A DNA stretch of 64,000 nucleotides from Bacteroidia bacterium (GTDB lineage: Bacteria; Bacteroidota; Bacteroidia; B-17B0; Aurantibacillaceae), in NCBI GenBank assembly GCA_044360115.1, contig JBIKKW010000001.1, forward strand, positions 6,123 through 70,122, in the 5' to 3' direction. Numbering within the stretch: the first letter of the stretch is position 1; the number at the start of each line of letters is the position of its first letter. Under the pieces are notes generated by a model, which saw only the letters and a list, made by a program, of their open reading frames with translations, searched no databases and was not told the origin of the DNA. The translations under genes and the position numbers were made by a program. Of this stretch, positions 1-64,000 are shown in pieces.

Positions 1-1131
1 AGTAAGCTCCTGCGAATAGCGCGAATTTAAAACACTTAACTTTGCATTCTTAACACCGGTATGAGTTTGCAAGCCATTAAATAATGGTACCGAAATTGTA
101 AAACCAAAACTTTTATTCACGTTATCTTTAAACTGATCGGCAAATGGTTTTGTTTCGGTTATAAATTCTGTTCGAGGCGATAACACAAATTGACCGCCGG
201 TTGTAATGGCAGTTGTATCATACCCAACAATATTAAATCCTTTGATGTCTTTTGCCAAACCTGATGTTCCTGTTCCAAGCGACCCGTTCAGGCTGATGGT
301 TGGACTTCTGCGACCTCTGGCTGAAGCCAGTGCTTTTTCTGAACTTAAAAAAGCGTATTCAGAAGCTTTAATGTTTGGCTGGTTCTTTAAAGCCGTTTCA
401 TAAATACTTTGTACACTCATATTTAATATTGGCTGGCCTTCCACATCTAACGCCGGTTTAACTATGTTGAACGTATTCAAACTATCTAAATTCATTAATT
501 GTTTTAAACTTAATAAGGCCAATTGATAATTGTTTTCTGCATTAGTTACATTAACTTGTTCGTTGGCCAATTGCGCCTCAATATCATACTGCACACTCTT
601 GGCAAGTGATCCTGCATCAACTAATTTTTGTGTGCGCTCTAATTGTTCTTTTGTAATATTGAATTGGTTTTTTGCAATAATGGTTAATTCATCGGTAAAG
701 ATCACATTCAAGTATAAATTAACTAAGTTCAAAGTAAGATCATTCTCCAATTGCTTCATGTTCTCTTTGCTACTCAGGTAATTGTACTCGTTTGCTTTAA
801 TATTGTTGTATTGCGCCAATCCGCTAAACAAAACCACATTACTGCTCATGAAAAAGTTTTGTGATAAAACCTGCTGATTCGCAAAGGTATTTGTAAAACG
901 GTCAATGGTTTTACCAAAGTTATACGTGTGCGCCGCACCTAAATTTAAAGTTGGCAAAACACCCGCCTTTGTTTGATCGTAATTGTTTTTGTTGATCTCG
1001 TTTGATATTTGCGATTGCTTTAACTGTATGTTGTGTTTTACCGCATAATCAATACATGATTTGAGGTCCCAATTATTTTGAGCAGACACTGATCCAATTA
1101 AGGCAATGAACAATATAAGGTGTTTGAACAT
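1..1131 (-). CDS. TolC-family outer membrane efflux protein (3' end runs off the window start)
   Basis: Not in the ORF track. Manual minus-strand translation from ATG at 1131 gives MFKHLILFIALIGSVSAQNNWDLKSCIDYAVKHNIQLKQ...LPTLNLGAAHTYNFG...ISVPLFNGLQT, a signal peptide plus outer-membrane efflux (OEP) repeat motifs. The frame is open to position 1. Confidence 0.9.
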   Translation of the reverse strand, partial: MFKHLILFIALIGSVSAQNNWDLKSCIDYAVKHNIQLKQSQISNEINKNNYDQTKAGVLPTLNLGAAHTYNFGKTIDRFTNTFANQQVLSQNFFMSSNVVLFSGLAQYNNIKANEYNYLSSKENMKQLENDLTLNLVNLYLNVIFTDELTIIAKNQFNITKEQLERTQKLVDAGSLAKSVQYDIEAQLANEQVNVTNAENNYQLALLSLKQLMNLDSLNTFNIVKPALDVEGQPILNMSVQSIYETALKNQPNIKASEYAFLSSEKALASARGRRSPTISLNGSLGTGTSGLAKDIKGFNIVGYDTTAITTGGQFVLSPRTEFITETKPFADQFKDNVNKSFGFTISVPLFNGLQTHTGVKNAKLSVLNSRYSQELT

Positions 1132-1297
1132 ACCTGCTAAATTAAGTAAGTTTAAGCTTTTTAAAAAGAAAATTACATGAAAGGTAGTATGGGCGGTTAT
1201 TTGCAAGAATATACATGTGGTCAGTTTTTTAAGCTTTAAATGACTGGCAATAGGTTTTTTTTCGTATTTTAATGGCTATCTTTACGTTTTTACGAAT

Positions 1298-2239
1298 ATG
1301 CTGGAAATTATTGAAAAAGTAAGCAGAGAGGCCCTGTTGGATGAATTGAATAAAGAGCGATTTGTGCGCAAGACCAATAATGGCAATAATGAAATTTACA
1401 TTATTAACCATCACAATTCACCAAATGTGATGCGCGAGATCGGTCGTTTACGAGAGGTTACCTTTAGGCATGCAGGCGGAGGAACCGGTAAAGAAATAGA
1501 TATTGATGAGTATGATCTAACAACACATCCATACCAACAACTATTGGTTTGGAATCCGGCCGATAAAGAAATTGTTGGCGCTTACCGTTTTATTTTATGT
1601 CGTGATGCTGAATATATTGATGGTAAGGTTCATTTAGCAACAACCGAATTATTTGATTTTCATGAATCGTTTTATAAAAATTACTTGCCTTATACCATTG
1701 AATTAGGTCGTTCGTTTATTCAACCCATGTATCAGCCAAGTGAACAATTTCGTAAGGGATTATTTAGCTTGGATAATTTATGGGATGGGCTTGGCGCCAT
1801 TGTGGTCGACAATCCTTCGCAAAAACATTTTTACGGTAAAGTAACCATGTATACCGATTTTAATGTGGAAGCGCGCGATCATATCCTTTCATTTATGAAA
1901 CATTATTTTCCTGATACTGAAAATTTGGTTACTCCTATTCATAGTGTAAATATCAAAACGGATGTGAGTGATTTTTTAAAGGAGTTAAGTGCTTTACCTT
2001 ATAAAGAAGGGCATACTGTGCTGAACAAAAAAGTTCGTGCACTTGGCGAAAATATTCCGCCATTGGTTAATGCCTATATGAATTTGAGTCCAACCATGAA
2101 AAGCTTTGGAACCGCTATTAATCCAACGTTTGGCGGAGTTGAAGAAACCGGTATCTTGGTCACTATTTCAGATATTTACGAAAGTAAAAAAGAACGTCAT
2201 GTGAATACCTATATTGAAGAAAAGAAAGCCAGATCATGA
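1298..2239 (+). CDS. GNAT-family N-acyltransferase, GlsB/OlsB-like (amino-acid lipid synthesis)
   Basis: NVMREIGRLREVTFRHAGGGTGKEIDIDEYD...QLLVWNP...IELGRSF resembles the Bacteroides glycine-lipid N-acyltransferase family (recognised from memory). Confidence 0.75.
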   Translation: MLEIIEKVSREALLDELNKERFVRKTNNGNNEIYIINHHNSPNVMREIGRLREVTFRHAGGGTGKEIDIDEYDLTTHPYQQLLVWNPADKEIVGAYRFILCRDAEYIDGKVHLATTELFDFHESFYKNYLPYTIELGRSFIQPMYQPSEQFRKGLFSLDNLWDGLGAIVVDNPSQKHFYGKVTMYTDFNVEARDHILSFMKHYFPDTENLVTPIHSVNIKTDVSDFLKELSALPYKEGHTVLNKKVRALGENIPPLVNAYMNLSPTMKSFGTAINPTFGGVEETGILVTISDIYESKKERHVNTYIEEKKARS

Positions 2240-2826
2240 TCGTTAGAAAAGCAACATTTTATAAAAGCGCATCCAAATTAAGCGAATGTGTAAAATCACC
2301 ATTACCTGAGTTTGCATTTATTGGCCGTAGTAATGTTGGAAAATCATCGTTAATTAATATGTTGTGCAATAACAACAAACTAGCAAAAACATCCGCTTCT
2401 CCAGGTAAAACCAAATTGATCAACCATTTTTTGATCAATGAAAATTGGTATATCGTTGATCTTCCCGGATATGGTTACGCGAAAACTTCAAAGGTTCAAA
2501 AAGCGGAGTTTGAAACCATTATTATTGATTATTGCAGTAAACGGGATAATTTAGTTTGTTTGTTTGTGTTGATAGATAGCCGTTTGCCGCTGCAACAGAT
2601 AGATGCGGAGTTTTTACAATGGTGTGGTGAAAAAGGCATTCCGTTCAGTATCATTTATACAAAGGCCGATAAGAATTCGAAAACCGAATTAAAAAAGAAC
2701 ATTGCAAAAATTGAAGAAAAGCTTCTTCTGATCTTTAGCGAACTCCCAAATTGTTTTATCTCCTCATCTGAAAAGAGCTTAGGGAAAGAAGAAGTACTCA
2801 ACTTTATAGGAGATTATGTAAAGTGA
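2236..2826 (+). CDS. engB: Ribosome biogenesis GTP-binding protein YihA/YsxC
   Basis: G1 GRSNVGKSS, G3 DLPGYGYA, G4 TKADK; ATGA overlap with the upstream gene. Confidence 0.97.
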   Translation: MIVRKATFYKSASKLSECVKSPLPEFAFIGRSNVGKSSLINMLCNNNKLAKTSASPGKTKLINHFLINENWYIVDLPGYGYAKTSKVQKAEFETIIIDYCSKRDNLVCLFVLIDSRLPLQQIDAEFLQWCGEKGIPFSIIYTKADKNSKTELKKNIAKIEEKLLLIFSELPNCFISSSEKSLGKEEVLNFIGDYVK

Positions 2827-3152
2827 AAAGCGAGTGGCAAATATTACAAGATAAACTCAAAGAACGATTTGGCGGAGAGATGGATATTGATGCCATTATC
2901 TTTGTGATTGGTTTACAGGAATTAGGCAAACCCTTTCAAAAATACAAGAAGGATGATAAACTAGCCATTATGCATGTGGCCATTTGCACCTTACTTGAGC
3001 CTTATAAATTTTATACGTTTGAAGGCCGCGATAAGGAAGGCTGGCCTCACTGGTCGTTAAACGAAGAATTACCACACTTAGAAGCAAAACAGCAAAACCG
3101 TTTAATGGTGGATGCCATTATCGATTATTTTAAACGTGAAGGTTTTATTTAA
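2823..3152 (+). CDS. Conserved hypothetical protein
   Basis: 109-aa ORF overlapping the engB stop (GTGA), with normal codon usage. Confidence 0.8.
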   Translation: MKSEWQILQDKLKERFGGEMDIDAIIFVIGLQELGKPFQKYKKDDKLAIMHVAICTLLEPYKFYTFEGRDKEGWPHWSLNEELPHLEAKQQNRLMVDAIIDYFKREGFI

Positions 3153-5037
3153 CAAGTAACGCACTATCTAAGTAATTTTTATTGTACTTCTTAATTGAAA
3201 ATCTAACATCATCAAAAAAGATTGTAGTGGATGTGTCAGGATTCCAAACAAAAAAGTTTACGTTTGAAGTATCGCATTTATTAGTAACAGTAAACACATA
3301 ATTCATATAGCCCCAACCAACGCTGTCGCGATAATGAATGGTTTTGTTGGATAAAAAATATGGCTCACAGTTTGAACCGGTACCGGTAACCACAAAACCA
3401 CCGGTGTTTCCCTTTTGCCAGCCCGAGATCTCTACAAGATCGCCATAGCCTAGGTTTTTAAAGTTATAGATCATATTATACTGTATCCACTTATTCAAGA
3501 AGGCTGCATATTTACCGCTTTTTGAAACGGTATCTGTGCGGTGCTTCCCGGCATCAATACTTATACTATCATTTGTTGTAACATAATAATTCTTTTCATT
3601 TATAGTTTCAGCATCACAAAAGAACTCTATTTTTCTGTCGTATGATTCAACAAAAAAACGCTCGTTAACTGCCTTAACTGAAAAATGGTGTAATACAAAT
3701 ACCAAAACTATCATCGTGCCTGCGGGAATATACTTGATCTTATTGTATCGGTTTACCAAAATAAAAAACAATAGTGGTAAAATAGGAATTAGGTATCTGC
3801 CTTGAACAAGATCTACAACGCCTTCGCCAACACAATCCCAGGTTAAATGTTGCGATAACAAAAGTAAAATAAACGCGCCCAATGCCGCTACAACAAAAGT
3901 GATACGCATCAAAATGGTTGGTATACGTTCGTTTCTTTCAAATAAGGCAACAAACAAAATAATAATATAAGTAAGATAGATAAGTTTTTTAGAGATAAAA
4001 ATATCCATGTTGCCAAACAAGCCTACATATCCGTTAAAATATGTGATCGGATGATCGATGATACTATGGTAGACCACATTGAGGAAATACATCTTATGAT
4101 GTACGATGTAATCTTTTTGCAGATAATAGTTAGCGCAATTTGATAAACAAATACCATCCTTAAATTTTGGATTATAATTGCTGTAAGGTGTATAATACTC
4201 CAAAACTTTATTTGACCAAAAATACGTGATGGTTAAAGCCGCCAGCAGCAATATTCCAATGCCAAAAAGGTGTTGCCATTTGTTATTGAATTGCTTTTTA
4301 GGGATAACGATCAGCAACACCACTAAACCAATATAAACCACTTTGGCAAAGGCAAGCAAAACAATAAGGCTAAATAAAAGAGCCAGGTTTAAATACGAGA
4401 CCTTCTTTTCCTGATACGCTAATTTAAAAACATACGACATAAAAAGTAATGCTATAATGTTCGTTGCTGTATCTGCACTAAATGAATTGGTGATAAAAAC
4501 ATTCATTGGCAATAACAATAAAAGCGTTGTTAACCATTTACCAAATGGCATCATTCTTATAACAAAGAACATCGCTATTAACCAAACTAAAAAGGTAAAA
4601 TACCTTGAGCCATAATATAACGTTGAAACTGTTACGTCAAATCGCTTTAATACATTAATAGCTACAACGTGGGGTAAATAAGAAACGATAGAATATAAAG
4701 CTGTGTTCGGATAATCATAAAACAAACTGTCGCGAGGCGAATATTTTATTTTTGATGACTCCTCAATTTCTTCCTTCTTTAAAACGTACTTTAAGTTTAA
4801 AGCGGCATTACTGTATGGTATTACAAATTTGCGAACGCTTTCAGGCACATAACCACCCAAACGATCGTCTTGCTTTAACGGCAACCACTGACCCTCTGCC
4901 ATTTGCAAGGCCCTATAAAAATGATTGAATTCATCGGGTGACTGAAACGGCGGCGTAACACGATTAAATTGCCATTGAAAAAATATGGCAGCTACAATAA
5001 AAAAGTACTGTGGTTTTATTTTCTGTAACAAATGCAC
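3145..5037 (-). CDS. DUF2142-like polytopic membrane protein (putative GT-C glycosyltransferase) with C-terminal soluble domain
   Basis: PPFQSPDEFNHFYRA motif, about 10 TM helices, QGRYLIP motif, then a hydrophilic beta-rich tail of about 165 aa. Confidence 0.75.
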   Translation of the reverse strand: MHLLQKIKPQYFFIVAAIFFQWQFNRVTPPFQSPDEFNHFYRALQMAEGQWLPLKQDDRLGGYVPESVRKFVIPYSNAALNLKYVLKKEEIEESSKIKYSPRDSLFYDYPNTALYSIVSYLPHVVAINVLKRFDVTVSTLYYGSRYFTFLVWLIAMFFVIRMMPFGKWLTTLLLLLPMNVFITNSFSADTATNIIALLFMSYVFKLAYQEKKVSYLNLALLFSLIVLLAFAKVVYIGLVVLLIVIPKKQFNNKWQHLFGIGILLLAALTITYFWSNKVLEYYTPYSNYNPKFKDGICLSNCANYYLQKDYIVHHKMYFLNVVYHSIIDHPITYFNGYVGLFGNMDIFISKKLIYLTYIIILFVALFERNERIPTILMRITFVVAALGAFILLLLSQHLTWDCVGEGVVDLVQGRYLIPILPLLFFILVNRYNKIKYIPAGTMIVLVFVLHHFSVKAVNERFFVESYDRKIEFFCDAETINEKNYYVTTNDSISIDAGKHRTDTVSKSGKYAAFLNKWIQYNMIYNFKNLGYGDLVEISGWQKGNTGGFVVTGTGSNCEPYFLSNKTIHYRDSVGWGYMNYVFTVTNKCDTSNVNFFVWNPDTSTTIFFDDVRFSIKKYNKNYLDSALLVK

Positions 5038-5049
5038 TTTAGCAATAAT

Positions 5050-6741
5050 TTAAAAGCGCTTATGAATGTTAAATGGTTTTTTAGGTTTTTCAATTGTTGT
5101 TAAAACCGTTCTTACTTTTGCTTCGTCTTTTAGCATTTCTATCGCTTTCGCAATTTCTTCATCTGTTCTTAAGCTAAACTCAATTCGGCCTTTTTGAAAA
5201 TAATATCTGCCAATGATCTCTTCCTCCAGGTAATGTTTAATAACCGACCTAGCTTTTGTAAGATCATCCTTCTTGTTACTGCTGATCTTGCTGTTAAGCG
5301 CATCTATTTCAGGTTTTAAAACATCGTAGGTGTTTTCCTCAATGGCTTTCTTTTTCAATTCTTCCAATTCTATTTCACTTTTTGTTTTATACGTGTAATC
5401 CTTATCCTTTATGTAGGTTAAAAAAGTCTGGTATTCTTCCTCAGTTAAAGCAAAATCTTTAGCTGAGCTTATTTCCTTTTTGCCTGCACAATAATTTGTA
5501 GCAAAATTAAAAATGTAATACTTGCTTAATAAGGCAATTAATAACGGACTTAATTTCTGACGATCTGTTTTAACATCCGGCATTACACCAGCGCCATCAT
5601 ACACAATTCTACCACCTTTTGTTTTAAATGCTGTTATTAAACTATCAGGTACTTTTTCTACTCGACCATCTTCGTTCTTATTAGAATAATCCAATGCCTG
5701 CACACATCTTCCGCTAGGGATATAATACTTTGCAACAGTTATTTTTACTTTGGCATTATAGATCAGATCTTTTGTTTGCTGAACCAATCCTTTACCGTAT
5801 GTGCGCTGACCCATTACCACTGCGCGATCAAGATCTTGCAAGGCTCCTGATACGATCTCTGAAGCAGATGCCGAATACTCATCAACCAAAACCACTAATG
5901 GTAATTGTGTATCAACCGGATTGTTCACAGATAAATAGGTTTTATCCCACTCTGCTACTTTACCTTTTGTAAAAACAACCTCAACGCCTTTTTCTACAAA
6001 TAAATTTACAATGTTAACGGCCTCATGCAATAAGCCTCCCGGGTTATCACGAAGATCAAGGATCAAACTTTTACATCCTTTCGCTTTTAAAGACACCAGT
6101 GCTTCTTTTACTTCGTTGCTGCAGTTTTCGGTAAAAGCCGTTAGTTTAATATAGCCCGTTTGTGATCCTTCGATAAAGCCGGAGTAAGGAACACTTTTTG
6201 ATTTTATTTCTTCGCGATTTAAATTCAACTCAACAGGTGTGGTTTGACCTACTTTTAAGATCTTTAATTTTACCGGCGTGCCAGCCTGGCCTTTCAATAA
6301 ATGTGTGATCTCTTCACTTCTTTTTCCAACCACATTAATACCGTTAACACCAACAACCTGATCGCCCGCTCTGATACCCGCTTTAAACGCGGCAAAGCCC
6401 TCGTAGGGGTCGGCAATAATTATTTTACCGTCGATATCATTTACCGTTGCACCTATCCCACCATATTCACCAGTAACCAAAAGTTTATAGTCTTCAATTT
6501 CGTTTTCGGGATAATAAATGGTGTAAGGGTCTAATGTATTTAACATGGCATCAATACCCGATTTCATTAACTGACCGGGTTTTGTTTCATCTACATAAGA
6601 AACATTGAGTTCGCGGTAAAGCGAATTAAAAATATCGAGGTTCTTGCTGATCTCAAAATAATCCTGAGTGAAGGAAATTCCACCAACACCAATCACTATT
6701 GTAAAAAAAATAATAGCAGCCTTTTTATAAAACAACTTCAT
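5050..6741 (-). CDS. S41-family carboxy-terminal processing protease (PDZ)
   Basis: LDPYT, PDZ domain (GEYGGIG), LILDLRDNPGGLL, SASASEIV, GQRTYGKGLVQ. Confidence 0.95.
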   Translation of the reverse strand: MKLFYKKAAIIFFTIVIGVGGISFTQDYFEISKNLDIFNSLYRELNVSYVDETKPGQLMKSGIDAMLNTLDPYTIYYPENEIEDYKLLVTGEYGGIGATVNDIDGKIIIADPYEGFAAFKAGIRAGDQVVGVNGINVVGKRSEEITHLLKGQAGTPVKLKILKVGQTTPVELNLNREEIKSKSVPYSGFIEGSQTGYIKLTAFTENCSNEVKEALVSLKAKGCKSLILDLRDNPGGLLHEAVNIVNLFVEKGVEVVFTKGKVAEWDKTYLSVNNPVDTQLPLVVLVDEYSASASEIVSGALQDLDRAVVMGQRTYGKGLVQQTKDLIYNAKVKITVAKYYIPSGRCVQALDYSNKNEDGRVEKVPDSLITAFKTKGGRIVYDGAGVMPDVKTDRQKLSPLLIALLSKYYIFNFATNYCAGKKEISSAKDFALTEEEYQTFLTYIKDKDYTYKTKSEIELEELKKKAIEENTYDVLKPEIDALNSKISSNKKDDLTKARSVIKHYLEEEIIGRYYFQKGRIEFSLRTDEEIAKAIEMLKDEAKVRTVLTTIEKPKKPFNIHKRF

Positions 6742-6782
6742 GTTCTGTTAAATCTTCATTAAAGTTAATGAATAATTTTTGT

Positions 6783-7175
6783 TTACCGTAAGGGTTTGAT
6801 TTTATTAACGCTTTGCTTTAGTAATGTCTGCAATGCGATCTCAATTTGCTGATACGTGGCTTCTTTATCGCCTACATATAATATTGCACAATTGGCTTTT
6901 AGTTCTTTTTCATTCAAAAGCGCGTAATAATTGTTCTTAAATAAGCGATAAGCCTCTCGCATCCGTCTTTTTAATAAATTTCGGTCGTGTGCGCGTTTGA
7001 ATTTTTTTTTAGGCACAACAAACATGGCCTTGCATGGATGTATTTGTGTACTTTGAGATGCTTTAATGATGATCTTGAGCGGTGATTGTGTTAAAGAAGA
7101 GCCCTTTAAAAACAAGCTATCAATGGCTTTTTTGCCACTTAAACGTTCTTGTTTATCAAAGGTGTTTTTCAACAA
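6783..7175 (-). CDS. rnpA: Ribonuclease P protein component
   Basis: TFDKQERL...VPKKKFKRAHDRNLLKRRMREAYR (RNR-type motif); rnpA next to an S41 protease is a typical Bacteroidota arrangement. Confidence 0.92.
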   Translation of the reverse strand: MLKNTFDKQERLSGKKAIDSLFLKGSSLTQSPLKIIIKASQSTQIHPCKAMFVVPKKKFKRAHDRNLLKRRMREAYRLFKNNYYALLNEKELKANCAILYVGDKEATYQQIEIALQTLLKQSVNKIKPLR

Positions 7176-7252
7176 TTGGTTTTTAATGTAAATATACGCT
7201 TATGCGTGTTGTTTAAATATTATTTTCTACTTTTATACAATAAAATTTATTT

Positions 7253-7408
7253 ATGGGAAAAGGTGATGTAAAAACTAAAAAGGGTAAAAGACACATTGGT
7301 TCAACCGGTGTAAAACGACCTAAGAAAAAAGTTGTTGCTAAAAGAAAAGCTGCTAAAAAAGCGGCGGCTCCAAAAAAAGCAGCTGCTAAGAAAAGCGCTA
7401 AAAAATAA
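7253..7408 (+). CDS. 30S ribosomal protein THX (bS31)-like with Lys/Ala-rich tail
   Basis: 51 aa, below the ORF-track cutoff: MGKGDVKTKKGKRHIGSTGVKRPKKKVVAKRKAAKKAAAPKKAAAKKSAKK. The MGKGD.KT..GK...G..G..RP.KK pattern matches THX. It has its own terminator. Confidence 0.85.
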   Translation: MGKGDVKTKKGKRHIGSTGVKRPKKKVVAKRKAAKKAAAPKKAAAKKSAKK

Positions 7409-7418
7409 TTTTTAGTAC

Positions 7419-7448
7419 AAAAAAGCCCCGAACAGATCGGGGCTTTTT
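7419..7448. terminator. Bidirectional intrinsic terminator
   Basis: AAAAAAGCCCCGA-ACAGA-TCGGGGCTTTTT between convergent genes. Confidence 0.9.
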
Positions 7449-7460
7449 CATTTACGTGTA

Positions 7461-7841
7461 TTATTTCTTTTCAATGTCAAAGCCATTGCGTTTCCAATCT
7501 TCAAAACCTTTGGCCAAATTAACCACCTCTTTAAACCCTTCCTTAACCATCAGGTCGCGGCAATCACCGCTTCTTCCGCCACCTGCACAATAAACCAAAT
7601 ACGTTTTTTTCTTGTCGAGTTTTTTAATTACCTCCTCAGCATTAACGGCCAAAAAATCAATCTCAACCGCGCCTTTTATCTTCCCTTTTGTTTTGATCTC
7701 ATCGGGTGTGCGCAGATCAATTAATACGCCTTTTTTAGCTTCGATCATTTTTTTGAAAGTTGCCGCATCCACATCTTGTGATTTTTGGGCTTTCATGGCT
7801 GTTACAAACCATACCAAAATAAATAATATTAGCTTTTTCAT
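7461..7841 (-). CDS. Secreted rhodanese-like domain protein
   Basis: Likely start MKKLILF at 7841; LIDLRTPDE and YLVYCAGGGRS active-site loop. Confidence 0.9.
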   Translation of the reverse strand: MKKLILFILVWFVTAMKAQKSQDVDAATFKKMIEAKKGVLIDLRTPDEIKTKGKIKGAVEIDFLAVNAEEVIKKLDKKKTYLVYCAGGGRSGDCRDLMVKEGFKEVVNLAKGFEDWKRNGFDIEKK

Positions 7842-8038
7842 TTCTATTATTTTTTTAAATGTATACTCTACTTGTAAAACACCCATATCTCCGTTAAAGT
7901 TCAAAAATTGTTTTATGTTGGGTACAAACCAACCCCTTGTCATAAAATTTACAATTAACAACTGAGCTCAAAAATAAATTTTCTTTTGTGACCCTTAACA
8001 AAAAAATTAGAAGTTTTATAAATACCTCAATATAGATG

Positions 8039-9595
8039 TTACCAGTTTTGCTGATTTTTTATGGTTTTTTCTACCGAACCATCATCATAAATTAGCAGAA
8101 TTATTCCGCTTGAATGTTCGTCAACCTCTTGCCCCAAAGTATTTACACGGCGAATTATGTTTTTTGAATTCATTTTTCCAATATCAACGGCTAATATTTT
8201 TGAATATGAATACAAACCGGTATGATCGGTTTGCTTTAAGCGGTAATACGAAACGCCATTTAAAGGTGTAGCATCTATAACGCAATAGTTAAATGGAATT
8301 GCTTTTGAACCCTGACCCATTACTTCAGAAATTGTTTCCCATTTGTTTGCATCGGCCGACCGTTCAATTGTAAAAGTGGCATTGTTCTTTTCACTTGCCG
8401 TTCGCCAATTTAAAGAAATGGTATTGCCCTGTTTTTTAGCAGTGAATTCGATTAGTTCAACAGGTAAAGCAATCATTAGGCAAGTACAAGGACTTGCCTG
8501 AATACTATAGGTGATAATTTCATCGGCACGATCGGCCGTACCTGAAACCACAATGGTGCCGGGGCCAGTTAAGGTGTAATTATCAGAAATATTGGCATTA
8601 CTTGCGCCAGTTAAAAAAGGTTTTACACCACCAAAAATATCCACTTTTAATTGGTCGCCTGAATCCATGCCTGAAGAACTGCAAGTGTAAGAGCGTGAAC
8701 GCATTTCGGCAATTACTTTGTAAACGCAACCAGAACCAGGTACTGAAATACTTGCCGACATGGCAATTTGGCCGGCAGTGCAATTTCCGGTAACAGCAGC
8801 TGAATTGGCAGCACCATAATACGCCAACAGGCAATTTGAAAGAAAGCCGCATCCGGCACCTGAAACCTGCAAAACACCATAAGGTAAAACAGTGCCTGAA
8901 ACCTTGAATATTCCATTTGAGGCATCCCACACATGGGTTGTATTATTTATCCAATTAGCATTATTTGAAATAGCTGCTAAAATAGTTGCTTTGTTACCGC
9001 TGTTAACTACGCAATTAAAATTCCATTGGTTTTTTGTTGATGACATTACAATAGCCGATGTTCCTAAAGTTAAATTTGAAGGAAGAGCGGCTCTGTCTTT
9101 ATCGGAACATGTATTTGTAGCAAATGCGCCATTGTGTTTAAACGCGTAAACAAATTGTGGGGCTGCACGTGTACCTTGCAATATGTAAACGTTATCCCCC
9201 TGGCTGTTAAAACCAAAATTGGTTCCCCAAGGGCTTCCCAGATCGGTTCTTGTAATACTGCCGCCTGAACAAAAACAAGTATTACCCGCGGCGTCATAAT
9301 CAATATAAAAAACACTGCCGGCGGCAATGGAAGTATTGCAAGTAATTTCAAGTGCAGCTTCATCATTGTTACAGGCCCAAGCAGTTCCATTCCAATTATT
9401 ATCTGTTACAATAAATTTTGTGTTACATTCCAGATCAACCAAGGTTACCAGTTTTACGGCATCGTTACCTGATTCGGTAGATGTATTCGTTTTAAAAGAA
9501 ATCACTGCAATGTCACCTGGTAACAAGACTGTTTGAGCAAATAAATTGCCTCCGTAACAAACGATTAAAGCCAATAAAAAATACAATTTTGTCAT
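8039..9595 (-). CDS. Secreted Cys-containing beta-rich protein, probable T9SS cargo
   Basis: Signal peptide; LPGDIAVISF...TDNNW domain; LPVELIEFTA...YYRLKQTDHTG Ig-like module typical of T9SS cargo; short atypical C-terminus. Confidence 0.8.
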   Translation of the reverse strand: MTKLYFLLALIVCYGGNLFAQTVLLPGDIAVISFKTNTSTESGNDAVKLVTLVDLECNTKFIVTDNNWNGTAWACNNDEAALEITCNTSIAAGSVFYIDYDAAGNTCFCSGGSITRTDLGSPWGTNFGFNSQGDNVYILQGTRAAPQFVYAFKHNGAFATNTCSDKDRAALPSNLTLGTSAIVMSSTKNQWNFNCVVNSGNKATILAAISNNANWINNTTHVWDASNGIFKVSGTVLPYGVLQVSGAGCGFLSNCLLAYYGAANSAAVTGNCTAGQIAMSASISVPGSGCVYKVIAEMRSRSYTCSSSGMDSGDQLKVDIFGGVKPFLTGASNANISDNYTLTGPGTIVVSGTADRADEIITYSIQASPCTCLMIALPVELIEFTAKKQGNTISLNWRTASEKNNATFTIERSADANKWETISEVMGQGSKAIPFNYCVIDATPLNGVSYYRLKQTDHTGLYSYSKILAVDIGKMNSKNIIRRVNTLGQEVDEHSSGIILLIYDDGSVEKTIKNQQNW

Positions 9596-9822
9596 TGTTA
9601 TATCTCTTACATTTTTTACGATCCAATTTGTTGCATCTAAAATTTTTGTTTTGAAAAATCAACGGGTAAAGGTCAAGGTTTTTAAGTTAGTTGAATATTA
9701 AATTTCAAGTAACATATTCAATTTAAGATTACTAAACCATTAAGAAAAAAAGGGGTGCTCAATAATTACTTTACTATAAAAAAATTATTGTTGTTTTTCG
9801 AAAGAGCTCAGTGTAACATAAT

Positions 9823-9901
9823 GGGGGGATTGCTTGTCGAGGCTCTATCCTTCTATGACTTTACAGATAAAGAGAAGGAATAGGTCATCCGCTCCTTTTT
9901 T
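9823..9901 (+). ncRNA. Candidate orphan structured RNA (long irregular hairpin plus U-tract)
   Basis: GC-rich island in an AT-rich spacer with nested stems ending in a T-run on the strand opposite both neighbouring genes; no family recognised. Confidence 0.35.
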
Positions 9902-9933
9902 ATTTGTAAACAATTAATGTTTCCTACAAAAAC

Positions 9934-11157
9934 TTAAATGCTATTTTTTCGTTTTAGTTTACACATATAAAAACCATCGTAACCTTCGCTTGGGTAAATG
10001 GTTCTGTCGTCTACAAATTCAAATATCTTATTATTTTGTAAAAACGTATTTACCTGCTCTCTGTTTTCTGAAGGCAGTATGCTACATGTGCTGTAAACCA
10101 AGGTGCCGCCGGGTTTTACCATCACCGCATATTCTGAAAGGATCTGTTGCTGCAAGGTACGCGTCTTATCAAAGATCTCTTTATTAAATTTCCACTTAGT
10201 GTCCGGATTTCTCTTTAACACACCTAAGCCACTGCAAGGCACATCCAACAACAATACATCTGCCTTGTCTTTTAAAGCACTAATGGTTTTGCTTCCTTCA
10301 ATTAATCGTGTTTCTAAATTATGCACGCCCGCTCGCTTGGCTCGTTTATTCAACTCATCCAACTTCCATTGTGTTACATCCATGCTAATGATGCGGCCCT
10401 TGTTTTGCATCAATGCTGCCAACTGCAAACTTTTTCCACCGGCTCCTGCACAAGCATCTATCACGGTTTGCTTGGGCTCTGCACCGGTGCATAATCCTAT
10501 TTCTTGTGATCCGCTATCTTGTAATTCAAAAAGTCCATCTTTAAAATTTCGGTTACTGAATATGTTCGATCGTTTTTTTAATCCCAAGGCATTTGGCACA
10601 TGCTGTATGGCATAACTTTCAATATCATCCTTGGCTAACTCTTCCTGTAACTTTTTACTGTTGGTCTTTAATGTATTCACGCGAATAACCACTTCCGCAA
10701 TTTCATTCATGGCTGCAGCTTCTCGTTCCCATGTGTCTTTGCCCACTTCCTTTATACAAAGCTCATTGATGTTATCGGGATAAGATTGAAACAATGCGAA
10801 ATTGCTTTTTGCTTCATTAAATTTATTTTGGATCAGTTGCTTATTCACGTGTTTAAACTCCGGCCAATCGGGCAACTCAATTTCCTTTAACACCAAATAA
10901 ACGGCGGTAATAAACCAAAAATTATTTTTTGATTCTGCCAGATGACTTAATAAGCGGTAATATCTAACAATATCATAAACCGCCTCTGCAACAAACTTTC
11001 GGTCGCGCGAGCCCCATTGTTTATTTTGTTTGAATAAGCGCTCTAAAACTTTATCGGAATAACGATTCTCATTAAATATTTGCGATAAGGCTGTTGCAAT
11101 ACCATTCAATAAGGTTTTGTGAAGTTTAATGACTTGATTTTTTTCGGGAGCAAACAC
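9934..11157 (-). CDS. RsmB/NOP2-family RNA m5C methyltransferase
   Basis: IDACAGAGGKSL, LLDVPCSGLG, GGTLVYSTCS motifs; start codon uncertain. Confidence 0.93.
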   Translation of the reverse strand: MFAPEKNQVIKLHKTLLNGIATALSQIFNENRYSDKVLERLFKQNKQWGSRDRKFVAEAVYDIVRYYRLLSHLAESKNNFWFITAVYLVLKEIELPDWPEFKHVNKQLIQNKFNEAKSNFALFQSYPDNINELCIKEVGKDTWEREAAAMNEIAEVVIRVNTLKTNSKKLQEELAKDDIESYAIQHVPNALGLKKRSNIFSNRNFKDGLFELQDSGSQEIGLCTGAEPKQTVIDACAGAGGKSLQLAALMQNKGRIISMDVTQWKLDELNKRAKRAGVHNLETRLIEGSKTISALKDKADVLLLDVPCSGLGVLKRNPDTKWKFNKEIFDKTRTLQQQILSEYAVMVKPGGTLVYSTCSILPSENREQVNTFLQNNKIFEFVDDRTIYPSEGYDGFYMCKLKRKNSI

Positions 11158-11162
11158 AGGAA

Positions 11163-13889
11163 TTAATTTACAACTTGTACGTAGCCTTTTAATGATCGTT
11201 TCTTAATTCCTTTTACACGCAATTCATAAACATCGCAAATATAAAACAAGGTACCGTCACTCACTTTTTCGCTACTAAAACGGCTGGTACCATCCCATTT
11301 AAAGTAAGGATTGTCGCTCCAGAAAACAAGTGTGCCCCAACGATCGTAAACAAACAGATCGATGTTTTTTATATGGCGAACTTTAATGGCTTTAAAGAAA
11401 TCGTTTATACCATCGCCATTAATGGTTATAATATTCGGAAGTTCAAATTCAGGACAATTATCAATACACATTGATTCGCTTTTTGCGCCTACGTTGCCGC
11501 TTGAATCAACTGCAGAAACCGCGAAACAACCGGCAATGGTTGGTAAATTATCAAATTGATACGTTACACTTCCCGCACCGTATAAGGTATCTATAACTTT
11601 AAACTCTTCTTCTTCTGTATCTTTCTGATACAAATAATATGCAACTACATCATTCGCGCAAGTAGTGCTGATGTTATTCCATGTTAACGAAACAAAACCC
11701 GTGATACAATCAGACACAATGCTCATTGTTGGTGCGCATGGTGGCGTTACATCTTCTGCTTTGGCGCATGACTCCTGCGATCTGTTAAATAACGGACCCG
11801 GCACACTTGCGTCTGAATACTTTCCTTCGCTTAAAACATAGTAACAATACGTGCTTCTGTTGGCAACATTAATTGAATCGGTATAAGCTGTTAAAGTGGT
11901 TGTTGCAATATTGGTAAAGGTTGTTTGTGATGGATCTTTTCTGAAAATAGTGTATTTGTAATTACTCCAAGGTGTTTGCGATACCCAGCTTAGTTTGATC
12001 TTTCGTTCACCACCGGTTGTAGTTAAAAATATAGATGTTGCCTGTTGCGATGTGCCAACTGTTGTTGTGCCTGCTACAAACTCCACCTTGTATTCTAAGC
12101 GTTCATTAACTGTATTAATATTTAAATGTGTAAAGGATGTGTCTGCCGCTTGATTTAACTGATAAAACTGCCCTTTACTCACGGTATAGATGGTGCTATA
12201 AGTGGCGGCCGACAAAGGCTTGTATTTTAAGTTAAAGGTATACGGACCGGTTAACACCAATGTGTCTAAATTTCCTAAGTTGGTCAATGGTTTTGTCCAA
12301 CGCACAAAAACACTGCCGGTGCTAACAGAAGTTGAATCAATATCAACGTTCAGCATAATAGGCACATCGCGCTTTAATTTTGTACAAACGGTTGAACTTC
12401 CATAGCTTGATGATCCATCATCGTAAATAGCTACCACCATGTAACTATAATCCTGCCCAACCACTAGTCCTTGTCCGTTATTTGTATCCGTAAAAGTAGA
12501 AGTGCTTGGCGTGGTGGTTCCTGTTAACACATAACCTTGCGGAACGCCTGACTGACAAGGAACATAAGTGACAGGATCACAGTCGTTTCGGCGGAATATC
12601 TCATAACGTACAATAGGATTTGCTGTTGAAAAACAGGTGCTCAGCTGCCAGTTGATCTTAATATTGGCGCCTATAGGTGTTGCACTAACGCCTTGCACTG
12701 CAGGCGGAACAATTCGAACATTAAAGGTTTTAAAGGTTACAAGTTTTACAGGCGATTGCTGATCTTCGGCCTTTAACGTTATTTGATAAGGTTGCTTACG
12801 AATTAGGCCGCAATTGGTTTGCCAGTTAAACACAGAGGTGTAACTAACCATGGCGAATGTATTTGATAAGGTTGCCAAAGGCGATGTTGATGTGAACGGA
12901 CCACCAAAGCCATACAACTGAACTAAATTTCCGGCATTAGGATCGCTAACCACTAAGGTTTTGGTGATCGTTGAACCTGCAACAACACACGTATCGGGAG
13001 GTACCGTAACATCGGGCGGTAAATTATTTGTGCAACCAATTACTTTTACCTGCATATCGCGCAATACGTAGCCTACCATGGTATAAACACCGGCAGTATT
13101 TTTTCGCCACTCCTTTACAATAAAGGCAATATTATACTCGCCAATTTTTTGAGGTGAACACCAGGTTAATGTTCCGTTGAAGGGATCAATGCTGTAAATT
13201 CCGCCGGGACCGGTTTGCGGATAGGTGTATCCCGGAATTGGTGCGCCTATGGTGCCATTAAAATCAATACCTCTCGAAAAGGTTAATTCGTAGCTCAAAC
13301 TATCGCCATCAATATCAAATGCGCCCGGGTTATGATAAAAGCAAATGCCGTTACATGCTTGATCTAAAGGTGGTGAAGTGAAATCAGGCGCTGTATTGGC
13401 GCCAATAAAATTATTAATGATCAATAATGATTCTAAGTAAAACGGTTGATTAATAGAATTAGGAACGTTTTCTACCCCTTGATTACGATTGGGGTCGTAC
13501 ATATAAACTCTGTAAATGCCTGCACTCATGTATTGATACGATGCCGTGTAGGTGTTAACCCTGGTGGTGCCATTCACATCAACACCATTGCGCGTTCCGG
13601 CACAATCACCGCTTCCGGTAAAAGGCAAACCGTTTACACGCGGCATAATTATGCTATCACCGTTACCTAAGTATAAAGTTAGTTTGCACCTGTCGGCATT
13701 ACCGCCCGGACTGTTGATCTCAGTATAGGTGTTTATTTGAAAAGAGTAATTGTAAATAGGAACCGTAATGCCGTTAATAACAGTGCTGGTAGGCGCAATA
13801 CGTTTATATAAGATCTCGCCTGCTCTGTTATGAGTGGCATTTGAAATGAAATTACAGACCAAAAATATGACAAAAAGTACGCGCTTCAT
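11163..13889 (-). CDS. T9SS type B (CHU_C / gliding-motility-associated CTD) surface protein with FN3-like repeats
   Basis: N-terminal ATHNRAGEI motif; C-terminal PNIITINGDGINDFF...YDRWGTLVF...WDGT...DGTLFY. Confidence 0.9.
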   Translation of the reverse strand: MKRVLFVIFLVCNFISNATHNRAGEILYKRIAPTSTVINGITVPIYNYSFQINTYTEINSPGGNADRCKLTLYLGNGDSIIMPRVNGLPFTGSGDCAGTRNGVDVNGTTRVNTYTASYQYMSAGIYRVYMYDPNRNQGVENVPNSINQPFYLESLLIINNFIGANTAPDFTSPPLDQACNGICFYHNPGAFDIDGDSLSYELTFSRGIDFNGTIGAPIPGYTYPQTGPGGIYSIDPFNGTLTWCSPQKIGEYNIAFIVKEWRKNTAGVYTMVGYVLRDMQVKVIGCTNNLPPDVTVPPDTCVVAGSTITKTLVVSDPNAGNLVQLYGFGGPFTSTSPLATLSNTFAMVSYTSVFNWQTNCGLIRKQPYQITLKAEDQQSPVKLVTFKTFNVRIVPPAVQGVSATPIGANIKINWQLSTCFSTANPIVRYEIFRRNDCDPVTYVPCQSGVPQGYVLTGTTTPSTSTFTDTNNGQGLVVGQDYSYMVVAIYDDGSSSYGSSTVCTKLKRDVPIMLNVDIDSTSVSTGSVFVRWTKPLTNLGNLDTLVLTGPYTFNLKYKPLSAATYSTIYTVSKGQFYQLNQAADTSFTHLNINTVNERLEYKVEFVAGTTTVGTSQQATSIFLTTTGGERKIKLSWVSQTPWSNYKYTIFRKDPSQTTFTNIATTTLTAYTDSINVANRSTYCYYVLSEGKYSDASVPGPLFNRSQESCAKAEDVTPPCAPTMSIVSDCITGFVSLTWNNISTTCANDVVAYYLYQKDTEEEEFKVIDTLYGAGSVTYQFDNLPTIAGCFAVSAVDSSGNVGAKSESMCIDNCPEFELPNIITINGDGINDFFKAIKVRHIKNIDLFVYDRWGTLVFWSDNPYFKWDGTSRFSSEKVSDGTLFYICDVYELRVKGIKKRSLKGYVQVVN

Positions 13890-14024
13890 TTAACCCTATT
13901 GCACTTTAAAGTTAGTTCATTTAACGAAACGGCGCAAATTTATTGCCCCAAATGTCGTTAAAAAAGCCCTGTTTGATTATTTATTTAAGCGCATGAACAT
14001 TCAAAATAATTGTTTCATCTAATT

Positions 14025-14057
14025 TTTGCTTTTCACTCTTTTTTTATAGTACCTTTG
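14025..14057 (+). promoter_or_regulatory. Bacteroidota sigma70 promoter for kup
   Basis: TTTG at 14025-14028, 21-nt spacer, TACCTTTG at 14050-14057. Confidence 0.75.
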
Positions 14058-14082
14058 GTCCGTCTTTTCTAAAACTCCTCAA

Positions 14083-16035
14083 ATGAGCAGTCATCATCAA
14101 AACCACTTAAGCAAGATAACTTTAAGTGGATTAATTGTTACCCTAGGTATTATTTATGGTGACATTGGAACATCCCCTCTTTACGTAATGAAAGCTATTG
14201 TTGGCGACAGGGCCATTAACAGCGATCTGATCATTGGAGGTATGTCTCTTGTATTTTGGACAATTACATTACAAACTACCATTAAATATGTGGTTTTTAC
14301 ATTAAAAGCAGATAATAAAGGTGAGGGTGGGATTTTTTCGTTATATACTTTAGTTAAAAAAGCAAGAGTTAAATGGCTCGTTTTCCCTGCCATTATAGGT
14401 GGTTGTTGCATATTAGGTGAAGGTATTATTACGCCGCCCATTTCAGTAGCATCCGCCGTTGAAGGATTGCGACTAATACCCAGTTTAAGTGAAATACCTA
14501 CCATTCCAATTGTAATAGCCATTATTACCGGTTTGTTTTTTATACAACAGTTTGGTACAAAATTTATAGGTAAATATTTTGGTCCTGTAATGCTTGTTTG
14601 GTTCATCACATTGGGTGTTGTTGGTTTAGTTGGATTAACGCATGATTTTACAGTACTTAAATCTTTAAATCCTTATTACGGTATTAATTTATTAGTTAAT
14701 TACCCTGGAGCATTTTGGTTACTGGGCGCTGTTTTTCTTTGTACTACAGGTGCCGAAGCGCTTTATTCTGATATGGGCCACTGTGGCAGAAAAAACATTC
14801 GTATCAGCTGGATATTTGTAAAATCCATGCTTGTTTTAAATTACATGGGTCAAACTGCTTGGTTAATTTCAATGGAAGGAAAAACACTTAACGGTGCCAA
14901 TCCTTTTTATGCGATTATGCCAAATTGGTTTTTACCTTTTGGTATTGGAATTGCTACTATTGCTACTGTTGTTGCCTCTCAGGCATTGATAAGTGGTTCG
15001 TTTACTCTTATTAATGAGGCAATGCGTTTAAATTTTTGGCCTAAGGTAAAGATCAAATACCCAACAGAATTAAAAGGACAAATGTATATCCCTTCTATTA
15101 ATTGGTTGTTGTATTTTGGCTGTGTTGCAGTTGTGTTGTTTTTCAAGGAATCATCAAACATGGAGGCGGCATATGGATTAACCATTATTTTAGGAATGAT
15201 CATGTCTTCACGATTATTGGCTTTTTTCATGCGAATAAAAAAATATCCGATTTGGTTTCTTTACCTGTTTATTGTGGTTTACATTGTAGTTGAAGCTGCA
15301 TTTTTAGTTGCCAATCTTGAAAAGTTCCCTAAAGGAGGTTATATAACTTTAATTATTGCCTTGGTTTTGGCCGGAGTTATGGGCTCGTGGTACATGGCAA
15401 AATTGATCAGACAGCGCTATGTGGATATGGTTAAATTATCTGAACATCAAAGCAAATTGGTTGATCTTAGTAGAGATGAAAGTATTCCTAAATACGCAAC
15501 ACATTTAGTGTATATGACCAGCGCCAACAATCCTGAAGAAATTGAATCGAAAGTGATTTATTCCATCTTGCAAAAACGACCAAAACGTGCCGATATTTAT
15601 TGGTTTGTTCATGTGGATGTAATGGATGAGCCATACCAAATGGATTATAAAGTAACTCATGTTGTTGAAGATGATATTATTCGTGTTGATTTCAGATTAG
15701 GCTTTAGAGTTGCGCCACGTATCAATTTAATGTTCAGAAAAGTTGTTGAGGATCTTGTTAAAAATAAGGAAGTGGATATTACCAGTCGTTACGAATCCTT
15801 AAACAAGAATAATATTATTGGTGATTTTAAATTTGTGGTGATCGAAAAATATTTGTCATACGATAATGAGTTGCCATTCTTTGAAAAAATCATTCTAAAT
15901 TTCTACTTCTTCTTTAAACGCTTAAGTTTAAGTGAGTCGCGTGCGTTTGGTTTAGATACGAGTTCGGTTAAGGTAGAAAAATTCCCGATGGTGTTTAAAA
16001 TGCCTGATGATATTAACCTGAAAAGGATATTTTAA
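14083..16035 (+). CDS. kup: KUP/HAK/KT potassium transporter
   Basis: GIIYGDIGTSPLY, ADNKGEGG, TGAEALYSDMGH, SQALISGSF. Confidence 0.97.
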   Translation: MSSHHQNHLSKITLSGLIVTLGIIYGDIGTSPLYVMKAIVGDRAINSDLIIGGMSLVFWTITLQTTIKYVVFTLKADNKGEGGIFSLYTLVKKARVKWLVFPAIIGGCCILGEGIITPPISVASAVEGLRLIPSLSEIPTIPIVIAIITGLFFIQQFGTKFIGKYFGPVMLVWFITLGVVGLVGLTHDFTVLKSLNPYYGINLLVNYPGAFWLLGAVFLCTTGAEALYSDMGHCGRKNIRISWIFVKSMLVLNYMGQTAWLISMEGKTLNGANPFYAIMPNWFLPFGIGIATIATVVASQALISGSFTLINEAMRLNFWPKVKIKYPTELKGQMYIPSINWLLYFGCVAVVLFFKESSNMEAAYGLTIILGMIMSSRLLAFFMRIKKYPIWFLYLFIVVYIVVEAAFLVANLEKFPKGGYITLIIALVLAGVMGSWYMAKLIRQRYVDMVKLSEHQSKLVDLSRDESIPKYATHLVYMTSANNPEEIESKVIYSILQKRPKRADIYWFVHVDVMDEPYQMDYKVTHVVEDDIIRVDFRLGFRVAPRINLMFRKVVEDLVKNKEVDITSRYESLNKNNIIGDFKFVVIEKYLSYDNELPFFEKIILNFYFFFKRLSLSESRAFGLDTSSVKVEKFPMVFKMPDDINLKRIF

Positions 16036-18008
16036 ATGGCGAATGTGAATTTAAAGGTGGCTCCACCATTATTTTCAATTTCCATTTCTGCGTTTATCTG
16101 TTGCGTTAAAATGCTTATTAATTCAAATCCCAGGCTATTTGTATCGCTCAATAGTTGCTTATAATTTTCCGGTAATCCTACACCATTGTCTTTGATCTCT
16201 ACGGTTGCTGTATTACCAAACGTAGAAGCTGTCAGTTGAATAATGCCTTCTTTGTTTCCTTTAAAGGCATGTTTAAACGAATTGGTTATGATCTCATTTA
16301 CCAATAAACCCAGAGGTATGGCTGTATCAATGTTAATGTATTGTTGTTTTTGTTTTATATCAACTTGTATTTTAACCAAGCTGTTCTCATAGCTATTTGT
16401 TATCTGTGTAATAAGGTTCTTAAGATATTCGCTTAGTAAAACCGTATTTACACTCCCCTTTTGATACAACATCTGATGCGTAAGGGCAATTGCTGAAATG
16501 CGTAGTTTTATTTCCTTCAGCATATCAAGCATTTCAACATCCTTTGTTTTATCTGCCTGCAAGTTAATTACACTGCTAATGATCTGTAAATTATTTTTTA
16601 CGCGATGATGGATCTCCTTCAACAATAATTCTTTTTCTTTTAATGACGTTTCTATCAAACGATTTTGGTTTTGGATCTGATCATTCTTTTGCGATAATTC
16701 ATATTCTCTTTTCTTGCTGCTGTTATTGGTGTAAAATAAAAACACGATCAGTAAGATCAAAACCACCAAACCAGCCATTAAATAAGCCCTAAAAGCCTTT
16801 TGCTTGGCTTCCTGTATACGTGCGTTTTGCAATTGCTGGTTCTTTTCATTCAGTTCAATTTCTTTATTTTGCATGTCTAATGCAACCTGTTGGTTTATCA
16901 GTTGCATTTCCTTTTCATTATTTGAAATAGAATCTTTTAAATTTAAATATTCTTTGAAACGTGCAACAGATAGTGTTGAATTGCCTACTTTATCAAGCAA
17001 CTCCGCTTGCGCATACAACAGCTTTAATTTTACCCTTGGCTGGTTCAACACATTGGAAATTGTTTGTGCCGTATCCATATAACGCTGGGCGCGTTTAAGA
17101 TCGTTTAACACGGTAAAGCACTTTGATATCAGCACGTAACTGTTAAAGGCACTTTCAATATCACGCACTTTCATGCTGTAATAAATGTCATTCTTTAAAA
17201 ACGGAATGGCCTTTGTGTAATCGCCTTTATTTGTATAGGCTAAGGCCATGTTGCCCTCAATAAGACTTTTAAAAAATTTGTTGTTGGTTTCGTTATTATA
17301 GGTTAGTTTTTTAGTGATCAATTCATCTGCCTTTGTAAAATATGGTAAGGCACTATCCGACATTTTAAGGCGGTTAAAATAAACCCCCATGTCGTTATAA
17401 AATCCGGCCACAAAATTTGTGTCGTTTTGCTTGGCTTTATATTCACTATTAAATTCCTTACGTTTTTCAATAATAGCCTGGCGGTTTAAACCAAACATAT
17501 CACAAATTTTACTTTTGCTGGTAATGTTCTTTAAATATCGCTCATCGTTTAGCTGGTTTGCCAAAACATCATACATATGGTTGGCCTCAATGGCTTTATT
17601 TAAATTACTAAGCTTTACGTAAAGATCCTTCAAGTGATTATAACAAGTAAGTGAATCTTGAATGTTTCTGGCATGATTTTGCAAACTACTCTCCATGATA
17701 AGTGCAGCCTTTGCAAATTTCTTTTCGTATATCTCCCTACTAACATCTATCTTGTCAAGTAAAAAACGGGCTTCCTTACTTGAAGAGTTTTTGTTGATCT
17801 TAACTCGTATACTTTCTACCGTATCACTTATCAATGGGTAAACATCCCAAATATCACCATAATCTACATTCGCTAAAAGTTTGATCTTTTCCTTGTGATC
17901 GGCCAACCTGAATTCATATAAAAATTTGGTGCGATTAAATTGCGCGAAATTAGTCCCTATAAAAAACAGTATAAAAACCCCAATTAAATATTTAGTTCGT
18001 GTGCTCAA
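16032..18008 (-). CDS. TPR-containing sensor histidine kinase (HisKA_2 type)
   Basis: Helical TPR-like N-region, one TM helix, EIHHRVKNNLQ, NEIITNSFKHAF, DNGVG. Confidence 0.92.
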   Translation of the reverse strand: MSTRTKYLIGVFILFFIGTNFAQFNRTKFLYEFRLADHKEKIKLLANVDYGDIWDVYPLISDTVESIRVKINKNSSSKEARFLLDKIDVSREIYEKKFAKAALIMESSLQNHARNIQDSLTCYNHLKDLYVKLSNLNKAIEANHMYDVLANQLNDERYLKNITSKSKICDMFGLNRQAIIEKRKEFNSEYKAKQNDTNFVAGFYNDMGVYFNRLKMSDSALPYFTKADELITKKLTYNNETNNKFFKSLIEGNMALAYTNKGDYTKAIPFLKNDIYYSMKVRDIESAFNSYVLISKCFTVLNDLKRAQRYMDTAQTISNVLNQPRVKLKLLYAQAELLDKVGNSTLSVARFKEYLNLKDSISNNEKEMQLINQQVALDMQNKEIELNEKNQQLQNARIQEAKQKAFRAYLMAGLVVLILLIVFLFYTNNSSKKREYELSQKNDQIQNQNRLIETSLKEKELLLKEIHHRVKNNLQIISSVINLQADKTKDVEMLDMLKEIKLRISAIALTHQMLYQKGSVNTVLLSEYLKNLITQITNSYENSLVKIQVDIKQKQQYINIDTAIPLGLLVNEIITNSFKHAFKGNKEGIIQLTASTFGNTATVEIKDNGVGLPENYKQLLSDTNSLGFELISILTQQINAEMEIENNGGATFKFTFAI

Positions 18009-18036
18009 TTCGTTTGCTAAAATTAAAGTATTTTAT

Positions 18037-19581
18037 TTATGCTGCCCAATTATCTCTATCTAAACTTCTAAACTGAATCGCTTCTGCTATATGTTGTGTT
18101 TCTATCTCACTACTTCCATCCAGATCAGCAATGGTTCTGCCAACTTTTAAAATGCGGTCATATGCTCTGGCAGATAGGCCCAGCCTGTCCATAGCATTTT
18201 TCAACAGAGTTCTTCCGGCCTCGTTCAGGTCACAATATTCCTTCAGTTCTTTACTCCGCATTTGCGCATTACAATGTATATTATCCATTTCGCTAAATCG
18301 TTTAGTTTGAATTTGTCGTGCTTTTATTACACGTTGCCTGATGCTTTTACTTGATTCGGCTTGTTGCTTTGTGCTTAATTCATTGAACGAAACAGGCGTT
18401 ACCTCAACATGCAGATCAATGCGATCCAATAAAGGCCCTGATATTTTATTTAAATATTTTTGTACAACACCCGGCGAACACACGCACTCTTTTTCGGGGT
18501 GATTGTAAAAGCCGCAGGGACAAGGATTCATACTGGCTACCAACATAAAACTGGCAGGATACTCCACACTAAATTTAGCGCGACTGATACTTACGATCCT
18601 GTCTTCAAGCGGCTGACGCATAACTTCTAAAACCGTACGTTTAAACTCTGGCAATTCATCTAAAAACAAAACACCATTATGCGCCAATGAAATTTCGCCC
18701 GGTTGAGGATTGTTACCGCCACCAACAAGCGCCACATCACTAATCGTATGATGTGGATTTCTAAACGGGCGTTGTGTTACTAGTCCTCTTTGCGTTTTAT
18801 TGGTTTTGCCGGCAACACTATGAATTTTTGTTGATTCCAAGGCTTCATCAATTGTTAATGGCGGTAATATAGATGGCAAACGTTTACTCAACATGGTTTT
18901 ACCAGCGCCGGGTGGTCCAATTAATATCACATTGTGCCCGCCTGCAGCAGCTATCTCCAGCGATCGTTTAATGCTTTCCTGCCCTTTTACATCAGCAAAA
19001 TCAAAATCGAGCTCATCGTTTAAATTTAAAAACGCTTCATTAATATCAATATTTACCTTTCGCAATTCATCTTCATTCCCATTAAAAAAATTAATTACTT
19101 CATTTATCGATCTAACGGCATAAACATCCAGTCCGTTAACCACAGCGGCTTCCATGGCATTGTGTTCCGGTAAAATTATGCCTTTGAATCCGTCTTGCTT
19201 TGCTTTTATGGCTATTGGTAAGGCGCCTTTTATTGGTCTGATCTCCCCGTCAAGCGCTAATTCGCCCATAATCACGTAATCTTGAATTGATGAACACAGT
19301 ATTTGTTCTGATGCTGCTAATATGCCAATTGCAATACTCAGGTCATATGCCGAGCCTTCTTTACGAATATCTGCAGGCGCCATGTTTACCGTAATTTGTT
19401 TGCCGGGTATTTTAAAGCCGTTGTTGCGTAAGGCTGCGCTAATACGTTGCTGACTTTCCTTTACGGCGTTATCGGGTAATCCTACCAAATAAAAATTTAT
19501 TCCTTGTGTTATGTTTACCTCTATGGTAACCTGTGTTGCGCTTATACCTTGCACGGTATATCCAAATGTTTTTATTAGCAT
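18037..19581 (-). CDS. comM: YifB/ComM Mg-chelatase-like AAA+ ATPase
   Basis: LVGLPDNAVKES, GPPGAGKT, LAHNGVLFLDE, CPCG, SARAYDRILKV. Confidence 0.95.
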   Translation of the reverse strand: MLIKTFGYTVQGISATQVTIEVNITQGINFYLVGLPDNAVKESQQRISAALRNNGFKIPGKQITVNMAPADIRKEGSAYDLSIAIGILAASEQILCSSIQDYVIMGELALDGEIRPIKGALPIAIKAKQDGFKGIILPEHNAMEAAVVNGLDVYAVRSINEVINFFNGNEDELRKVNIDINEAFLNLNDELDFDFADVKGQESIKRSLEIAAAGGHNVILIGPPGAGKTMLSKRLPSILPPLTIDEALESTKIHSVAGKTNKTQRGLVTQRPFRNPHHTISDVALVGGGNNPQPGEISLAHNGVLFLDELPEFKRTVLEVMRQPLEDRIVSISRAKFSVEYPASFMLVASMNPCPCGFYNHPEKECVCSPGVVQKYLNKISGPLLDRIDLHVEVTPVSFNELSTKQQAESSKSIRQRVIKARQIQTKRFSEMDNIHCNAQMRSKELKEYCDLNEAGRTLLKNAMDRLGLSARAYDRILKVGRTIADLDGSSEIETQHIAEAIQFRSLDRDNWAA

Positions 19582-19777
19582 ACAATTAATTTGGGCGCAA
19601 AATAACTACACAAAATTCCCAAGGCTTGCCACAATTTGTAGCAAAAGCCATTTTTAAAACCACTGTAGTACACTTATTTAATATTATATATTAAATAAAC
19701 TCAATCGTTAAAATTGCAATAATTAGGCGGTGTTGAGGTTTTTTTTTATATTTAAAGTCTTATTACGTTTTGAGATT

Positions 19778-20221
19778 ATGAAAAAATCAATTGTACTAAC
19801 TCTTTTTTTAGCGCTGGTTGCAAGCACTTCGTTTGCTCAAAAAGAAGAAAAAATTGAACCGAATTGCTACAATAAATGGGCCCTTAAATTAGAAGACAGA
19901 GGTGCCGACGAGGTAAAAGACGGCGTTTATACCGATGTGATCATTACCAGCCGTATGGGAAATAAGGCTGTTTGTAACAGCGGTAAAGCCGAGGTTTTAA
20001 AAGGAAAAGTAGTAAAGTTTTATACTTTATTGAGTGATGGCACATATGAAGAAGTAAAAAGAACCTGGAAAAATAAATCGAACGAAAATGTGACCATTAG
20101 CGGCGGTATCAGCAGGGCTATGATCACAGCACATAACGAGATCGTAAACATCATTTGGCCATCGAGCATGAAAGCTAAAAAAGCCAAGCCAATTGCGGCT
20201 CCCGAGCCAACCGACGATTAA
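19778..20221 (+). CDS. Secreted hypothetical protein
   Basis: Likely start MKKSIVL at 19778 with signal peptide; followed by a terminator. Confidence 0.8.
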   Translation: MKKSIVLTLFLALVASTSFAQKEEKIEPNCYNKWALKLEDRGADEVKDGVYTDVIITSRMGNKAVCNSGKAEVLKGKVVKFYTLLSDGTYEEVKRTWKNKSNENVTISGGISRAMITAHNEIVNIIWPSSMKAKKAKPIAAPEPTDD

Positions 20222-20244
20222 TATTTGAGTCTTTTAACACAATT

Positions 20245-20275
20245 GCCTGTTAGGGAATACCTTAACAGGCTTTTT
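20245..20275 (+). terminator. Intrinsic terminator
   Basis: GCCTGTTA-N10-TAACAGGC followed by TTTTT. Confidence 0.85.
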
Positions 20276-20291
20276 ATTTATAAAAAATCAC

Positions 20292-20299
20292 TATTTTTG
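20292..20299 (+). promoter_or_regulatory. -7 promoter box for tig
   Basis: TATTTTTG, about 20 nt upstream of the ATG. Confidence 0.65.
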
Positions 20300-20318
20300 C
20301 TGCCCAATTAAAATTAAA

Positions 20319-21659
20319 ATGATGAACATCACCAAGAAAGATATCGATAGTTTAAATGCTGAGATCACCATCTCTGTTACTCCTATCGATTACGAACCAA
20401 AAGTTAAAGAAGGAATTAAAAAAGTACAACGTCAGGCTTCTATGCCGGGTTTCAGACCAGGTAAAGTTCCTGAAGGAATGATCAAAAAACAATACGGTAC
20501 GCAGATCATGGTAGATGAGATCAATAAATTATTGAATGATTCTATCTATAAATTCATTGAAGAAAATAAATTGGATATTTTAGGAAATCCATTACCTAAA
20601 CAAGAAACGCCGGTTGATTTTGAAAATCAAAAGGACTTTGAATTTACCTACCAAATTGGCTTGGCTCCGCAATTTGATGTTCAATTAAGCAACAGCGTAA
20701 GTTTTAACTACAAAACAGTTAAAATTGATGATGAGCTGGTTGAAAAATACGTGAAGGATGTAAGAAGAAACTATGGTAAGCCTGTAAATCCGGAAGTGGC
20801 AACTGATAAAGACGTTGTGTTTGTTGATATCAATGAGTTAGATGAAATAGGCGCCATTAAAGCCGGTGGTGTATACAAAAGCACCAGTATTGGTTTAGAT
20901 CGTATGAAGAACGAGCCTGCTAAAGCAAAATTAATTGGTGTTAAAAAAGAAGATAAGATCGTAGTAAATGCTAACGACCTTTACGAAACGGCTTTAGATA
21001 AAAGTGTTTCATTAGGTATTGATAAGGAAGTTGCTGAAAACTTTAACGCGAATTTACAATTAACTGTAAAAAACATTGCACGTTTAGAAGATGCAGAATT
21101 AGATCAGGATCTGTTTGACAAGATCTATGGTCCGGGCACAGTAACAACTGAAGAAGAATTCCGCAATAAGATCAAACATGAACTTGGTTTAATGTTCCAG
21201 GTAGATGCTGATCGTTTCTTACAACAGGAAATTGAAAAAACATTGGTTGAAAAATTAGGTTTAGCATTACCTGACTCGTTCTTAAAACGTTGGTTAATGG
21301 CGGTTAACGAAAAACCTATCTCTGAAGAGCAATTGGAAAAAGAATATCCAATGTATGCAAAATCAATGCAGTGGAAATTAATTGAGAACAAGATCATTAA
21401 AAACAATAACATTGTTGTAACGCCTGAAGAAGCTACTGATGAGGCAAAAGCTTATATCCGCTCGGAGTATGCAAAATACGGCCAACAAGCTGAAGAGGAA
21501 GAAGTAAATAAAATTGCAGCAACCTTATTAAGCAAAGAAAAAGAAGCTCAAAAAATATTTGAGAACATGTATACACGTAAAGTTCTTGAGCTTGTAAAAT
21601 CAACCTGCTCATTAAACACAAAAGAAGTGAGCTACGATGATTTCTTTAAGAACAACTAA
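20319..21659 (+). CDS. tig: Trigger factor
   Basis: Ribosome-binding signature MPGFRPGKVP; length and architecture of Bacteroidota trigger factor. Confidence 0.95.
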   Translation: MMNITKKDIDSLNAEITISVTPIDYEPKVKEGIKKVQRQASMPGFRPGKVPEGMIKKQYGTQIMVDEINKLLNDSIYKFIEENKLDILGNPLPKQETPVDFENQKDFEFTYQIGLAPQFDVQLSNSVSFNYKTVKIDDELVEKYVKDVRRNYGKPVNPEVATDKDVVFVDINELDEIGAIKAGGVYKSTSIGLDRMKNEPAKAKLIGVKKEDKIVVNANDLYETALDKSVSLGIDKEVAENFNANLQLTVKNIARLEDAELDQDLFDKIYGPGTVTTEEEFRNKIKHELGLMFQVDADRFLQQEIEKTLVEKLGLALPDSFLKRWLMAVNEKPISEEQLEKEYPMYAKSMQWKLIENKIIKNNNIVVTPEEATDEAKAYIRSEYAKYGQQAEEEEVNKIAATLLSKEKEAQKIFENMYTRKVLELVKSTCSLNTKEVSYDDFFKNN

Positions 21660-21684
21660 TTCTTAGTTCATACAATTTTAAAAG

Positions 21685-21708
21685 AGGGCGCTTTTGGTGC
21701 CCTTTTTT
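21685..21708 (+). terminator. Intrinsic terminator after tig
   Basis: AGGGCGC-TTTTG-GTGCCCT followed by a T-run. Confidence 0.8.
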
Positions 21709-21815
21709 ATTGCCCGTTTGTTGCCAACTAGCAAGGCATTTTAAATAACTTTAATTTGTTCATATCATTTGTAACTAAGTGGCCGTTTTGGGGTTATGTC
21801 CTTTATTTTTAACCT

Positions 21816-23549
21816 ATGTTATTTCGCCTTACACTGCTTTTTACTTTCGTTACATCTTTAAGTTTTGCTCAACTTAAAAAAGAGTATTACGACCTGGAGC
21901 AAACCCAACTAAAATCTGAGACCGATTATTACAAAGGCATGCCGCATGGCCCTTTTTACGAGTATTACAAAAACGGTAAAGTTGATCGCAAAGGGTTTTA
22001 CTATTATGGTAAAGAAGACAGTGTGTGGACATTTTATTACGACGATGGATCAGTTAAAGCCATGGAACGTTTTATGCGTGGTAAAAAATGGGGCACCAAT
22101 GTTTACAAATACAAAAACGGACAAACAGCACAAATTACAAAGTTTACCAATAACCAACCCGATAGTACCTGGGTGGCCTATCACGAAAACGGAAAAACAA
22201 AAAGTGTTGAGAATTTTGTGAATGGTAAAAAACAAGGCGAGTGGACCTACTACTTTGATCACGGCCAAATTGAAAGCAAAGGCGATTTTGAAAACGATAA
22301 AAAAGAAGGTCGCGTTTTTTTATACTATAAAGATGGCAAAATGCGCGGCACGCAAAATTACTGCGCCGGAAAGCCTTGTGGTAACTGGACAGAAGTGTAT
22401 GAGAACAATTCACCAAAGTTTGATAAATCATATAAGGATAGCACACTCTTACTCATAAACCTATGGGATCCAAAAGGCAACCAACTCGTAAGCAATGGTA
22501 ACGGCAGCATTACCGCTACCTATGATAATGGCATTATTCGCGCCATGGGCAAATACAAAGATGGCTTGCAAGATGGGCAATGGCGCTTCTTTCACCCTAA
22601 TGGTGAGTTAGATTATGAATGCGTTTATAATGCCGGAATATTAAATGGCTACTACTCCAGCTATTACCCAAATCACAAAGCTAAAAGCGAAGGTAACTTT
22701 ACAAACAATAAAAAAAATGGGGTGTGGAAATTTTACCGAACCGATGGAACACCTGAAATGATAGGCACTTTAACTGATGATCTACGTGAAGATAAATGGA
22801 CCTATTATTATACAAATGGCAAGGTTGAATACGAGGGCTATTACCTCAACGATAAAAAAACCGGCACATGGACCTACTTCTACCGTGGCGGACAGCAATG
22901 GCGCCAGGGCAATTACGAAAAGGATATTAAAACAGGTACTTGGACCACCTGGTTCGAGAACGGAAAAAAATTACAAGAAGGTAATTATGTAAATGGTAAA
23001 GAACATGGCGTGTGGATGAGCTGGTGGGATAATGGCGCTAAAAAAGATGAAGGTTCGTTCAACAGTGGCGTAATTGTAGGCGAGTGGAAAGGATGGTATA
23101 ACAATGGCAAATTAAATTACAGCGGAAAATATAATAGCATTGGAAAAAAGAACGGGAAATGGATGTACTGGCACGAAACCGGCCAACCACGCGAAGAGTG
23201 CGGTTATGTAAATGGTATTAAACACGGCTCTTATAAGCAGTGGTTTGATAAAGGGATGTTTGTTGATACGCAAGGCAAATACAAAAAAGGTCATCAGCAT
23301 GGCGAGTGGAAATACTTTTATGAAACCGGCGGAATTAACAAAATTCAACATTTTAAAAATGGCAAATTAAGCGGTAAATGTTTGAGCTATTATACCAATG
23401 CTAAGCTGCAAAGTGTTACCAATTACAAGATCATCAAGGATTTTAGAAAGGGTAAAGTGCAAAGTGTGGCAGATGGAGAGTGGGTTTTTTACGATAAAAG
23501 CGGAAAAGAGATAAGTCGAATAAACTACCACAATGGCGTAAGAAAATAA
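21816..23549 (+). CDS. MORN_2-repeat (YwqK-like) exported protein
   Basis: Signal peptide followed by many G.W..YY.NG...EG.Y repeats. Confidence 0.9.
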   Translation: MLFRLTLLFTFVTSLSFAQLKKEYYDLEQTQLKSETDYYKGMPHGPFYEYYKNGKVDRKGFYYYGKEDSVWTFYYDDGSVKAMERFMRGKKWGTNVYKYKNGQTAQITKFTNNQPDSTWVAYHENGKTKSVENFVNGKKQGEWTYYFDHGQIESKGDFENDKKEGRVFLYYKDGKMRGTQNYCAGKPCGNWTEVYENNSPKFDKSYKDSTLLLINLWDPKGNQLVSNGNGSITATYDNGIIRAMGKYKDGLQDGQWRFFHPNGELDYECVYNAGILNGYYSSYYPNHKAKSEGNFTNNKKNGVWKFYRTDGTPEMIGTLTDDLREDKWTYYYTNGKVEYEGYYLNDKKTGTWTYFYRGGQQWRQGNYEKDIKTGTWTTWFENGKKLQEGNYVNGKEHGVWMSWWDNGAKKDEGSFNSGVIVGEWKGWYNNGKLNYSGKYNSIGKKNGKWMYWHETGQPREECGYVNGIKHGSYKQWFDKGMFVDTQGKYKKGHQHGEWKYFYETGGINKIQHFKNGKLSGKCLSYYTNAKLQSVTNYKIIKDFRKGKVQSVADGEWVFYDKSGKEISRINYHNGVRK

Positions 23550-23559
23550 AAATTTTGCT

Positions 23560-23567
23560 TACATTTG
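23560..23567 (+). promoter_or_regulatory. -7 promoter box
   Basis: TACATTTG, an exact TAnnTTTG match, 10 nt before the ATG at 23578. Confidence 0.6.
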
Positions 23568-23577
23568 TTTCATATTT

Positions 23578-24423
23578 ATGATCAAAGATCTCATCAAAAT
23601 ATCTCTTATTGTTGTAACCACTTTGTTTTTATCGTGTGATACGAGTGAAAAACCCGATGAATTTGTTGAAATAAAGAACGACAGCACCGTTATTAAAGCG
23701 GTTGAAAAAACCAAGCAAAGTGCTGAACACGTATTTAATTCATTACCCGACAGAGGTGAGATCTTAAAACTTGTTGCAGAGAATAAACTTGAATACGACA
23801 CTGAGATCTTAAATCAACCCGACTTTGTAAAAAATTATAATACCGAATTATATATTGCTTTGAACTTAGGTGTTTACGGCTCCGATCTGAGTGTAGCAAA
23901 CGTTTTTGATCAAACACAAGAAAGCATTTTATTCTTAAAATGCGTAAATGCATTGGCCGGAAGATTAGGTGTAAATAGCGCTTTCGATCAGTCTATGTTC
24001 GATCGAATGGATGCGCAGCGCGATAATAAAGATTCACTTCTTCAAATTATTACTGTGGCATTTCGTCAAACGGATGAAATATTAAAAGCCAATAACCGCC
24101 CTGCAACTTCTTCATTAATTATTGCCGGTGTTTGGATCGAAGGATTTTACACATCATGTCAAATTGCTAAAAAAACACCTTCTGAAGGCATTGTAAAAGC
24201 AATTATCAAACATAAAGAAACACTTGATAACATTATTGTTCTATTAGGTCAATCAAACCTTAACAAAGATGCCATGTTTGTCTTAAATGATCTGGTAACA
24301 ATTTCGGGTATCATGAGCGACATCATTGCGCAACGCAGCGATCTTAAATATGTTTATGAAACCATTGCTCCGGCCGATGAAGCGGTAACCCGTTTAAGGA
24401 ACAAGGTTGTAAGCGCCTCTTAA
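23578..24423 (+). CDS. Hypothetical lipoprotein
   Basis: Lipobox FLSC; ALNLGVYGSDL motif; all-helical. Confidence 0.8.
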   Translation: MIKDLIKISLIVVTTLFLSCDTSEKPDEFVEIKNDSTVIKAVEKTKQSAEHVFNSLPDRGEILKLVAENKLEYDTEILNQPDFVKNYNTELYIALNLGVYGSDLSVANVFDQTQESILFLKCVNALAGRLGVNSAFDQSMFDRMDAQRDNKDSLLQIITVAFRQTDEILKANNRPATSSLIIAGVWIEGFYTSCQIAKKTPSEGIVKAIIKHKETLDNIIVLLGQSNLNKDAMFVLNDLVTISGIMSDIIAQRSDLKYVYETIAPADEAVTRLRNKVVSAS

Positions 24424-24478
24424 TTTTAGTATTTTTTAAGCCCCTATCTTTAGCATTTCTTATTAACTTTGGGTTTCT

Positions 24479-26032
24479 ATGACCAAAAAGCATCTGATCT
24501 TTATTACCGTTTTGTTCTCTGTGGCATTAGCCACATTGATCATCATTCAGGTTTATTGGATCAGGAGCGATTTTAAGGTAAAGGAAGAAGTATTTGAGCA
24601 AAAGGTAAACGAAGCCTTAAACATTACCGCTCAAAAACTGGAAAAACAAGATGCAAACTACGGTTACAAAAAAATAAAGATCAAAAGTCAAGGGGTACTC
24701 AATTCACCCATCATTAAAGGAAAAAACGAAGGGTCGCTGAATTTTAAATTTTCGCAAGAACTTTCCATCGATAGTAACGGAAAAAAATCGTTCAGATATA
24801 TTTCAAAAGATATCATTGGCGACTCGCTAAAATCAAACCCTTATTTCTCGGCGTTTTTAAACAGTATTAAATCATCTAAAAACAGTTTAATGACCGATTT
24901 TAATGATCTGGTAAGTTCTTCAAAAATTGGTGCCGATTTTTTTAAGTCTGAACAATCCTTCGATTCATACAACAACTATAAGCAAACCATTGATACTTCT
25001 GCCGTTGATTCGTTATTAAAATTAGAGTTAGGCAACAATGGTGTTAATGCAAAATATAAATTTTATATCACCAATCTTTTTCCCGGCAGTCATAATCAAA
25101 CCAATTTGCAGTTTGCCGAAGTGGATGTTGATTCTATAGGTGTGCACTACAAAGTATCACTTTCTCCCAACAACACATTTATTGATCAAAACTATCTGAT
25201 CGTTCAGTTCCCTAATCAACAACGCGATATTTTTAAAGGTATGTATCCCTTGCTCATCATGTCGGTTGTAGTTATCCTTATTTTCGTTTTCTCTTTTTAT
25301 TACATATTATCATCCAACCTCAAACAAAAAAAATTATCTACCATTAAAAATGATTTTATCAGTAACATGACGCATGAGTTTAAAACGCCCATCAGCACCA
25401 TATCATTGGCAAGCGAAATGTTAAGCGATTCGAGCATTAGCCAAACGCCCGAAAAACAAAACCGGTATTTAAAAATGATACGCGATGAAAATAAACGCTT
25501 AAGTGTATTGGTTGAAAGTATCTTGCAAACATCTATTTTAGATAAAGGTGAATTTAAATTAAAGCTTACCGAAATTGACATTCACGAGATCATAAATACA
25601 GCCATAAATAACACACAGTTACTTATTAGCCAAAAAGGCGGAACCATTAACACGGTTTTAACGGCGCAACGTTATAAGTTAATGGCCGATAAGGTGCATT
25701 TAACCAACATTGTGTTTAACTTGATTGATAATGCCATAAAATACACGGTTGGCGTGCCGGAAATTACTGTAAAGACAGAAAACACCGAAAATGGCATAAA
25801 AATTTCGGTAAAAGATAACGGTATAGGTATTAGTAAAGAAAACCAACGTAAGATATTTGATAAATTTTACCGGGTACCTACCGGAAATGTACATAATGTA
25901 AAAGGCTTTGGCCTTGGATTATCTTACGTTTTAGCGGTGGTAGAAAAGCACAACGGAACCGTTGATGTTCAAAGCGAATTGGGAAAAGGAAGCACCTTTA
26001 TGATCACCATCCCTTTTGAAAATAAATGTTAA
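24479..26032 (+). CDS. rprX: Sensor histidine kinase RprX-like
   Basis: Two TM helices, FISNMTHEFKTP, NLIDNAIKY, DNGIG, GFGLGL; adjacent to rprY. Confidence 0.88.
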   Translation: MTKKHLIFITVLFSVALATLIIIQVYWIRSDFKVKEEVFEQKVNEALNITAQKLEKQDANYGYKKIKIKSQGVLNSPIIKGKNEGSLNFKFSQELSIDSNGKKSFRYISKDIIGDSLKSNPYFSAFLNSIKSSKNSLMTDFNDLVSSSKIGADFFKSEQSFDSYNNYKQTIDTSAVDSLLKLELGNNGVNAKYKFYITNLFPGSHNQTNLQFAEVDVDSIGVHYKVSLSPNNTFIDQNYLIVQFPNQQRDIFKGMYPLLIMSVVVILIFVFSFYYILSSNLKQKKLSTIKNDFISNMTHEFKTPISTISLASEMLSDSSISQTPEKQNRYLKMIRDENKRLSVLVESILQTSILDKGEFKLKLTEIDIHEIINTAINNTQLLISQKGGTINTVLTAQRYKLMADKVHLTNIVFNLIDNAIKYTVGVPEITVKTENTENGIKISVKDNGIGISKENQRKIFDKFYRVPTGNVHNVKGFGLGLSYVLAVVEKHNGTVDVQSELGKGSTFMITIPFENKC

Positions 26033-26082
26033 ATGTTAAAATTTGGCACATTTTTGGATTACCTTTAGTTAAAATTTAACAA

Positions 26083-26793
26083 TTGGAAATTATGGAAAAT
26101 GTTAAAACCAAGATATTGCTTGTTGAAGACGACCCAAGTTTGGGACCTTTATTGCAAGAATATTTAGATGCAAAGGGCTTTGAAACGAAATTAGCTGAAG
26201 ATGGACAGAAAGGCTCTGAACTGTTTTTTAAAGGCACTTATGATCTGCTATTATTAGATGTGATGATGCCGGTAAAAGATGGTATTACCTTGGCAAAAGA
26301 AATTCGCTTGAGCGATAAGCATACACCTATTATCTTTTTAACTGCTAAAAGCATGAAAGAGGATACTATTGAAGGTTTTAACGCCGGAGCGGATGACTAT
26401 ATTACCAAGCCATTTAGTATGGAAGAGCTTTTAGCTCGTGTGAACGCTGTTTTAAGACGTAGTAATAAAACTCGTTCAACCGATAGCGAAGAGGTTAATT
26501 TTAAAATTGGTAATTACAATTTTAATTCCGAAAAACAATTATTGCAATTGAGCGGAAACGAACAAAAATTAACTACCAAAGAAAGTCAGTTATTGCGCTT
26601 GCTTTGTGTGCATAAGAATGATGTATTAGACAGAAGCTTTGCATTAAAATCTATTTGGCAAGATGACAACTATTTTAACGGCCGTAGTATGGATGTTTAC
26701 ATTGCCAAACTGCGTAAGTATTTAAAAGATGATAGTAAAGTTGAGATCATCAACATTCACGGTAAAGGATTTAAATTACTCGTGAACAATTAA
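26083..26793 (+). CDS. rprY: OmpR-family response regulator RprY
   Basis: VEDD, DVMMP..DG, FLTAK, GADDYITKPFSMEEL, winged-helix RSMDVYIAKLRKYL. Confidence 0.92.
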   Translation: MEIMENVKTKILLVEDDPSLGPLLQEYLDAKGFETKLAEDGQKGSELFFKGTYDLLLLDVMMPVKDGITLAKEIRLSDKHTPIIFLTAKSMKEDTIEGFNAGADDYITKPFSMEELLARVNAVLRRSNKTRSTDSEEVNFKIGNYNFNSEKQLLQLSGNEQKLTTKESQLLRLLCVHKNDVLDRSFALKSIWQDDNYFNGRSMDVYIAKLRKYLKDDSKVEIINIHGKGFKLLVNN

Positions 26794-26796
26794 ACT

Positions 26797-26827
26797 AAAA
26801 AGACCCGCATTAGCGGGTCTTTTTTTT
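26797..26827. terminator. Bidirectional intrinsic terminator
   Basis: AAAAAGACCCGC-ATTA-GCGGGTCTTTTT between convergent genes. Confidence 0.9.
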
Positions 26828-26842
26828 GAAATATGCTTCAGT

Positions 26843-27376
26843 TTAATTTTGCTTCAAAGGAATATAGGTCTTCTCATTCTCTATCACAATGTGTCCTTGG
26901 TCTTTTAAGCCTTCTATGACCTCGTAAAACACATCCTGGATCATTTTCTTGTCTGTTTTCCAAAAGTGCATTACAGCGGCTTTAATGGTGTCTTCTATGC
27001 GTTCAATTTTATTGAACGATATACGTCCTAAATAAAACAAGGTTAATTCCGATTTTAATGCCATACGCTCCTCATCCTGCTTTGGCTGAGGCGTGCGAAC
27101 CTTCTCTGCTTTCTGAATTTCTTTTTTAACTTCATTCAACCGCTGAACTGCCCAGCCAGAGCCATTTGTAAGGGTACCAAAAGAAAACTTCATTTGATAT
27201 TTTTTTTCGATGTACCTGATCAGTGCGCTGGGCGCGGCTTTGCGGTTCCAGTCTTTCTTCTCTATTAACAGGCCTTCGCCCTCTTTTAAATTGATCAATG
27301 AATTAAATACGATCGAACTACGACCTTTCCCTTTTATAGGGAGTTGAGCGAACTCTTCGGCACTTAATTTTTTCAT
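26843..27376 (-). CDS. Hypothetical cytoplasmic protein
   Basis: 177-aa ORF with no recognised family. Confidence 0.75.
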   Translation of the reverse strand: MKKLSAEEFAQLPIKGKGRSSIVFNSLINLKEGEGLLIEKKDWNRKAAPSALIRYIEKKYQMKFSFGTLTNGSGWAVQRLNEVKKEIQKAEKVRTPQPKQDEERMALKSELTLFYLGRISFNKIERIEDTIKAAVMHFWKTDKKMIQDVFYEVIEGLKDQGHIVIENEKTYIPLKQN

Positions 27377-27617
27377 ATTGGTTAATTAGTTGTTAATAAC
27401 TTTCGTAAAAATATGAAAAATATATTGAATAACAACTCTTTAAGTGAAATTACTTAAACTAGCTGCTTTTTAAGTGAAAAACGAATGTATTAAACCGCAA
27501 GAAATGTTCTGTTCAATCATCCTTTAATCATTGTTTAATCATTCATTAACTACCCTTTAAGACAATTATTGTATTAATAATCAATTATTTACATTTAATT
27601 CGCTTACTTAATTCCAT

Positions 27618-27644
27618 AAAAAAAGGGTCAAAACTGACCCTTTT
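27618..27644 (-). terminator. Intrinsic terminator after mscL
   Basis: Minus strand reads AAAGGGTCA-GTTT-TGACCCTTT followed by a T-run. Confidence 0.88.
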
Positions 27645-27665
27645 CAAATTTAAGTTGCCTATGTT

Positions 27666-28049
27666 TTACTTTTTTAAGGCGTCGCGTATCTCCATTAATA
27701 ATTTTTCCTGATTACTTGGTTCAGCAGGTGGTGCCGGTTTGCTTTCTTCCTTGTGTTTAGCGGCATTGATGGCTTTTACCACCATAAATAACGCAAATGC
27801 CACGATCATGAATGAAATACAGGTTGATAAAAAATTACCGTATTTGATCGCTGTGCCAGGAATAGCAAGGTCTGCCAAGTTTGTAAGGTGTGCCGCTTTT
27901 AATGCAGGTGTTAACACTGCGGGTGTGATCACATCATCCACCAATGAATTGATTATTTTACTGAATGCGCCGCCAATTACCACACCTATAGCGAGGTCTA
28001 CTACATTGCCACGCATGGCAAACGATTTAAATTCTGATAAAAATCCCAT
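27666..28049 (-). CDS. mscL: Large-conductance mechanosensitive channel
   Basis: EFKSFAMRGNVVDLAIGVVIGGAF...LLMEIRDALK. Confidence 0.97.
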   Translation of the reverse strand: MGFLSEFKSFAMRGNVVDLAIGVVIGGAFSKIINSLVDDVITPAVLTPALKAAHLTNLADLAIPGTAIKYGNFLSTCISFMIVAFALFMVVKAINAAKHKEESKPAPPAEPSNQEKLLMEIRDALKK

Positions 28050-28066
28050 GTTTTTTGTTTTTGTCT

Positions 28067-29071
28067 TTAATTATCTCCTAATACTTTTAATAACTCATCT
28101 AACTTAGGTGTTAAGATGATCTCTGTTCTTCTGTTCTTCTTTCTTGCTTCCGGTGTTTTTGCCGGATCAAGCGGGAAGAATTCGCCACGACCTGCAGAGG
28201 TAATTCGTTTTGCATCAATTTTAGCGCTTCCTAACATGATCTTTGTTACAGATGTGGCACGCATTACACTTAAGTCCCAGTTATCCTTGATCTCACCTGC
28301 ACCATTCATCGGCACATCATCGGTGTGGCCTTCAACCATTACGTTGATATCTGTATTTTGCTCCAATACTTTTGCTACATTCTTCAACGCTTCAACGCCT
28401 TTAGGTTGTACGTTGGTCTTTCCACTGGCAAATAGTAAATTCTCATCCATGCTCACATATATCTTTCCGTTCTTTTGAGTGATGGTCAATCCTTTTCCTT
28501 CAAAGCCTAATAAAGCATCTTGTAATTTTTTCTTAAGATCAGCAGCTGCTTGGTCTTTTTGCTTTAAAATAGCCTCTAATTCATTCACACGAGCCTCACG
28601 AGCCTTTAATTGTGCGGCAAGGTCATCTAACTCCTTTTTCTGCAATAATAGCTTTGCTTCCAATAATTTTAGCTCATCCTGCTTTTTTAATAATTGCTCT
28701 TGGGTCATTTGAAGATCGCCACTTAATTTCGCGTTATCTTTTTCACTTCCGGCCAATAGCTTATTTAAACGATCCATTAATTGATTGTTCAACACATCTA
28801 ACTTGTCATACTTTTGTGTTAAGTTTCTATAATTACTGCTTATGATCGCCGTATCGCGTCTTAAACCATCTAATGCTTTCAGATCTTTAGCGTATTGCTC
28901 CTTGGTTTCAGCTAATTTGCTCTCTGCATCCTGACGGCCTTTTTTAGCATCTGCCGATTCCGTTTCACATTTCGCTAATTTCTCTTTGTTCTCATCTAAT
29001 AATCTTGCCGGTACACAAGCGCTTAAAGCCAGTGCCGCAATTATAAATCCTTTATTGATCGTTTTCATCAT
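28067..29071 (-). CDS. OmpA/MotB-family lipoprotein with coiled coil
   Basis: Lipobox LSAC, long coiled coil, LLFASG...VEGHTDD...NWDLSVMRA...NRRTEI. Confidence 0.9.
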   Translation of the reverse strand: MMKTINKGFIIAALALSACVPARLLDENKEKLAKCETESADAKKGRQDAESKLAETKEQYAKDLKALDGLRRDTAIISSNYRNLTQKYDKLDVLNNQLMDRLNKLLAGSEKDNAKLSGDLQMTQEQLLKKQDELKLLEAKLLLQKKELDDLAAQLKAREARVNELEAILKQKDQAAADLKKKLQDALLGFEGKGLTITQKNGKIYVSMDENLLFASGKTNVQPKGVEALKNVAKVLEQNTDINVMVEGHTDDVPMNGAGEIKDNWDLSVMRATSVTKIMLGSAKIDAKRITSAGRGEFFPLDPAKTPEARKKNRRTEIILTPKLDELLKVLGDN

Positions 29072-29154
29072 TTAATATTTACTCAAATTTATTTAAAACC
29101 CACTGATGCTAATTGTTAAGGTTAACTGTATTATCAACAAGCACAGTGTTGGTA

Positions 29155-29526
29155 TTATTCGTTTAGCTTTCCAATTGCGGTTAGTTTTTTCTCAAAAGTG
29201 TAAGCGATCAAATTAGCGCGCTGCATTGCCAACTCTGCCTTTGGGCCTTCATATTTACTTTTGATGTTGTTTTCGAAATACGATAACCAAATGCCAAAAT
29301 GTTCTTTCTTAATACCCAAATTCACATGCTTATCAAACACATTGGTGGTGTAGCCGGCCTCATCTAACAAAACAAAACTCCAAAACGCGATCATGTGAGG
29401 CATATGCTTTTCAAAATCGGTATTTGCAAAAACCGGTTTAATGTCTTCGTTCGTGAGTAAGGATGCATAAAACGACCGGATCATCTCCTCTATTCGTTCT
29501 TTATTATCCAGGTCGGGCTTTAGCAT
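29155..29526 (-). CDS. Group III truncated hemoglobin
   Basis: FYASL...IKPVF...HMPHMIAFW...H...HFGIWL..F pattern. Confidence 0.88.
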   Translation of the reverse strand: MLKPDLDNKERIEEMIRSFYASLLTNEDIKPVFANTDFEKHMPHMIAFWSFVLLDEAGYTTNVFDKHVNLGIKKEHFGIWLSYFENNIKSKYEGPKAELAMQRANLIAYTFEKKLTAIGKLNE

Positions 29527-29527
29527 G

Positions 29528-30172
29528 TTAATAGTGTTGGATGTTATCGCTTTCTATGATTTGAAAGCCTTTGCTAGTTATGTTACACACCTCGTCGATC
29601 ATGCATTTGGCAATTTGTCTGGCGTGAACACCTTTGTATTTCTTAAGTGAACCGATCATTAAAAAACCAAGTGCGTTCATTAAGATAATGCCGATCTTTT
29701 CCCCTAATCTGAATTCTTTTCGATCGCCCAAAATAAAGGAAGGACGAGCCACAACAGCCTTTTCAAAATTCAATGCTTTCAGTTTTTCTTCTAATTCACC
29801 TTTAACGCGTAAATAAAAATTACCGCTTTTTGCATTCGCGCCAATAGAACTCACATGTGCTAATTTATTCACACCATTAGCTTTGGCAAGTTGTGCCGTT
29901 TCAAAATTATAGGTGAGATCGATCTTGTACTGCGCCTCTTTGCTGCCTGCTTTTTTTAGTGTGGTTCCTAAAGCGCAAAACAATACATCGCCTTTAATAA
30001 GTGAAGGATCAAGCTGATCAAAATTTGCAATAACATAATTGATCTTGCTTGACTGAAGGGTGCCCGGTTTGCGAACCAGGGCGGAGACAGAAGTAAACCG
30101 AGGATCTTTATCAAGCAACTGCAACAAGTGCTCGCCTACTAATCCGGTTGAGCCTATTACAATTGCTTTCAT
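29528..30172 (-). CDS. NAD(P)-binding oxidoreductase (YraR/HTATIP2-like atypical SDR)
   Basis: GSTGLVG, FCALGTT, SSIGANA, YLRVKGELE, RPSFILG. Confidence 0.88.
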   Translation of the reverse strand: MKAIVIGSTGLVGEHLLQLLDKDPRFTSVSALVRKPGTLQSSKINYVIANFDQLDPSLIKGDVLFCALGTTLKKAGSKEAQYKIDLTYNFETAQLAKANGVNKLAHVSSIGANAKSGNFYLRVKGELEEKLKALNFEKAVVARPSFILGDRKEFRLGEKIGIILMNALGFLMIGSLKKYKGVHARQIAKCMIDEVCNITSKGFQIIESDNIQHY

Positions 30173-30181
30173 GGTGTTTAA

Positions 30182-31573
30182 TTAAAACGTGAACATTTCT
30201 GCCACATGCCCGGGTGCTAAACCTATAGCAAGGGTTATGATAGCTGTAATGGCAATAACCATGGTGTTGATCATTTCCATTTTTACCGGCTCATGATTTT
30301 CAGCCTTTTTAAAGTACATCGCAATGATCACTTTAAAGTAATAATAAACACCAACTGCAGAAGTTAATACTGCTAATATCAATAACCATTTGTAGCTAGT
30401 GGTCATCATAGCGGTAAATACAAAATACTTTGCAAAGAAACCTGCTGTGATAGGAATACCTGCTAACGAAAGCATAGCAACGGTCATACAAACAGCTAAT
30501 AACGGATTGCGTTTTCCTAAACCATTGAACTCATCAAACGACTCATTACCATATTTGGTAACGCTGTTAAGCACGCCAAACGCAGTGATGCTGCCAATTG
30601 AATACGCTAATGAATAATACAGGATGGCGTTAACCGACATGTTACTGCGAACGTTCGCTAAAATTACCATCAACATAAACGCAGCATGACTGATACTTGA
30701 ATATGCTAAAACACGTTTTACATTGGTTTGTACGGCCGCCGTAATGTTGGCAATAACAAGAGATGCAGCAACTACCACAACTAAAATATTTGACCAGGTT
30801 TCGCTTACACCAGCAAAGCTTACCATGAACAAGCGCATGAATGCAGCAAATGCAGCAGTTTTTACAACGGTACTCATTAAGGCTGTGATAATAGTTGGTG
30901 AACCTTGATACACATCCGGAGCCCAGAAATGGAAAGGAGCCGCCGACACTTTAAAGCACATGGCAATTAACATCATTACAACACCCGCATAAAAGAACGA
31001 AGGTAAATTTGCTTGGTTAGTTGTGATATAGGTGCGGATCTCATTCAAGTCGAAAGAACCTGTAGCGCCATAGATCAAAGCAATACCAAATAATAAAAAG
31101 GCACTTGCAAATGATCCCATGATCAAATACTTAAAGCCGGCCTCATTACTTAATACATTATTCTTTTTACTGGCTGCTAAAACATATAATGGAATACTCA
31201 TGATCTCAACACCCATAAATAAGGTTGTCATGTTCTTAAACGCTGTAAGCATTAAGGCGCCTGTAATAGCGAACAACACCAAGGCGTAATGATCAACCAT
31301 GTGATTATCGTTCTCGTAATTACTATTAGCTAATAAAAACCAAAAGAAAGATGTGATCAATATCACGCCCGAAAATGCTAAAGCCACATTATCAAAAGCG
31401 ATCATGTTATCAAAATAAGAAATGCTGTATGGTTGTTTCCATTCCATGAAATTTAACGCATACGCAGCTAAAATACCAAGCACCGTTAAAGGCATCAATA
31501 GTTTTTTAAACTTAAATACCTCAGCCAACATGGCTAAAATCCCTAGGGCGCTGATAACTAAAAATCCTTTCAT
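30182..31573 (-). CDS. nuoN: NADH-quinone oxidoreductase subunit N
   Basis: EAGFKY, FKVSAAPFHFWAPDVYQG; operon order. Confidence 0.96.
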   Translation of the reverse strand: MKGFLVISALGILAMLAEVFKFKKLLMPLTVLGILAAYALNFMEWKQPYSISYFDNMIAFDNVALAFSGVILITSFFWFLLANSNYENDNHMVDHYALVLFAITGALMLTAFKNMTTLFMGVEIMSIPLYVLAASKKNNVLSNEAGFKYLIMGSFASAFLLFGIALIYGATGSFDLNEIRTYITTNQANLPSFFYAGVVMMLIAMCFKVSAAPFHFWAPDVYQGSPTIITALMSTVVKTAAFAAFMRLFMVSFAGVSETWSNILVVVVAASLVIANITAAVQTNVKRVLAYSSISHAAFMLMVILANVRSNMSVNAILYYSLAYSIGSITAFGVLNSVTKYGNESFDEFNGLGKRNPLLAVCMTVAMLSLAGIPITAGFFAKYFVFTAMMTTSYKWLLILAVLTSAVGVYYYFKVIIAMYFKKAENHEPVKMEMINTMVIAITAIITLAIGLAPGHVAEMFTF

Positions 31574-31592
31574 AATTCGTGTTCTTCTCTAA

Positions 31593-33056
31593 TTACTTAA
31601 TGTTCTCTAATAATGTTTTTACTGCAGGTTCAGCAATATCTGTTAATGCTTTTGGATATACACCAAAACCAATGATGGCTGCGCAAATAATAATTAAAAT
31701 GGCTTTATCTGTTCCATCTAGTGGTCCAAATGCAATGTGACTGTCTTTACGCTCACCCAACATAATACCTTGATAGCTTCTCAACATATACACCGCACCT
31801 AATATCACCGATAAACCTGCAAATGCAGCTGCACCAGCGCTAAATTGGTAAACACCATTGATCAATAAAAATTCGCCCGGAAAACCATTAGTTAATGGCA
31901 AAGCAACAGCGCCCAACATCACAATTAGGAACAACACCGCAAAATTTCCATTCATGCTTCTGATACCGCCTAATTTTTCAATTTCACGTGTACCAGTGTG
32001 ACGTAATAAGATATCTGCAATTAAGAACAAACCAACAGCGTTAACACCATGCGCTAACATTTGTAAAACTGCACCTTGTAAACCTTGAGCTGTTGCGCTT
32101 AAAATACCTGCGGCAATTAAACCAACGTGAGCAAATGATGAATAAGCGATCAAACGTTTGTAATCTTTTTGTACGATGGCAATGCATGAACCATATATGA
32201 CACCTGCAATGGATAAACCAATTGCTAAATCTCCCCACTTCTCAATTCCTAAAGGCACAACAGGTAATAACCATTTCATTAATCCGAAGGTTCCCATTTT
32301 TGCCATGATACCCGATAACAACATGGTGCCTTGAGTTGGTGCAGTAACATAAGTATCAGGTTGCCAAGTGTGGAAAGGGAAAACAGGCATTTTAATTGCG
32401 AAGGCAATGAATATCAACCAGAATACAGCACTTTGTTGTGCTTCACCTAAACTATGTCCGGCATTTATCAGATCTTGAATAGACCATGATTTAAGCCCAT
32501 CAGTAGTAAGTGTATGGTTGTATAAATAAACCAAACCAACTAACATGAATAACGAACCGAATAAAGTGTACACAAAGAATTTGAAAGTGATCTTCGCTCT
32601 GTTATCTCCGCCCCAAACCAAACAAATAAAATAGATTGGTATCAATGCTAATTCCCAGAACACATAGAACAAGAAACCATCGTTGGCCATGAAAACACCA
32701 ACCAGCGCCATTTCCATTAATAAGATCAAACCGTAAAAACTATTCTCGCGCTCATACTCATTCTTAAATGATGATAAGATGATCAACGGAACTAAAAAGG
32801 TAGTTAACAAGATCAACAACATGGCAATTCCATCAATACCCACCGAGAAATGAATGCCCAATGCTTTTACCCACGAGCAATTCAATAGTAACTGTTGCGA
32901 ATCGGGATTATGTTTGAATTGAAATAATGCAACCAACGATAAGGCAAATTGTACTACCGATAAGCCTAATGCCAAGTTGCGCGCGCCCTTACCTTTAACC
33001 ATGAAAACCAATAAGGCTGCCAGTAAAGGGAAAACTATTAATGAACCTGCTAACAT
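31593..33056 (-). CDS. nuoM: NADH-quinone oxidoreductase subunit M
   Basis: FWELALIP, IKMPVFPFHTW, AYSSFAHVG. Confidence 0.96.
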   Translation of the reverse strand: MLAGSLIVFPLLAALLVFMVKGKGARNLALGLSVVQFALSLVALFQFKHNPDSQQLLLNCSWVKALGIHFSVGIDGIAMLLILLTTFLVPLIILSSFKNEYERENSFYGLILLMEMALVGVFMANDGFLFYVFWELALIPIYFICLVWGGDNRAKITFKFFVYTLFGSLFMLVGLVYLYNHTLTTDGLKSWSIQDLINAGHSLGEAQQSAVFWLIFIAFAIKMPVFPFHTWQPDTYVTAPTQGTMLLSGIMAKMGTFGLMKWLLPVVPLGIEKWGDLAIGLSIAGVIYGSCIAIVQKDYKRLIAYSSFAHVGLIAAGILSATAQGLQGAVLQMLAHGVNAVGLFLIADILLRHTGTREIEKLGGIRSMNGNFAVLFLIVMLGAVALPLTNGFPGEFLLINGVYQFSAGAAAFAGLSVILGAVYMLRSYQGIMLGERKDSHIAFGPLDGTDKAILIIICAAIIGFGVYPKALTDIAEPAVKTLLENIK

Positions 33057-33073
33057 AAATCTTCTTTAATTAA

Positions 33074-34960
33074 TTATAATAAAAACGTAAACAATAAAAT
33101 AAATACAATGCTCAACATCATGGTGATCATATAAAAGCTGATGTTACCTTGTTGCAACAATCTTACAACACTACCTAATCCTTTTACTGTGCTGCCAACT
33201 CCTTCAACCATACCATCAATGATCTGCTTATCTACAAACTTATAGAACACGCCAGAGATAGCATCTAGCGGCTTTCTTACAGCTGCATCATAGATCTCAT
33301 CTACATAATATTTATTATAAATGGTTTTTTGCAATGCCGGCATTTTATCGCCTTCACTTAATGGAATGATGTTACGCTGACGGTAGATCACATAAGCTAC
33401 ATAGATCATTGCAAAAGCTGCAACAACAGCAATACCCATTAACATCCATTCTGTTTCGTGATTCAATGTGCTTGGGTCTTTTCTTAAGATCAATGGTGAT
33501 AAATGTTCGCCAACAAAATTTGGCATGTGCCAAAATTCAGGTAAACCTAACAATCCACCGCCTACTGATAAAATTGCCAATACGATCAAAGGAATGGTCA
33601 TAGCAGCAGGTGATTCATGTAAATGATGGTGTTGCTCTTTTGTGCCTCTGAAACTTCCCCAGAATGTTAAGAACATTAAACGGAACATATAGAAAGCAGT
33701 TAACATAGAGGTTAACATGCCAAAGAACCATAATACAGGACTGTGCTCATACACATGCGCCAAGATCTCATCTTTTGAGAAGAAACCCGATAAGCCCGGA
33801 ACGCCACTGATAGCTAATGTTCCAAGGAACATGGTCAAAAATGTTCTTGGTAAAGCGCCTTTTAATCCACCCATTTTGCGGATATCTTGTTCGCCACCCA
33901 TTGCGTGAATTACTGAACCGGCACCTAAGAATAATAAAGCTTTAAAGAACGCGTGTGTTGTTACGTGAAATACGGCGCTGCTATAAGCACCAACACCTAA
34001 ACCCAAGAACATTAAACCTAATTGCGATACGGTAGAATATGCCAATATCTTTTTAATATCGTTTTGGAACAAGCCTATGGTAGCGGCAAACAAGGCTGTT
34101 GCCACACCAACAATTGCAACTACTTCAGATGCAACCTCGCTTATTGAATAGAACACGTTTGAACGAACGATCATGTAAATACCCGCAGTTACCATGGTTG
34201 CCGCGTGAATTAACGCCGATACAGGAGTTGGACCCGCCATCGCATCCGGCAACCAAGTGTATAAAGGAATTTGTGCCGATTTACCCATGGCACCAATAAA
34301 TAACAACAGTGCAATTGCAGTGATGGTTCCTTGAGATGCTGTACCTGCTTTTGCAAACACATCGCTATAACTGATACTTCCAAAGGTTACAAAAATTAAA
34401 ATAATGCCTAATAAAAATCCTAGGTCACCAATACGATTCATCACAAAAGCCTTACGTGCCGCGTTGTTGTAATCTGTATTCTTGAACCAAAAACCGATCA
34501 ATAAATAAGAGCACAAACCTACACCTTCCCAACCTACGAACATGATCAAGAAGTTGTTTCCTAAAACCAATAATAACATAAAGAACACGAACAAATTCAA
34601 ATAAGTGAAGAAGCGTGAGAAGCCTTCATCGTCGTGCATATAAGAAGTTGAATACACGTGGATCAAGAAACCAATTCCGGTGATGATCAATAAGAACCAG
34701 GTTGATAATGGATCAACCACAAACTCGAACGGAATAGATAATGCGCCTGCATTGATCCATGAAAATAAATTCACAGTTTGCGAATGCTCCGGCAAATGAC
34801 GCGCTTCTAAAAACACTAATAACGACACTGCGAACGAAGCTAAAATAGCGCCCGATGCAATAATTCCGGATAAAGATTTGCTCATCTTTTTTCCGAAAAA
34901 GCCGTTGATTAAAAACCCTATCAAAGGGAATAATGGAACTAAACCTACTAACTTGATCAT
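33074..34960 (-). CDS. nuoL: NADH-quinone oxidoreductase subunit L
   Basis: GKSAQIPLYTWLPDAMAGPTPVSALIHAATMV. Confidence 0.97.
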   Translation of the reverse strand: MIKLVGLVPLFPLIGFLINGFFGKKMSKSLSGIIASGAILASFAVSLLVFLEARHLPEHSQTVNLFSWINAGALSIPFEFVVDPLSTWFLLIITGIGFLIHVYSTSYMHDDEGFSRFFTYLNLFVFFMLLLVLGNNFLIMFVGWEGVGLCSYLLIGFWFKNTDYNNAARKAFVMNRIGDLGFLLGIILIFVTFGSISYSDVFAKAGTASQGTITAIALLLFIGAMGKSAQIPLYTWLPDAMAGPTPVSALIHAATMVTAGIYMIVRSNVFYSISEVASEVVAIVGVATALFAATIGLFQNDIKKILAYSTVSQLGLMFLGLGVGAYSSAVFHVTTHAFFKALLFLGAGSVIHAMGGEQDIRKMGGLKGALPRTFLTMFLGTLAISGVPGLSGFFSKDEILAHVYEHSPVLWFFGMLTSMLTAFYMFRLMFLTFWGSFRGTKEQHHHLHESPAAMTIPLIVLAILSVGGGLLGLPEFWHMPNFVGEHLSPLILRKDPSTLNHETEWMLMGIAVVAAFAMIYVAYVIYRQRNIIPLSEGDKMPALQKTIYNKYYVDEIYDAAVRKPLDAISGVFYKFVDKQIIDGMVEGVGSTVKGLGSVVRLLQQGNISFYMITMMLSIVFILLFTFLL

Positions 34961-34961
34961 A

Positions 34962-35273
34962 CTAATTCTTTAAATTGCTTAATAAATCGGTGTCAATGCT
35001 CTTCACATTTCTGTAAATCATACTTAATATGGCCAAACCAACCGCTACTTCCGCGGCCGCCACTGCCATAATAAAGAACACAAATACTTGTCCTTTTGCA
35101 TCGTTATGCAAAGTGCTGAACGATACTAATAATAGATTAACCGCGTTCAACATCAATTCAATACACATGAAAATGATGATGGAGTTGCGACGAGCCATAA
35201 CGCCAATTGAACCTATTATAAAAAGGATCGCGCTAAGCAAAATGTAATAGTTTATTGAAATTCCGTTGATCAT
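34962..35273 (-). CDS. nuoK: NADH-quinone oxidoreductase subunit K
   Basis: [22 protein letters not shown]. Confidence 0.97.
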
Positions 35274-35294
35274 CTTTTATTTACAATTTTATTT

Positions 35295-35694
35295 ATTTAC
35301 AATTGACAATTTTTGTTTCTCATTTATTATTTCTTTTAGCTGTTATTGCAGAGGCAGCGAATATTCTTTCTAACTCTCTAGACTCTTTTAATAACAACTC
35401 AAATTTTGCGTCTTCAATTTTATTGTATTCTTTTATTAGTTCAAGCCAATAAACAGATTCATCCGACTCCTCTTCAACAATTTTTAATTTATTGATAAAA
35501 TCCGCACTTGATTTCGCTTTACATGCCGCTCTGTAATTAGCTCCCACAGAAGTTGCAGACCTCATCACTTGCCTTCCCATTATTTCATTTGCCGATGATT
35601 TCTTTAATACATCAATTGTTTTTAATGTGTTGATGGCAAATTCAAATGTTCTCTTTTTTAATATTTCAGGTGTTAAAGTCATTCAATTGTAAAT
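35295..35694. repeat. Perfect 12-bp inverted arms (ATTTACAATTGA at 35295-35306, TCAATTGTAAAT at 35683-35694) within 7-nt repeat arrays flanking the four-helix-bundle gene
   Basis: Read directly from sequence; further TTACAAT/TGACAAT-type units lie on both sides. Confidence 0.85.
35320..35682 (-). CDS. Four-helix-bundle protein (TIGR02436 / 23S rRNA IVS-protein / Avd-like)
   Basis: RQVMRSATSVGANYRAACKAKSSADFINKLKIVEEESDESVYWLEL signature. Confidence 0.93.
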   Translation of the reverse strand: MTLTPEILKKRTFEFAINTLKTIDVLKKSSANEIMGRQVMRSATSVGANYRAACKAKSSADFINKLKIVEEESDESVYWLELIKEYNKIEDAKFELLLKESRELERIFAASAITAKRNNK

Positions 35695-35724
35695 CGTCAA
35701 TTCTTCTTAATTTGTCAATCTGAG

Positions 35725-36237
35725 TTATTTCGTTTCTTTTTTACCAATTAAAATTGCTCCTACCAAGGCCGCTAACAATAATACTGAAGCGATCTCGAAT
35801 GGGAATAAAAAGTCTTTGAATAATACTTTACCCAAATTCTTAACTAAACCAATTTGCGGTGAACCATATACCGTTAACGATAATTGTTCTGAACCTTTTA
35901 ATGATCCTACCAATACAAATAACATTAAGCCACCGGCAACTGCTGCAATGATCTTGGTAAGCCATGTTTTTTGGGGCTCACTATCTTCATTTAAATTCAT
36001 TAACATGATAATGAAGAGGAAGAGAACCATGATAGCGCCTGCGTAAACAACTATGTGTACAATTGCCAAAAACTGCGCGTTCATTAATAAATAATGTCCG
36101 GCAATACAGAAAAAAGTTAACACCAAATACAATACGCTGTTTACCGGGTTACGGCTAAACACCACTAATAATCCAAACATGATCGCAAGGAAGGAAAGTA
36201 TCCCGAATAGCCATTGCGTTATTGTGTATCCTAACAT
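35725..36237 (-). CDS. nuoJ: NADH-quinone oxidoreductase subunit J
   Basis: VYAGAIMVLFLF, FPFEIASVLLLAALVGA. Confidence 0.96.
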   Translation of the reverse strand: MLGYTITQWLFGILSFLAIMFGLLVVFSRNPVNSVLYLVLTFFCIAGHYLLMNAQFLAIVHIVVYAGAIMVLFLFIIMLMNLNEDSEPQKTWLTKIIAAVAGGLMLFVLVGSLKGSEQLSLTVYGSPQIGLVKNLGKVLFKDFLFPFEIASVLLLAALVGAILIGKKETK

Positions 36238-36244
36238 ATTTTTT

Positions 36245-36303
36245 ATTTACGATTTAAATATTTACGATTTACAATTGTCGATTGTAAATTTAAAATTGTC
36301 AAT
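36245..36303. repeat. Head-to-head 7-nt repeat array (gene-less copy of the four-helix cassette arms)
   Basis: ATTTACGAT twice, then ATTTACAATTG+TCGATTGTAAAT (36267-36289), then ATTGTCAAT. Confidence 0.8.
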
Positions 36304-36307
36304 TATT

Positions 36308-36916
36308 TTAATGTTTCCCTTTGTTAATTGCTTTTCCATCATAAAGCGTGTTGTGCTTGGTTCCAGGTAACTTTTTAAACTCCGCTACCTCCAAGGTTTG
36401 ACGCTTGGTCACATCAATTCGCTTATCAATCTTTTCTACTAATTTATCTTTACCATATACAAAGGTTTCGCGCTCGTATTCTGCATCCACAATTCTATCC
36501 GTTAAAAAGATCGCCTCTTTCGGACAAGCCTCTTCACACAATCCACAGAAGATACAACGTAACATATTGATCTCATACTTCGAAGCATATTTCTCTTCTC
36601 TGTATAAATGCTCTTCTCCTTTTTTACGCTCCGCGTTCTCCATGGTAATGGCTTCAGCCGGACAAGCAACCGCGCACATACCACAAGCTGTGCAACGTTC
36701 TGCTCCGTTCTCATCACGCTTCAACACGTGCTGACCACGGTATACAGGTGCTATAGGGCGTTTTTGTTCAGGATATTTTGTTGTTGGTGTTTTCTTGAAC
36801 AAGTGACTAAAGGTGATCAACATCCCCTTTACAATTGCCGGCAAATAAAGGCGCTCCGTAAAGCTTTGCTCTTTATTTGAAACCATTTTACTTCTATTTG
36901 TTAGTTGTAATGCCAT
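36308..36916 (-). CDS. nuoI: NADH-quinone oxidoreductase subunit I
   Basis: Two CxxCxxCxxxCP motifs (CTACGMCAVACP, CIFCGLCEEACP). Confidence 0.97.
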   Translation of the reverse strand: MALQLTNRSKMVSNKEQSFTERLYLPAIVKGMLITFSHLFKKTPTTKYPEQKRPIAPVYRGQHVLKRDENGAERCTACGMCAVACPAEAITMENAERKKGEEHLYREEKYASKYEINMLRCIFCGLCEEACPKEAIFLTDRIVDAEYERETFVYGKDKLVEKIDKRIDVTKRQTLEVAEFKKLPGTKHNTLYDGKAINKGKH

Positions 36917-37028
36917 TTGTTTTTTATTAAATCACTGAAATAATTGCGATCAGTATAAGCGCCCAAACTTCAGTCGCTTCGCCGATCTTATTAATCATAC
37001 TTATTATTTTTATTCCTTTATTCATGTA

Positions 37029-38084
37029 TTAAAAATGAAGATTGCCTCTTACAAATTCAACTACTACTGTAATTGCTAAATTTAAAAGTGATAGAGGCAA
37101 TAAGGTCTTCCAACCTAAATTCATTAACTGATCATAACGGAAACGTGGTAAGGTCCAACGGATCCACATGAACACACAAATAAATATCACGATCTTGGTA
37201 AAGAATGCGCCAAAGCCAATTAATGTTATCCAAATTGATCCTGCTTCAAAACCTAATGCATGATATAATTCCTGTGCGAATGGGAAATTAAATCCGCCGA
37301 AATAAAATGCGCTCATAATTGCAGAAGAGATGAACATGTTGATGTACTCCGCGAATAAGAACAATCCTAATTTCATGGATGAATACTCTGTATGATAACC
37401 ACCTACTAATTCACTTTCCGCTTCAGGTAAGTCAAATGGTGCTCGATTGGTTTCCGCCAACGCACAAATAAAGAAGATCAAAAAGCCAAGTGGTTGCCAT
37501 ACTACATTTGCAACACCTGCATCTTGTTGTTGAACAATTTCTCTTAAACTTAAAGTACCACCAGATGTAATGATCAATGCAATTACCGAAATGCCCATCG
37601 CTATCTCGTAACTGATCATTTGTGAAGATGCACGCACTGCGCCTAACAAAGCAAACTTATTGTTTGATGCCCAGCCACCGATCATAATACCATATACACC
37701 TACTGATACAACACCAAACACATACAACACACCAATATTAATATCAGTGATCTGTGCCGAATAGGTTTTTCCATCTATTACAAAATCTTGTCCCCATGGA
37801 ATTACAGCACCTGTCATTAATGCTGTTAACATGAATAAACTCGGACCTAAAATGAAAAGGAAACGGTTAGATACAGTTGGGATGATCTCTTCTTTGAAGA
37901 ACATCTTTCCTCCATCGGCCAATGGTTGTAATAAACCAAAAGGTCCTGCTCTATCCGGACCTACACGATCTTGTAAGAACGCGGCAAACTTACGCTCCCA
38001 TAATGTGGCATACGCCGCAACTCCTAAAGAGATAGCGAAAACGATGGCACACAATAATAATTTATACAAAACAAATGCTATCAT
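37029..38084 (-). CDS. nuoH: NADH-quinone oxidoreductase subunit H
   Basis: QDRVGPDRAGPFGLLQPLADG, ETNRAPFDLPEAESELVGGYHTEYS. Confidence 0.97.
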   Translation of the reverse strand: MIAFVLYKLLLCAIVFAISLGVAAYATLWERKFAAFLQDRVGPDRAGPFGLLQPLADGGKMFFKEEIIPTVSNRFLFILGPSLFMLTALMTGAVIPWGQDFVIDGKTYSAQITDINIGVLYVFGVVSVGVYGIMIGGWASNNKFALLGAVRASSQMISYEIAMGISVIALIITSGGTLSLREIVQQQDAGVANVVWQPLGFLIFFICALAETNRAPFDLPEAESELVGGYHTEYSSMKLGLFLFAEYINMFISSAIMSAFYFGGFNFPFAQELYHALGFEAGSIWITLIGFGAFFTKIVIFICVFMWIRWTLPRFRYDQLMNLGWKTLLPLSLLNLAITVVVEFVRGNLHF

Positions 38085-38093
38085 ACTTTTACA

Positions 38094-39077
38094 TTAAGGG
38101 CGTTTATTAATTTCAATGAATCCAAGTGCTTTTTGTTGTTTTAAGATCTGAACTTTTAATTCGTTCAAATGCTCGTAATGGTTTTGTGAGATCACGCTCT
38201 GACGGCTAATGTGAGATGGACCTTCAATCACCCAATCGCTAGTTTTCTTATGATCATAACGGCAATCATTACAAATAAATTCTTCAACCTCATCCCATTG
38301 ATCTTTGCGAGCTGTTACACGCAATACTTCTTCACCTTTTAACCAAACGCGAGCTTTACCCGAACATTTGGTACAGTTGCGATATGCATCAACAGGCTTT
38401 GTGAACCATACACGTTGTTTGAAACGGAACGTTTTATCGGTTAATGCGCCAACCGGACAAACATCAATTACATTACCTGAAAAATCATTATCAATTGCTT
38501 TTTCAATATAGGTAGAGATCTCCGCAGCATCACCACGGTGGATCATGCCATGCACACGACCATCGGTAATTTGCTCTGCTGTTTTAACACAACGGTAGCA
38601 AAGGATACAACGGTTCATGTGTAATTTGATCTTATCACCAATATCGATCATCTCATACTCACGACGTTTGAATTCGTAACGCGTTTTTGCAGAGCCGTGC
38701 TCGTAACCAAGATCCTGTAATTTACATTCACCGGCCTGATCGCAAACAGGGCAATCTAAAGGATGGTTGATCAATAAAAATTCGACAACACCTTTACGTG
38801 CTTCTAAAATTTCGGGCGATGTGATGTTTTGTACCACCATACCATCCATTACCTCTGTACGGCAGCTTGCTACCGGCTTTGGCATTGGGTTTGGATTTGC
38901 AGTACTACCTTGTGTTACCTTAACAATACAGGTGCGGCAATAACCACCACTCGTTTTTAATTTAGAATAGTAGCACATGGTTGGAGGTGCTACTTCAGGT
39001 CCGATCATACGAGCCGCCTGAAGAATGGTTGTGCCCTTTGGCACATCGATCTCTATTCCGTCTATAGTTACTTTCAT
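38094..39077 (-). CDS. nuoG: NADH-quinone oxidoreductase subunit G, short form
   Basis: HPLDCPVCDQAGECKLQD, CILCYRC, DVCPVGAL; only 327 aa. Confidence 0.93.
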   Translation of the reverse strand: MKVTIDGIEIDVPKGTTILQAARMIGPEVAPPTMCYYSKLKTSGGYCRTCIVKVTQGSTANPNPMPKPVASCRTEVMDGMVVQNITSPEILEARKGVVEFLLINHPLDCPVCDQAGECKLQDLGYEHGSAKTRYEFKRREYEMIDIGDKIKLHMNRCILCYRCVKTAEQITDGRVHGMIHRGDAAEISTYIEKAIDNDFSGNVIDVCPVGALTDKTFRFKQRVWFTKPVDAYRNCTKCSGKARVWLKGEEVLRVTARKDQWDEVEEFICNDCRYDHKKTSDWVIEGPSHISRQSVISQNHYEHLNELKVQILKQQKALGFIEINKRP

Positions 39078-39098
39078 GCTTGTTAGCTTAAAATATGT

Positions 39099-39959
39099 TT
39101 ATTCTTTCACTATTTTTTTTGTGATCACCGAATTGTCTTTTGTAGTTACATCCACAAAATAAATTCCGTTTGTTAATCCTGTCAGATCAATGATCTCAAT
39201 CTTTTTAACTGCGCTCACTGTTCTAACGATCTTTCCATCACCCGATCTTACTTCTATCTTTTTGATCTCAATGGTTGATGTAACTTCAATTTTATCTTTC
39301 GTTGGATTTGGGAATATTTGTAACACTACGTTTTGTTCGTTTGCTTTAATGCCTAAGGTGTTGTTATATTCGATCACATAATAAATAGAATTAGTTAATG
39401 CAATATCATTCCATTCACCTGCTATGCCAAAAGGCCAAGCCGAAACAGCCATAGCGGCGCCATCCTGATTCGAATTAAAATCGTCAGGTTCCTGAATACT
39501 TGAATTAGATTTTCCTCCCCAATTTACAAATTGACTTAAAACTACCGTTCCATTGCCTGCTCCTGCTAAACCCTGACCATTCCAGAAATTCCCGCCGGTT
39601 GCATCATTGTTTCCGTCCCATATCCACGAACCTTCATTGAATTTATCGGTTGCACCGATCCAAACATAAGATGCGCCACCACCATCACCAACCGGACTGT
39701 AGTTTGATGCAACACCTGCAGCAACAATTCCATTATATACTGCTGTTTGTTCGCCCTGACTATTGATCTCAACCAGTGAACCACCACGTTGAACGGCACA
39801 AGTTGCAGCAGCTGTCCATGTTTTAGCTTCTTTTACAACTTCGTATGTTGTTCCGTTGAATGTAAACGAATAAATGTTCACCGCACTGGCGCACGAAGTT
39901 TGTGCGTTCACTGTGAACACCATTACGGTAAAAATAATTATGTAAAGTGCTTTATTCAA
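39099..39959 (-). CDS. C-type lectin domain protein with T9SS type A CTD
   Basis: Signal peptide; WIGATD...EGSW.W, EPDD and GEWND motifs; CTD IFPNPTKD...GIYFV...KKIVKE. TTG start directly follows the nuoF stop. Confidence 0.88.
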   Translation of the reverse strand: MNKALYIIIFTVMVFTVNAQTSCASAVNIYSFTFNGTTYEVVKEAKTWTAAATCAVQRGGSLVEINSQGEQTAVYNGIVAAGVASNYSPVGDGGGASYVWIGATDKFNEGSWIWDGNNDATGGNFWNGQGLAGAGNGTVVLSQFVNWGGKSNSSIQEPDDFNSNQDGAAMAVSAWPFGIAGEWNDIALTNSIYYVIEYNNTLGIKANEQNVVLQIFPNPTKDKIEVTSTIEIKKIEVRSGDGKIVRTVSAVKKIEIIDLTGLTNGIYFVDVTTKDNSVITKKIVKE

Positions 39960-41297
39960 TTACGCTCTTACTTTATTTAAACGGTCATAATGACTAACAT
40001 CCACAAACTTTTTACTGCGGGCGATCTCTAAAAACTCATGTTTAAAGTGTCTGATTGCCGCAGCCACAGGCCAAGCAGCTGCTTCACCAAGTGGACAGAT
40101 AGTTTTCCCTTCAATTTTACTTTGTATATCCCATAACAGATCCACGTCGGCTTCTGTTGCTGTACCATTCAAAAATTTCTTCAATATCTTTTCCATCCAA
40201 CCTGTTCCCTCACGGCATGGCGAACATTGTCCGCATGACTCGTGATGATAGAAACGAGAGAAAGTAAATAAGTTCTTTACAATACTTGTGTCTTCATCCA
40301 TTACAATGAATCCACCCGAACCTAACATGGTGCCTGTTTGAAAACCACCGTCAGATAAGCTTTCGTAAGTCATTAAGCGTGGCTCGCCTTTTGCTGTTTT
40401 TAAAATTAATTCAGTTGGTAAAATAGGAACCGATGAACCACCGGCAACAACTGCTTTTAATTTTTTTCCATTGCGAATACCGCCGCAATACTCTTCGCTG
40501 TATATGAATTCCTCTACAGGTACACCTAATTCAATTTCGTAAACGCCAGGTTTGTTGATGTGACCTGATGCAGAGATCAGTTTTGTTCCGGTTGATTTAC
40601 CAATACCAATTTTAGCATACTCTTCGCCACCCATCATTACAATTGGGCAAACAGCTGCAATCGTTTCTACATTGTTTACTACTGTTGGGCATCCCCATAA
40701 ACCGGCAACCGCAGGGAAAGGTGGTTTGATGCGCGGGTTACCACGCTTACCTTCCAATGATTCCAATAAAGCAGTTTCTTCACCGCAAATGTATGCGCCA
40801 CCACCAACTTGAACCGAAAGCTCCAAAGAATAATTAGTGCCTAAAATGTTTTTTCCTAACAAGCCTGCAGCATAAGCTTCGCGGATGGCTTGTTCTAAAA
40901 TACGGGCAACATAAAAATACTCACCACGGATATAGATGTATGATTGATTAGCTCCTAATGCATATGATGAAGTGATCATTCCTTCGATCAATGCATGCGG
41001 GATCTTTTCCATCAAATAGCGGTCTTTGAAAGTTCCGGGCTCCGATTCATCGGCGTTACAAACCAAGTAACGTGGAACGCCTTCGGGCTTTGCCAAAAAA
41101 CTCCATTTCATACCGGTAGGGAAACCGGCACCACCACGACCTCTCAAGCCCGATTTTTTTACTTCATCGGTTACCTGATCAGGCGTCATTGTTTTCAATG
41201 CTTTTTCTACTGAAGCATATCCACCATGCGCACGATAAACCTCTAACGTATGAATGTTAGGTACTTTATCGTTGTGTATCAATAATTTTCTTCCCAT
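39960..41297 (-). CDS. nuoF: NADH-quinone oxidoreductase subunit F
   Basis: [45 protein letters not shown]. Confidence 0.98.
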
Positions 41298-41318
41298 ATC
41301 AATGTTTTTTTATCCTTT

Positions 41319-41358
41319 GTCTCACTTCGACTCCTTCGCCGCGGCGAACAGTGTGACG
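41319..41358. repeat. CGTC-tagged REP-like palindrome with internal perfect 14-bp palindrome
   Basis: GTCTCACTTCGACTCC-TTCGCCGCGGCGAA-CAGTGTGACG. Confidence 0.7.
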
Positions 41359-41381
41359 GCTAAATGACTTTCAATTAATAA

Positions 41382-41963
41382 TTACAATGTGTTGTTATAA
41401 TCCAGATCTGTATAATTACGTTGTTTGCCTTCTGCTTTGTATTTCTCTAACAACGAATCAACTTTATCGTAAGTTAAATTCTCGTGATACGAAGCGCCGC
41501 ATTGCATCATTGGTGCTGTACCGCATGAACCCAAGCACTCTGCCACTTTTAATGTGAACATACCATCGCGCGTTGTTTCACCAACTTTAATGCCTAATTT
41601 TTTCTCAATATATTTTACAATATCTTCTGCACCATTTAACCAGCATGAACTTGTTTGACAAACTTCCAACACACATTTACCAACCGGTTTTAAATTGTAC
41701 ATGGTGTAAAACGAAGCCACTTCAAATACTTCAATAGGCTTAATTTTTAAAACCTCAGCAACATAATCCATTACTTCGGGGCTTAACCATCCGCCAAATT
41801 CAGCTTGTGCCACGTGTAATACAGGCAATAAGGCCGATTTTTGTTTTCCTTCCGGATAACGACTGATAATGGTTTTAACGGTTTCCATTGCGGCATCACT
41901 GAATTTTACCTCAGCGCGTTTTGCTTTGTTAAACTCTTGTGTTCCGTGTACTTGACTTCCCAT
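41382..41963 (-). CDS. nuoE: NADH-quinone oxidoreductase subunit E
   Basis: VCQTSSC, ECLGSC. ATG at 41963 preferred over the track's TTG at 42002, whose extension is repeat sequence. Confidence 0.95.
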   Translation of the reverse strand: MGSQVHGTQEFNKAKRAEVKFSDAAMETVKTIISRYPEGKQKSALLPVLHVAQAEFGGWLSPEVMDYVAEVLKIKPIEVFEVASFYTMYNLKPVGKCVLEVCQTSSCWLNGAEDIVKYIEKKLGIKVGETTRDGMFTLKVAECLGSCGTAPMMQCGASYHENLTYDKVDSLLEKYKAEGKQRNYTDLDYNNTL

Positions 41964-42038
41964 TTTATTTAATAATTCAAAAGTTCTAAATTCATACGTC
42001 AAAAGTTTTTGGTTTTTGACTTTTTTCTTTTCACTTAA

Positions 42039-43253
42039 TTAAGCATCTAATTCACCGGCGATCACATTCATACTACTCATGGTAATGATCGCATCTGACA
42101 ACATGGTGCCTTTGATCATTTCAGGATATGCCTGATAGTAAATGAAGCATGGGCGACGGAAATGCAGGCGGAATGGGGTACGACCACCATCACTCACCAA
42201 ATAATATCCTAACTCACCGTTACCGCCTTCAACGCTATGGTATACTTCGCCTTTAGGCACATCTGTTTCACCCATCACAATTTTAAAGTGATAGATCAAT
42301 GCTTCCATGTTGTTGTATACCTCTTCCTTTGGAGGTAAGAAGAAACTTGGTACATCAGCATGATATCCACCTTCTTTAGGCATATTTTTTAATGCTTGCT
42401 CAATGATGCGTAATGATTGCCACATCTCTTCCTGACGAACCATGAAACGATCATAGGTATCGCCACTTGAACCAACAGGTACAATAAAATCAAAATCTTG
42501 GTAAGATGAATATGGAGATGCTACACGAACATCATAATCAACTCCGGCCGCGCGTAAGTTTGGTCCGGTAAAGCTGTAATTCAATGCCATCTCTGCGCTT
42601 ATTGGTCCGCAATTAACTGTACGATCCATAAAGATCTTGTTACGCTCCAATAAATTCGCAAACTCTTTTAATGCTTTCGGGTATCCTTTCACAAAATCAT
42701 TGATCAGATCCCAGGTGCGTTGTGGCCACTCACGCTCAAAACCACCAATACGGCCAATGTTTGTAGTTAAACGCGCACCGCAAATGGATTCATAGATATC
42801 GTAAATTTTTTCGCGCCATTGAAAAATGTATAAGAAGCCCGTCATAGCGCCTGTATCAACCCCTACAACCGAGTTACAGATCAGGTGATCGGCAATACGT
42901 GCTAATTCCATAACGATCACACGCATGTAATCAACACGCTTTGGAACCGTTACATTCAAAAGCTTTTCCATGGTCATTTCCCAACCCATGTTATTGATCG
43001 GTGATGAACAATAGTTCAAACGATCGGTAATAGGGGTGATCTGATTATACGGACGGCGTTCTGCCAATTTTTCAAATGCACGGTGAATATATCCAACAGT
43101 TGGTGTAGCCTCATGAATGATCTCACCATCCATCTTCAACACGTTTTGAAAGATACCGTGTGTAGCAGGGTGAGTGGGACCGAGATTCAGCGTTGAATAC
43201 TCTTTCTCGTCAATCACCTCATGCGGGTCAATAATGTGTTGTTTCTTACTCAT
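42039..43253 (-). CDS. nuoD: NADH-quinone oxidoreductase subunit D
   Basis: LNLGPTHPATHG, GYIHRAFEK, TDRLNY, GELGYY. Confidence 0.97.
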   Translation of the reverse strand: MSKKQHIIDPHEVIDEKEYSTLNLGPTHPATHGIFQNVLKMDGEIIHEATPTVGYIHRAFEKLAERRPYNQITPITDRLNYCSSPINNMGWEMTMEKLLNVTVPKRVDYMRVIVMELARIADHLICNSVVGVDTGAMTGFLYIFQWREKIYDIYESICGARLTTNIGRIGGFEREWPQRTWDLINDFVKGYPKALKEFANLLERNKIFMDRTVNCGPISAEMALNYSFTGPNLRAAGVDYDVRVASPYSSYQDFDFIVPVGSSGDTYDRFMVRQEEMWQSLRIIEQALKNMPKEGGYHADVPSFFLPPKEEVYNNMEALIYHFKIVMGETDVPKGEVYHSVEGGNGELGYYLVSDGGRTPFRLHFRRPCFIYYQAYPEMIKGTMLSDAIITMSSMNVIAGELDA

Positions 43254-43276
43254 ATCGAGTGTAATTTAATTTCTAA

Positions 43277-43777
43277 TTATCGTCCAAACATTTTATCATC
43301 CTTGTCTTCACGCGTTTGATCCTCTAAAGGATACTCTTTGCGAAGCGGATGGATATCCATTTCATCCACATTTAAAATGCGTTTTAAATTCGGATGCCCT
43401 TTGAATTTTACACCAAAGAAATCGTAGGTCTCTCTCTCCATCCAGTTTGCACCAGGCCACAGATCAGTAGCAGAAGGGATCTCCGGCTTATTGATATCAA
43501 AAAAAGTTTTGATACGCACACGGTTGTTCTTAACCATGTTGTGCAAATGATAGATCACGCCAAGTTGTTTTTCATCGGCGGTTTGAATTCCTGTAAGATC
43601 GGTTAAGAAATGAAAATTCATTTCAGGATCTGATTTCAAAAAGGCCAACACTTCGTGTATATGGTCTTTTTTAACGGTGATCACAGGGAAATCAAACAAC
43701 AACTCCGATGACTCAACTGCGCCATGAACGTTTTGATTGATCGCTTCTGTAACCTTATTTAATACTTCTTGACTCAT
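43277..43777 (-). CDS. nuoC: NADH-quinone oxidoreductase subunit C
   Basis: ANWMERETYDFFG..F.GHPNLKRIL...HPLRKEYP. Confidence 0.97.
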   Translation of the reverse strand: MSQEVLNKVTEAINQNVHGAVESSELLFDFPVITVKKDHIHEVLAFLKSDPEMNFHFLTDLTGIQTADEKQLGVIYHLHNMVKNNRVRIKTFFDINKPEIPSATDLWPGANWMERETYDFFGVKFKGHPNLKRILNVDEMDIHPLRKEYPLEDQTREDKDDKMFGR

Positions 43778-43783
43778 GAAAAA

Positions 43784-44350
43784 TTATTCTATTCCGTAAC
43801 TGTTCAATAAACGTTTGTATTCTGGCGAATGTCTTCTGCGTAAGGATTCATTTTTTGCAAGATCCTGGATCTTTAAGATACCTTCAATGATCTGCTCAGG
43901 GCGCGGAGGACAGCCCGGTACATACACATCAACAGGAATGATACGATCAATACCCTGTAAAACGCTGTAAGTATCAAAAATACCACCACTGCTGGCGCAA
44001 GCACCAACCGATAATACCCATTTTGGCTCTGCCATTTGCTCATAAATTTGGCGTAAGGTTGGTCCCATTTTTTTAGCAATGGTTCCCATTACCATTAGCA
44101 TATCGGCCTGGCGTGGAGAGAAACTCAAACGCTCTGAACCAAAACGTGCCAAATCGTAATTACTGGCCATGGTAGCCATAAACTCAATACCACAACATGA
44201 TGTTGCAAAAGGTAATGGCCATAACGAGTTTGCGCGAGCCAATCCGATCACATCTTCTAACTTTGCAGCAAAAAACCCAGGACCTTCGATCCCCTCGGGG
44301 CTTTTGGCCATTTCTAGTTTTGTGCGTTTAACTAATTTATTATTGCTCAT
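43784..44350 (-). CDS. nuoB: NADH-quinone oxidoreductase subunit B
   Basis: [30 protein letters not shown]. Confidence 0.97.
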
Positions 44351-44400
44351 GAAAATTTTGTTTTTGATTTAGTAAACCAACAGTTAAAACAGGAGTTAGT

Positions 44401-44775
44401 TTATTCTTCCCACTTTAAAGCCTTTTTTGAAAGCATATAGTAAAAACCTACCAATAGCAAGGCAATAAATGAAAACACTTCAATAACACCCAACATACCC
44501 AGATCTTTAAAATTAACGGCCCATGGGTACATAAAAATTACCTCAATATCGAATAATACGAAAAGGATGGCTGTAAGGAAATACTTGATGGAAAAGGGAA
44601 CGCGGGCATTACCCTGTGCCTCGATACCGCACTCAAAGGAGTCTAACTTGATCTTCGTTTTACGTTTTGGGCCCAGTAAATGTGATGCAACCATTGTGGT
44701 TAACACAAATCCGAGGGCAACACAAAACATTAAAATAATTGGAAGATAATCAACGGGAGTAGAGGCTTGATTCAT
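44401..44775 (-). CDS. nuoA: NADH-quinone oxidoreductase subunit A
   Basis: FECG, FVLFDIEVIFMYPW, LKWE. Confidence 0.97.
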   Translation of the reverse strand: MNQASTPVDYLPIILMFCVALGFVLTTMVASHLLGPKRKTKIKLDSFECGIEAQGNARVPFSIKYFLTAILFVLFDIEVIFMYPWAVNFKDLGMLGVIEVFSFIALLLVGFYYMLSKKALKWEE

Positions 44776-44864
44776 GTTTTCTTCATTTAAAATAAGACTG
44801 TAAGATTAACGATTTTTATGTAAATCATCAAGTCTTACAGCCTATTTTTTTAAAATAAAGAAAA

Positions 44865-47800
44865 CTACTCTTTTATGAACTTAATTGTTGAGCTGTGGCC
44901 GTTTTCAGAAAGTTTTAAAACGTATGTTCCTGAGCTCAATTGTTGGATCTGGATGGTGCTTTCGTTAATGGCATCCGGTTTAAATGAACCGGTTAGTACC
45001 TTTTGGCCAACGATGTTATAGATCTCGTAACTCATAAGCTCTTGCGATGCCAATGTACGCTTGATATTTAACACATCTTTTGCAGGATTTGGGCTAACGA
45101 TCAATCCTGAGATAGCGTAAGAATTATCTTTTAGGTCGGTAACCGAGATATAGATTGCTGCCGCTGCCGACGGGCAATTGCCGTTAAATACGTAAACCGT
45201 ATACCATCCGTCTTGAGTTGGACTGTATGACTGATTTGTTTCACCCGGGATTGGGCTGCCGTTCAAATACCATTGGTAACCTGCAGCAGTTCCTGTTGTT
45301 AAAACCGATCCGGAAACAACAACAGAAGGTGTTGGCGGCGGATTTATAACCGTTAATGAAACACTTCCAACAAAATTACAAGCTCCTAAAGAGGCAGTAT
45401 ACGTATACACAGCAGAAGAAGTAGCGTTAAGAACATTCATGGATAAGCCGCTTGGTCCGTTTGACCATACTGCTGAGGTTGCGTTTGTTGTAAGCGTGAT
45501 ATTCGCATTTTGGCCACTACAAACCGTAACATTGTTCACACTTACTGTTGGCATATTAACCACCGAAATAGTTGAAACATATGGCGTGCTTGTTCCGTTT
45601 CCGTTGGCTGTGATCAGCGTTACGGAATAAATACCTGTTGCCGTATACGTTACACTAGGACTTTGAACCGTTGATGTTGCAGGTGCGCCTCCTGGGAAAC
45701 TCCAATTCCAAGTGGTTGGTGTGTTAGCCGATTGATCATTAAATGTAAAAGGAACATTTACACAAGCAGGCGACACAGTATTTGAAAAATAAGCATATGG
45801 TGGTGCTGCAGGATTTGAATACAAAGCAGATTCATATACACCGCGACCATAGGTAGCTGCACGAATTTTTTGTGTTGGATAATAGATCTCTAATTCGCTC
45901 ACAACAACATTTGGTAAACCTGTGTTGTAACTGATCCAAGAGCCCATACTTGCCTCACGGTAATAAACGCCCATATCGGTTCCAACATAAAGTACCTGAG
46001 GTGAATTATTACGGTAAATGATACAGTTTGCCGGAATATTTGGTAAACCGGTTGAATAATTTGACCAGCTAGCTCCGCCATTGCTTGAAGCATAAACCTT
46101 TACACCTGAAGTATAGCCGGATAAGGTAACATAAACGTTATTTGGATTGGTATTATCACAGGTAATATCGGTGATTTGCGCAGAGCTGGTTGGTATACCT
46201 GCCGTTACATTGGTCCAGTTTGTACCACCATTTGTGGTTTTCCAAACACTAGAAGAAGTTGATGCATAAATTACACTTGGATTATTCGGACAAACGTAGA
46301 TCTCATCTAACACGCCCATATTGGTGGTTCCCATTTGGGTCCAGTTTGTTCCTTGGTTTGTTGATTTAAACATAGCACTGTAACCGCAATAGTAGGTGTT
46401 AGCATTCACAGGGTCTTGCACAATAGGTGCTACCCATGCGGCTGTTCCTGATAAGCCTGTTACAATATTGGTCCAGCTTCCACCACCGTTGGTTGTTCGC
46501 TGAAAATCGCCATTCACATAGGATGCAACAATTACATTGTTGTTGTTCCATGAAATAAAACAATCCATACCATCACCACCGTATATCCGGCTCCACGCTG
46601 TGCCTGCAGATAAATTAGTTCCGTTATCCTGATGACCGGTTACAATGCGGGTTGGTGTAGTTGCTGAGTTACCTAGCTTATAGATCTGTGCAATGTTCAT
46701 GTTTGCATTAATGGTCGTATAGCTGGTTCCACCATTGGTGGTTCTTGAAATACCGCCATCATGACCTAAGAAAATAGTTGATCCGCTGATGTAATAAACA
46801 CAATGTAAATCAGCATGTACATATGGTCTTCCGCCACCACCGGTCCAATGTGTGTGAAGGGCCCAAGTTGAACCTCCGTTTGTTGAACGCCAGGTGTTAA
46901 CTCCACCCGCAACAATCTCATTTGAATTTGTTGGTGAGGCATCGATAGCAAGATCGTACCAGCCTTGGCCTCCAACGCCTGAACCATTTGTACTCCAATC
47001 AAAAATATTTGGCGTTGTGCTCATCAATGAAAAGCTTGTTGCCGAATTTGTTGAACGATACAAGCCGCCAAAACCATTGTTACTTGCACTAGCTAAAACG
47101 TAAACACAGTTTGGGTTTGCAGGTGTTACAGCTAATGATAAACGATTAGCTCCTCCAACTGATGAAACATTAGTGAAACTTGCACCACTATTTGTTGATT
47201 TTAAAATGCCACTTGATGTAACGCCGTAAACTGTTGTTGGATCACCGGGTTTAAATTCTGCATCCACATAACTTGCGCTTGATGTTAACGACCAAGTTAC
47301 GCCCGCATCCGTAGATCTATACATACCTACCGAAGAAGCTGCAAGCATATTGTTAGCGTTAGTTGGATCGATCAATAGTCTATAGATCCTTCTGGTTAGT
47401 GAGGTTGACCATGATAAACCGGTTGTGTTAAATGTTGCTCCACCATCGGTTGATTTTAAAACACCTGTTGAATGTGTGTCGCCGGCATCTTTATCGCCGG
47501 TTGCAATGTATATCACTAATGAGTTAGTTGGACTTATTGCAATATCTGCAACACCCAATGAAACCAACATATCGGTGCTGGTTGAATATGATGTGCCGCC
47601 ATTGGTTGAGATCCATAATCCGCCGGCTGCAGTACCAACATAAATAATGTTTGAGTTTGAAGCAGCAGTTCTAATAACCTGAACACGACCGGCATCACCA
47701 CCCGTTGGTGAACCAAAAGGCCCTACTGCTGTCCAGTTAGCTGTTGTTGCTGAAATTGCCGCGGTTTGATTCGGTTTTGCAGTGCTGTTTTGTTCTGAAA

Positions 47801-48086
47801 GAAACTGCTGATACATTTCATATGCATAACCGCGTGATGCGTATTTCATGTTTCCGGTAGGATAAACACGCGGCTCTGTAAACCAAGCCCAGCGCTGAAA
47901 TGCTTTGTAGCCTTTTCCACGCTCATACGGACGATCTTTCCAATACGCATCAAACGAGGCTTTTATTTCGTAAAAGTTAGCGTTTGTATCAAGCATTTTT
48001 GAAACCCAGTCTTGAGCAACAACAGCTGATGTGAACAAACTCAATAAGATCAATAAATTCTTTTTCATAAGTTTTTTTTTAAGCAT
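44865..48086 (-). CDS. T9SS cargo: VPS10/BNR beta-propeller plus PKD domain plus type A CTD
   Basis: Repeated SxDxGxTW/STNGGxxW (BNR) motifs, PKD (WNWSFPGG), CTD VSPNPAKD...GTYVLKL. Start may be 48068. Confidence 0.92.
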   Translation of the reverse strand: MLKKKLMKKNLLILLSLFTSAVVAQDWVSKMLDTNANFYEIKASFDAYWKDRPYERGKGYKAFQRWAWFTEPRVYPTGNMKYASRGYAYEMYQQFLSEQNSTAKPNQTAAISATTANWTAVGPFGSPTGGDAGRVQVIRTAASNSNIIYVGTAAGGLWISTNGGTSYSTSTDMLVSLGVADIAISPTNSLVIYIATGDKDAGDTHSTGVLKSTDGGATFNTTGLSWSTSLTRRIYRLLIDPTNANNMLAASSVGMYRSTDAGVTWSLTSSASYVDAEFKPGDPTTVYGVTSSGILKSTNSGASFTNVSSVGGANRLSLAVTPANPNCVYVLASASNNGFGGLYRSTNSATSFSLMSTTPNIFDWSTNGSGVGGQGWYDLAIDASPTNSNEIVAGGVNTWRSTNGGSTWALHTHWTGGGGRPYVHADLHCVYYISGSTIFLGHDGGISRTTNGGTSYTTINANMNIAQIYKLGNSATTPTRIVTGHQDNGTNLSAGTAWSRIYGGDGMDCFISWNNNNVIVASYVNGDFQRTTNGGGSWTNIVTGLSGTAAWVAPIVQDPVNANTYYCGYSAMFKSTNQGTNWTQMGTTNMGVLDEIYVCPNNPSVIYASTSSSVWKTTNGGTNWTNVTAGIPTSSAQITDITCDNTNPNNVYVTLSGYTSGVKVYASSNGGASWSNYSTGLPNIPANCIIYRNNSPQVLYVGTDMGVYYREASMGSWISYNTGLPNVVVSELEIYYPTQKIRAATYGRGVYESALYSNPAAPPYAYFSNTVSPACVNVPFTFNDQSANTPTTWNWSFPGGAPATSTVQSPSVTYTATGIYSVTLITANGNGTSTPYVSTISVVNMPTVSVNNVTVCSGQNANITLTTNATSAVWSNGPSGLSMNVLNATSSAVYTYTASLGACNFVGSVSLTVINPPPTPSVVVSGSVLTTGTAAGYQWYLNGSPIPGETNQSYSPTQDGWYTVYVFNGNCPSAAAAIYISVTDLKDNSYAISGLIVSPNPAKDVLNIKRTLASQELMSYEIYNIVGQKVLTGSFKPDAINESTIQIQQLSSGTYVLKLSENGHSSTIKFIKE

Positions 48087-48105
48087 TATTTAATTGCCTT
48101 ATGTT

Positions 48106-48183
48106 ATAACCATGTTCTGTCATTAAAATTGATTCTTAAGACAACATGGTTATTTCATACTATTTGTCTATTCTATAAAGATA
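48106..48183 (-). promoter_or_regulatory. Leader motif copy 1: -7-like box, ATGAAATAA, 11-bp hairpin
   Basis: Minus-strand TATCTTTA (48183-48176), ATGAAATAA (48158-48150), inverted repeat ATAACCATGTT/AACATGGTTAT. Confidence 0.5.
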
Positions 48184-48291
48184 GTGAATCAATAAAGGAA
48201 AGACAAATCTAAAGCGAATTAGTTTGCTGTTTGACGCCTAATTTTCTGATAAAAAAGCGAGTAAAAATGTAATCCTGATTTTGTTTAACCT

Positions 48292-49578
48292 TTAATGCAT
48301 CAATGATTCGATCTCATCGGCCTCAATAGGTATGTTTTGCATCAAGTTCAGAGGCTCACCGGTTGTTACCATTACATCATCCTCTAAACGAATACCAAAT
48401 CCTTCTTGTGGAATATATATACCGGGCTCAACGGTAAACACCATGCCGGCTTGCATTGGTTCGTAAAAGAATCCTACATCATGCACATCTAAACCTAAAA
48501 AATGCGAAGTTCCATGCATGAAATATTTTTTATAAGCAGGCCATGCCGGGTTTTGATTTTTTACATCATCACTCTTCAAAAGGCCTAGTTTTAAAAGCTG
48601 TTCGGTCATAATTTCACCAACTGCTTTGTTGTATTTATCAAAGGTATTGCCAACCACCAGCATTTTTTGTGCTTCTTTTTTAACGTGCAATACGGCGTTA
48701 TAAACTTCTTTTTGGCGCTTTGTGAATTTGCCATTTACCGGCACCACGCGTGTTAGATCGCTTGCATAGTTTGCATATTCGGCCGCCACATCCAACAAAA
48801 TAACATCACCATCTTTACACTCCTTATCATTCTCTACATAGTGCAATACGTTCGCATTGTTTCCGCTTGCTATGATTGGGCCGTAGGCAAAGCCTTTACT
48901 TTTATTCTTTACAAATTCGTGGATCAACTCTGCTTCTATTTCGTATTCAAACACACCGGGTTTTACAAACTTCAATAATCTTCTGAAACCTTTTTCGGTG
49001 ATGTCGCAAGCTTTTTGTATCAGTTCAATTTCATAAGCGCTTTTAATGGCGCGTATCTTATGCATGATGGGCGCGCTGCGGTAAACCGTATGCAACGGAA
49101 ACATATTGCGTAAACGCAAATTGAAACGGTCTTCAGCCGATTGTGTATCAATATAACGACGCGTGTGCTCGTTGCTGTTCAAATAAAAATTCTCGGCCTG
49201 AAACGCAAATGTTTTAAATACCTTATCAAACTCATGATACCAGTAAATGTTGCGAATACCGCTTACTTCGGTGGCCTGCTCTTTGGTAAGTTTAGCGCCT
49301 TCCCATACGGCAATCAATTCACTGGTCTCTTTAATGAACAATACCTCGGTGTGTTTACCATCTTTTACATCGGGGAAAATAACCAAAATGGTATCTTCCT
49401 GATCGATGCCTGTTAAATAAAAAAGATCACTGTTTTGTTTGAATCCCATTGATCCATCAGCATTTGTGGGAAGTATATCGTTACTGAAAAATACAGCAAG
49501 TGAGTTAGACTTTAAATGATTTTTGAATTTGTTTCTGTTGTCTACAAACAAACCATTAGGTATGGCGGCGTATTTCAT
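48292..49578 (-). CDS. pepP: Xaa-Pro aminopeptidase (M24B)
   Basis: DVAAEYANYASDLTR, HGTSHFLGLDVHD, TVEPGIY, GIRLEDDV. Confidence 0.95.
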   Translation of the reverse strand: MKYAAIPNGLFVDNRNKFKNHLKSNSLAVFFSNDILPTNADGSMGFKQNSDLFYLTGIDQEDTILVIFPDVKDGKHTEVLFIKETSELIAVWEGAKLTKEQATEVSGIRNIYWYHEFDKVFKTFAFQAENFYLNSNEHTRRYIDTQSAEDRFNLRLRNMFPLHTVYRSAPIMHKIRAIKSAYEIELIQKACDITEKGFRRLLKFVKPGVFEYEIEAELIHEFVKNKSKGFAYGPIIASGNNANVLHYVENDKECKDGDVILLDVAAEYANYASDLTRVVPVNGKFTKRQKEVYNAVLHVKKEAQKMLVVGNTFDKYNKAVGEIMTEQLLKLGLLKSDDVKNQNPAWPAYKKYFMHGTSHFLGLDVHDVGFFYEPMQAGMVFTVEPGIYIPQEGFGIRLEDDVMVTTGEPLNLMQNIPIEADEIESLMH

Positions 49579-49612
49579 GTGTTTACGTTGTTGTGTTTTA
49601 TTTGCCAGATGG

Positions 49613-49689
49613 AATAACCCTGTTTGTTAATTGCGCATGTGTTTAAAGCAACATGGTTATTTCATTTGAAATTAATTTGTGCTAAAGTA
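49613..49689 (-). promoter_or_regulatory. Leader motif copy 2
   Basis: Minus-strand TACTTTAG (49689-49682), ATGAAATAA (49665-49657), inverted repeat AATAACCCTGTT/AACATGGTTATT. Confidence 0.5.
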
Positions 49690-49705
49690 CAAAAAATTTA
49701 ATCTA

Positions 49706-50884
49706 TTAGTCAATTCGGTTAATGGCAATTTTGTTTTGCTTTAATTCCTGTATCAAATTATGAACTTTTGCCGAATCGCATTGCAAACTCTCTTCATAAA
49801 AATGTTTGTCGTCAAAGTTGTAATACACAAATACCAGATCGGTGTTTAGCCCTTCCACATTGTATTGCAGGTTTACCACTTGCGAAAGTAAAATTTGTTT
49901 CCTGTCCCAGCGCTTGGCAATAAAATAACCTTTGGTGATGGTAATGGTTTTTTGATCTGCCTCCAGTTCAATAAAATTATGTTCAAGCCGGAAATAAAAA
50001 AACAAAGTGATCATGAATAGTATCAAACTCGGACCGGTAAAAAAACCGATCTTAATTGCTGTGATGAGCATTATGGCTGCGCTAATGATGATCAGTGGAA
50101 TAGAGGATTCACTTTTAATATCCTGCTTAACTTTACAAGAATTCAACGGGCTTAATATCGTATTCTTTTCAACCAAAATTTGCTCGCGTATATCGATCTT
50201 TGTTTTTTCATTTAAGGTGCATTGATTCAACAATACGGCTGTGTTATAGAAGAGATGCGGATAGTGGTCTTTTATTTGTTGTGGCGATTCAAAGAAATGT
50301 TCGAAACAAACACTGGTAAATTCATGAATATTTGCACCACCATAGCTTCTAAAAATGCTTTCTTTACCTTGCTTGATATGCGCGTAAGCCTCATAGGCAG
50401 TGCCTAACCAGCGTATGAAAAAATATTTCATGTAGTAATCCTGTTCATTACCCCTGATGCCATTGAACCTCAGCGCATGTGTAAATTCATGAATACCTAA
50501 ATTGATGTTGTCATGCGGATCTTTATACCCGTTGATGAAACTTAACCAACTAAGACGAATGTGTCCTTGTAAGTTGGTCTCGCCTTTGAATTGCAAATTG
50601 GTTTGCTGATCGGTATAGATGCGCGGATGAATGATGATGTGTAAAAAATAATCGTAATCCCAGGTATCTAAACCAAGTGTTAATTGAACGGCACTTGCAG
50701 AAACAATGGCCTTTACTTTGTTATTGATCTGAAATCCATCTGCACCAATGATCACTTTTGAATTCATGAAATAAATGGCTCGTTGAACAAATTTGCGCTG
50801 CCATTTAACATCTAAAGTGTTGTAATAATAAAAATACTGCCTGTAAAAAGCATCTAGTTCGCTATCGTTCAAGGCAATATCCAT
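49706..50884 (-). CDS. MtfA-like zinc peptidase (M90) with C-terminal membrane hairpin and soluble tail
   Basis: VSASAVQLTLG, NLGIHEFTHAL (HExxH), YGGANIHEFTSVCFEHFFESP. Confidence 0.85.
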   Translation of the reverse strand: MDIALNDSELDAFYRQYFYYYNTLDVKWQRKFVQRAIYFMNSKVIIGADGFQINNKVKAIVSASAVQLTLGLDTWDYDYFLHIIIHPRIYTDQQTNLQFKGETNLQGHIRLSWLSFINGYKDPHDNINLGIHEFTHALRFNGIRGNEQDYYMKYFFIRWLGTAYEAYAHIKQGKESIFRSYGGANIHEFTSVCFEHFFESPQQIKDHYPHLFYNTAVLLNQCTLNEKTKIDIREQILVEKNTILSPLNSCKVKQDIKSESSIPLIIISAAIMLITAIKIGFFTGPSLILFMITLFFYFRLEHNFIELEADQKTITITKGYFIAKRWDRKQILLSQVVNLQYNVEGLNTDLVFVYYNFDDKHFYEESLQCDSAKVHNLIQELKQNKIAINRID

Positions 50885-50915
50885 GGGCTATCCAAAAAAT
50901 AAATATAAAAAATTA

Positions 50916-50945
50916 TTTGTGGATTGTAGGAAAAACATATCTTTG
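50916..50945 (+). promoter_or_regulatory. Bacteroidota sigma70 promoter
   Basis: TTTG at 50916-50919, 18-nt spacer, TATCTTTG at 50938-50945. Confidence 0.75.
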
Positions 50946-50967
50946 TTATCCCAAAAAAATTAGAAAA

Positions 50968-51516
50968 ATGATCGATCTATCAGGATTTATTTCAATTACA
51001 GGCCAACCCGGTTTGTACAAAATTGTAGCACAAAGCAAGAATGGTATTATTGTAGAAGGCTTAACAGATAAGAAGCGTGTGAATGTATATGCTACAACAA
51101 AGGTTTCAACTTTAAGTGACATCAGTATGTTCACAACGGGTGATGATAAGCCATTGAACGAGATCATGACCGCTATTTTTGAAAAAGAAAAAGGTGGCGC
51201 AGCAGTTGATCACAAAGCAGACGATAAAGCTGTTGAGGCTTATTTTGGTGCAATATTACCTGATTACGATAAAGAGCGTGTTTATGTAAGTAACATGCGC
51301 AAATTATTTAGCTGGTATAATATTTTACAAAGCACTGGTAACTTAAAAACTGAAGAAGAAAATAAAGAGGGCGCTGAAGATAAAGCAAAAGCATTAAAAG
51401 CAACTGACGAGAAAGCAAAAGCTGCAAAGAAAACCGTTGCTAAAGATACAGGTAAAGCAAAAGCTGTTGCGGGTGTTAAGAAAACAACCGGCGTTAGAAA
51501 AACAGGAACTGCTTAA
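50968..51516 (+). CDS. DUF5606-like conserved Bacteroidota protein
   Basis: SITGQPGLYK...LPDYDKERVYVSNMRKLFSWYN; ATG at 50968 lies downstream of the promoter. Confidence 0.85.
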   Translation: MIDLSGFISITGQPGLYKIVAQSKNGIIVEGLTDKKRVNVYATTKVSTLSDISMFTTGDDKPLNEIMTAIFEKEKGGAAVDHKADDKAVEAYFGAILPDYDKERVYVSNMRKLFSWYNILQSTGNLKTEEENKEGAEDKAKALKATDEKAKAAKKTVAKDTGKAKAVAGVKKTTGVRKTGTA

Positions 51517-51538
51517 TTATAACACATTCTATAAAAAC

Positions 51539-51563
51539 AAAAGCGACCTACTTGGTCGCTTTT
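51539..51563. terminator. Bidirectional intrinsic terminator
   Basis: AAAAGCGACC-TACTT-GGTCGCTTTT. Confidence 0.85.
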
Positions 51564-52135
51564 TTATTTTGTAAAAAACTAGTTACAACTGCTTCGGCTT
51601 TCACAAAGGCGTCTTCGAGCACTTCGTTCAAAATAAAACAATCAAAAAGTTCGGCGGTCTTTAATTCTTTTTCGGCTTTAGCTACACGGCGTGCAATACT
51701 TTCGGGGCTGTCTGTACTTCTTGAATTTAAACGCTCCTCTAATATTTTAATGCTTGGGGGCATTACAAATACAGATAAAGCATTTTCTTTGAACTGATTT
51801 TTTAAATTCAAGCCGCCCTCAACATCAATATCAAAAATAACGGCTTTACCTTTTGCCCAAATGCGCTCAACCTCACTGCGAAGCGTTCCGTAGTAGGCAC
51901 CGGCATATACTTCTTCCCACTCTAAAAATTCTTTGTTGGCTATTTTTTGCTTGAACTCTTCAAGTGTAAAATAATAATAGTCTTTACCGTTCTCCTCTAC
52001 TCCTCGTTTAGCACGACTTGTAGCTGAGATAGAAAACTCTATTTGATCGGAAAATTTACTTAATAAATGGCGCACAATGGTTGTTTTACCTGAACCCGAT
52101 GGGGCAGAAAATATGATCATTTTACCATTTGCCAT
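51548..52135 (-). CDS. gmk: Guanylate kinase
   Basis: APSGSGKTT, SATSRAKR, YYGTL, DIDVEG. Confidence 0.97.
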   Translation of the reverse strand: MANGKMIIFSAPSGSGKTTIVRHLLSKFSDQIEFSISATSRAKRGVEENGKDYYYFTLEEFKQKIANKEFLEWEEVYAGAYYGTLRSEVERIWAKGKAVIFDIDVEGGLNLKNQFKENALSVFVMPPSIKILEERLNSRSTDSPESIARRVAKAEKELKTAELFDCFILNEVLEDAFVKAEAVVTSFLQNKKATK

Positions 52136-52213
52136 GCGTAAAGATAAATAAAATTTTTAAAGCGACTGAAAGTTGCTTGGTATTAGTGATCGCAAGATGA
52201 CTGGATGATCGGA

Positions 52214-52549
52214 TCAATCTTCAATAATAACCTTGTATCTGCTTTTAGGTCTTGGCTTGCAGTTTGATTGGATCTTCTCAATAAAAAACTGTTTGGTATT
52301 TACATTCAGTAAAATATATCTGAATTCGTTCAGTTCTTGTCCTTTAATGGTTAACGAACTTTCGCTTCCATTAAAAACTATTGAAAACACATAAGATTTT
52401 ATTTCGCAGTTAGTAGGAATGTCCTTAAGGATATCTGCCAATTTGCCGGCCTTTTCAATTTCCTTTCGTTTGATCTTAACCACCTCTGCCTTCTGTGAAT
52501 ACATAAATGCGGTCAACAAAATGAAAACAATAAACAGTTTTAGTTTCAT
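52214..52549 (-). CDS. Small secreted hypothetical protein
   Basis: Likely start MKLKLFIVF at 52549 with signal peptide. Confidence 0.7.
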   Translation of the reverse strand: MKLKLFIVFILLTAFMYSQKAEVVKIKRKEIEKAGKLADILKDIPTNCEIKSYVFSIVFNGSESSLTIKGQELNEFRYILLNVNTKQFFIEKIQSNCKPRPKSRYKVIIED

Positions 52550-52674
52550 TGATTGATCAACTATAAAATAAAAATGGCTGCAACGATCATGATCACGATG
52601 ATCACCAGATATTGCCAAATATCAGGGAAGTAATCAAAAAACTTTTTCCAGTTATTGGTTGGCTCACTCATTAA

Positions 52675-53427
52675 TTACCATTTTGCATCGGGCAACATGC
52701 GTGGCAATGCCTGCATTTCCGACAACAAATAACCTAAATGCTCGGTATGAACACCTTTACGGCCACCGGTTTGCATAAATGTATTTTCAGGAATTGTTAC
52801 GTTTGCTTTTTGCAACAACTCGGTAATTTCTTTTTCCCAAGCGTGTTTCAATGAACTAAAATCAACCGCAATTCCTTCCTTTACTAATTTCAGATCATCG
52901 TCTGTTGTTTCAAACAACTCGCCTGTATATCGCCACAGCTCGTTCATGGCAGTTTGTAAACGTGTTTTACTTTCTTCGGTTCCATTACCAAAACGGTTTA
53001 CCCAACTGTGCGAATGACGTTTGTGATAAGTGATCTCTTTTAATGATTTAGCAGCAATGCCCGCCAATGTTTCATCTTTACTTTTTGCCAATTGTGAGTA
53101 CAACAAGAAATCAAATGAATCAATGAAAGCCTGGCGTAAAATGGTTTTTGCATAATCGCCATTTGGTTGCTCACATATCAAACAATTGGTAAAGTGTCTT
53201 TCATTTCTGAAATACGCCAGATCATCCTCTGTGCGGCCTTTATCTTCAAGCTTTGCAGCGTATTCCAATAAGGCCTTTGCCTGGCCAAAAATATCTAAAG
53301 TAACATTCGTTAGCGCCAGATCCTCTTCCAAAAACGGTCCGTGTCCGGTCCACTCGCTTAAGCGTTGCGCCAGTACCAGCGCGTTATCGGCTAACTTTAA
53401 AGTATAGTTATATAATTCGTTATTCAT
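52675..53427 (-). CDS. paaC: 1,2-phenylacetyl-CoA epoxidase subunit C
   Basis: LADNALVLAQRLSEWTGHGPFLEEDLA, KEITYH, HTEHLGYLLSEMQ. Confidence 0.95.
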   Translation of the reverse strand: MNNELYNYTLKLADNALVLAQRLSEWTGHGPFLEEDLALTNVTLDIFGQAKALLEYAAKLEDKGRTEDDLAYFRNERHFTNCLICEQPNGDYAKTILRQAFIDSFDFLLYSQLAKSKDETLAGIAAKSLKEITYHKRHSHSWVNRFGNGTEESKTRLQTAMNELWRYTGELFETTDDDLKLVKEGIAVDFSSLKHAWEKEITELLQKANVTIPENTFMQTGGRKGVHTEHLGYLLSEMQALPRMLPDAKW

Positions 53428-53437
53428 TTAAAATGCA

Positions 53438-53725
53438 TTACATGTGTCCAACACCATCCGGTATTTGGTAAAAAGTAGGGTGACGGAAAATCTTATCGTT
53501 ACTTGGTTCAAAAAAACTTCCTTGATCTTCGGGACTGCTTGATACGATATTGCTTGAAAGCACTACCCACAAAGCCATTCCTTCACCACGGCGGGTGTAT
53601 AGATCGCGTGCATTTTGCAATGCCATTTCTTTATCAAACGCGTGTAAATTACCACAATGTACAAACGGTTGTCCCGCTTTTTTTTGTACAAACACTTCCC
53701 ACAAAGGTCCTTGACTATCTGCCAT
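53438..53725 (-). CDS. paaB: 1,2-phenylacetyl-CoA epoxidase subunit B
   Basis: WEVF...HCGNLHA.D.EMALQNARDLYTRRGEG...YRHP-like motif. Confidence 0.95.
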   Translation of the reverse strand: MADSQGPLWEVFVQKKAGQPFVHCGNLHAFDKEMALQNARDLYTRRGEGMALWVVLSSNIVSSSPEDQGSFFEPSNDKIFRHPTFYQIPDGVGHM

Positions 53726-53746
53726 ATTCTTTTTTTATAAAATTAA

Positions 53747-54685
53747 TTATGCTGCTACTTGCGATTCGTTTTGCTTACGTGCGAACTCAGCCGCTGCTTC
53801 GCGCACCCATGCACCATCTTTATGCGCTTTGTTTCGCGCATCTAAACGCTCTTTATTACAAGGGCCGTTGCCATGGATCACATTTTTAAACTCCACCCAA
53901 TTTGGTTCGCTGAAATCGTATCCTTTTTTTGATTCGTTCCATTTCAAATTCTTATCAGGGCAGGTTAAGCCTAAATATTCAATTTGAGGAATGGTTTGAT
54001 TCACGAAACGCTGACGTAACTGATCATTGGTTTCGCGTTTAATGCGCCATTTGATCGCGTTATCGCTATTAGGACTTTCTGAATCGGGCGGACCAAACAT
54101 CATTAAAGTTGGGAACCACCAGCGATTTAAGGCATCCTGAGCCATTTCTTTTTGTTCAGGCGTACCAAAGGCTAATTTGGTCATAACCTCATAACCTTGA
54201 CGTTGGTGAAAACTTTCTTCCTTACAAATTCTAACCATAGCACGAGCGTATGGTCCGTATGAAGTACGCTGTAACATTACCTGATTCATAATAGCAGCGC
54301 CATCAACCAACCAACCAATAGCACCAATATCGGCCCAGGTTAAGGTAGGATAATTAAAGATAGATGAATATTTTGCTTTGCCGGTGTGTAATGCATCTAA
54401 CAACTCATCGCGACTAATACCCAATGATTCAGCAGCGGTATACAAGTATAAGCCGTGTCCGCCTTCATCTTGCACCTTAGCCAATAGCACCAGTTTAGCA
54501 CGTAGGCTTGGAGCGCGGGTTATCCAGTTACCTTCAGGCAACATCCCCACTACTTCGCTGTGTGCGTGTTGTGAAATTTGGCGGATCAAATGCTTGCGAT
54601 AATTTTCGGGCATCCAATCTTTTGGCTCGATCATGTCATTCTTAGCTAATTTAGCTTCAAATGTTTCTTCAAAATTTACACTCAT
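53747..54685 (-). CDS. paaA: 1,2-phenylacetyl-CoA epoxidase subunit A
   Basis: [31 protein letters not shown]. Confidence 0.97.
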
Positions 54686-54819
54686 TGCTTTTAGAATTTT
54701 ATTTCTAATTCAACAAATATAAGGTTTAAAGGTTTTTGAAACAAGTAATTAGATAATAGCCATGAATTGAGAATTTTATTGTAGTTGGTGAAAACACCCA
54801 TAAAATCTTAGCCAAAAAA

Positions 54820-54908
54820 GCCACAAATTGCACTAATTAATCAAAACAAAAGGTGATAATTCTTCAAAACCAATTGTTTGCTTTGTAATAATTCGTGAGA
54901 TCAGTGGT
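54820..54908. repeat. Imperfect inverted repeat with 9-nt internal periodicity (MITE-like remnant)
   Basis: GCCACAAATTGCACTAATT (54820-54838) versus AATTCGTGAGATCAGTGGT (54890-54908); 13/19 complementary. Confidence 0.45.
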
Positions 54909-54914
54909 TTAATA

Positions 54915-56876
54915 CTATACCACCTTCTTCTTGTGCTTCACCACTTCTGTGATGATCTCGCGGGTAGCTTGTGCGATGGCGCTTGGCGAATAGCCGCACT
55001 CTTCATATAATTCAGACGGCTCACCGTGTTCAATGAATTTATCAGGAATACCTAAACGTTTTACGTGTGCAGCATACTGGTTGTCGGCCATAAATTCCAA
55101 TACCGCGCTTCCCATACCGCCCATGATACAACCGTCTTCAACAGTAATAACCTTATCAAATTTGGTGAATACCTCGTGTAATAATTCTTCGTCAATTGGT
55201 TTTGCAAAACGCATATCGTATTGCGCTACCGAAATATTTTCTTTCTCTAATGCTTGAATGGCTTCAGTAACAAGGTTTCCGGCTGTGCCAATCGAAACAA
55301 TGGCTACATCTTTTCCATCTTTTACTTTTCTTCCCTTACCGATCTCAATTTTCTTGAAAGGTGTTTTCCATTCTACCATCACACCATTTCCACGCGGATA
55401 ACGGATACTAAAGCAACCCGGCGTTTCATCCAGTTGCGCTGTGTACATCAAATTACGAAGTTCTTCTTCGTTCATTGGCGCACTCACGATCATATTCGGG
55501 ATGCTTCTGAAATACGCGATATCAAATGCACCGTGATGTGTTGGTCCGTCTGCCCCCGCAATTCCTCCTCTGTCTAAACAAAAAATAACCTTTAATTTTT
55601 GAAGTGCCACATCGTGCACAACCTGATCATAGGCGCGTTGCATGAAGGATGAGTAAATGTTACAAAAAGGCGTTAAGCCCTGTGTTGCCAATCCGGCGCT
55701 GAAAGTAACGGCATGTTGCTCGGCAATACCCACATCAATTGCTCTGTCGGGCATGGCTTTCATCATGATGTTCAATGAGCAGCCACTAGGCATAGCAGGG
55801 GTGATACCCATTATCTTCGGGTTCTTTTCTGCTAATTCAACTATGGTGTGCCCAAATACATCTTGGTACTTTGGGGGTTGCGGATTTTTTGGAGTTACTT
55901 TAATGATCTCCCCTGTTTCCTTATTGAACACGCCCGGCGCATGCCACACGGTTTCATTACCTTCCTCCGCAAATTTATATCCCTTGCCTTTTTTGGTTAG
56001 AACGTGTAATATCTTTGGGCCCGGAATATCTTTAATATCATTTAAAATGGATGCCAAACGCTCTACATCATGGCCGTCAACCGGACCAAAATAGCGGAAC
56101 TTAAGCGATTCAAACATGTTGCTTTGTTTGAGTAACGATGTTTTAACCGCATTCTCAATTTTTGAAGCGATCTCTTGCGCGTTTGGTCCGAATTTGCTGA
56201 TCTTACCCAACAATTCCCAAACCTTATCTTTTGCTTTGTTATATGTGTGTGATGTAGTAATGTCTGTCAAATACTCCTTTAAAGCCCCAACATTAGGGTC
56301 GATAGCCATACAGTTATCATTTAACACCACTAATAAGTTTGCATTCTCAACACCGGCGTGGTTCAAGGCTTCAAACGCCATACCCGCTGTCATAGATCCA
56401 TCGCCTATCACGGCAATATGTTGTTTATCTTTAATGCCTTGGTATCTGCTGGCAACAGCCATACCTAAAGCCGCACCAATACTGGTAGACGAGTGGCCAA
56501 CACCAAAGGTATCGAACTCACTTTCGGAGCGCTTTGGAAAACCACTAATGCCTTTGTATTTGCGGTTGGTATGAAACACATCGCGGCGACCGGTAAGTAT
56601 CTTATGCCCATATGCCTGATGGCCCACATCCCAAACCAATTGATCGTATGGGGTATTAAAAACGTAATGTAAGGCAACGGTTAACTCAACCACACCCAAC
56701 GATGCGCCAAAGTGCCCGCCTTTAACAGAAACCAGGTCGATAATAAATTGCCTCAACTCATTGCTAAGCTGCGGCAATTGCTCTTTTGTAAGCTTTTTAA
56801 GGTCATCCGGACTATTGATCTGAGCCAATAGATCTCCGGGAATAAAGCCTGGTCCGTCTACAATTTTCATTATCAC
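54915..56876 (-). CDS. dxs: 1-deoxy-D-xylulose-5-phosphate synthase
   Basis: WDVGHQAYGHKILTGR, GDGSMTAGMAFEALNH, DVGIAEQHAV, DGPTHHG. Confidence 0.98.
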   Translation of the reverse strand: MIMKIVDGPGFIPGDLLAQINSPDDLKKLTKEQLPQLSNELRQFIIDLVSVKGGHFGASLGVVELTVALHYVFNTPYDQLVWDVGHQAYGHKILTGRRDVFHTNRKYKGISGFPKRSESEFDTFGVGHSSTSIGAALGMAVASRYQGIKDKQHIAVIGDGSMTAGMAFEALNHAGVENANLLVVLNDNCMAIDPNVGALKEYLTDITTSHTYNKAKDKVWELLGKISKFGPNAQEIASKIENAVKTSLLKQSNMFESLKFRYFGPVDGHDVERLASILNDIKDIPGPKILHVLTKKGKGYKFAEEGNETVWHAPGVFNKETGEIIKVTPKNPQPPKYQDVFGHTIVELAEKNPKIMGITPAMPSGCSLNIMMKAMPDRAIDVGIAEQHAVTFSAGLATQGLTPFCNIYSSFMQRAYDQVVHDVALQKLKVIFCLDRGGIAGADGPTHHGAFDIAYFRSIPNMIVSAPMNEEELRNLMYTAQLDETPGCFSIRYPRGNGVMVEWKTPFKKIEIGKGRKVKDGKDVAIVSIGTAGNLVTEAIQALEKENISVAQYDMRFAKPIDEELLHEVFTKFDKVITVEDGCIMGGMGSAVLEFMADNQYAAHVKRLGIPDKFIEHGEPSELYEECGYSPSAIAQATREIITEVVKHKKKVV

Positions 56877-57015
56877 AAATATACTAAATTTAACTAACGA
56901 AAGTTGGGCTTTTTATTGCCTGTTAATCGTTAAAATACATTAATACAACAACTTAAGCGGGGTTTTGTTTTAGGTTTACAAATTTTGACCTAATTCACTA
57001 AGTTCATTTACCAAA

Positions 57016-57125
57016 GTCATGCTGTTCCAATAGTTCTCGGGGCTAATTCAGCATCTCAATTCTTAGCTGATTATTGAGTGCTGAGACCCTGAAACAATCC
57101 CGAAATCTATCGGGACAGGGTGACG
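57016..57125. repeat. Inverted doublet of GTCA/CGTC-type REP-like palindromes, each with an inserted hairpin
   Basis: Left GTCATGCTG...CAGCATCTC (57016-57057); right GAGACCCTGAAACAA-TCCCGAAATCTATCGGGA-CAGGGTGACG (57083-57125). Confidence 0.7.
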
Positions 57126-57251
57126 ACACATGCATTAAACGGATCACAGAAACCAACCTTTGTGCCTTCGTGTCTTTGTGGCTAATTCAAAATACCACAA
57201 TTAAGGTATTTCAAATAATGATGGTTTTTTGGAGCTTTACGAAGTAAAATT

Positions 57252-57482
57252 ATGGAAAAGCACTTATCTGAATTAAAGCCCGGCGAAAAAGCGATCATTA
57301 AACTGATCGAGGATACGCCATATCGCTCAAAATTAATTGAGATGGGCTGTTTTCCGGGCGAAGAGCTGAGTGTAGCCATGGTGGCTCCTTTAGGGTGTCC
57401 GTTTGCAATTTACGTTTCGGGTTACGAACTTAGTCTGCGTAAAAACGAAGCCAAACATATTTTGGTTGATACTCTAAACTAA
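57252..57482 (+). CDS. feoA: Ferrous iron transport protein A
   Basis: KLIEMG...APLGCP...LSLRKNEA. Confidence 0.95.
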   Translation: MEKHLSELKPGEKAIIKLIEDTPYRSKLIEMGCFPGEELSVAMVAPLGCPFAIYVSGYELSLRKNEAKHILVDTLN

Positions 57483-57486
57483 AGCG

Positions 57487-59493
57487 GTGAGCACTGATAA
57501 AAAAGAACTTAACGTAGCGTTACTCGGCAATCCGAACGCCGGAAAATCAACCTTGTTTAATGGCCTCACCGGATTAAATCAAAAAACAGGAAACTATACC
57601 GGTGTAACGGTAGATAAATTAGAAGGGCGATTCAAGATCGGTGAACAAACCATTAATCTGATCGATCTTCCGGGAACCTACAGTTTGTTCTCGAAATCCA
57701 TTGATGAAGAGGTAGCTGTTTCAACTTTGCTTTCTGAAAAAGAAAGAACGGATGTGGTGGTTTTGGTGCTTGATTCAACCAACTTAAAACGAAATTTATT
57801 ACTGGCCACTCAAACCCTTGATATGGGCATGAGAACAGTAGTTGTTTTGAATATGTATGATGAAGCCGTTTCGCAAAACATAGAGATCAACATTCCAAAG
57901 CTACAAGAGTTGTTAGGTGTTTCAGTTATTCCGGTTGATTCGAGAAGCAAAGAAGGCATAGATAAATTGAAAGCAGCTATAATCGAGGCAAAACCATCGA
58001 GTGCTAAATTTTATGATCTACAAACTAAAAAAACATATTTACAACAGGTATTCGAACAATTTATTTTAAATGGTAAAGAAAAAGAAGATCTTTTGAAATG
58101 GGAAGAAGAAGATAAGATCTATCGCTTTAAGAACATCAAATACATTTATGGCCTCTGTGTAAAAACCCCGGCCGAACTGCGCTTGAAAGAACTCACTTCA
58201 AAAATTGATAAGGTATTAACCCATAAGATATTTGGATACGCTGTTTTCTTATTCATCCTTTTCATCATCTTTCAATTTATTTTTTATGTGGCTGAATATC
58301 CGATGATGTGGATAGAAGAGGGCTTTATGAAAATTAGTGCTGTAGCTAAAACCAGCATGCCGCAAGGGATGTTGAATGATCTGTTAACCGACGGTGTTAT
58401 TGCAGGGATTAGTGGTGTGTTGATGTTTGTACCGCAAATTACGTTCTTGTTTGTGTTTATTGCCTTGCTTGAAGACTCCGGCTACATGGCGCGTGCCAGT
58501 TTTATAATGGATAAGCTCATGCGCAAGTTTGGATTGAACGGTCGATCGGTTATCCCCATCATCAGTGCCACGGCATGTGCGGTTCCATCTATTTTATCTA
58601 CGCGCTCTATCAGTAATTTTAAAGAACGATTGATCACCATTTTTGTGTTGCCATTAGTAAGTTGCTCGGCGCGTTTACCTGTTTACACCTTGCTAATAGC
58701 CATGATGTTTCCGGATAGCATGGTGTTTGGCGTGTTGAATTTAAAAGGCGTGGTTTTGTTTGGTTTATACTTATTGGGGTTTGTATTCACCTTGATCACA
58801 GCATTTGTGATGCAAAAATTATTAAAGACCAAAGAGGCATCCTTTTTTATGATGGAGATGCCTATTTACCGTTGGCCGTTGTTTAAGAATGTAGCATTAT
58901 CTGTGATCAATAAAGTAAAAGTGTTTGTGTTTGATGCCGGAAAAATAATTGTAGCCATTTCAATCATCCTTTGGTTCATGAGCAATTTTGGTCCGGGTAA
59001 CAAATTAAATGAACTAGATCAACAAAAAACACAATTAGAACAATCACAACAATTAACTCCGGAGTTGAATAAAAAATTAGAAAGTGAAAAGTTAGAGAAC
59101 TCCTATATTGGTTATGTTGGAAAAGCTATGGAGCCTGCTATCCGTCCGCTTGGTTACGACTGGAAAATAGGTATTGCCATTGTTACATCTTTTGCGGCGC
59201 GCGAAGTTTTTGTTGGAACCATGGCAACTATTTATGGTGCGAGTGATAATGAGGATGAAGAAAGTATCAAAGAAAAATTAATGAATGAGAAAAATGCAGA
59301 TGGCACATTAACCTATTCGTTGGCCGTGTGTTTTAGTTTGGTGGTGTTTTATGTATTTGCCATGCAATGCATCAGCACCATTGCCACCGTAAAACGTGAA
59401 ACCAAAAGCTGGAAGTGGCCCTTATTGCAATTCGTTTATTTAACCGTGTTGGCTTATGCCAGTGCGTGGGTTACGTATGTTGTTTTGAAGTAA
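57487..59493 (+). CDS. feoB: Ferrous iron transport protein B
   Basis: GNPNAGKST, GNYTGVTV, DLPGTYS, gate and TM domains. Confidence 0.97.
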   Translation: MSTDKKELNVALLGNPNAGKSTLFNGLTGLNQKTGNYTGVTVDKLEGRFKIGEQTINLIDLPGTYSLFSKSIDEEVAVSTLLSEKERTDVVVLVLDSTNLKRNLLLATQTLDMGMRTVVVLNMYDEAVSQNIEINIPKLQELLGVSVIPVDSRSKEGIDKLKAAIIEAKPSSAKFYDLQTKKTYLQQVFEQFILNGKEKEDLLKWEEEDKIYRFKNIKYIYGLCVKTPAELRLKELTSKIDKVLTHKIFGYAVFLFILFIIFQFIFYVAEYPMMWIEEGFMKISAVAKTSMPQGMLNDLLTDGVIAGISGVLMFVPQITFLFVFIALLEDSGYMARASFIMDKLMRKFGLNGRSVIPIISATACAVPSILSTRSISNFKERLITIFVLPLVSCSARLPVYTLLIAMMFPDSMVFGVLNLKGVVLFGLYLLGFVFTLITAFVMQKLLKTKEASFFMMEMPIYRWPLFKNVALSVINKVKVFVFDAGKIIVAISIILWFMSNFGPGNKLNELDQQKTQLEQSQQLTPELNKKLESEKLENSYIGYVGKAMEPAIRPLGYDWKIGIAIVTSFAAREVFVGTMATIYGASDNEDEESIKEKLMNEKNADGTLTYSLAVCFSLVVFYVFAMQCISTIATVKRETKSWKWPLLQFVYLTVLAYASAWVTYVVLK

Positions 59494-59595
59494 TCGTTTT
59501 TTAACCGCAGAGCTCCGACAATTATTAGAACGCTAAAAAAATCCAAATTACATTTCTTCGTATTAAAAGCACAGAAGGTCTAATGGTCTCGCAGA

Positions 59596-60149
59596 GTTTG
59601 AGATTGCTTCGCTACGCTCGCAATGACGTTTGGTGTGAAATTGTTTCATTCATAATTACAAGGCAGATGAAAAAAACTACTCGTCATTGCGAGGAGGAAC
59701 GACGAAGCAATCTCAAACACAGAACAATTAATATTGCTACAAATTGAAGCAATAATTCCATTGTGTTTATTATAATTTTGTTCCCCTTAAAATAATGAAA
59801 CATGAAGAGAGGAGGCGCCGTTTATATGTTAACAAACAGCAGTAATACTACGCTTTATACGGGTGTCACATCAAATATTGTAAGGCGATTATACGAGCAT
59901 CGCAATGCCGCATTTAAAAAGAGTTTTACATCTAAATACGCTTTAACTAAACTAGTGTATTATGAAGTTCATTTAAGCATTGAAGATGCAATTGCTAGAG
60001 AAAAACAAATTAAAGGCGGTAGTCGTACTAAAAAAGAGAATCTAATACTATCAATAAATCCCAATTGGTATGATCTTTCAAAAGAAGTTGGTGTAGAATA
60101 GATCTTCCAAATCGTTGTGTGAGATTGCTTCGCTGCGCTCGCAATGACG
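59596..60149. mobile_element. Putative REP-bounded GIY-YIG nuclease element
   Basis: Three related CGTC-tagged palindromes (59596-59628, 59682-59718 inverted, 60120-60149) around a lone GIY-YIG gene between housekeeping genes. Confidence 0.6.
59802..60101 (+). CDS. Stand-alone GIY-YIG nuclease (YhbQ/SLX1-like)
   Basis: AVYML...LYTGVT...RRLYEH...AIAREKQIK...NPNW. Confidence 0.93.
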   Translation: MKRGGAVYMLTNSSNTTLYTGVTSNIVRRLYEHRNAAFKKSFTSKYALTKLVYYEVHLSIEDAIAREKQIKGGSRTKKENLILSINPNWYDLSKEVGVE

Positions 60150-60202
60150 AAGGACGTGAGAATTCTTATAAAACTGGCGATAAAAAATTAGCCGAATTCC
60201 TT

Positions 60203-62215
60203 TTAAATCAAACCCTTCAACACATCATCATCCACCTCGTTTGCCCAGGTAACTTTTAAATTTGGTGTGCGTTCCATTTCACGCTTAATGGCAAATTGAG
60301 CTTCTTTATTGCGTGCCCAGCTTCTGCGGGCAATTCCATTATTCACATCCCAAAACAACATTTGTTCCAAACGTCTGTCTGCATCTGCACTACCATCCAA
60401 CACCAAACCAAAACCGCCGTTTATCACTTCGCCCCAACCTACTCCACCGCCGTTATGCAAACTTATCCAAGTGGCTCCTCTGAATGCATCACCCACAAAA
60501 TTTTGCACAGCCATATCCGCCGTAAATTTACTGCCATCGTAAATGTTAGACGTTTCGCGGTACGGCGAATCGGTTCCGCTCACATCATGATGATCGCGAC
60601 CTAACACAACAGGTGCCGAAATTTTTCCTTCACGAATAGCTTTATTAATTGCTTGCGCCACTTTTATACGTCCTTCGCTATCAGCATATAAAATGCGGGC
60701 TTGCGAACCAACCACTAAATTATTTTGCATGGCATCTTTGATCCATACAATGTTGTCGTTCAATTGTTGTTTGATCTCTTCCGGTGCTGTTTTATAAATT
60801 CCGGTCAAAACTTCTTCAGCCAGTTTATCGGTCATGGCAAGATCTTCCGATTTGGCTGAGGTACATACCCATCTAAAAGGACCAAAACCATAATCAAAAC
60901 ACATTGGGCCTAAAATATCTTGTACGTAAGAATTATATTTAAAATCGCCAGCCTTTCCATTCTTGAACACATCGCCACCGGCACGTGATACTTCCAATAA
61001 GAATGCATTGCCATAATCAAAGAAATACATGCCTTTAGCAGCAAATGAATTCACGGCGTTAATATGACGAACCAATGTTTTTTGAACCTCTTGCTTAAAA
61101 CGAGCCGGTTCCTCTGCCATCATCTTATTGCTTTCTTCTAATGAAAAGCCTGCAGGATAATAACCGCCGGCCCACGGATTATGCAAGGATGTTTGGTCAG
61201 AACCAATATCAACCATCATGTTCTCTTTCAACAATCGTTCCCAAAGATCTACTACATTTCCTTGATAGGCATAACTCTTAGCTTCATAACGTTCCTGTGA
61301 CTGACGAACGGCTTTTATTAAATTATCAAGGTTCTCATGCACTTCATCTACCCAACCTTGTGAATGACGGGTTTGAACAGCCTTTGGGTTAATTTCAGCA
61401 GTAATTGAAACCAAGCCTGCAATTTTTGCAGCTTTAGGTTGCGCACCGCTCATTCCGCCCAAGCCACAGGTCACAAATAATTTACCTTTACGTTCTACTT
61501 CCGTTTTAAATTTCTTACGGGCTGCATTCATAACTGTAATGGTAGTGCCGTGTACAATACCTTGCGGACCAATATACATAAAGCTTCCGGCGGTCATTTG
61601 GCCGTATTGCGTTACACCTAAGGCGTTGAATTTTTCCCAATCATCGGGCTTGCTGTAATTCGGTATCATCATGCCATTGGTAACCACAACACGCGGCGCA
61701 TCTTTATGTGAAGGAAATAATCCCATAGGGTGACCGCTATATAAAACAAGTGTTTGCTCATCTGTCATAGTAGCTAAGTACTGCATGGTAAGCAAATACT
61801 GCGCCCAGTTTTGAAATACGGCGCCATTTCCTCCATAGGTGATCAACTCGTGCGGATGTTGTGCTACCGCATAATCTAAATTGTTACTCAGCATGTGCAT
61901 GATGGCAGCTGCTTGTAAACTTTTGTGCGGATAATCTAAAATTGGGCGCGCGTAAATTTTATAATCGGGACGAAAACGATACATGTAAATTCGGCCGTAT
62001 GTATTTAACTCATTTAAGAATTCCTTTGCCAATACTGCATGATGCTTTGGATCAAAATAACGTAAAGCATTTTTTAGTGCCAGTTTTTTCTCTTCGTCAT
62101 TTAAAATGGCCTTACGTTTTGGCGCATGATTAATGTTTGATTCGTAAGGTTTAACTTCCGGTAATTGTGAAGGGATGCCTTGTAAAATATACGATTGAAA
62201 TTCTGTATTGGTCAT
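60203..62215 (-). CDS. hutU: Urocanate hydratase (long form)
   Basis: YGQMTAGSFMYIGPQGIVHGT, SDQTSLHN, GRDHHDVSG, LHNGGGVGWG. Confidence 0.97.
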   Translation of the reverse strand: MTNTEFQSYILQGIPSQLPEVKPYESNINHAPKRKAILNDEEKKLALKNALRYFDPKHHAVLAKEFLNELNTYGRIYMYRFRPDYKIYARPILDYPHKSLQAAAIMHMLSNNLDYAVAQHPHELITYGGNGAVFQNWAQYLLTMQYLATMTDEQTLVLYSGHPMGLFPSHKDAPRVVVTNGMMIPNYSKPDDWEKFNALGVTQYGQMTAGSFMYIGPQGIVHGTTITVMNAARKKFKTEVERKGKLFVTCGLGGMSGAQPKAAKIAGLVSITAEINPKAVQTRHSQGWVDEVHENLDNLIKAVRQSQERYEAKSYAYQGNVVDLWERLLKENMMVDIGSDQTSLHNPWAGGYYPAGFSLEESNKMMAEEPARFKQEVQKTLVRHINAVNSFAAKGMYFFDYGNAFLLEVSRAGGDVFKNGKAGDFKYNSYVQDILGPMCFDYGFGPFRWVCTSAKSEDLAMTDKLAEEVLTGIYKTAPEEIKQQLNDNIVWIKDAMQNNLVVGSQARILYADSEGRIKVAQAINKAIREGKISAPVVLGRDHHDVSGTDSPYRETSNIYDGSKFTADMAVQNFVGDAFRGATWISLHNGGGVGWGEVINGGFGLVLDGSADADRRLEQMLFWDVNNGIARRSWARNKEAQFAIKREMERTPNLKVTWANEVDDDVLKGLI

Positions 62216-62240
62216 AATTTAATGCTCTTTTAGTAATGCT

Positions 62241-62414
62241 TTACTCTTCTTTTTTCTTATCAAACTTGCCGGTCTTTTTATTATAACCGTAAGGGCAATG
62301 TTTGCAACCGCTTTTACAGCAATACCCCCTTTTTAAATGGTACTTTTCTGTAAAAACAATGTAGCCCTCGGGACTCATGTAATAATCTTCAGGATCTAAT
62401 TCCTTCTTGAACAT
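62241..62414 (-). CDS. DUF5522-like small Cys-rich protein
   Basis: DYY...G.IVFTEKYHLKRGYCCKSGCKHCPY; likely ATG at 62414. Confidence 0.85.
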   Translation of the reverse strand: MFKKELDPEDYYMSPEGYIVFTEKYHLKRGYCCKSGCKHCPYGYNKKTGKFDKKKEE

Positions 62415-62449
62415 AATTGCAAAGATAAATTTTAAAGCTGTATTTTGGT

Positions 62450-62457
62450 TATATTTG
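62450..62457 (+). promoter_or_regulatory. -7 promoter box for murI
   Basis: TATATTTG, 11 nt before the ATG. Confidence 0.6.
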
Positions 62458-62468
62458 TTTCGGAATAA

Positions 62469-63314
62469 ATGACGCAACAATTACCCTTAAGTGCAGCTCC
62501 CGGACCAATTGGTGTATTTGATTCAGGATACGGCGGACTAACTATTTTAAAGGAAATAGTAAAGGAATTGCCACAATACGACTACTTGTATTTGGGAGAT
62601 AATGCCCGTGCACCATACGGCACAAGAAGTTTTGAAACCGTTTATCAATACACCTTGGAGTGCGTGAATGAATTGTTTGCAAAAGGCTGTCATTTGGTTA
62701 TTCTTGCCTGTAACACGGCTTCAGCAAAGGCTTTACGCAATATACAACAAAAAGATCTGCCAAATATTGATGCAAGCAGAAGGGTGTTAGGTGTTATCAG
62801 ACCAACAACGGAGATCGTAGGAAATTTATCGAAAACAAAACATGTGGGTGTACTTGGAACTACGGGTACCGTTGTTTCAAATTCTTATCCTATTGAGATC
62901 GAAAAATTCTTTCCTGAACTTAAAGTATATCAGGAAGCTTGCCCAATGTGGGTTCCGCTGATCGAGAACAATGAGTTCAATAACGAGGGATCAAATTATT
63001 TCGTTCAAAAAAACGTACAGCATTTGTTATCTCAATCCAGCGAAATAGATACGATCATTTTAGGATGCACACATTATCCGTTATTGATCAATAAGATCAA
63101 ACAATACATACCGCAACACATCACTTTATTACCACAAGGTGAAATTGTTGCCAAAGGATTAAAGGATTATTTACAACGTCATAAAGAAATGGATGCCAAG
63201 TGTACAAAAAACGGCACACTTGAATTTTATACCACCGAAACACCGGAAAACTTCAACTCACAAGCAGGAAAATTTTTTGGGAAAGAGATCAGTGCAAAGC
63301 ACCTTTCGCTATAA
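62469..63314 (+). CDS. murI: Glutamate racemase
   Basis: IGVFDSGYGG, PYG, ACNTAS, LGCTHYP. Confidence 0.97.
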   Translation: MTQQLPLSAAPGPIGVFDSGYGGLTILKEIVKELPQYDYLYLGDNARAPYGTRSFETVYQYTLECVNELFAKGCHLVILACNTASAKALRNIQQKDLPNIDASRRVLGVIRPTTEIVGNLSKTKHVGVLGTTGTVVSNSYPIEIEKFFPELKVYQEACPMWVPLIENNEFNNEGSNYFVQKNVQHLLSQSSEIDTIILGCTHYPLLINKIKQYIPQHITLLPQGEIVAKGLKDYLQRHKEMDAKCTKNGTLEFYTTETPENFNSQAGKFFGKEISAKHLSL

Positions 63315-63998
63315 TTAAAACTGGTATCCAACAACCAATATGCCTTCGAGGAAACCAAATTTATGGCTCACTTTACCGTTGCCTTTACCAACAGCAAATG
63401 CATTTATATAATTGGCCCAGCCGCCTTTACCGGAAAATTCAATTACCACATGTTTGTAAAACTCGGCGTGCAAGGCCATTTCAAGGCCGGTACTTATTCC
63501 TGATACTTTCCAGTTGTTGTTTAAGTTATGTCCAAATAAAGTCACGTCTGTTCGCGGTACCACAATTCCAAAACCCGCTTTCATTACATAACTGAATTTA
63601 AAATTGCTGTTCTTTGGGTAATAGATCTTATTGCGCTTCATGTAATTCACCATCCAAAAATTAGCGCCATCGGTGTGTTCAAAATGAAAATAACGTCTGT
63701 CTAATACCGAATCCTTATCTACATACTGTCCGTTTATTGCGCCTTTAAAATGCACTACTTGGTCATCTGTTACAACATATTTTGTGTGATCGTAATTGAT
63801 CTCAATTCCTTCATCGTTCTTATTATTGAACCACAATCCTAGTCGAATATTGTATTGCGGGATGGTAGGATTCAACACATCGTTGATCTGATCAAAATCC
63901 GGTTTATCATGCGCTTTTGCATCAATGATCTTAAAATCATACGGACCATATTCATTTCCAACCGTTCCATCGTTTTTAAAATGAATGGTGCTGGTTGT
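63315..63998 (-). CDS. Hypothetical outer-membrane beta-barrel-like protein (5' end beyond the window)
   Basis: Frame stays open from the track start (63878) to the window end; alternating beta strands ending in ...VVGYQF. Confidence 0.75.
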   Translation of the reverse strand, partial: TTSTIHFKNDGTVGNEYGPYDFKIIDAKAHDKPDFDQINDVLNPTIPQYNIRLGLWFNNKNDEGIEINYDHTKYVVTDDQVVHFKGAINGQYVDKDSVLDRRYFHFEHTDGANFWMVNYMKRNKIYYPKNSNFKFSYVMKAGFGIVVPRTDVTLFGHNLNNNWKVSGISTGLEMALHAEFYKHVVIEFSGKGGWANYINAFAVGKGNGKVSHKFGFLEGILVVGYQF

Positions 63999-64000
63999 AT

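Follow-up and report, generated by a model that had tools for sequence, protein, structure and literature searches.

A four-helix-bundle gene between inverted heptamer arrays at the nuoJ-nuoK junction of a Bacteroidia bacterium

To our knowledge, no function has been assigned to genes of the TIGR02436/PF05635 family, intervening sequences (IVS) in 23S rRNA have stood without explanation for more than 30 years, and the heptamer repeats found in bacterial spacers are likewise unexplained. The protein Avd is a nucleic-acid-binding partner within the ribonucleoprotein of diversity-generating retroelements (DGRs). In Coxiella, the IVS holds an ORF of the PF05635 family together with a 28-bp terminal stem, and tandem heptamers precede the ATG of this ORF; RNase III cleaves within the stem, and the ORF is reported to be decaying and probably not expressed (PMC4990558). 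Heptamer arrays of another kind, with the unit GGGNATC, were described in Xanthomonas and Nostoc without a gene family and were read as G-quadruplex formers (PMC4692102). Here we describe a gene of the PF05635 family that lies between inverted heptamer arrays within the nuo operon of a Bacteroidia bacterium. The initial annotation of the locus put it forward as a strong candidate for an undescribed system, a claim that needs qualifying, since ORF-bearing 23S IVS with heptamer repeats have been published (PMC4990558).

A gene with inverted arms between nuoJ and nuoK

In the window, by which we mean the whole stretch of 64,000 nucleotides that was analyzed, a 120-aa ORF of the type that we call A interrupts nuoJ and nuoK, as the initial annotation had stated, and all three genes lie on the minus strand (Table 1). 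The cassette measures 451 bp, starting immediately 3' of the nuoJ stop codon and ending 1 nt upstream of the nuoK ATG. A promoter of its own is not evident in the cassette. Every one of the 18 cassettes found at the junction has the orientation of nuo, and this invariance, together with spacers of only 42-46 nt on either side of the ORF, suggests that the cassette would be read through with the nuo transcript. Rfam finds no rRNA or anything else at the cassette locus; an rRNA context was rejected on this basis and because the C133 paralogue follows a tRNA and is not located in rRNA.

Table 1. Coordinates of the cassette, its arms and the neighboring features in the window
Feature	Position	Strand	Description
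nuoK (chain 4L)	34962..35273	-	PF00420; downstream flank of cassette
3' arm	35274..35319	-	sense strand GAAACAAAAATTGTCAATTGTAAATAAATAAAATTGTAAATAAAAG; between type A ORF and nuoK
3' arm units	35280, 35296, 35303	+	reverse complement ATYGTMAA; + strand TTTACAAT at 35280 and 35296, TTGACAAT at 35303
Four-helix-bundle gene, type A	35320..35682	-	120 aa; PF05635 / TIGR02436
5' arm	35683..35724	-	sense strand CTCAGATTGACAAATTAAGAAGAATTGACGATTTACAATTGA; between nuoJ and type A ORF
5' arm units	35686-35693, 35693-35700	-	forward TTKACRAT, plus degenerate unit TTGACAAA
nuoJ (NADH dehydrogenase chain 6)	35725..36237	-	PF00499, E 9.5e-44; upstream flank of cassette
ORF-less solo hairpin	36238..36307	-	nuoI-nuoJ spacer; same motif type as cassette arms

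The perfect 12-bp inverted repeat that had been noted next to the ATG is present (ATTTACAATTGA at 35295-35306, TCAATTGTAAAT at 35683-35694). Its left half belongs to the 3' arm and its right half to the 5' arm, where it adjoins the ATG (CAT on the + strand, 35680-35682), and the match extends to 17 nt at 82%. The concern that a match of 12 bp might be at chance level can be set aside, as a perfect inverted repeat of at least this length appears in 0/5000 shuffles of the two cassette spacers. The TTKACRAT units flip in orientation across the gene, with + strand units on one side and - strand units on the other, just as first described, and TTGACGAT-TTACAAT units sit 5' of the type A ATG as tandem heptamers upstream of the ORF. 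The cassette spacer pair and the nuoI-nuoJ spacer together account for 10 of the 31 TTKACRAT units in the window. Taken alone, the flank complementarity of this locus ranks only 253rd among 2433 ORFs of the genome; significance lies in the family taken as a class and in the conservation of the arms across orthologous cassettes. The 5' arm is kept in 10 orthologous cassettes despite saturated synonymous sites. The 3' arm unit ATTGTAAAT, or the L133 variant ATCGTAAAT/ATCGTCAAT, is retained in 11/11 type A cassettes, and ATTGTAAAT is also present in three remnants (L031, L140 and L121).

The type A protein scores above the cut-offs of both PF05635 (58.4 bits, cut-off 33.8) and TIGR02436 (77.5 bits, cut-off 24), the only profiles that match it; no HUH/Y1 (IS200/IS605-like) transposase is among the matches. 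The AlphaFold2 model (pLDDT 96.1) consists of four helices, and Foldseek aligns it to 2RLD (TM 0.76-0.81), to 2GSC (TM 0.73-0.78) and to the Avd structures 4DWL and 8UB7 (TM about 0.7), which bears out the assignment to an IVS/Avd-like four-helix family. Both 2RLD and 2GSC are also recovered by sequence-profile search with the type A protein, and each contains five chains, the family forming pentamers. As modeled, the fold resembles BT_0352 and XCC0516, and Avd more distantly, while at the sequence level the resemblance to Avd is negligible (10-14% identity). Among 11 type A orthologues dN/dS is ~0.07 (pN 0.15, pS 0.77), by which measure the protein is under strong purifying selection. Neither the profile matches nor the model nor Foldseek reveals a nuclease or recombinase motif in the 120-aa helical bundle. 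The PADLOC and PHROGs profiles return no family at E <= 0.01, and a defence or phage origin was rejected for want of such a match. The number of TIGR02436/PF05635 genes among the congeners examined ranges from 0 to 11.

Inverted arms as a property of the gene family

The periodic inverted arms that had been suggested for the flanks of TIGR02436 genes are present in this genome, in its genus and in about eight phyla; they are general across the family, and the fear that other four-helix genes lack them proved unfounded. The genome encodes nine TIGR02436 genes. In most of them, a repeat particular to the gene lies upstream and returns as its reverse complement downstream; the arm scores of the nine are higher than in 2424 other ORFs (p = 1e-4). 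The arms are not common to the paralogues within this genome. The same layout of a gene with inverted arms is found in 36 loci from the genus. Across 71 homologues from about eight phyla, the self arm pairing has a median of 34 compared with 18 for cross-locus pairing (p = 3e-17), and autocorrelation at lag 7 reaches 0.44/0.41, with a baseline of ~0.26.

The arms share sequence and polarity as well as complementarity. CGATTT/GATTTA occurs in 37/71 upstream flanks of the homologues and in only 6 and 4 downstream flanks, whereas AAATCG is found in 44/71 downstream and 5 upstream flanks. The forward-upstream/reverse-downstream polarity is displayed by 23 loci and the opposite by 5. Homologues that are only 45-55% identical retain the heptamer and polarity of this cassette, and in an Akkermansia homologue of 48% identity the arms are almost equal to those of type A. 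Arm k-mer similarity tracks protein identity (Mantel r = 0.39, 0/2000 permutations), and cross-pairing within a motif class accounts for 25 of 33 self-score points. Judging from these flanks, the motif itself is conserved, beyond complementarity alone.

The initial annotation had suggested that the arms pair in the mRNA and loop out the ORF, or bring about self-processing, and this part of the proposal is not favored by the data. In its fuller form, the RNA-level explanation takes the unit to be an immobile IVS within mRNA: RNase III would cut the arm stem and free the four-helix-bundle mRNA, splitting the nuo transcript into nuoA-J and nuoK-N and tuning its stability or stoichiometry, with the heptamers serving only as stem material. 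In its favor, the genome has a gene for RNase III (rnc), the enzyme that in Coxiella cleaves the stem of the homologous IVS; when the cassette RNA is folded, the MFE and centroid structures both show the arms paired; and co-orientation with the host operon is strict. Complementarity is also locus-specific beyond the motif, with self scores of 33 compared with 25 for cross-pairing in the same class (p = 5e-5). The stem, however, is weak, comprising 12 AU-rich base pairs that close a 376-nt loop, and the fold z-scores of -0.9 for the cassette and -0.4 for the solo hairpin are not significant. Arm mismatches in 53 cassettes show no wobble excess (46 G:U compared with 56 A:C), and in some cassettes, such as L044, complementarity is limited to the 4-nt core of the 7-nt unit. 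Moreover, selection for pairing alone would not hold unit sequence and polarity across phyla. We regard this explanation as unlikely, and a purely RNA-stem role for the arms as weakly supported.

Spacer turnover, solo hairpins and possible mobility

The spacer at the nuoJ-nuoK junction turns over, and it does so down to near-identical lineages. In ~70 congeners, the junction carries a type A cassette (11 genomes), a type B cassette (7), remnants or hairpins (9), another gene (1) or merely 2-37 nt (42). A tree of 69 of these congeners (11 type A, 6 type B, 9 remnants or hairpins, 1 other gene and 42 short spacers; the seventh type B genome, G018, is not on the tree) requires at least 14 changes between filled and unfilled states, and the junction states are no more clustered on it than shuffled labels. 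The closest congener (G062) has identical NuoJ and NuoK proteins, yet it carries a type B cassette, and the identity to this genome ends precisely at two points, the nuoJ stop codon and the nuoK ATG. Type A, type B and empty junctions all occur among contigs whose encoded NuoK is exactly that of this genome. A metagenome contig that is 97-99% identical over nuoH-nuoL (L242) has an empty junction (TAAGAAATTATG), with evenly spread mismatches and no divergent imported tract beside the junctions, and two contigs that are 95.8% identical have an empty junction (L245) and a type B junction (L246). Other alleles are composite or decayed: in L107, a complete type A cassette comes after an arm and seven codons of type B, L031 retains both arms around a gutted ORF, and only arm stubs are left in L105, L140, L121 and L030. 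Within the population of this genome, the cassette has an unchanged position in 12 metagenome contigs; those with enough sequence show at most a single base difference in gene and arms, and no variation in repeat number was found among the metagenome contigs encoding the same protein.

These filled, empty, alternative and decayed alleles at an orthologous junction dispose of the possibility, raised at the outset, that the gene is stably syntenic. The initial annotation had proposed comparing the junctions for filled and empty alleles and for target duplications; the alleles were found, even between lineages of 97-99% identity, and the duplications were not. No target-site duplication appears in the comparison of filled with empty alleles, which differ along the entire spacer and in some cases at the third base of the stop codon as well, and this pattern fits allelic exchange as well as insertion.

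Heptamer arrays of the same type also occur without an ORF. The solo hairpin in the nuoI-nuoJ spacer has five TTKACRAT units, three of them forward and two reverse, and its stem measures 9 bp (ATTTACAAT/ATTGTAAAT). In a lineage that is 99% identical in the flanks, and in G062, a hairpin of the other motif type stands in its place, and the nuoI-nuoJ hairpin of L242 is of the other type. Further type A solo hairpins are found at two places on C60 and one on C161, giving a low copy number of about four places in this genome. Such hairpins occur in 32/76 congeners, with almost no matches to the reversed control pattern, and are enriched in genomes with a type A gene (9/11 compared with 23/65, p = 0.006); yet type A hairpins also abound in some genomes, G080 among them, that lack a type A-like gene. 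Other copies of the cassette in this genome occupy hisB-hisH, sufB-sufC, accB-accC and cysD-cysN, which like nuoJ-nuoK are junctions between subunit genes of essential complexes, and the junction of sufE with a SUF-associated gene. Type A genes of at least 73% identity are restricted to the nuoJ-nuoK junction. The upstream neighbor lies on the same strand in 94/105 loci.

A rival explanation is an ordinary accessory gene, with no biology of an element, for a small regulatory or chaperone-like protein that resides in operons by chance: its repeats would be simple ones made by slippage, as is typical for spacers of these genomes, and its patchiness would come from deletion and from homologous recombination between strains, which would yield clean whole-spacer alleles. 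Consistent with such a gene, there is no enzyme and no target duplication, and cassette divergence is close to host-gene divergence (p-distance 0.14-0.34 compared with 0.15-0.32, partly congruent), so that the cassette is about as old as its host. In congeners, nuo spacers can also house small genes of unrelated kinds (L138, L140, L021/L029/L146), but these non-four-helix inserts have no inverted heptamer arms. Slippage leaves unexplained the reverse-complement downstream array with a fixed polarity in many phyla, and the accessory gene accounts neither for a motif that tracks the protein subfamily nor for dispersed ORF-less hairpins where the reversed control is near zero. We consider this alternative decidedly unlikely.

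The absence of a transposase stated in the initial annotation extends to any catalytic domain, integrase or reverse transcriptase in or near the cassette, and RVT_1 has no match in the whole of the 95%-complete genome; a DGR/Avd role was rejected because the genome has no reverse transcriptase. No near-identical cassettes are found in distant hosts or at different sites, and recent horizontal transfer was rejected, the cassettes being as old as their hosts and the trees partly congruent. Identity with an IS or MITE was rejected in view of the missing transposase and the replacement of whole spacers without duplication. An analogy with integron cassettes was dropped, given the arms on both sides, the motif per lineage and the lack of a nearby integrase. 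The idea of a minimal mobile cassette survives in part: the unit is a discrete gene with periodic inverted arms, but strict mobility finds no enzyme, target duplication or near-identical copies in its favor.

An autonomous DNA transposon or MITE-like element in the style of REP/RAYT, in which the arms would be terminal inverted repeats (TIRs) and the protein or a recruited host enzyme would cut and paste the element, or copy it, from one hairpin-forming site to another, is in our view very improbable. The arrays do resemble TIRs and have a fixed inward polarity, dispersed solo hairpins are enriched alongside the cognate gene, the L107 cassette is nested in or replaces another, and presence or absence distinguishes 97-99% identical lineages without an imported tract. 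A 120-aa helical bundle without a nuclease or recombinase motif is nevertheless difficult to reconcile with a transposon, as are the lack of target duplications and of near-identical copies at two sites, the confinement of type A genes to one junction and the different arms of the paralogues in this genome.

With moderate confidence, we read the locus as an IVS-type hairpin cassette at a cistron junction, in which the arrays are putative cognate sites of the cassette's own pentameric protein and the spacer is exchanged whole and decays to hairpins. The cassette consists of a 5' TTKACRAT array, the gene of a pentamer-forming four-helix-bundle family and a 3' reverse-complement array. The cassette's protein most likely binds the heptamer arrays, as its cognate sites, in nucleic acid that is single-stranded or folded into a hairpin. 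We infer this role from the conservation of unit sequence and polarity with the protein subfamily across phyla, which lends indirect backing to the early suggestion that the arms are bound by the protein. The two arrays may also pair and so enclose the ORF within a stem. The spacer as a whole behaves as an exchangeable allele that is present, replaced by a second type, decayed to hairpins or stubs, or absent, and its spread between related genomes probably proceeds largely by homologous recombination in the conserved flanking genes.

Site-by-site comparison identifies the gene and the inverted heptamer arrays as one unit, and a testable hypothesis follows, namely that the protein recognizes the heptamer array of its own cassette, in the form of RNA or of hairpin DNA. 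Cultured carriers are available among Mucilaginibacter, Roseivirga and Solitalea species, such as M. gilvus, R. seohaensis and S. agri, and in Bacteroides thetaiotaomicron (BT_0352). If such array reading is true, the family would represent a new class of nucleic-acid-recognition module and would point to a new route by which genes are maintained in core operons with no need of a recombinase. A broader reading, which we offer only tentatively as a possibility, joins these phenomena into one system. PF05635 pentamers might be sequence-specific readers of 7-nt arrays, each protein lineage forming with its cognate inverted arrays a minimal element without an enzyme. Such an element might colonize transcribed junctions, be they rRNA helices or the cistron boundaries of core operons, and spawn ORF-less satellite hairpins, being itself swapped, nested and erased at the arms. 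The 23S IVS, some of the heptamer repeats and the very numerous four-helix genes of Bacteroidota, cyanobacteria and other phyla could then belong to a single system, of which Avd might be a domesticated relative.

Comparison with described systems

Intergenic heptamer arrays (PMC4692102) resemble the cassette arms in consisting of tandem 7-nt units enriched between co-oriented ORFs, in their transcription, which for the cassette is predicted, and in their lineage specificity. In contrast to the GGGNATC arrays (PMC4692102), those of the cassette are built of AT-rich units and occur as inverted pairs on the two sides of a specific gene. Avd (4DWL, 8UB7) and the type A protein are both four-helix bundles (TM about 0.7), but the cassette genome has no reverse transcriptase, template or variable repeats, and the neighbors of the cassette are nuoJ and nuoK.

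REP/RAYT systems (REPINs) likewise place one gene between inverted copies of a short motif and display dispersed ORF-less hairpins, with a motif per gene lineage and a chromosomal, largely vertical inheritance. RAYT, however, is an HUH/Y1 transposase of known chemistry, whereas the cassette protein is a 120-aa helical bundle without a catalytic motif, and the arms of the cassette are arrays of 7-8-nt period in place of single palindromes; the copy numbers of its hairpins are tiny.

The 23S rRNA IVS, exemplified by the S23p of Coxiella burnetii and by Leptospira (PMC4990558), share several features with the cassette. Both comprise a PF05635 ORF inside terminal inverted repeats, with tandem heptamers directly 5' of the ATG and a length of ~430-450 nt, and both lie in sense orientation within a host gene cluster that is transcribed and highly conserved. 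Their distribution is sporadic, and ORF-less hairpin versions exist in each case (cf. the Salmonella-type IVS). The two differ in their sites, which are helix 25 or 45 of 23S rRNA for the IVS and the junction of the nuoJ and nuoK cistrons for the cassette, and in the stem, which at 12 bp is far weaker in the cassette than the 28 bp of Coxiella. The ORF of the Coxiella IVS is reported to be decaying, whereas the cassette protein is under strong purifying selection.

The nuoJ-nuoK cassette and its arms

In this part of the window every gene is on the minus strand and is a member of a nuo (complex I) operon. The ORF between nuoJ and nuoK passes the curated thresholds of two profiles, PF05635 (23S rRNA intervening-sequence protein) and TIGR02436 (four helix bundle protein). 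An AlphaFold2 model of its product, with 34 homologues as input, displays four helices (pLDDT 96). The top structural matches are BT_0352 (2RLD, TM ~0.8) and XCC0516 (2GSC), crystal entries with five chains each, while Avd of diversity-generating retroelements (4DWL, 8UB7) is a weaker match (TM ~0.7). Two kinds of cassette occur at this junction: type A, as in the window, and type B. Their genes (11 type A, 7 type B) give pN ~0.15, pS ~0.75 and dN/dS ~0.07. The cassette protein is functional and no decaying passenger, in contrast to what was proposed for the ORF of the Coxiella intervening sequence, or IVS (PMC4990558).

The perfect 12-bp inverted repeat abutting the ATG is present as the initial annotation described it, and exceeds chance expectation: with both spacers shuffled, none of 5000 trials contained an inverted repeat of ≥12 bp. 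The unit orientation also flips across the gene, from TTKACRAT upstream to its reverse complement downstream. By flank complementarity the window locus alone ranks 253 among 2433 ORFs of the genome (top 10% only); the significance of its arms comes from comparisons with other loci.

Features of the cassette locus, and other elements observed in the same genome
Feature	Coordinates	Strand	Remarks
nuoK	34962-35273	-	Pfam-confirmed
Four-helix-bundle ORF	35320-35682	-	120 aa; PF05635 and TIGR02436; inside the 451-bp nuoJ-nuoK gap
nuoJ	35725-36237	-	Pfam-confirmed
12-bp inverted repeat	35295-35306 / 35683-35694
5' spacer of cassette			sense strand, CTCAGATTGACAAATTAAGAAGAATTGACGATTTACAATTGA
3' spacer of cassette			sense strand, GAAACAAAAATTGTCAATTGTAAATAAATAAAATTGTAAATAAAAG
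ORF-less hairpin	36238-36307		TTKACRAT units; nuoI-nuoJ spacer
Spacer with small ORF	36917-37028	-	nuoH-nuoI spacer, 112 nt
Spacer with GC-rich palindrome	41298-41381		84-nt nuo-operon spacer
Spacer with inverted repeat	44776-44864		spacer upstream of first nuo gene
GIY-YIG-like ORF	C192:6947-7232		94 aa; another contig, oriented coordinates
Endonuclease-like ORF	C81:6677-7049		123 aa; another contig, oriented coordinates

Other elements were noticed in the operon and upstream of it. The small ORF in the nuoH-nuoI spacer (MINKIGEATEVWALILIAIISVI...; ~23-32 aa) has a hydrophobic tail, and gene calls on two metagenome contigs of the same gene order include it at a length of 32 aa; a small membrane peptide encoded within the operon is a possibility. 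The palindrome (TTCGCCGCGGCGAA) is unlike the AT-rich heptamer hairpins, and the inverted repeat upstream of the first nuo gene (CTGTAAGACTT...AATCTTACAG around GATGATTTACATAAAAATCG) may be a regulatory hairpin.

Inverted arms across the gene family

Most of the nine TIGR02436 genes in this genome have a locus-specific short repeat on the 5' side and its reverse complement on the 3' side (AGTATAAGA/TCTTATACT, AATGTGCTAAT/ATTAGCACATT, ATTTCGTG/CACGAAAT and GCAGTGA arrays are examples), and the nine together have higher arm scores than the remaining ORFs of the genome (Mann-Whitney p = 1e-4). Five of the other copies lie precisely at a boundary where two subunit genes of a housekeeping complex meet: hisB|hisH, sufB|sufC, sufE|SUF-associated protein, accB|accC and cysD|cysN. 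The same layout recurs at 36 congener loci, with a unit specific to each protein subfamily. We extended the comparison to 71 homologues (45-60% identical to the window protein) from Bacteroidota, Verrucomicrobiota, Planctomycetota, Ignavibacteriota, Acidobacteriota, Saccharibacteria, Bacillota and one deltaproteobacterium. The median pairing score between upstream and downstream flanks is 34, compared with 18 in mismatched loci (p = 3e-17), and 32 of the 71 homologues score above the control's 95th percentile. A sharp 7-nt periodicity is seen on either side of the gene (autocorrelation 0.44 and 0.41 vs ~0.26), recurring at lag 14. Inverted arms are thus a general feature of four-helix genes, as had been supposed.

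The arrays vary in form. Two congener loci have very long ones. At L044 (genome G022), more than ten copies of AGTCGGG precede the gene and GACTCAA/GACTAAG units follow it, complementarity being limited to a 4-nt core; at L054 (G014) the arrays consist of the 8-nt AACTTTCN. In both, the 3' array continues through the ORF end. A homologue in a Candidatus Saccharibacteria MAG (L166) extends the cassette family to CPR bacteria. Its in-frame stop codon under table 11 would fit the code of that lineage, in which UGA encodes Gly. Two further small genes of the window's own genome are bracketed by repeats. The GIY-YIG-like ORF, with a flank-complementarity score among the genome's highest, has on both flanks a near-identical tRNA-3'-end-like segment and a hairpin (GGTTCGAGCCC...GCAGTGAGAAATCACTGC), and the endonuclease-like ORF (DUF559 or Vsr-like by eye) has CCCCCTTT...AAAGGGGG-type hairpins on both sides and so lies within inverted repeats.

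Both the sequence of the units and their polarity are preserved along with the protein. CGATTT or GATTTA occurs in 37 of the 71 upstream flanks and in just 6 and 4 downstream flanks, AAATCG in 44 downstream vs 5 upstream flanks; the forward-upstream, reverse-downstream arrangement is found at 23 loci, the reversed one at 5. An Akkermansia homologue with 48% identity has arms that nearly match those of the window's cassette (GATTTACAATTGACAATTTACGATTGACAATTT ... AAAATTGTAAATCGTCAATTGTCAATTGTAAATC). In a set of 107 cassettes, similarity of arm k-mers can be predicted from protein identity (Mantel r = 0.39, 0/2000 permutations). Arms of different loci within a motif class pair almost as well as cognate arms (25 vs 33), with some residual locus-specific complementarity (p = 5e-5). 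Synonymous sites are saturated at these divergences and selection on pairing only would permit drift, so that the constraint acts on the motif as such. Mainly from this constraint we infer a sequence-specific reader of the arrays, most simply the cassette's own protein.

Turnover at the nuoJ-nuoK junction

We gathered the nuoI-nuoL region from 73 congeners possessing nuoK. Type A occupies the junction in 11 genomes (73-100% identical, same arms) and type B in 7 (48-54% identical; arms AGATTTAAGA / TCTAAAATCT, the 3' arm extending into the last codons), all 18 co-oriented with nuo. Remnants or solo, ORF-less hairpins of 54-188 nt are present in 9 genomes, an unrelated gene in 1 and a spacer of 2-37 nt in 42. 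On the nuoJKL tree, junction states cluster no more than shuffled labels and require at least 14 filled/unfilled changes, which excludes stable synteny across the clade. Filled and empty alleles, anticipated in the initial annotation, occur at orthologous junctions down to a contig (L242) 97-99% identical to the window. There nuoH, nuoI, nuoJ and nuoK are 97.8-98.9% and nuoL 96.9% identical, the junction reads TAAGAAATTATG, and the nuoI-nuoJ spacer has a type B hairpin. Its mismatches are evenly distributed, the nearest 42-50 nt from the junction, so there is no imported divergent tract.

Close relatives differ in the same manner. Genome G062 carries type B with NuoJ and NuoK proteins identical to the window's (DNA ~92% identical); the stretch that differs is bounded precisely by the stop codon of nuoJ and the ATG of nuoK, and the nuoI-nuoJ hairpin is type B there, type A in the window. 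An empty and a type B contig (L245, L246) are 95.8% identical. Contigs encoding exactly the window's NuoK have type A, type B or empty junctions, whereas all 12 encoding exactly its cassette protein have the cassette at the same place, gene and arms being identical or one base different where sequence suffices. Empty spacers (GAAATT, GATATT) are similar to those in many other congeners and look like an old allele or exact removal rather than sloppy deletion. Other informative forms comprise a type B 5' arm whose seven type B codons run into a stop before a complete type A cassette (L107), a gutted ORF between two retained type A arms (L031), a type B arm with ten codons only (L105), and junctions where nothing but a stub of the 3' arm is left of type A (L140, L121, L030).

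Unrelated small genes lacking heptamer arms (SMI1/KNR4-like, glyoxalase-like and lipoprotein-like) are also found in congener nuo spacers: nuoJ-nuoK in L138 (G080), nuoK-nuoL in L140 (G043) and nuoI-nuoJ in L021, L029 and L146. These junctions thus accept other inserts too.

The cassette's mobility, also proposed initially, is not demonstrated. Profile searches of the cassette found no enzyme, and filled and empty alleles show no target duplication, the whole spacer differing, sometimes with the last stop-codon base. Type A genes are confined to this junction, their divergence equals that of the host, the two trees are partly congruent, and no near-identical copies were found at other sites or in distant hosts. 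Therefore homologous recombination in the conserved flanks, swapping old alleles, could explain much of the pattern; it leaves unexplained the origin of the first insertions at many junctions in many phyla. A true transposon is a very unlikely explanation, and an ordinary accessory gene quite an unlikely one.

Besides the nuoI-nuoJ spacer, type A solo hairpins occupy three further sites in this genome, spread over two other contigs; they also occur in 32 of 76 congeners, and the pattern read backwards almost never occurs. They are commoner in genomes that have the type A gene (9/11 vs 23/65 genomes, Fisher p = 0.006); some hairpin-rich genomes, e.g. G080, have no type A-like gene.

Possible RNA-level action and known systems

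The initial annotation had the arms pair in the mRNA to loop out the ORF. The arms do pair in the predicted fold. Their stem is weak, however, and shuffled sequence folds as well (z = -0.9 for the cassette, -0.4 for the solo hairpin). Arm mismatches (1609 aligned positions, 53 cassettes) comprise 46 G:U vs 56 A:C, so that selection for an RNA helix of the sense strand is not apparent, and looping-out is not favoured. RNase III might process the stem, since the genome encodes RNase III and in the homologous Coxiella IVS this enzyme cuts within a 28-bp stem (PMC4990558); an element serving RNA processing only is unlikely. The upstream neighbour is on the same strand at 94 of 105 loci; with the uniform orientation at the junction, this shows at least that cassette expression would depend on read-through from the host operon. 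We consider it somewhat probable that the arrays are read by the cassette's own protein, that the cassette is exchanged as a whole spacer and that it decays to hairpins.

PF05635 cassettes placed at operon junctions did not turn up in full-text literature searches. Among the papers these searches found, only that on the Coxiella IVS has a family gene with a stem and heptamers (PMC4990558), and heptamer arrays between co-oriented genes appear with no gene family attached (PMC4692102). Avd, a RAYT system and an IS/MITE were each rejected as the identity of the locus. We class it as a cassette of the IVS type that sits in an operon transcribed as mRNA, outside the strict rRNA-IVS class because it is not located in rRNA, and its satellite hairpins of type A units are reminiscent, on a very small scale, of REP/RAYT.

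What the first reader, a model, noticed from the sequence alone, without database searches (positions are those of the whole stretch)
36245..36303. Apparent empty site: the cassette's two arms fused with no gene at nuoI-nuoJ
Seen: 36267-36289 reads ATTTACAATTG+TCGATTGTAAAT, which is the left arm (11 of 12 nt) joined directly to the right arm (11/12 match) of the cassette about 570 bp away. Extra ATTTACGAT units lie on the left and ATTGTCAAT on the right. Inference: an excision footprint, a pre-insertion target, or a non-autonomous derivative.
Basis: partly seen in the sequence, partly recalled or inferred. Interest (0 to 1): 0.72.

Follow-up and report, generated by a model that had tools for sequence, protein, structure and literature searches.

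The report
Gene-less heptamer-repeat hairpin between nuoI and nuoJ
The 70-base gap between two respiratory-complex genes is a gene-less hairpin built from nine 7-base repeats of the same kind that flank a small four-helix-bundle gene one junction away; comparison with 73 related species shows it belongs to a fast-turning-over family of junction hairpins and is not the scar of a lost gene.

Summary
The nuoI-nuoJ spacer (36238-36307) is a run of nine heptamers. Four are TTKACAA-type and about five are their complement, TYGTAAA-type. Its core is ATTTACAAT-TGTCG-ATTGTAAAT, and each half matches an arm of the four-helix-bundle (PF05635) cassette at nuoJ-nuoK in 11 of 12 bases.

- **Not an excision scar:** none of 74 genomes of the genus has a four-helix-bundle gene at nuoI-nuoJ, and decayed cassettes at nuoJ-nuoK leave ORF fragments or single arms, not neat fused arms.
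- **Not a pre-insertion target:** empty nuoJ-nuoK sites are clean (0-25 nt).
- **Best reading:** a gene-less member of a dispersed arms-only hairpin family. This genome has at least three other copies, and the genus gives 63 pattern hits against 7 for the control.

These hairpins sit at many operon junctions and change type between sister species (at least 35 state changes at this junction). As RNA this copy is weak (-6 kcal/mol, z -0.56). The class shows no sense-strand folding bias, which argues for a DNA-level palindrome rather than an mRNA stability element.

The hairpin's repeat type tends to match the neighbouring cassette allele (13 of 16 genomes; 3 of 3 informative contrasts), but this is not significant. 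No propagation mechanism is shown.

The parts
36238..36307 (-). nuoI-nuoJ intercistronic spacer, 70 nt. In mRNA sense it reads as nine heptamers: TTGACAA TTTTAAA TTTACAA TCGACAA | TTGTAAA TCGTAAA TATTTAA(A) TCGTAAA TAAAAAA. This is the gene-less type-A inverted heptamer-array hairpin.
   Evidence: Sequence; period-7 self-identity 0.63; 9-bp core stem in the RNA fold; spacer is 9 nt in the closest hairpin-free relatives.
36267..36289 (.). Core palindrome ATTTACAAT-TGTCG-ATTGTAAAT: a 9-bp stem with a 5-nt loop. This is the 'fused arms' of the finding.
36245..36268 (+). Outer units ATTTACGAT x2 (36245-36253, 36260-36268), part of the plus-strand 5' array.
36295..36303 (+). Outer unit ATTGTCAAT of the plus-strand 3' array.
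35274..35724 (-). nuoJ-nuoK cassette: a type-A heptamer arm (42 nt), a 120-aa four-helix-bundle gene (allele A), and a type-A inverted arm (46 nt).
   Evidence: perfect 12-nt inverted repeat 35295-35306 / 35683-35694 (I13).
35320..35682 (-). Four-helix-bundle protein gene (PF05635 58 bits; TIGR02436 77 bits; PDB 2RLD E 6e-18).
35725..36237 (-). nuoJ, lying between the gene-less hairpin and the cassette.
   Evidence: PF00499, E 9.5e-44.
36308..36916 (-). nuoI (two 4Fe-4S domains).

Best explanation
The nuoI-nuoJ spacer is a gene-less ('arms-only') copy of an inverted heptamer-array hairpin element. It is of the same type-A repeat family whose two arrays flank the four-helix-bundle gene at the next junction.

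**Shown here.**
- It is an insertion relative to hairpin-free relatives, whose spacer is 9 nt.
- It belongs to a small dispersed family in this genome: nuoI-nuoJ, two hairpins between convergent genes on contig C60, one on C161, plus the cassette arms.
- It belongs to a genus-wide family that sits at many operon junctions.
- These hairpins turn over very fast. Sister species carry different repeat types, or nothing, at the same junction.
- They show no sense-strand folding advantage.

**Inferred.**
- The element exists and is kept symmetric at the DNA level: slippage within each array, and template switching or palindrome correction between arms.
- It reached this junction by being copied as an arms-only unit, not by loss of a gene at this site.
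- It is tolerated because it sits exactly between the nuoI stop codon and an A-rich leader before the nuoJ start codon.
- When transcribed it would form a weak stem. By analogy with ORF-less 23S rRNA intervening sequences, RNase III might cut that stem, but this is untested.

This particular copy is short and partly eroded.
For: - **Arms match the cassette:** 11 of 12 bases on each side, and 17-18 nt at 94% complementarity.
- **Heptamer periodicity:** self-identity 0.63 at shift 7.
- **Other gene-less type-A copies:** C60:15222-15294, C60 about 15350-15424 and C161:612-667. The opposite arrangement and shuffles give none.
- **Genus-wide family:** 63 hits against 7 for the control.
- **Spread across the nuo operon:** congeners carry type-A and type-B gene-less hairpins at the nuoA-B, B-C, C-D, D-E, K-L and M-N junctions.
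- **Insertion at this site:** close relatives L002, L003, L033, L034, L036 and L038 have a 9-nt nuoI-nuoJ spacer.
- **Turnover:** at least 35 state changes at nuoI-nuoJ on a 74-tip tree. The orthologous C60 and C161 sites hold a different hairpin type in almost every close relative.
- **No gene ever at this junction:** 0 of 74 genomes have a four-helix-bundle gene at nuoI-nuoJ.
- **The cassette itself does not move:** allele A (at least 73% identity) is found only at nuoJ-nuoK in the whole genus, so the arms-only copies at other sites cannot each be a gutted local cassette.
- **No strand bias:** the sense fold is better in 17 spacers and the antisense in 24; G-U pairs are 67 of 862 against 73 of 847.
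Against: - No copying mechanism, enzyme or target-site duplication was found.
- The family is small in this genome (4 gene-less copies).
- This copy folds no better than shuffles (z -0.56; z -1.0).
- Internal deletion of a cassette does occur: L017 keeps both arms plus the ORF ends. An ancient cassette at nuoI-nuoJ that was completely gutted therefore cannot be excluded.
- Hairpins recur at the same nuo junctions in many species, which could also reflect selection for an intercistronic function.
Confidence: 0.55

Rival explanations
1. In-situ gutted cassette. A four-helix-bundle cassette once sat at nuoI-nuoJ and lost its gene by internal deletion, leaving the two arms fused.
For: - Internal deletion happens at the neighbouring site. 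L017's 182-nt nuoJ-nuoK spacer aligns to both ends of an allele-A cassette (L066 1-65 at 91% and 371-455 at 78%) and has lost about 305 nt of ORF.
- Other remnants exist at that site: L035, L046, L058, L070.
Against: - 0 of 74 genomes have the gene, or recognisable ORF fragments, at nuoI-nuoJ.
- Loops of the roughly 40 hairpins at this junction are only a few nucleotides long.
- Allele A and allele B genes occur only at nuoJ-nuoK.
- Same-type gene-less hairpins sit at many other junctions where no cassette is known.
Confidence: 0.15
2. Selected intercistronic RNA element. The hairpin is kept because it processes, stabilises or tunes translation of the long nuo mRNA, and its likeness to the cassette arms is incidental.
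For: - Hairpins recur at the same junctions of the nuo operon in many species and always leave an A-rich leader before the next start codon.
- As a class the nuoI-nuoJ spacers fold better than shuffles: median z is -2.9 for type A, -2.4 for type C and -2.4 for type D.
Against: - This copy is weak: -6 kcal/mol, z -0.56.
- It has no G+C-rich stem or T-run, and no Rfam match.
- There is no sense-strand advantage (17 against 24; G-U pairs 67 against 73).
- About 30 of 73 scorable genomes have a nuoI-nuoJ spacer of 27 nt or less, including close relatives.
- The same hairpin types occur between convergent and unrelated genes.
Confidence: 0.15
3. Pre-insertion target. The hairpin is the attachment site into whose loop a four-helix-bundle gene can insert.
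For: - Gene-less hairpins are far more numerous than cassettes.
- Every cassette gene sits exactly at the centre of such a hairpin.
Against: - nuoI-nuoJ hairpins are never filled in 74 genomes.
- Empty nuoJ-nuoK sites are clean, and gene-less hairpins seen there are of types C, D and F, not A or B.
- Arm type and gene allele are perfectly linked (18 of 18), as expected if arms and gene travel together.
Confidence: 0.05
4. Chance resemblance of AT-rich low-complexity spacers.
For: - The genome is 36% G+C.
- Single 9-mers such as ATTTACAAT are only about 1.5-fold enriched genome-wide, by my estimate from the counts.
Against: - Composite array patterns never occur in shuffles or in the reversed arrangement.
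- Period-7 structure is clear.
- The architecture is conserved across 14 type-A orthologues.
Confidence: 0.02

Closest known systems
Intervening sequences (IVS) of 23S rRNA, both ORF-less (Salmonella type, about 100 nt) and ORF-bearing (Leptospira; Coxiella burnetii S23p; PMC4990558)
   Same: - A stem formed by terminal inverted repeats.
- The Coxiella IVS has tandem heptamers (GACAGAT) next to a PF05635-family ORF.
- Gene-bearing and gene-less versions both exist.
- Distribution among relatives is patchy.
   Different: - It sits between protein-coding cistrons, not in an rRNA helix.
- RNase III excision is untested here.
- The stem is much weaker (9-bp core against 28 bp in Coxiella).
Intergenic heptamer repeats: GGGAATC arrays of Xanthomonas and GGGGAYT arrays of Nostoc (PMC4692102), TAACTGA arrays of Beggiatoaceae, Cyanobacteria and Bacteroidetes (PMC4679880), cyanobacterial STRR
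   Same: - Tandem 7-nt units in intergenic regions, typically a few units per array.
- Xanthomonas has 70-75 convergent (inverted) pairs.
- Arrays often lie just upstream of start codons.
- Function is unknown.
   Different: - Those papers do not link the arrays to a four-helix-bundle gene.
- The units here are AT-rich and cannot form quadruplexes.
- Here the two arrays abut to make one hairpin.
MITEs and REP/BIME elements
   Same: - Short, gene-less, palindromic and extragenic.
- Multi-copy, with presence/absence polymorphism between relatives.
- A longer gene-bearing relative shares the ends.
   Different: - No target-site duplication.
- Only about 4 copies of this type in the genome.
- The gene-bearing relative encodes no transposase or RAYT-like enzyme, and it stays at one site in the genus.
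bAvd, the accessory protein of diversity-generating retroelements (same PF05635 fold family, per PMC10053308)
   Same: The neighbouring cassette protein is of the same family, which from my own knowledge is a pentameric nucleic-acid-binding four-helix bundle.
   Different: No reverse transcriptase or template/variable repeats were seen in the operon junctions examined, and the feature under study has no gene at all.

Membership tests
23S rRNA intervening sequence (IVS) | Inserted in a 23S (or 16S) rRNA helix | tested here: not met
   It lies between nuoI and nuoJ. No rRNA or other Rfam match in 34800-36500.
23S rRNA intervening sequence (IVS) | Terminal inverted repeats forming a stem | tested here: met
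   9-bp core stem plus outer pairs, but weak: -6 kcal/mol, z -0.56.
23S rRNA intervening sequence (IVS) | Excised from the transcript by RNase III without religation | not testable with these tools
PF05635 four-helix-bundle cassette with inverted heptamer arms (class recorded repeatedly in this scan) | PF05635/TIGR02436 ORF between the arms | tested here: not met
   The loop is 5 nt and holds no ORF. The neighbour at 35320-35682 does have the ORF.
PF05635 four-helix-bundle cassette with inverted heptamer arms (class recorded repeatedly in this scan) | Two arrays of tandem heptamers in inverted orientation | tested here: met
   Nine heptamers, self-identity 0.63 at shift 7; arms match the cassette's arms.
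MITE | Target-site duplication flanking terminal inverted repeats | tested here: not met
   No shared direct repeat at the borders of the nuoI-nuoJ, C60 or C161 copies, or between filled and empty sites.
MITE | Autonomous partner with the same ends encoding a transposase | tested here: not met
   The partner with the same arms encodes only a 120-aa four-helix-bundle protein. It occurs only at nuoJ-nuoK in the genus.
REP/BIME | High copy number (tens to hundreds) of one palindrome family | tested here: not met
   3-4 gene-less type-A copies in 3.1 Mb.
REP/BIME | Associated RAYT (IS200/IS605-like) transposase | not tested
   The genome was not searched for RAYT genes.
Intrinsic terminator / mRNA-stabilising hairpin | Stable G+C-rich stem (followed by a U-run for terminators) | tested here: not met
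   No terminator-like site in the spacer. The stem has a single G-C pair and is otherwise A-U, at -6 kcal/mol. No sense-strand bias across 42 such spacers.
Intergenic heptamer simple-sequence repeats (STRR / GGGAATC / TAACTGA type) | Tandem 7-nt units in intergenic DNA, sometimes as convergent pairs | tested here: met
   the convergent arrangement is as described for Xanthomonas in PMC4692102.

The most novel reading that the evidence does not exclude
Each four-helix-bundle allele and the heptamer it is flanked by form a cognate pair, and arrays of the resident allele's type are seeded or converted at nearby junctions.

Support so far:
- The nuoI-nuoJ hairpin type matches the nuoJ-nuoK allele in 13 of 16 genomes.
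- It switched together with the allele in all 3 informative independent contrasts.
- The sister genomes G000 (A/A) and G078 (B/B) differ at both junctions, although nuoJ between them shows no sign of import.

This would make the pentameric protein a sequence-specific reader, or propagator, of 7-nt repeats.
Probability: 0.2. Interest if true: 0.8.

Novelty: new variant of a known kind. Interest (0 to 1): 0.55.

Why it matters
Intergenic heptamer repeats and rRNA intervening sequences have both been described for decades without an accepted origin or function.

This locus, with 73 congeneric comparisons, shows several things:
- Gene-less inverted heptamer hairpins and four-helix-bundle cassettes share arms.
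- The gene-less form is the commoner and more mobile one, while the gene-bearing form stays at one site.
- Junctions switch repeat type between sister species.
- The constraint looks symmetric, at the DNA level, rather than mRNA-specific.

That narrows the possible mechanisms. It also gives a clean test system: alleles A and B with their type-A and type-B arrays can be used to ask whether the protein reads its own repeats.

Tried and rejected
- **Known RNA families and signals:** Rfam at permissive threshold gave nothing. The sigma-70 promoter and terminator scan was not above shuffles. No TAnnTTTG box is present in the spacer (by eye).
- **General hairpin census:** a single-antidiagonal search found 103 hairpins against 37 in the control. 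It mixes terminators, REP-like families and heptamer hairpins, and it misses gapped ones such as this spacer, so I did not use it for counts.
- **Type-B marker:** AATCTTAAATCTTA with 1 mismatch was too noisy against its control to test dependence on allele B. It showed only that several genomes without allele B have clear excesses.
- **dN/dS of the cassette gene:** synonymous sites are saturated. Only dN could be compared, at 0.144 against 0.148 for nuoJ.
- **Cassette tree against nuo tree:** too poorly resolved to show horizontal transfer.
- **Block import of the A/A haplotype:** rejected for G000 and G078, because they are each other's nearest neighbours in all four flanking coding segments.
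- **Long inserts at nuoI-nuoJ in L007, L012, L023 and L066:** these are lipoprotein genes without arms, not four-helix-bundle genes.

Full report
**Observation**

The nuo operon runs on the minus strand:
- nuoI, 36308-36916
- nuoJ, 35725-36237
- a 120-aa PF05635/TIGR02436 four-helix-bundle gene, 35320-35682
- nuoK, 34962-35273

- ATTTACAATTG (36267-36277) is joined to TCGATTGTAAAT (36278-36289).
- Each half matches one arm of the cassette in 11 of 12 bases. The cassette arms are 35295-35306 and 35683-35694, a perfect 12-nt inverted repeat (I13).
- ATTTACGAT units lie at 36245 and 36260, and ATTGTCAAT lies at 36295.
- Longer matches to both cassette arms reach 17-18 nt at 94% complementarity.

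Read in mRNA sense, the whole spacer is nine heptamers: TTGACAA TTTTAAA TTTACAA TCGACAA | TTGTAAA TCGTAAA TATTTAA(A) TCGTAAA TAAAAAA. Self-identity is 0.63, 0.54 and 0.55 at shifts 7, 14 and 21, against about 0.25-0.3 at most other shifts.

Controls show this is not chance:
- ATTTACAAT occurs 9 times in the window against 2.9 expected.
- Forward-array-then-reverse-array clusters occur 3 times in the genome. There are 0 in the opposite arrangement and 0 in local shuffles.

**The family in this genome**

- The genome is 3.1 Mb, 36% G+C and in 267 contigs. Records that match its relatives are titled as uncultured Bacteroidota/Flavobacteriales MAGs.
- It has nine PF05635 genes, and each is flanked by its own kind of short-unit inverted arrays.
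- Gene-less type-A hairpins lie at three further places:
  - two between a convergent histidine-kinase gene and an unidentified 467-aa ORF on C60 (15222-15294 and about 15350-15424);
  - one between two co-directional ORFs (196 and 383 aa) on C161 (612-667).
- At least two other cassettes have same-type gene-less arrays elsewhere in the genome: the TATAAGA type on C55 and the CAGATTG type on C260.
- Other gene-less hairpin types in the genome have no resident cassette.

**Relatives**

The genus holds 76 species-level genomes. I read the nuoI-J-K region of 74 loci, including this genome's own.

*At nuoI-nuoJ:*
- No genome has a four-helix-bundle gene.
- About 30 have a spacer of 27 nt or less, and 9 nt in several close relatives.
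- About 14 have a type-A hairpin and about 11 a type-B hairpin (TTAGATT/TAAGATT ... AATCTTA).
- Five have type C (CAAGAC/GTCTTG) and four have type D (period 8).
- Four have unrelated lipoprotein genes without arms.

*At nuoJ-nuoK:*
- 11 genomes have allele A with type-A arms, and 7 have allele B (about 50% identical to A) with type-B arms.
- Arm type and allele are linked in 18 of 18 genomes.
- Most others are clean (0-25 nt).
- Remnants show how cassettes decay:
  - L017 keeps both arms and the two ORF ends (it aligns to L066 1-65 and 371-455).
  - L058 keeps a left arm only.
  - L070, L043 and L071 keep right-arm residue only.
  - L035 keeps a type-B arm plus the first codons.
  - L046 has a type-B arm and seven allele-B codons followed by a complete allele-A cassette, which indicates replacement.
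- Gene-less hairpins of types C, D and F also occur at this site.

*Where the genes are:* allele A (at least 73% identity) and allele B occur only at nuoJ-nuoK anywhere in the genus.

**Dispersal and turnover**

- The pattern ATTTACAAT-N0-30-ATTGTAAAT gives 63 hits in 27 of 76 genomes, against 7 for the reversed control. Many of these genomes have no allele-A gene.
- In ten fully read nuo operons, gene-less hairpins of mixed types sit at the A-B, B-C, C-D, D-E, I-J, J-K, K-L and M-N junctions.
- On a tree built from nuoI, nuoJ and nuoK coding DNA, nuoI-nuoJ needs at least 35 state changes and nuoJ-nuoK at least 30.
- Tight clades hold three different hairpin types at one junction: L010 has B, L056 has D and L059 has C.
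- The orthologous C60 and C161 sites carry a different hairpin type, or none, in almost every close relative.

**Link to the neighbouring cassette**

- The hairpin type at nuoI-nuoJ agrees with the nuoJ-nuoK allele in 13 of 16 genomes, counting remnants.
- Among the 14 genomes with an intact cassette and a type-A or type-B hairpin, phylogenetically independent contrasts give 3 concordant, 0 discordant and 1 unchanged. That gives p = 0.25, which is too few to conclude anything.
- The sister genome G078 has an identical NuoJ protein and is the nearest neighbour in all four flanking coding segments (90-94% nucleotide identity). Yet it is B/B where this genome is A/A. The two junctions therefore changed without import of the nuoJ gene between them.
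- This is suggestive of coupling, not proof.
- Against a strict dependence, type-A and type-B arrays are common in genomes that lack the matching allele.

**RNA or DNA?**

- As RNA the spacer folds at -6 kcal/mol, with z -0.56 against dinucleotide shuffles. The antisense strand folds better, at -12.1 kcal/mol.
- As a class the spacers fold better than shuffles: median z is -2.9 for type A, -2.4 for C, -2.4 for D and -1.0 for B.
- Across 42 junction spacers of known transcription direction:
  - the sense strand folds better in 17 and the antisense in 24;
  - G-U pairs are equally frequent, 67 of 862 against 73 of 847.
- An element selected as mRNA structure should favour G-U pairs on the sense strand. 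The symmetry therefore argues for a DNA-level palindrome, or a symmetric binding site.
- No Rfam family, terminator or above-chance promoter signal is present.

**Conclusion**

The feature is real. It is a gene-less inverted heptamer-array hairpin of the same arm family as the adjacent cassette.
- It is not an excision scar of a gene at this site.
- It is not a pre-insertion target.
The caveats are that the gene-less form is the commoner and more mobile one, that the gene-bearing form stays put, and that no mobilising activity is known.

How these hairpins are copied or regenerated remains inference. My proposal is slippage within arrays plus template switching between arms, possibly helped by the four-helix-bundle protein.

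**Closest published relatives**

- ORF-less and ORF-bearing 23S rRNA intervening sequences; the Coxiella one has heptamers beside its S23p ORF (PMC4990558).
- The unexplained intergenic heptamer arrays of Xanthomonas and Nostoc (PMC4692102).
- The heptamer arrays of Beggiatoaceae, Cyanobacteria and Bacteroidetes (PMC4679880).

In three full-text searches and the three papers opened, I found none linking such arrays to this gene family. Earlier notes of this scan describe similar gene-less twins in other genomes. I treated those as leads only.

Noticed in passing
window 36927-37025 (minus strand), in the nuoH-nuoI spacer: A 32-aa hydrophobic ORF (MNKGIKIISMINKIGEATEVWALILIAIISVI) fills the 112-nt nuoH-nuoI gap. 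Spacers of about 97-111 nt with similar small ORFs occur at the same junction in several congeners (L085-L088, L090), while others have 4-14 nt. It may be an unannotated small membrane peptide of the complex I operon.
   Followed up: partly
own genome, 10 sites (for example C31:19661, C107:26529, C161:2097); relatives L079, L086, L174, L190: A 16-18-nt perfect palindrome, (T)CCGATAGCTATCGG(A), occurs 10 times in this genome. In relatives it is nested inside heptamer hairpins at four unrelated loci. It looks like a tiny element that inserts into other repeats.
   Followed up: partly
L046 (G072) nuoJ-nuoK spacer: A composite site: a type-B arm plus the first seven codons of an allele-B gene, followed directly by a complete allele-A cassette. 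This is a natural record of one cassette replacing, or nesting in, another.
   Followed up: partly
window 39099-39959 (minus strand) and the nuoF-nuoG junction in relatives: The 286-aa ORF between nuoF and nuoG (called a lectin-like secreted protein by another first-stage note) is matched at that junction in G078 and G066. Other congeners have different inserts of 144-1025 nt at nuoF-nuoG, so this junction is also a hotspot for passenger genes.
   Followed up: no
L007, L012, L023, L066: nuoI-nuoJ junction: One or two genes for small proteins of about 145-170 aa are inserted between nuoI and nuoJ in four congeners, without repeat arms. Three of them (L007, L012) begin with a hydrophobic stretch and a Cys and look like lipoproteins.
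   Followed up: partly
L067 (G054) nuoJ-nuoK spacer: A 616-nt insert carrying an unrelated 178-aa ORF sits at the site where other genomes carry the four-helix-bundle cassette.
   Followed up: no
L180 (G058), orthologue of the C60 site: A one-sided array of about eight TCACTGC heptamers sits where this genome has two type-A hairpins, which shows recent array expansion.
   Followed up: no

Follow-up and report, generated by a model that had tools for sequence, protein, structure and literature searches.

The closest described counterparts of the locus considered here are the Ssn proteins, GIY-YIG enzymes that act as site-specific single-stranded DNA (ssDNA) nucleases and cut 5' of CGTC-tagged hairpins (Chenal et al., Nat Commun 2025; PMC11893778). 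The family is delimited by cd10448 (CDD), and the majority of homologues are flanked by hairpins. In Neisseria, the role assigned to these enzymes is restriction of incoming hairpin-bearing ssDNA during transformation. The same authors compare the arrangement with RAYT/REP/IS200 and with an IS-like 'NTS-ssnA-NTS' unit; their SRM string, HGTCWYN(0-2)YYVSBRHN(0-5)WNVSBRGN(0-2)RNCYNB, was derived from 29 genomes to help in searching and is not a definition. An earlier study described a CGTC-tagged REP superfamily, whose stems span 8-9 bp and whose loops span 4-5 nt, reported it in Bacteroidetes, with the Neisseria dRS3 as CGTC-1, and came to the conclusion that it has no enzyme of its own (Di Nocera et al., BMC Genomics 2013; PMC3733652). 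The original prediction for this locus, that no enzyme had been assigned to the CGTC class, matches that paper and is out of date, as it was superseded by Chenal et al. (2025).

The locus lies in a 64-kb window (the whole stretch of DNA analysed) and is very likely a Bacteroidota member of the Ssn system, organized as a hairpin-ssn-inverted hairpin cassette of roughly 550 bp. Because the pairing of nuclease and hairpin entered the literature in 2025 under the name Ssn (PMC11893778), the locus adds a new Bacteroidota case to a known system and is not the undescribed system that had been proposed. The gene (59802-60101, plus strand) is flanked by feoB and hutU, which encode FeoB and urocanase. 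It encodes a 99-aa single-domain GIY-YIG nuclease, an assignment based on Pfam, homology, invariant residues and dN/dS. PF01541 (GIY-YIG) covers residues 6-80 of 99 (Pfam, 7e-15), and the Pfam scan identified no second domain and no DNA-binding extension. Searches of NCBIfam returned just a sub-threshold intron-endonuclease match and no specific family. The PDB likewise gave no specific family, the top structure being 1ZG2 (E = 0.003). The UPF0213/YhbQ/BH0048 proteins (PDB 1ZG2) and Slx1 share with the 99-aa protein a bare GIY-YIG domain of about 100 aa, but similarity to the former is weak, as this E value indicates, and the UPF0213-type gene of N. lactamica lacks NTS flanks.

Alignment with Neisseria and other homologues shows that the catalytic-type residues Y8, Y19, R29, H33 and E67 are invariant and that the GIY-YIG fold retains its full catalytic Tyr-Tyr-Arg-Glu set. 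Comparison with a 91% orthologue (L224) yields a dN/dS of 0.04 (L210, L211 and L216 were left out of this comparison, as their rows were misaligned); purifying selection on the gene is strong. The protein shares 46-47% identity over 91 aa (E about 1e-27) with NTS-flanked Neisseria proteins of 94-96 aa, taken from genomes of the genus to which N. lactamica NS19 belongs and located among dense NTS repeats. These agree with what Chenal et al. (2025) describe as SsnA, and from their length and context we infer that they correspond to SsnA of N. meningitidis. They came from a genus-wide search, which was needed because only UvrC and one other GIY-YIG match, and no SsnA-type gene, turned up in each of the genomes of N. 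lactamica NS19 and N. mucosa. The other match is the UPF0213-type 91-aa gene in N. lactamica; in N. mucosa it is part of an open frame of 388 aa. An NTS-flanked gene of a gammaproteobacterial MAG, also with the tag-outward layout, encodes a protein with 47% identity. In a phylogenetic tree the 99-aa protein groups in one clade with the Neisseria proteins (SH-aLRT 94).

Inverted units of the form CGTCATTGCGAG-N-CGAAGCAATCTCA bracket the ssn-like gene, and a third unit makes an upstream doublet. Unit 1 (59599-59628; TGAGATTGCTTCG-CTACGC-TCGCAATGACG on the plus strand, an exact pattern match whose CGTC tag reads on the minus strand) is the left half of the doublet. Unit 2 (59682-59715, plus strand; CGTCATTGCGAG-GAGGAACGA-CGAAGCAATCTCA) forms the left cassette boundary with its tag outward. 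Unit 3 (60120-60149, minus strand; TGAGATTGCTTCG-CTGCGC-TCGCAATGACG on the plus strand), whose tag also points outward, forms the right boundary; 18 nt separate it from the ssn stop codon on one side and 53 nt from the stop of hutU on the other. The pattern GAGATTGCTTCG-N(2-20)-TCGCAATGACG has exactly three matches in the window, in unit 1 (59600-59628, plus), unit 2 (59682-59714, minus) and unit 3 (60121-60149, plus), and 0/100 shuffled sequences matched it. The gene-and-flanks layout described in the original prediction is borne out, as are its conserved ends and variable centres, given that the ends of units 1-3 are identical and the centres read CTACGC, TCGTTCCTCC and CTGCGC. The third copy does form an inverted doublet with the upstream unit: 59617-59628 and 59682-59693 are 100% complementary and 53 nt apart, and the ssDNA fold of 59596-59722 has an energy of -32.6 kcal/mol (z = -7.6). 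The term palindrome, applied to such repeats at the outset, needs qualifying: judged by nearest-neighbour energies, a single unit forms only a weak hairpin (-2.7 to -4.8 kcal/mol, z about 0), with a 5-bp ATTGC/GCAAT stem and a G-A-rich interior of 12-16 nt.

Units are kept far better than the synonymous sites of the gene: unit 3 and its flank are 36/36 identical between G000 and L224, whereas 58% of the gene's synonymous sites differ (pS 0.58). The unit 2 type also flanks orthologues of 78-91% identity. The units are intergenic, a T-tract is absent 3' of them, and no terminator was called at any unit. Rfam yielded no match at gathering score, and spurious miRNA-hairpin matches on the doublet fell far below it. 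Between unit 2 and the gene is an imperfect 54-nt hairpin (59715-59768, plus strand; inverted repeats I3 and I8) that folds with -9.0 kcal/mol (z -3.6), is partly kept in L224 and contains a tag-less degenerate unit, ATTGCT...AGCAAT (59733-59753). This hairpin may have arisen by decay of a unit, or may serve in regulation.

The Bacteroidota -7 promoter consensus is TAnnTTTG. The sequence TAATTTTG (59773-59780, plus strand), 21 nt 5' of the ATG, fits this consensus and is a candidate promoter inside the cassette; its columns are invariant between G000 and L224, and a sigma-70 scan gave nothing above shuffles. The 53-nt doublet spacer (59629-59681) aligns by position with an 87-nt hutU fragment of L224. 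It has only the 9-mer TTTGGTGTG in common with hutU, which is not significant (p about 0.07-0.24), and may be what decay has left of a duplicate of the hutU 3' end.

In its likeness to Ssn/NTS, the cassette combines a single-domain GIY-YIG protein of about 94-100 aa (with the identity to Neisseria proteins given above), oriented hairpins on both sides of the gene with a CGTCATT head (5') and an AATCTC tail (3'), and gene-less units and doublets elsewhere in the genome. It differs in its ATTGC/GCAAT stem and G-A-rich interior, compared with ATTCCCGCG/CGCGGGAAT in Neisseria, and in its 6-7 copies as opposed to the hundreds in pathogenic Neisseria. It also differs in phylum (Bacteroidota) and in the presence of three paralogues with their own subtypes. 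The SRM string of PMC11893778 had no match in the three units and none in the whole genome. With the CGTC-tagged REPs the units share inverted dimers and a layout in which one end has an unpaired CGTC and the opposite end a short tail, but their 5-bp stem and 12-16-nt interior fall outside the published stem and loop dimensions; the subtype at 57 kb comes closer to these, and a GTCACCCTGAA...TTCAGGGTCTC subtype fits them. The REP/REPIN-RAYT systems (REPtrons) similarly have one small gene between inverted tagged hairpins, doublets and recognition of folded ssDNA. Their enzyme is an HUH/Y1 transposase (PF01797, with 0 matches anywhere in this genome) instead of a hydrolytic GIY-YIG nuclease, and their tag is GTAG instead of CGTC, with low copy number here. 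The GIY-YIG homing endonucleases I-TevI and T4 Seg are also encoded by small, selfish-looking genes between host genes. The protein described here differs from them in lacking a DNA-binding domain or linker, in having its own sites flanking the gene and in its target, which is probably a single-stranded hairpin where theirs is double-stranded DNA (dsDNA).

Other tagged hairpins are present in the window. One doublet consists of a left half of subtype GTCATGCTG...TTCAGCATCTC whose loop is enlarged (57016-57057, plus strand), a subtype that flanks a paralogue on contig C243, and a right half of subtype GTCACCCTG...CAGGGTCTC (57083-57125, minus strand) with a nested mini-palindrome, TCCCGAAATCTATCGGGA, in its loop (57098-57115). 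At 41323-41358 (minus strand) is a GTCACACTG...CGAAGTG hairpin, of the subtype that flanks a paralogue on contig C267. A CGTC tag shared between these sites and the cassette had been proposed. The hairpins exist and bear a GTCA tag, but one of them reads AGTC and not CGTC, and they are subtypes of other paralogues.

Genome-wide, we count about 68 tagged hairpins of all subtypes, a number judged genuine by eye from an arm-aware pattern (75 matches vs 13-27 in shuffles). A generic pattern allowing any short stem and any 3-4-nt tag was swamped by chance stems in this AT-rich genome and was replaced by the arm-aware one. The ATTGC/GCAAT type, also found elsewhere in the genome as solo units and doublets, has just 6-7 copies in 3.1 Mb and is therefore not a high-copy REP. 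Three Ssn-type paralogues are encoded, with one hairpin subtype apiece. Across subtypes the stems show compensatory changes (TTC/GAA, TGC/GCA, CCC/GGG, TCC/GGA, CAC/GTG, TAC/GTA), and GTCA is constant.

Several observations support the conclusion that nuclease and hairpins genuinely go together. Of the roughly 68 tagged hairpins of this genome, 9 have one of the three Ssn-type genes no more than 300 nt away (Poisson 2e-15). Among relatives, 20/39 small GIY-YIG loci have an inverted exact match of at least 12 nt between their two 350-nt flanks, compared with 2.3% of random segments. Hairpin type clusters on the protein tree with 12 changes, against 23.5 in shuffles, none of which (0/200) was as low. 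All genus genomes with a close orthologue (5/5) hold at least six units (Fisher 4e-5). Four others have 6-16 units but no close orthologue, showing that hairpins persist without the enzyme.

The close orthologue is patchy, occurring in 5/61 genus genomes at several genomic sites, with two copies in G016 and in G096 (tandem cassettes 3.7 kb apart in the latter), and units number 6-25 per genome. Four metagenome contigs from the same species carry an identical 91-aa form, with 98.6-100% DNA identity over the region and the feoB-cassette-hutU context kept. In L224 the cassette occupies the same locus. No unit was identified within 1.5 kb of hutU in 29 other genus species. An 87-nt copy of the hutU 3' end is beside the cassette in L224, with its junction where native hutU CTTCTTTATTGCG resembles hairpin CTTCGTCATTGCG (11/13 identical), and in L210 a 42-nt copy of the neighbour's 3' end abuts the hairpin. 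Such 42-87-nt duplicates of the 3' end of the neighbouring gene are an insertion scar.

The empty feoB-hutU allele that the original prediction suggested looking for was not found: of the other genus genomes only G013 keeps feoB beside hutU, and its interval holds an unrelated 244-aa ORF. This genome has no cassette at the site that is occupied in G016, G023 and G112; as conservation does not extend to the far flank, the insertion boundary there is not exact. No clean filled/empty pair or short target-site duplication was seen among the genus loci compared. Judged as the parent of an IS or MITE, the cassette has inverted ends, and related loci have partial target duplicates of 42-87 nt; no known transposase domain is present in it. 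Insertion scars were found, but no evidence for excision or copying.

By analogy with the characterized Ssn enzymes, the 99-aa protein very probably nicks these hairpins in ssDNA. It would bind a folded unit only in ssDNA, reading the unpaired CGTC tag, and would cut hydrolytically a few nucleotides 5' of the tag on the tag strand, leaving dsDNA, RNA and the complementary strand uncut. The cuts predicted for the cassette fall just outside it, on opposite strands, and those predicted for units 1 and 2, also on opposite strands, would both fall in the 53-nt doublet spacer. Comparative data suggest that the cassette reached the hutU 3' end in this species' lineage, and its hairpins are also present as solo units and doublets. 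Lineage-specific arrival, together with target 3'-end duplicates elsewhere, implies that the cassette is, or was, an inserting element.

The original prediction, partly supported overall, made the GIY-YIG protein the mobilizing enzyme (in effect the transposase) of the cassette and of gene-less hairpins in the manner of RAYTs, an idea also raised in PMC11893778. This is compatible with the Ssn assignment and adds a function to it. The IS-like layout with outward tags, the patchy orthologue at several sites and in two copies, unit counts that track the orthologue, the solo units and doublets, and the target 3'-end duplicates beside related cassettes are all as expected of such an enzyme. GIY-YIG enzymes, however, hydrolyse DNA without a covalent intermediate and so cannot rejoin strands as HUH/Y1 enzymes do, making strand joining impossible without help. 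Furthermore, only one cassette end per strand is in cleavable orientation, so that a single-strand excision circle is not expected. This cut geometry and chemistry do not fit RAYT-like single-strand 'peel and paste'. Given also the low copy number, the units in four genomes that lack the enzyme and the want of a clean filled/empty pair or short target-site duplication, we consider a mobilizing role rather unlikely. In a spread by homing or repair, the enzyme would nick hairpin-bearing ssDNA (lagging-strand template or incoming), and host recombination or template switching at arm homology would copy the cassette and adjacent sequence. The L224 junction falls exactly at the arm likeness, the L210 duplicate abuts its hairpin, the 42-87-nt duplicates exceed ordinary transposase staggered cuts, and the G096 copies are in tandem. 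We nevertheless judge this route improbable, as there are just two clear scars in the family-A clade, nuclease-free tandem duplication followed by deletion gives the same picture, and the hutU trace in the window is not significant.

A domesticated host function with no current mobility is possible, if doubtful. Here the enzyme would restrict or trim hairpin-marked ssDNA (transformation, conjugation or replication intermediates) as in Neisseria, and the nearby units would be ancestral or regulatory sites. Strong purifying selection on the gene, the stable context in four independent metagenome contigs of one species, the same locus in the 91% orthologue despite 58% synonymous difference, the conserved tag-less unit and promoter-like box within the cassette, and the published role in transformation (PMC11893778) are consistent with this. 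Set against it are the patchiness across the genus, the multiple paralogues in a genome, which each have a hairpin type to themselves, the existence of insertion scars, and a lineage in which natural competence is not known. That ordinary terminators or REP-like mRNA stabilizers are near a small nuclease gene by chance would accord with the intergenic position of the units and with unit 3 following the stop codon so closely. This is extremely improbable, as T-tracts and called terminators are absent, the association statistics are overwhelming (2e-15, 6e-23 and 4e-5), each paralogue has one subtype, and the same pairing occurs in Neisseria and other phyla (PMC11893778). Returning to the Ssn cassette reading, we tentatively suggest that hairpin-ssn-hairpin cassettes might be true inserting elements with a new mechanism, in which an ssDNA-specific, hydrolytic GIY-YIG nickase would act with host replication or repair. 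They would land at gene 3' ends, at short sites resembling hairpin arms, with target duplicates of 40-90 nt, and a sister cassette group would target tRNA 3' ends. Gene-less units and doublets would be miniatures, and the nested loop mini-palindrome a second tier.

The question of which enzyme partners the CGTC-tagged hairpin class is thus already answered by the Ssn nucleases. What is new is the extension of the Ssn family to Bacteroidota, with hairpins that the published pattern misses, so that published repeat counts are lower bounds. Also new is the co-occurrence of close orthologues and the ATTGC/GCAAT hairpin type across the genus, as is the finding of several nuclease/hairpin pairs in one genome, with distinct stems behind one tag. 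These pairs are a natural panel for the study of specificity and for the ssDNA tools proposed by Chenal et al. (PMC11893778). Finally, the long duplicates of target 3' ends provide a concrete handle on cassette insertion, which was left as a hypothesis in PMC11893778.

The interval 59494-60202 of the window contains a single open reading frame (59802-60101, plus strand, 99 codons), with feoB (57487-59493, plus strand) to its left and hutU (60203-62215, minus strand) to its right. Pfam places a GIY-YIG domain at residues 6-80 of the 99-aa protein (7e-15) and no other domain was identified. The pattern GAGATTGCTTCG-N-TCGCAATGACG has exactly three matches in the window and zero in shuffled sequence: unit 1 (59599-59628) and unit 3 (60120-60149), whose tags read on the minus strand, and unit 2 (59682-59715), with a plus-strand tag. 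The gene lies between units 2 and 3, whose CGTC tags face outward, and the three together form the cassette; unit 1 is inverted relative to unit 2, giving a doublet with a 53-nt spacer. The original prediction described this arrangement, including the third copy, correctly. As single-stranded DNA, the doublet has a folding energy of -32.6 kcal/mol (z = -7.6); folding of single units is weak (-2.7 to -4.8 kcal/mol). Calling the units palindromes is generous, as the stem of each is limited to ATTGC/GCAAT and gives way to GA-rich mismatches. Rfam returned no matching family. Also present between unit 2 and the gene is a 54-nt imperfect hairpin (59715-59768; z = -3.6) with a tag-less, unit-like core (ATTGCT...AGCAAT), partly kept at the locus of a 91% orthologue; this hairpin may represent a unit in decay or else a binding site.

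The closest known system is Ssn/NTS-SRM. SsnA of Neisseria is a 94-aa single-domain GIY-YIG protein; repeats of the NTS type, defined in Neisseria as CGTCATTCCCGCGMAVGCGGGAATCYRG, flank it as well as homologues from various phyla, with a repeat nearby in 71% of homologues and on both sides in 42% (Chenal et al., Nat Commun 2025, PMC11893778). Binding of the hairpin by four purified homologues required single-stranded DNA, and cleavage fell upstream of the hairpin, solely on that strand. The family was named Ssn (about equal to CDD cd10448), and the NTS-ssnA-NTS architecture was called "identical to" that of insertion sequences and compared with RAYT/REP/IS200 (PMC11893778). The view in the original prediction that the CGTC class has no dedicated enzyme agrees with Di Nocera et al. 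(2013, PMC3733652), whose list of CGTC repeats includes Bacteroidetes and who treated Neisseria dRS3 as CGTC-1. That gap has been closed by PMC11893778, and the pairing of nuclease and hairpin, proposed as undescribed, was already published there; our literature searches turned up no other paper tying GIY-YIG genes to such repeats.

Among 41 Neisseria-genus genomes searched, 12 encode 94-115-aa proteins within NTS arrays with 40-47% identity to the window protein; those of 94-96 aa share 46-47% identity over 91 residues (E about 1e-27). A gammaproteobacterial MAG carries an NTS-flanked gene (47% identity) in the same tag-outward layout. In a 43-protein tree the window and Neisseria proteins fall in one clade (SH-aLRT 94). 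The catalytic residues are intact, and Y8, Y19, R29, H33 and E67 are invariant in the homologue alignment. Hairpin type clusters on the tree (12 changes versus 23.5 in shuffles, 0 of 200 as low). Based on the Neisseria homology, shared clade, invariant residues and this clustering, we assign the gene to the Ssn family as a predicted nuclease; most of the testable features of membership are found here. The units have NTS ends (CGTCATT...AATCTC) but not the NTS stem, and the published degenerate search string has zero matches in them or elsewhere in the whole genome.

An exact NTS scan of public genomes returned at least 120 loci in many phyla, N. lactamica and N. mucosa among them. An ssn-type gene is absent from those N. 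lactamica and N. mucosa genomes; the N. lactamica genome encodes a small GIY-YIG protein of the UPF0213 type without NTS flanks. The exact 28-nt motif (loci L068-L187) occurs in genomes labelled Dehalococcoidia, Planctomycetota, Nitrospirota, Verrucomicrobiota, Gemmatimonadota and others, with an ssn homologue beside it in only 2 of the 120 loci fetched (each up to 8 kb). An 81%-identical protein, P0035, is labelled as from a Burkholderiales MAG, which would reflect a horizontal transfer or else mis-binning of the contig.

Small GIY-YIG genes are repeat-flanked far more often than random segments. In 61 genomes of the source genus and 16 from other families of the class, 20 of 39 such loci have 350-nt flanks that match each other exactly in inverted orientation over 12 nt or more, compared with 2.3% of 3000 random segments of the source genome; in essentially every case a hairpin arm supplies the match. 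The window's unit type is present in 22 of the 61 genus genomes (reversed-pattern control, 0 of 61). Five genus genomes, every one with at least 6 units, have a close orthologue (78% identity or more), and none of the 51 with fewer units does (Fisher 4e-5). Four genomes (G021, G101, G114 and G119) hold 6-16 copies of this hairpin type and no nuclease orthologue at E <= 1e-20. These hairpins thus either outlive the gene or are served by another enzyme.

The window corresponds to contig C8 of the source assembly (3.12 Mb, 267 contigs, 36% G+C), and labels on the nearest homologues together with a Por_Secre_tail gene at a neighbouring locus indicate Bacteroidota. The assembly encodes five small GIY-YIG genes, UvrC and, on contig C44, an open frame of 472 aa with a GIY-YIG match inside. 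Three of the five are Ssn-like, each among its own subtype of GTCA-tagged hairpin: GTCATTGCGAG...CGAAGCAATCTC at the window gene, GTCATTCTGAA...TTCAGAATCTC and GTCACCCTGAA...TTCAGGGTCTC at the paralogue on C243, and GTCACCCTGAGCGGAGTCGAAGGG and GTCATACTGAG...CGAAGTATAC at that on C267. Within 300 nt of these three genes are nine tagged hairpins versus about 0.1 expected (Poisson 2e-15). The window's type has just 6-7 copies in the genome (three in the window, one on C21, a doublet on C229 and a variant on C255). An arm-aware scan identified 75 tagged hairpins versus 13-27 in shuffles, of which about 68 are clearly genuine; those at 41.3 and 57.1 kb, noted earlier as sharing the tag, are indeed tagged hairpins but belong to the other subtypes. 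The three stem bases behind the constant GTCA vary in compensation (TTC/GAA, TGC/GCA, CCC/GGG, TCC/GGA, CAC/GTG, TAC/GTA, TGT/ACA), and therefore the fold is what is kept. An 18-nt mini-palindrome, TCCCGATAnnTATCGGGA, at window 57098-57115 has about 20 sites genome-wide (e.g., C243:5355, C267:3213, C161:1898, C31:19527, C192:4658) and is nested in loops of several tagged-hairpin subtypes and in tRNA-like T-arm sequences. Unit 2 at the locus of the 91% orthologue (L224) holds it; the window's unit 2 does not.

The gene is under purifying selection and is not decaying, with a dN/dS of 0.04 against the 91% orthologue and 58% of synonymous sites changed; across the same divergence, unit 3 and its flank are identical at 36 of 36 positions. 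The feoB-cassette-hutU context is kept in four metagenome contigs that encode the identical 91-aa form and are 98.6-100% identical in DNA across the region. No unit lies within 1.5 kb of hutU in 29 other species of the genus, and close orthologues in G016, G023, G096 and G112 occupy other sites, in two cases with two copies. The suggested search for empty feoB-hutU alleles yielded no clean filled/empty pair.

At L224 (GCA_054403755.1), the most telling locus, the order is feoB, a 227-aa Por_Secre_tail ORF, an 87-nt hutU copy, unit 2, gene, unit 3 and the real hutU. The copy (L224:2790-2876), on the far side of the cassette, is 90% identical to the 3' coding end of hutU, and its end coincides exactly with the position at which native hutU has CTTCTTTATTGCG and the hairpin has CTTCGTCATTGCG. 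A locus in G112 (L210:1351-1395) has a 42-nt copy of the neighbour gene's 3' end, stop codon included, also on the cassette's far side. At the spot where each duplicate meets a hairpin, the native gene is similar to the hairpin arm. The two non-Ssn small GIY-YIG genes of the source genome (C68:3300-3900 and C192:4600-5100) belong to a different subgroup, and each lies directly behind a complete tRNA gene and terminator; after each gene, the tRNA 3' end and terminator recur as a copy whose T-loop has a GC-rich hairpin inserted. These 3'-end duplicates are insertion scars, exceeding ordinary staggered-cut duplications. The window's doublet spacer aligns by position with the L224 hutU fragment, sharing only a 9-mer, which is not significant.

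By analogy with characterised homologues, the protein would bind a folded unit in single-stranded DNA via its unpaired tag and hydrolyse the tag strand a few nucleotides 5' of the tag. The predicted top-strand cut lies left of unit 2, and the predicted bottom-strand cuts lie right of units 1 and 3; they would therefore fall outside the cassette on opposite strands, two within the doublet spacer. The proposed analogy to RAYT-REP systems stands for the layout, which the cassette shares with REPtrons, but the cassette is not itself a REPtron: the source genome lacks a Y1 transposase, the hairpins carry CGTC in place of GTAG and their copy number is low. A RAYT-like "peel and paste" is opposed by each strand having just one cleavable cassette end and by the chemistry of GIY-YIG nucleases, which form no covalent intermediate for strand rejoining. 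Spread, if any, would depend on replication or repair by the host, and junctions resembling the hairpin arm may point to template switching or recombination at short homology. We consider it rather unlikely that the enzyme is a mobiliser driving the spread of cassette and hairpins. It may instead serve the host in restriction of hairpin-marked single-stranded DNA, as in Neisseria.

The observation is real, and the locus adds a member to the already published Ssn kind. Worth following up are the hairpins missed by the published pattern, the paralogue-specific subtypes and the long target duplicates.
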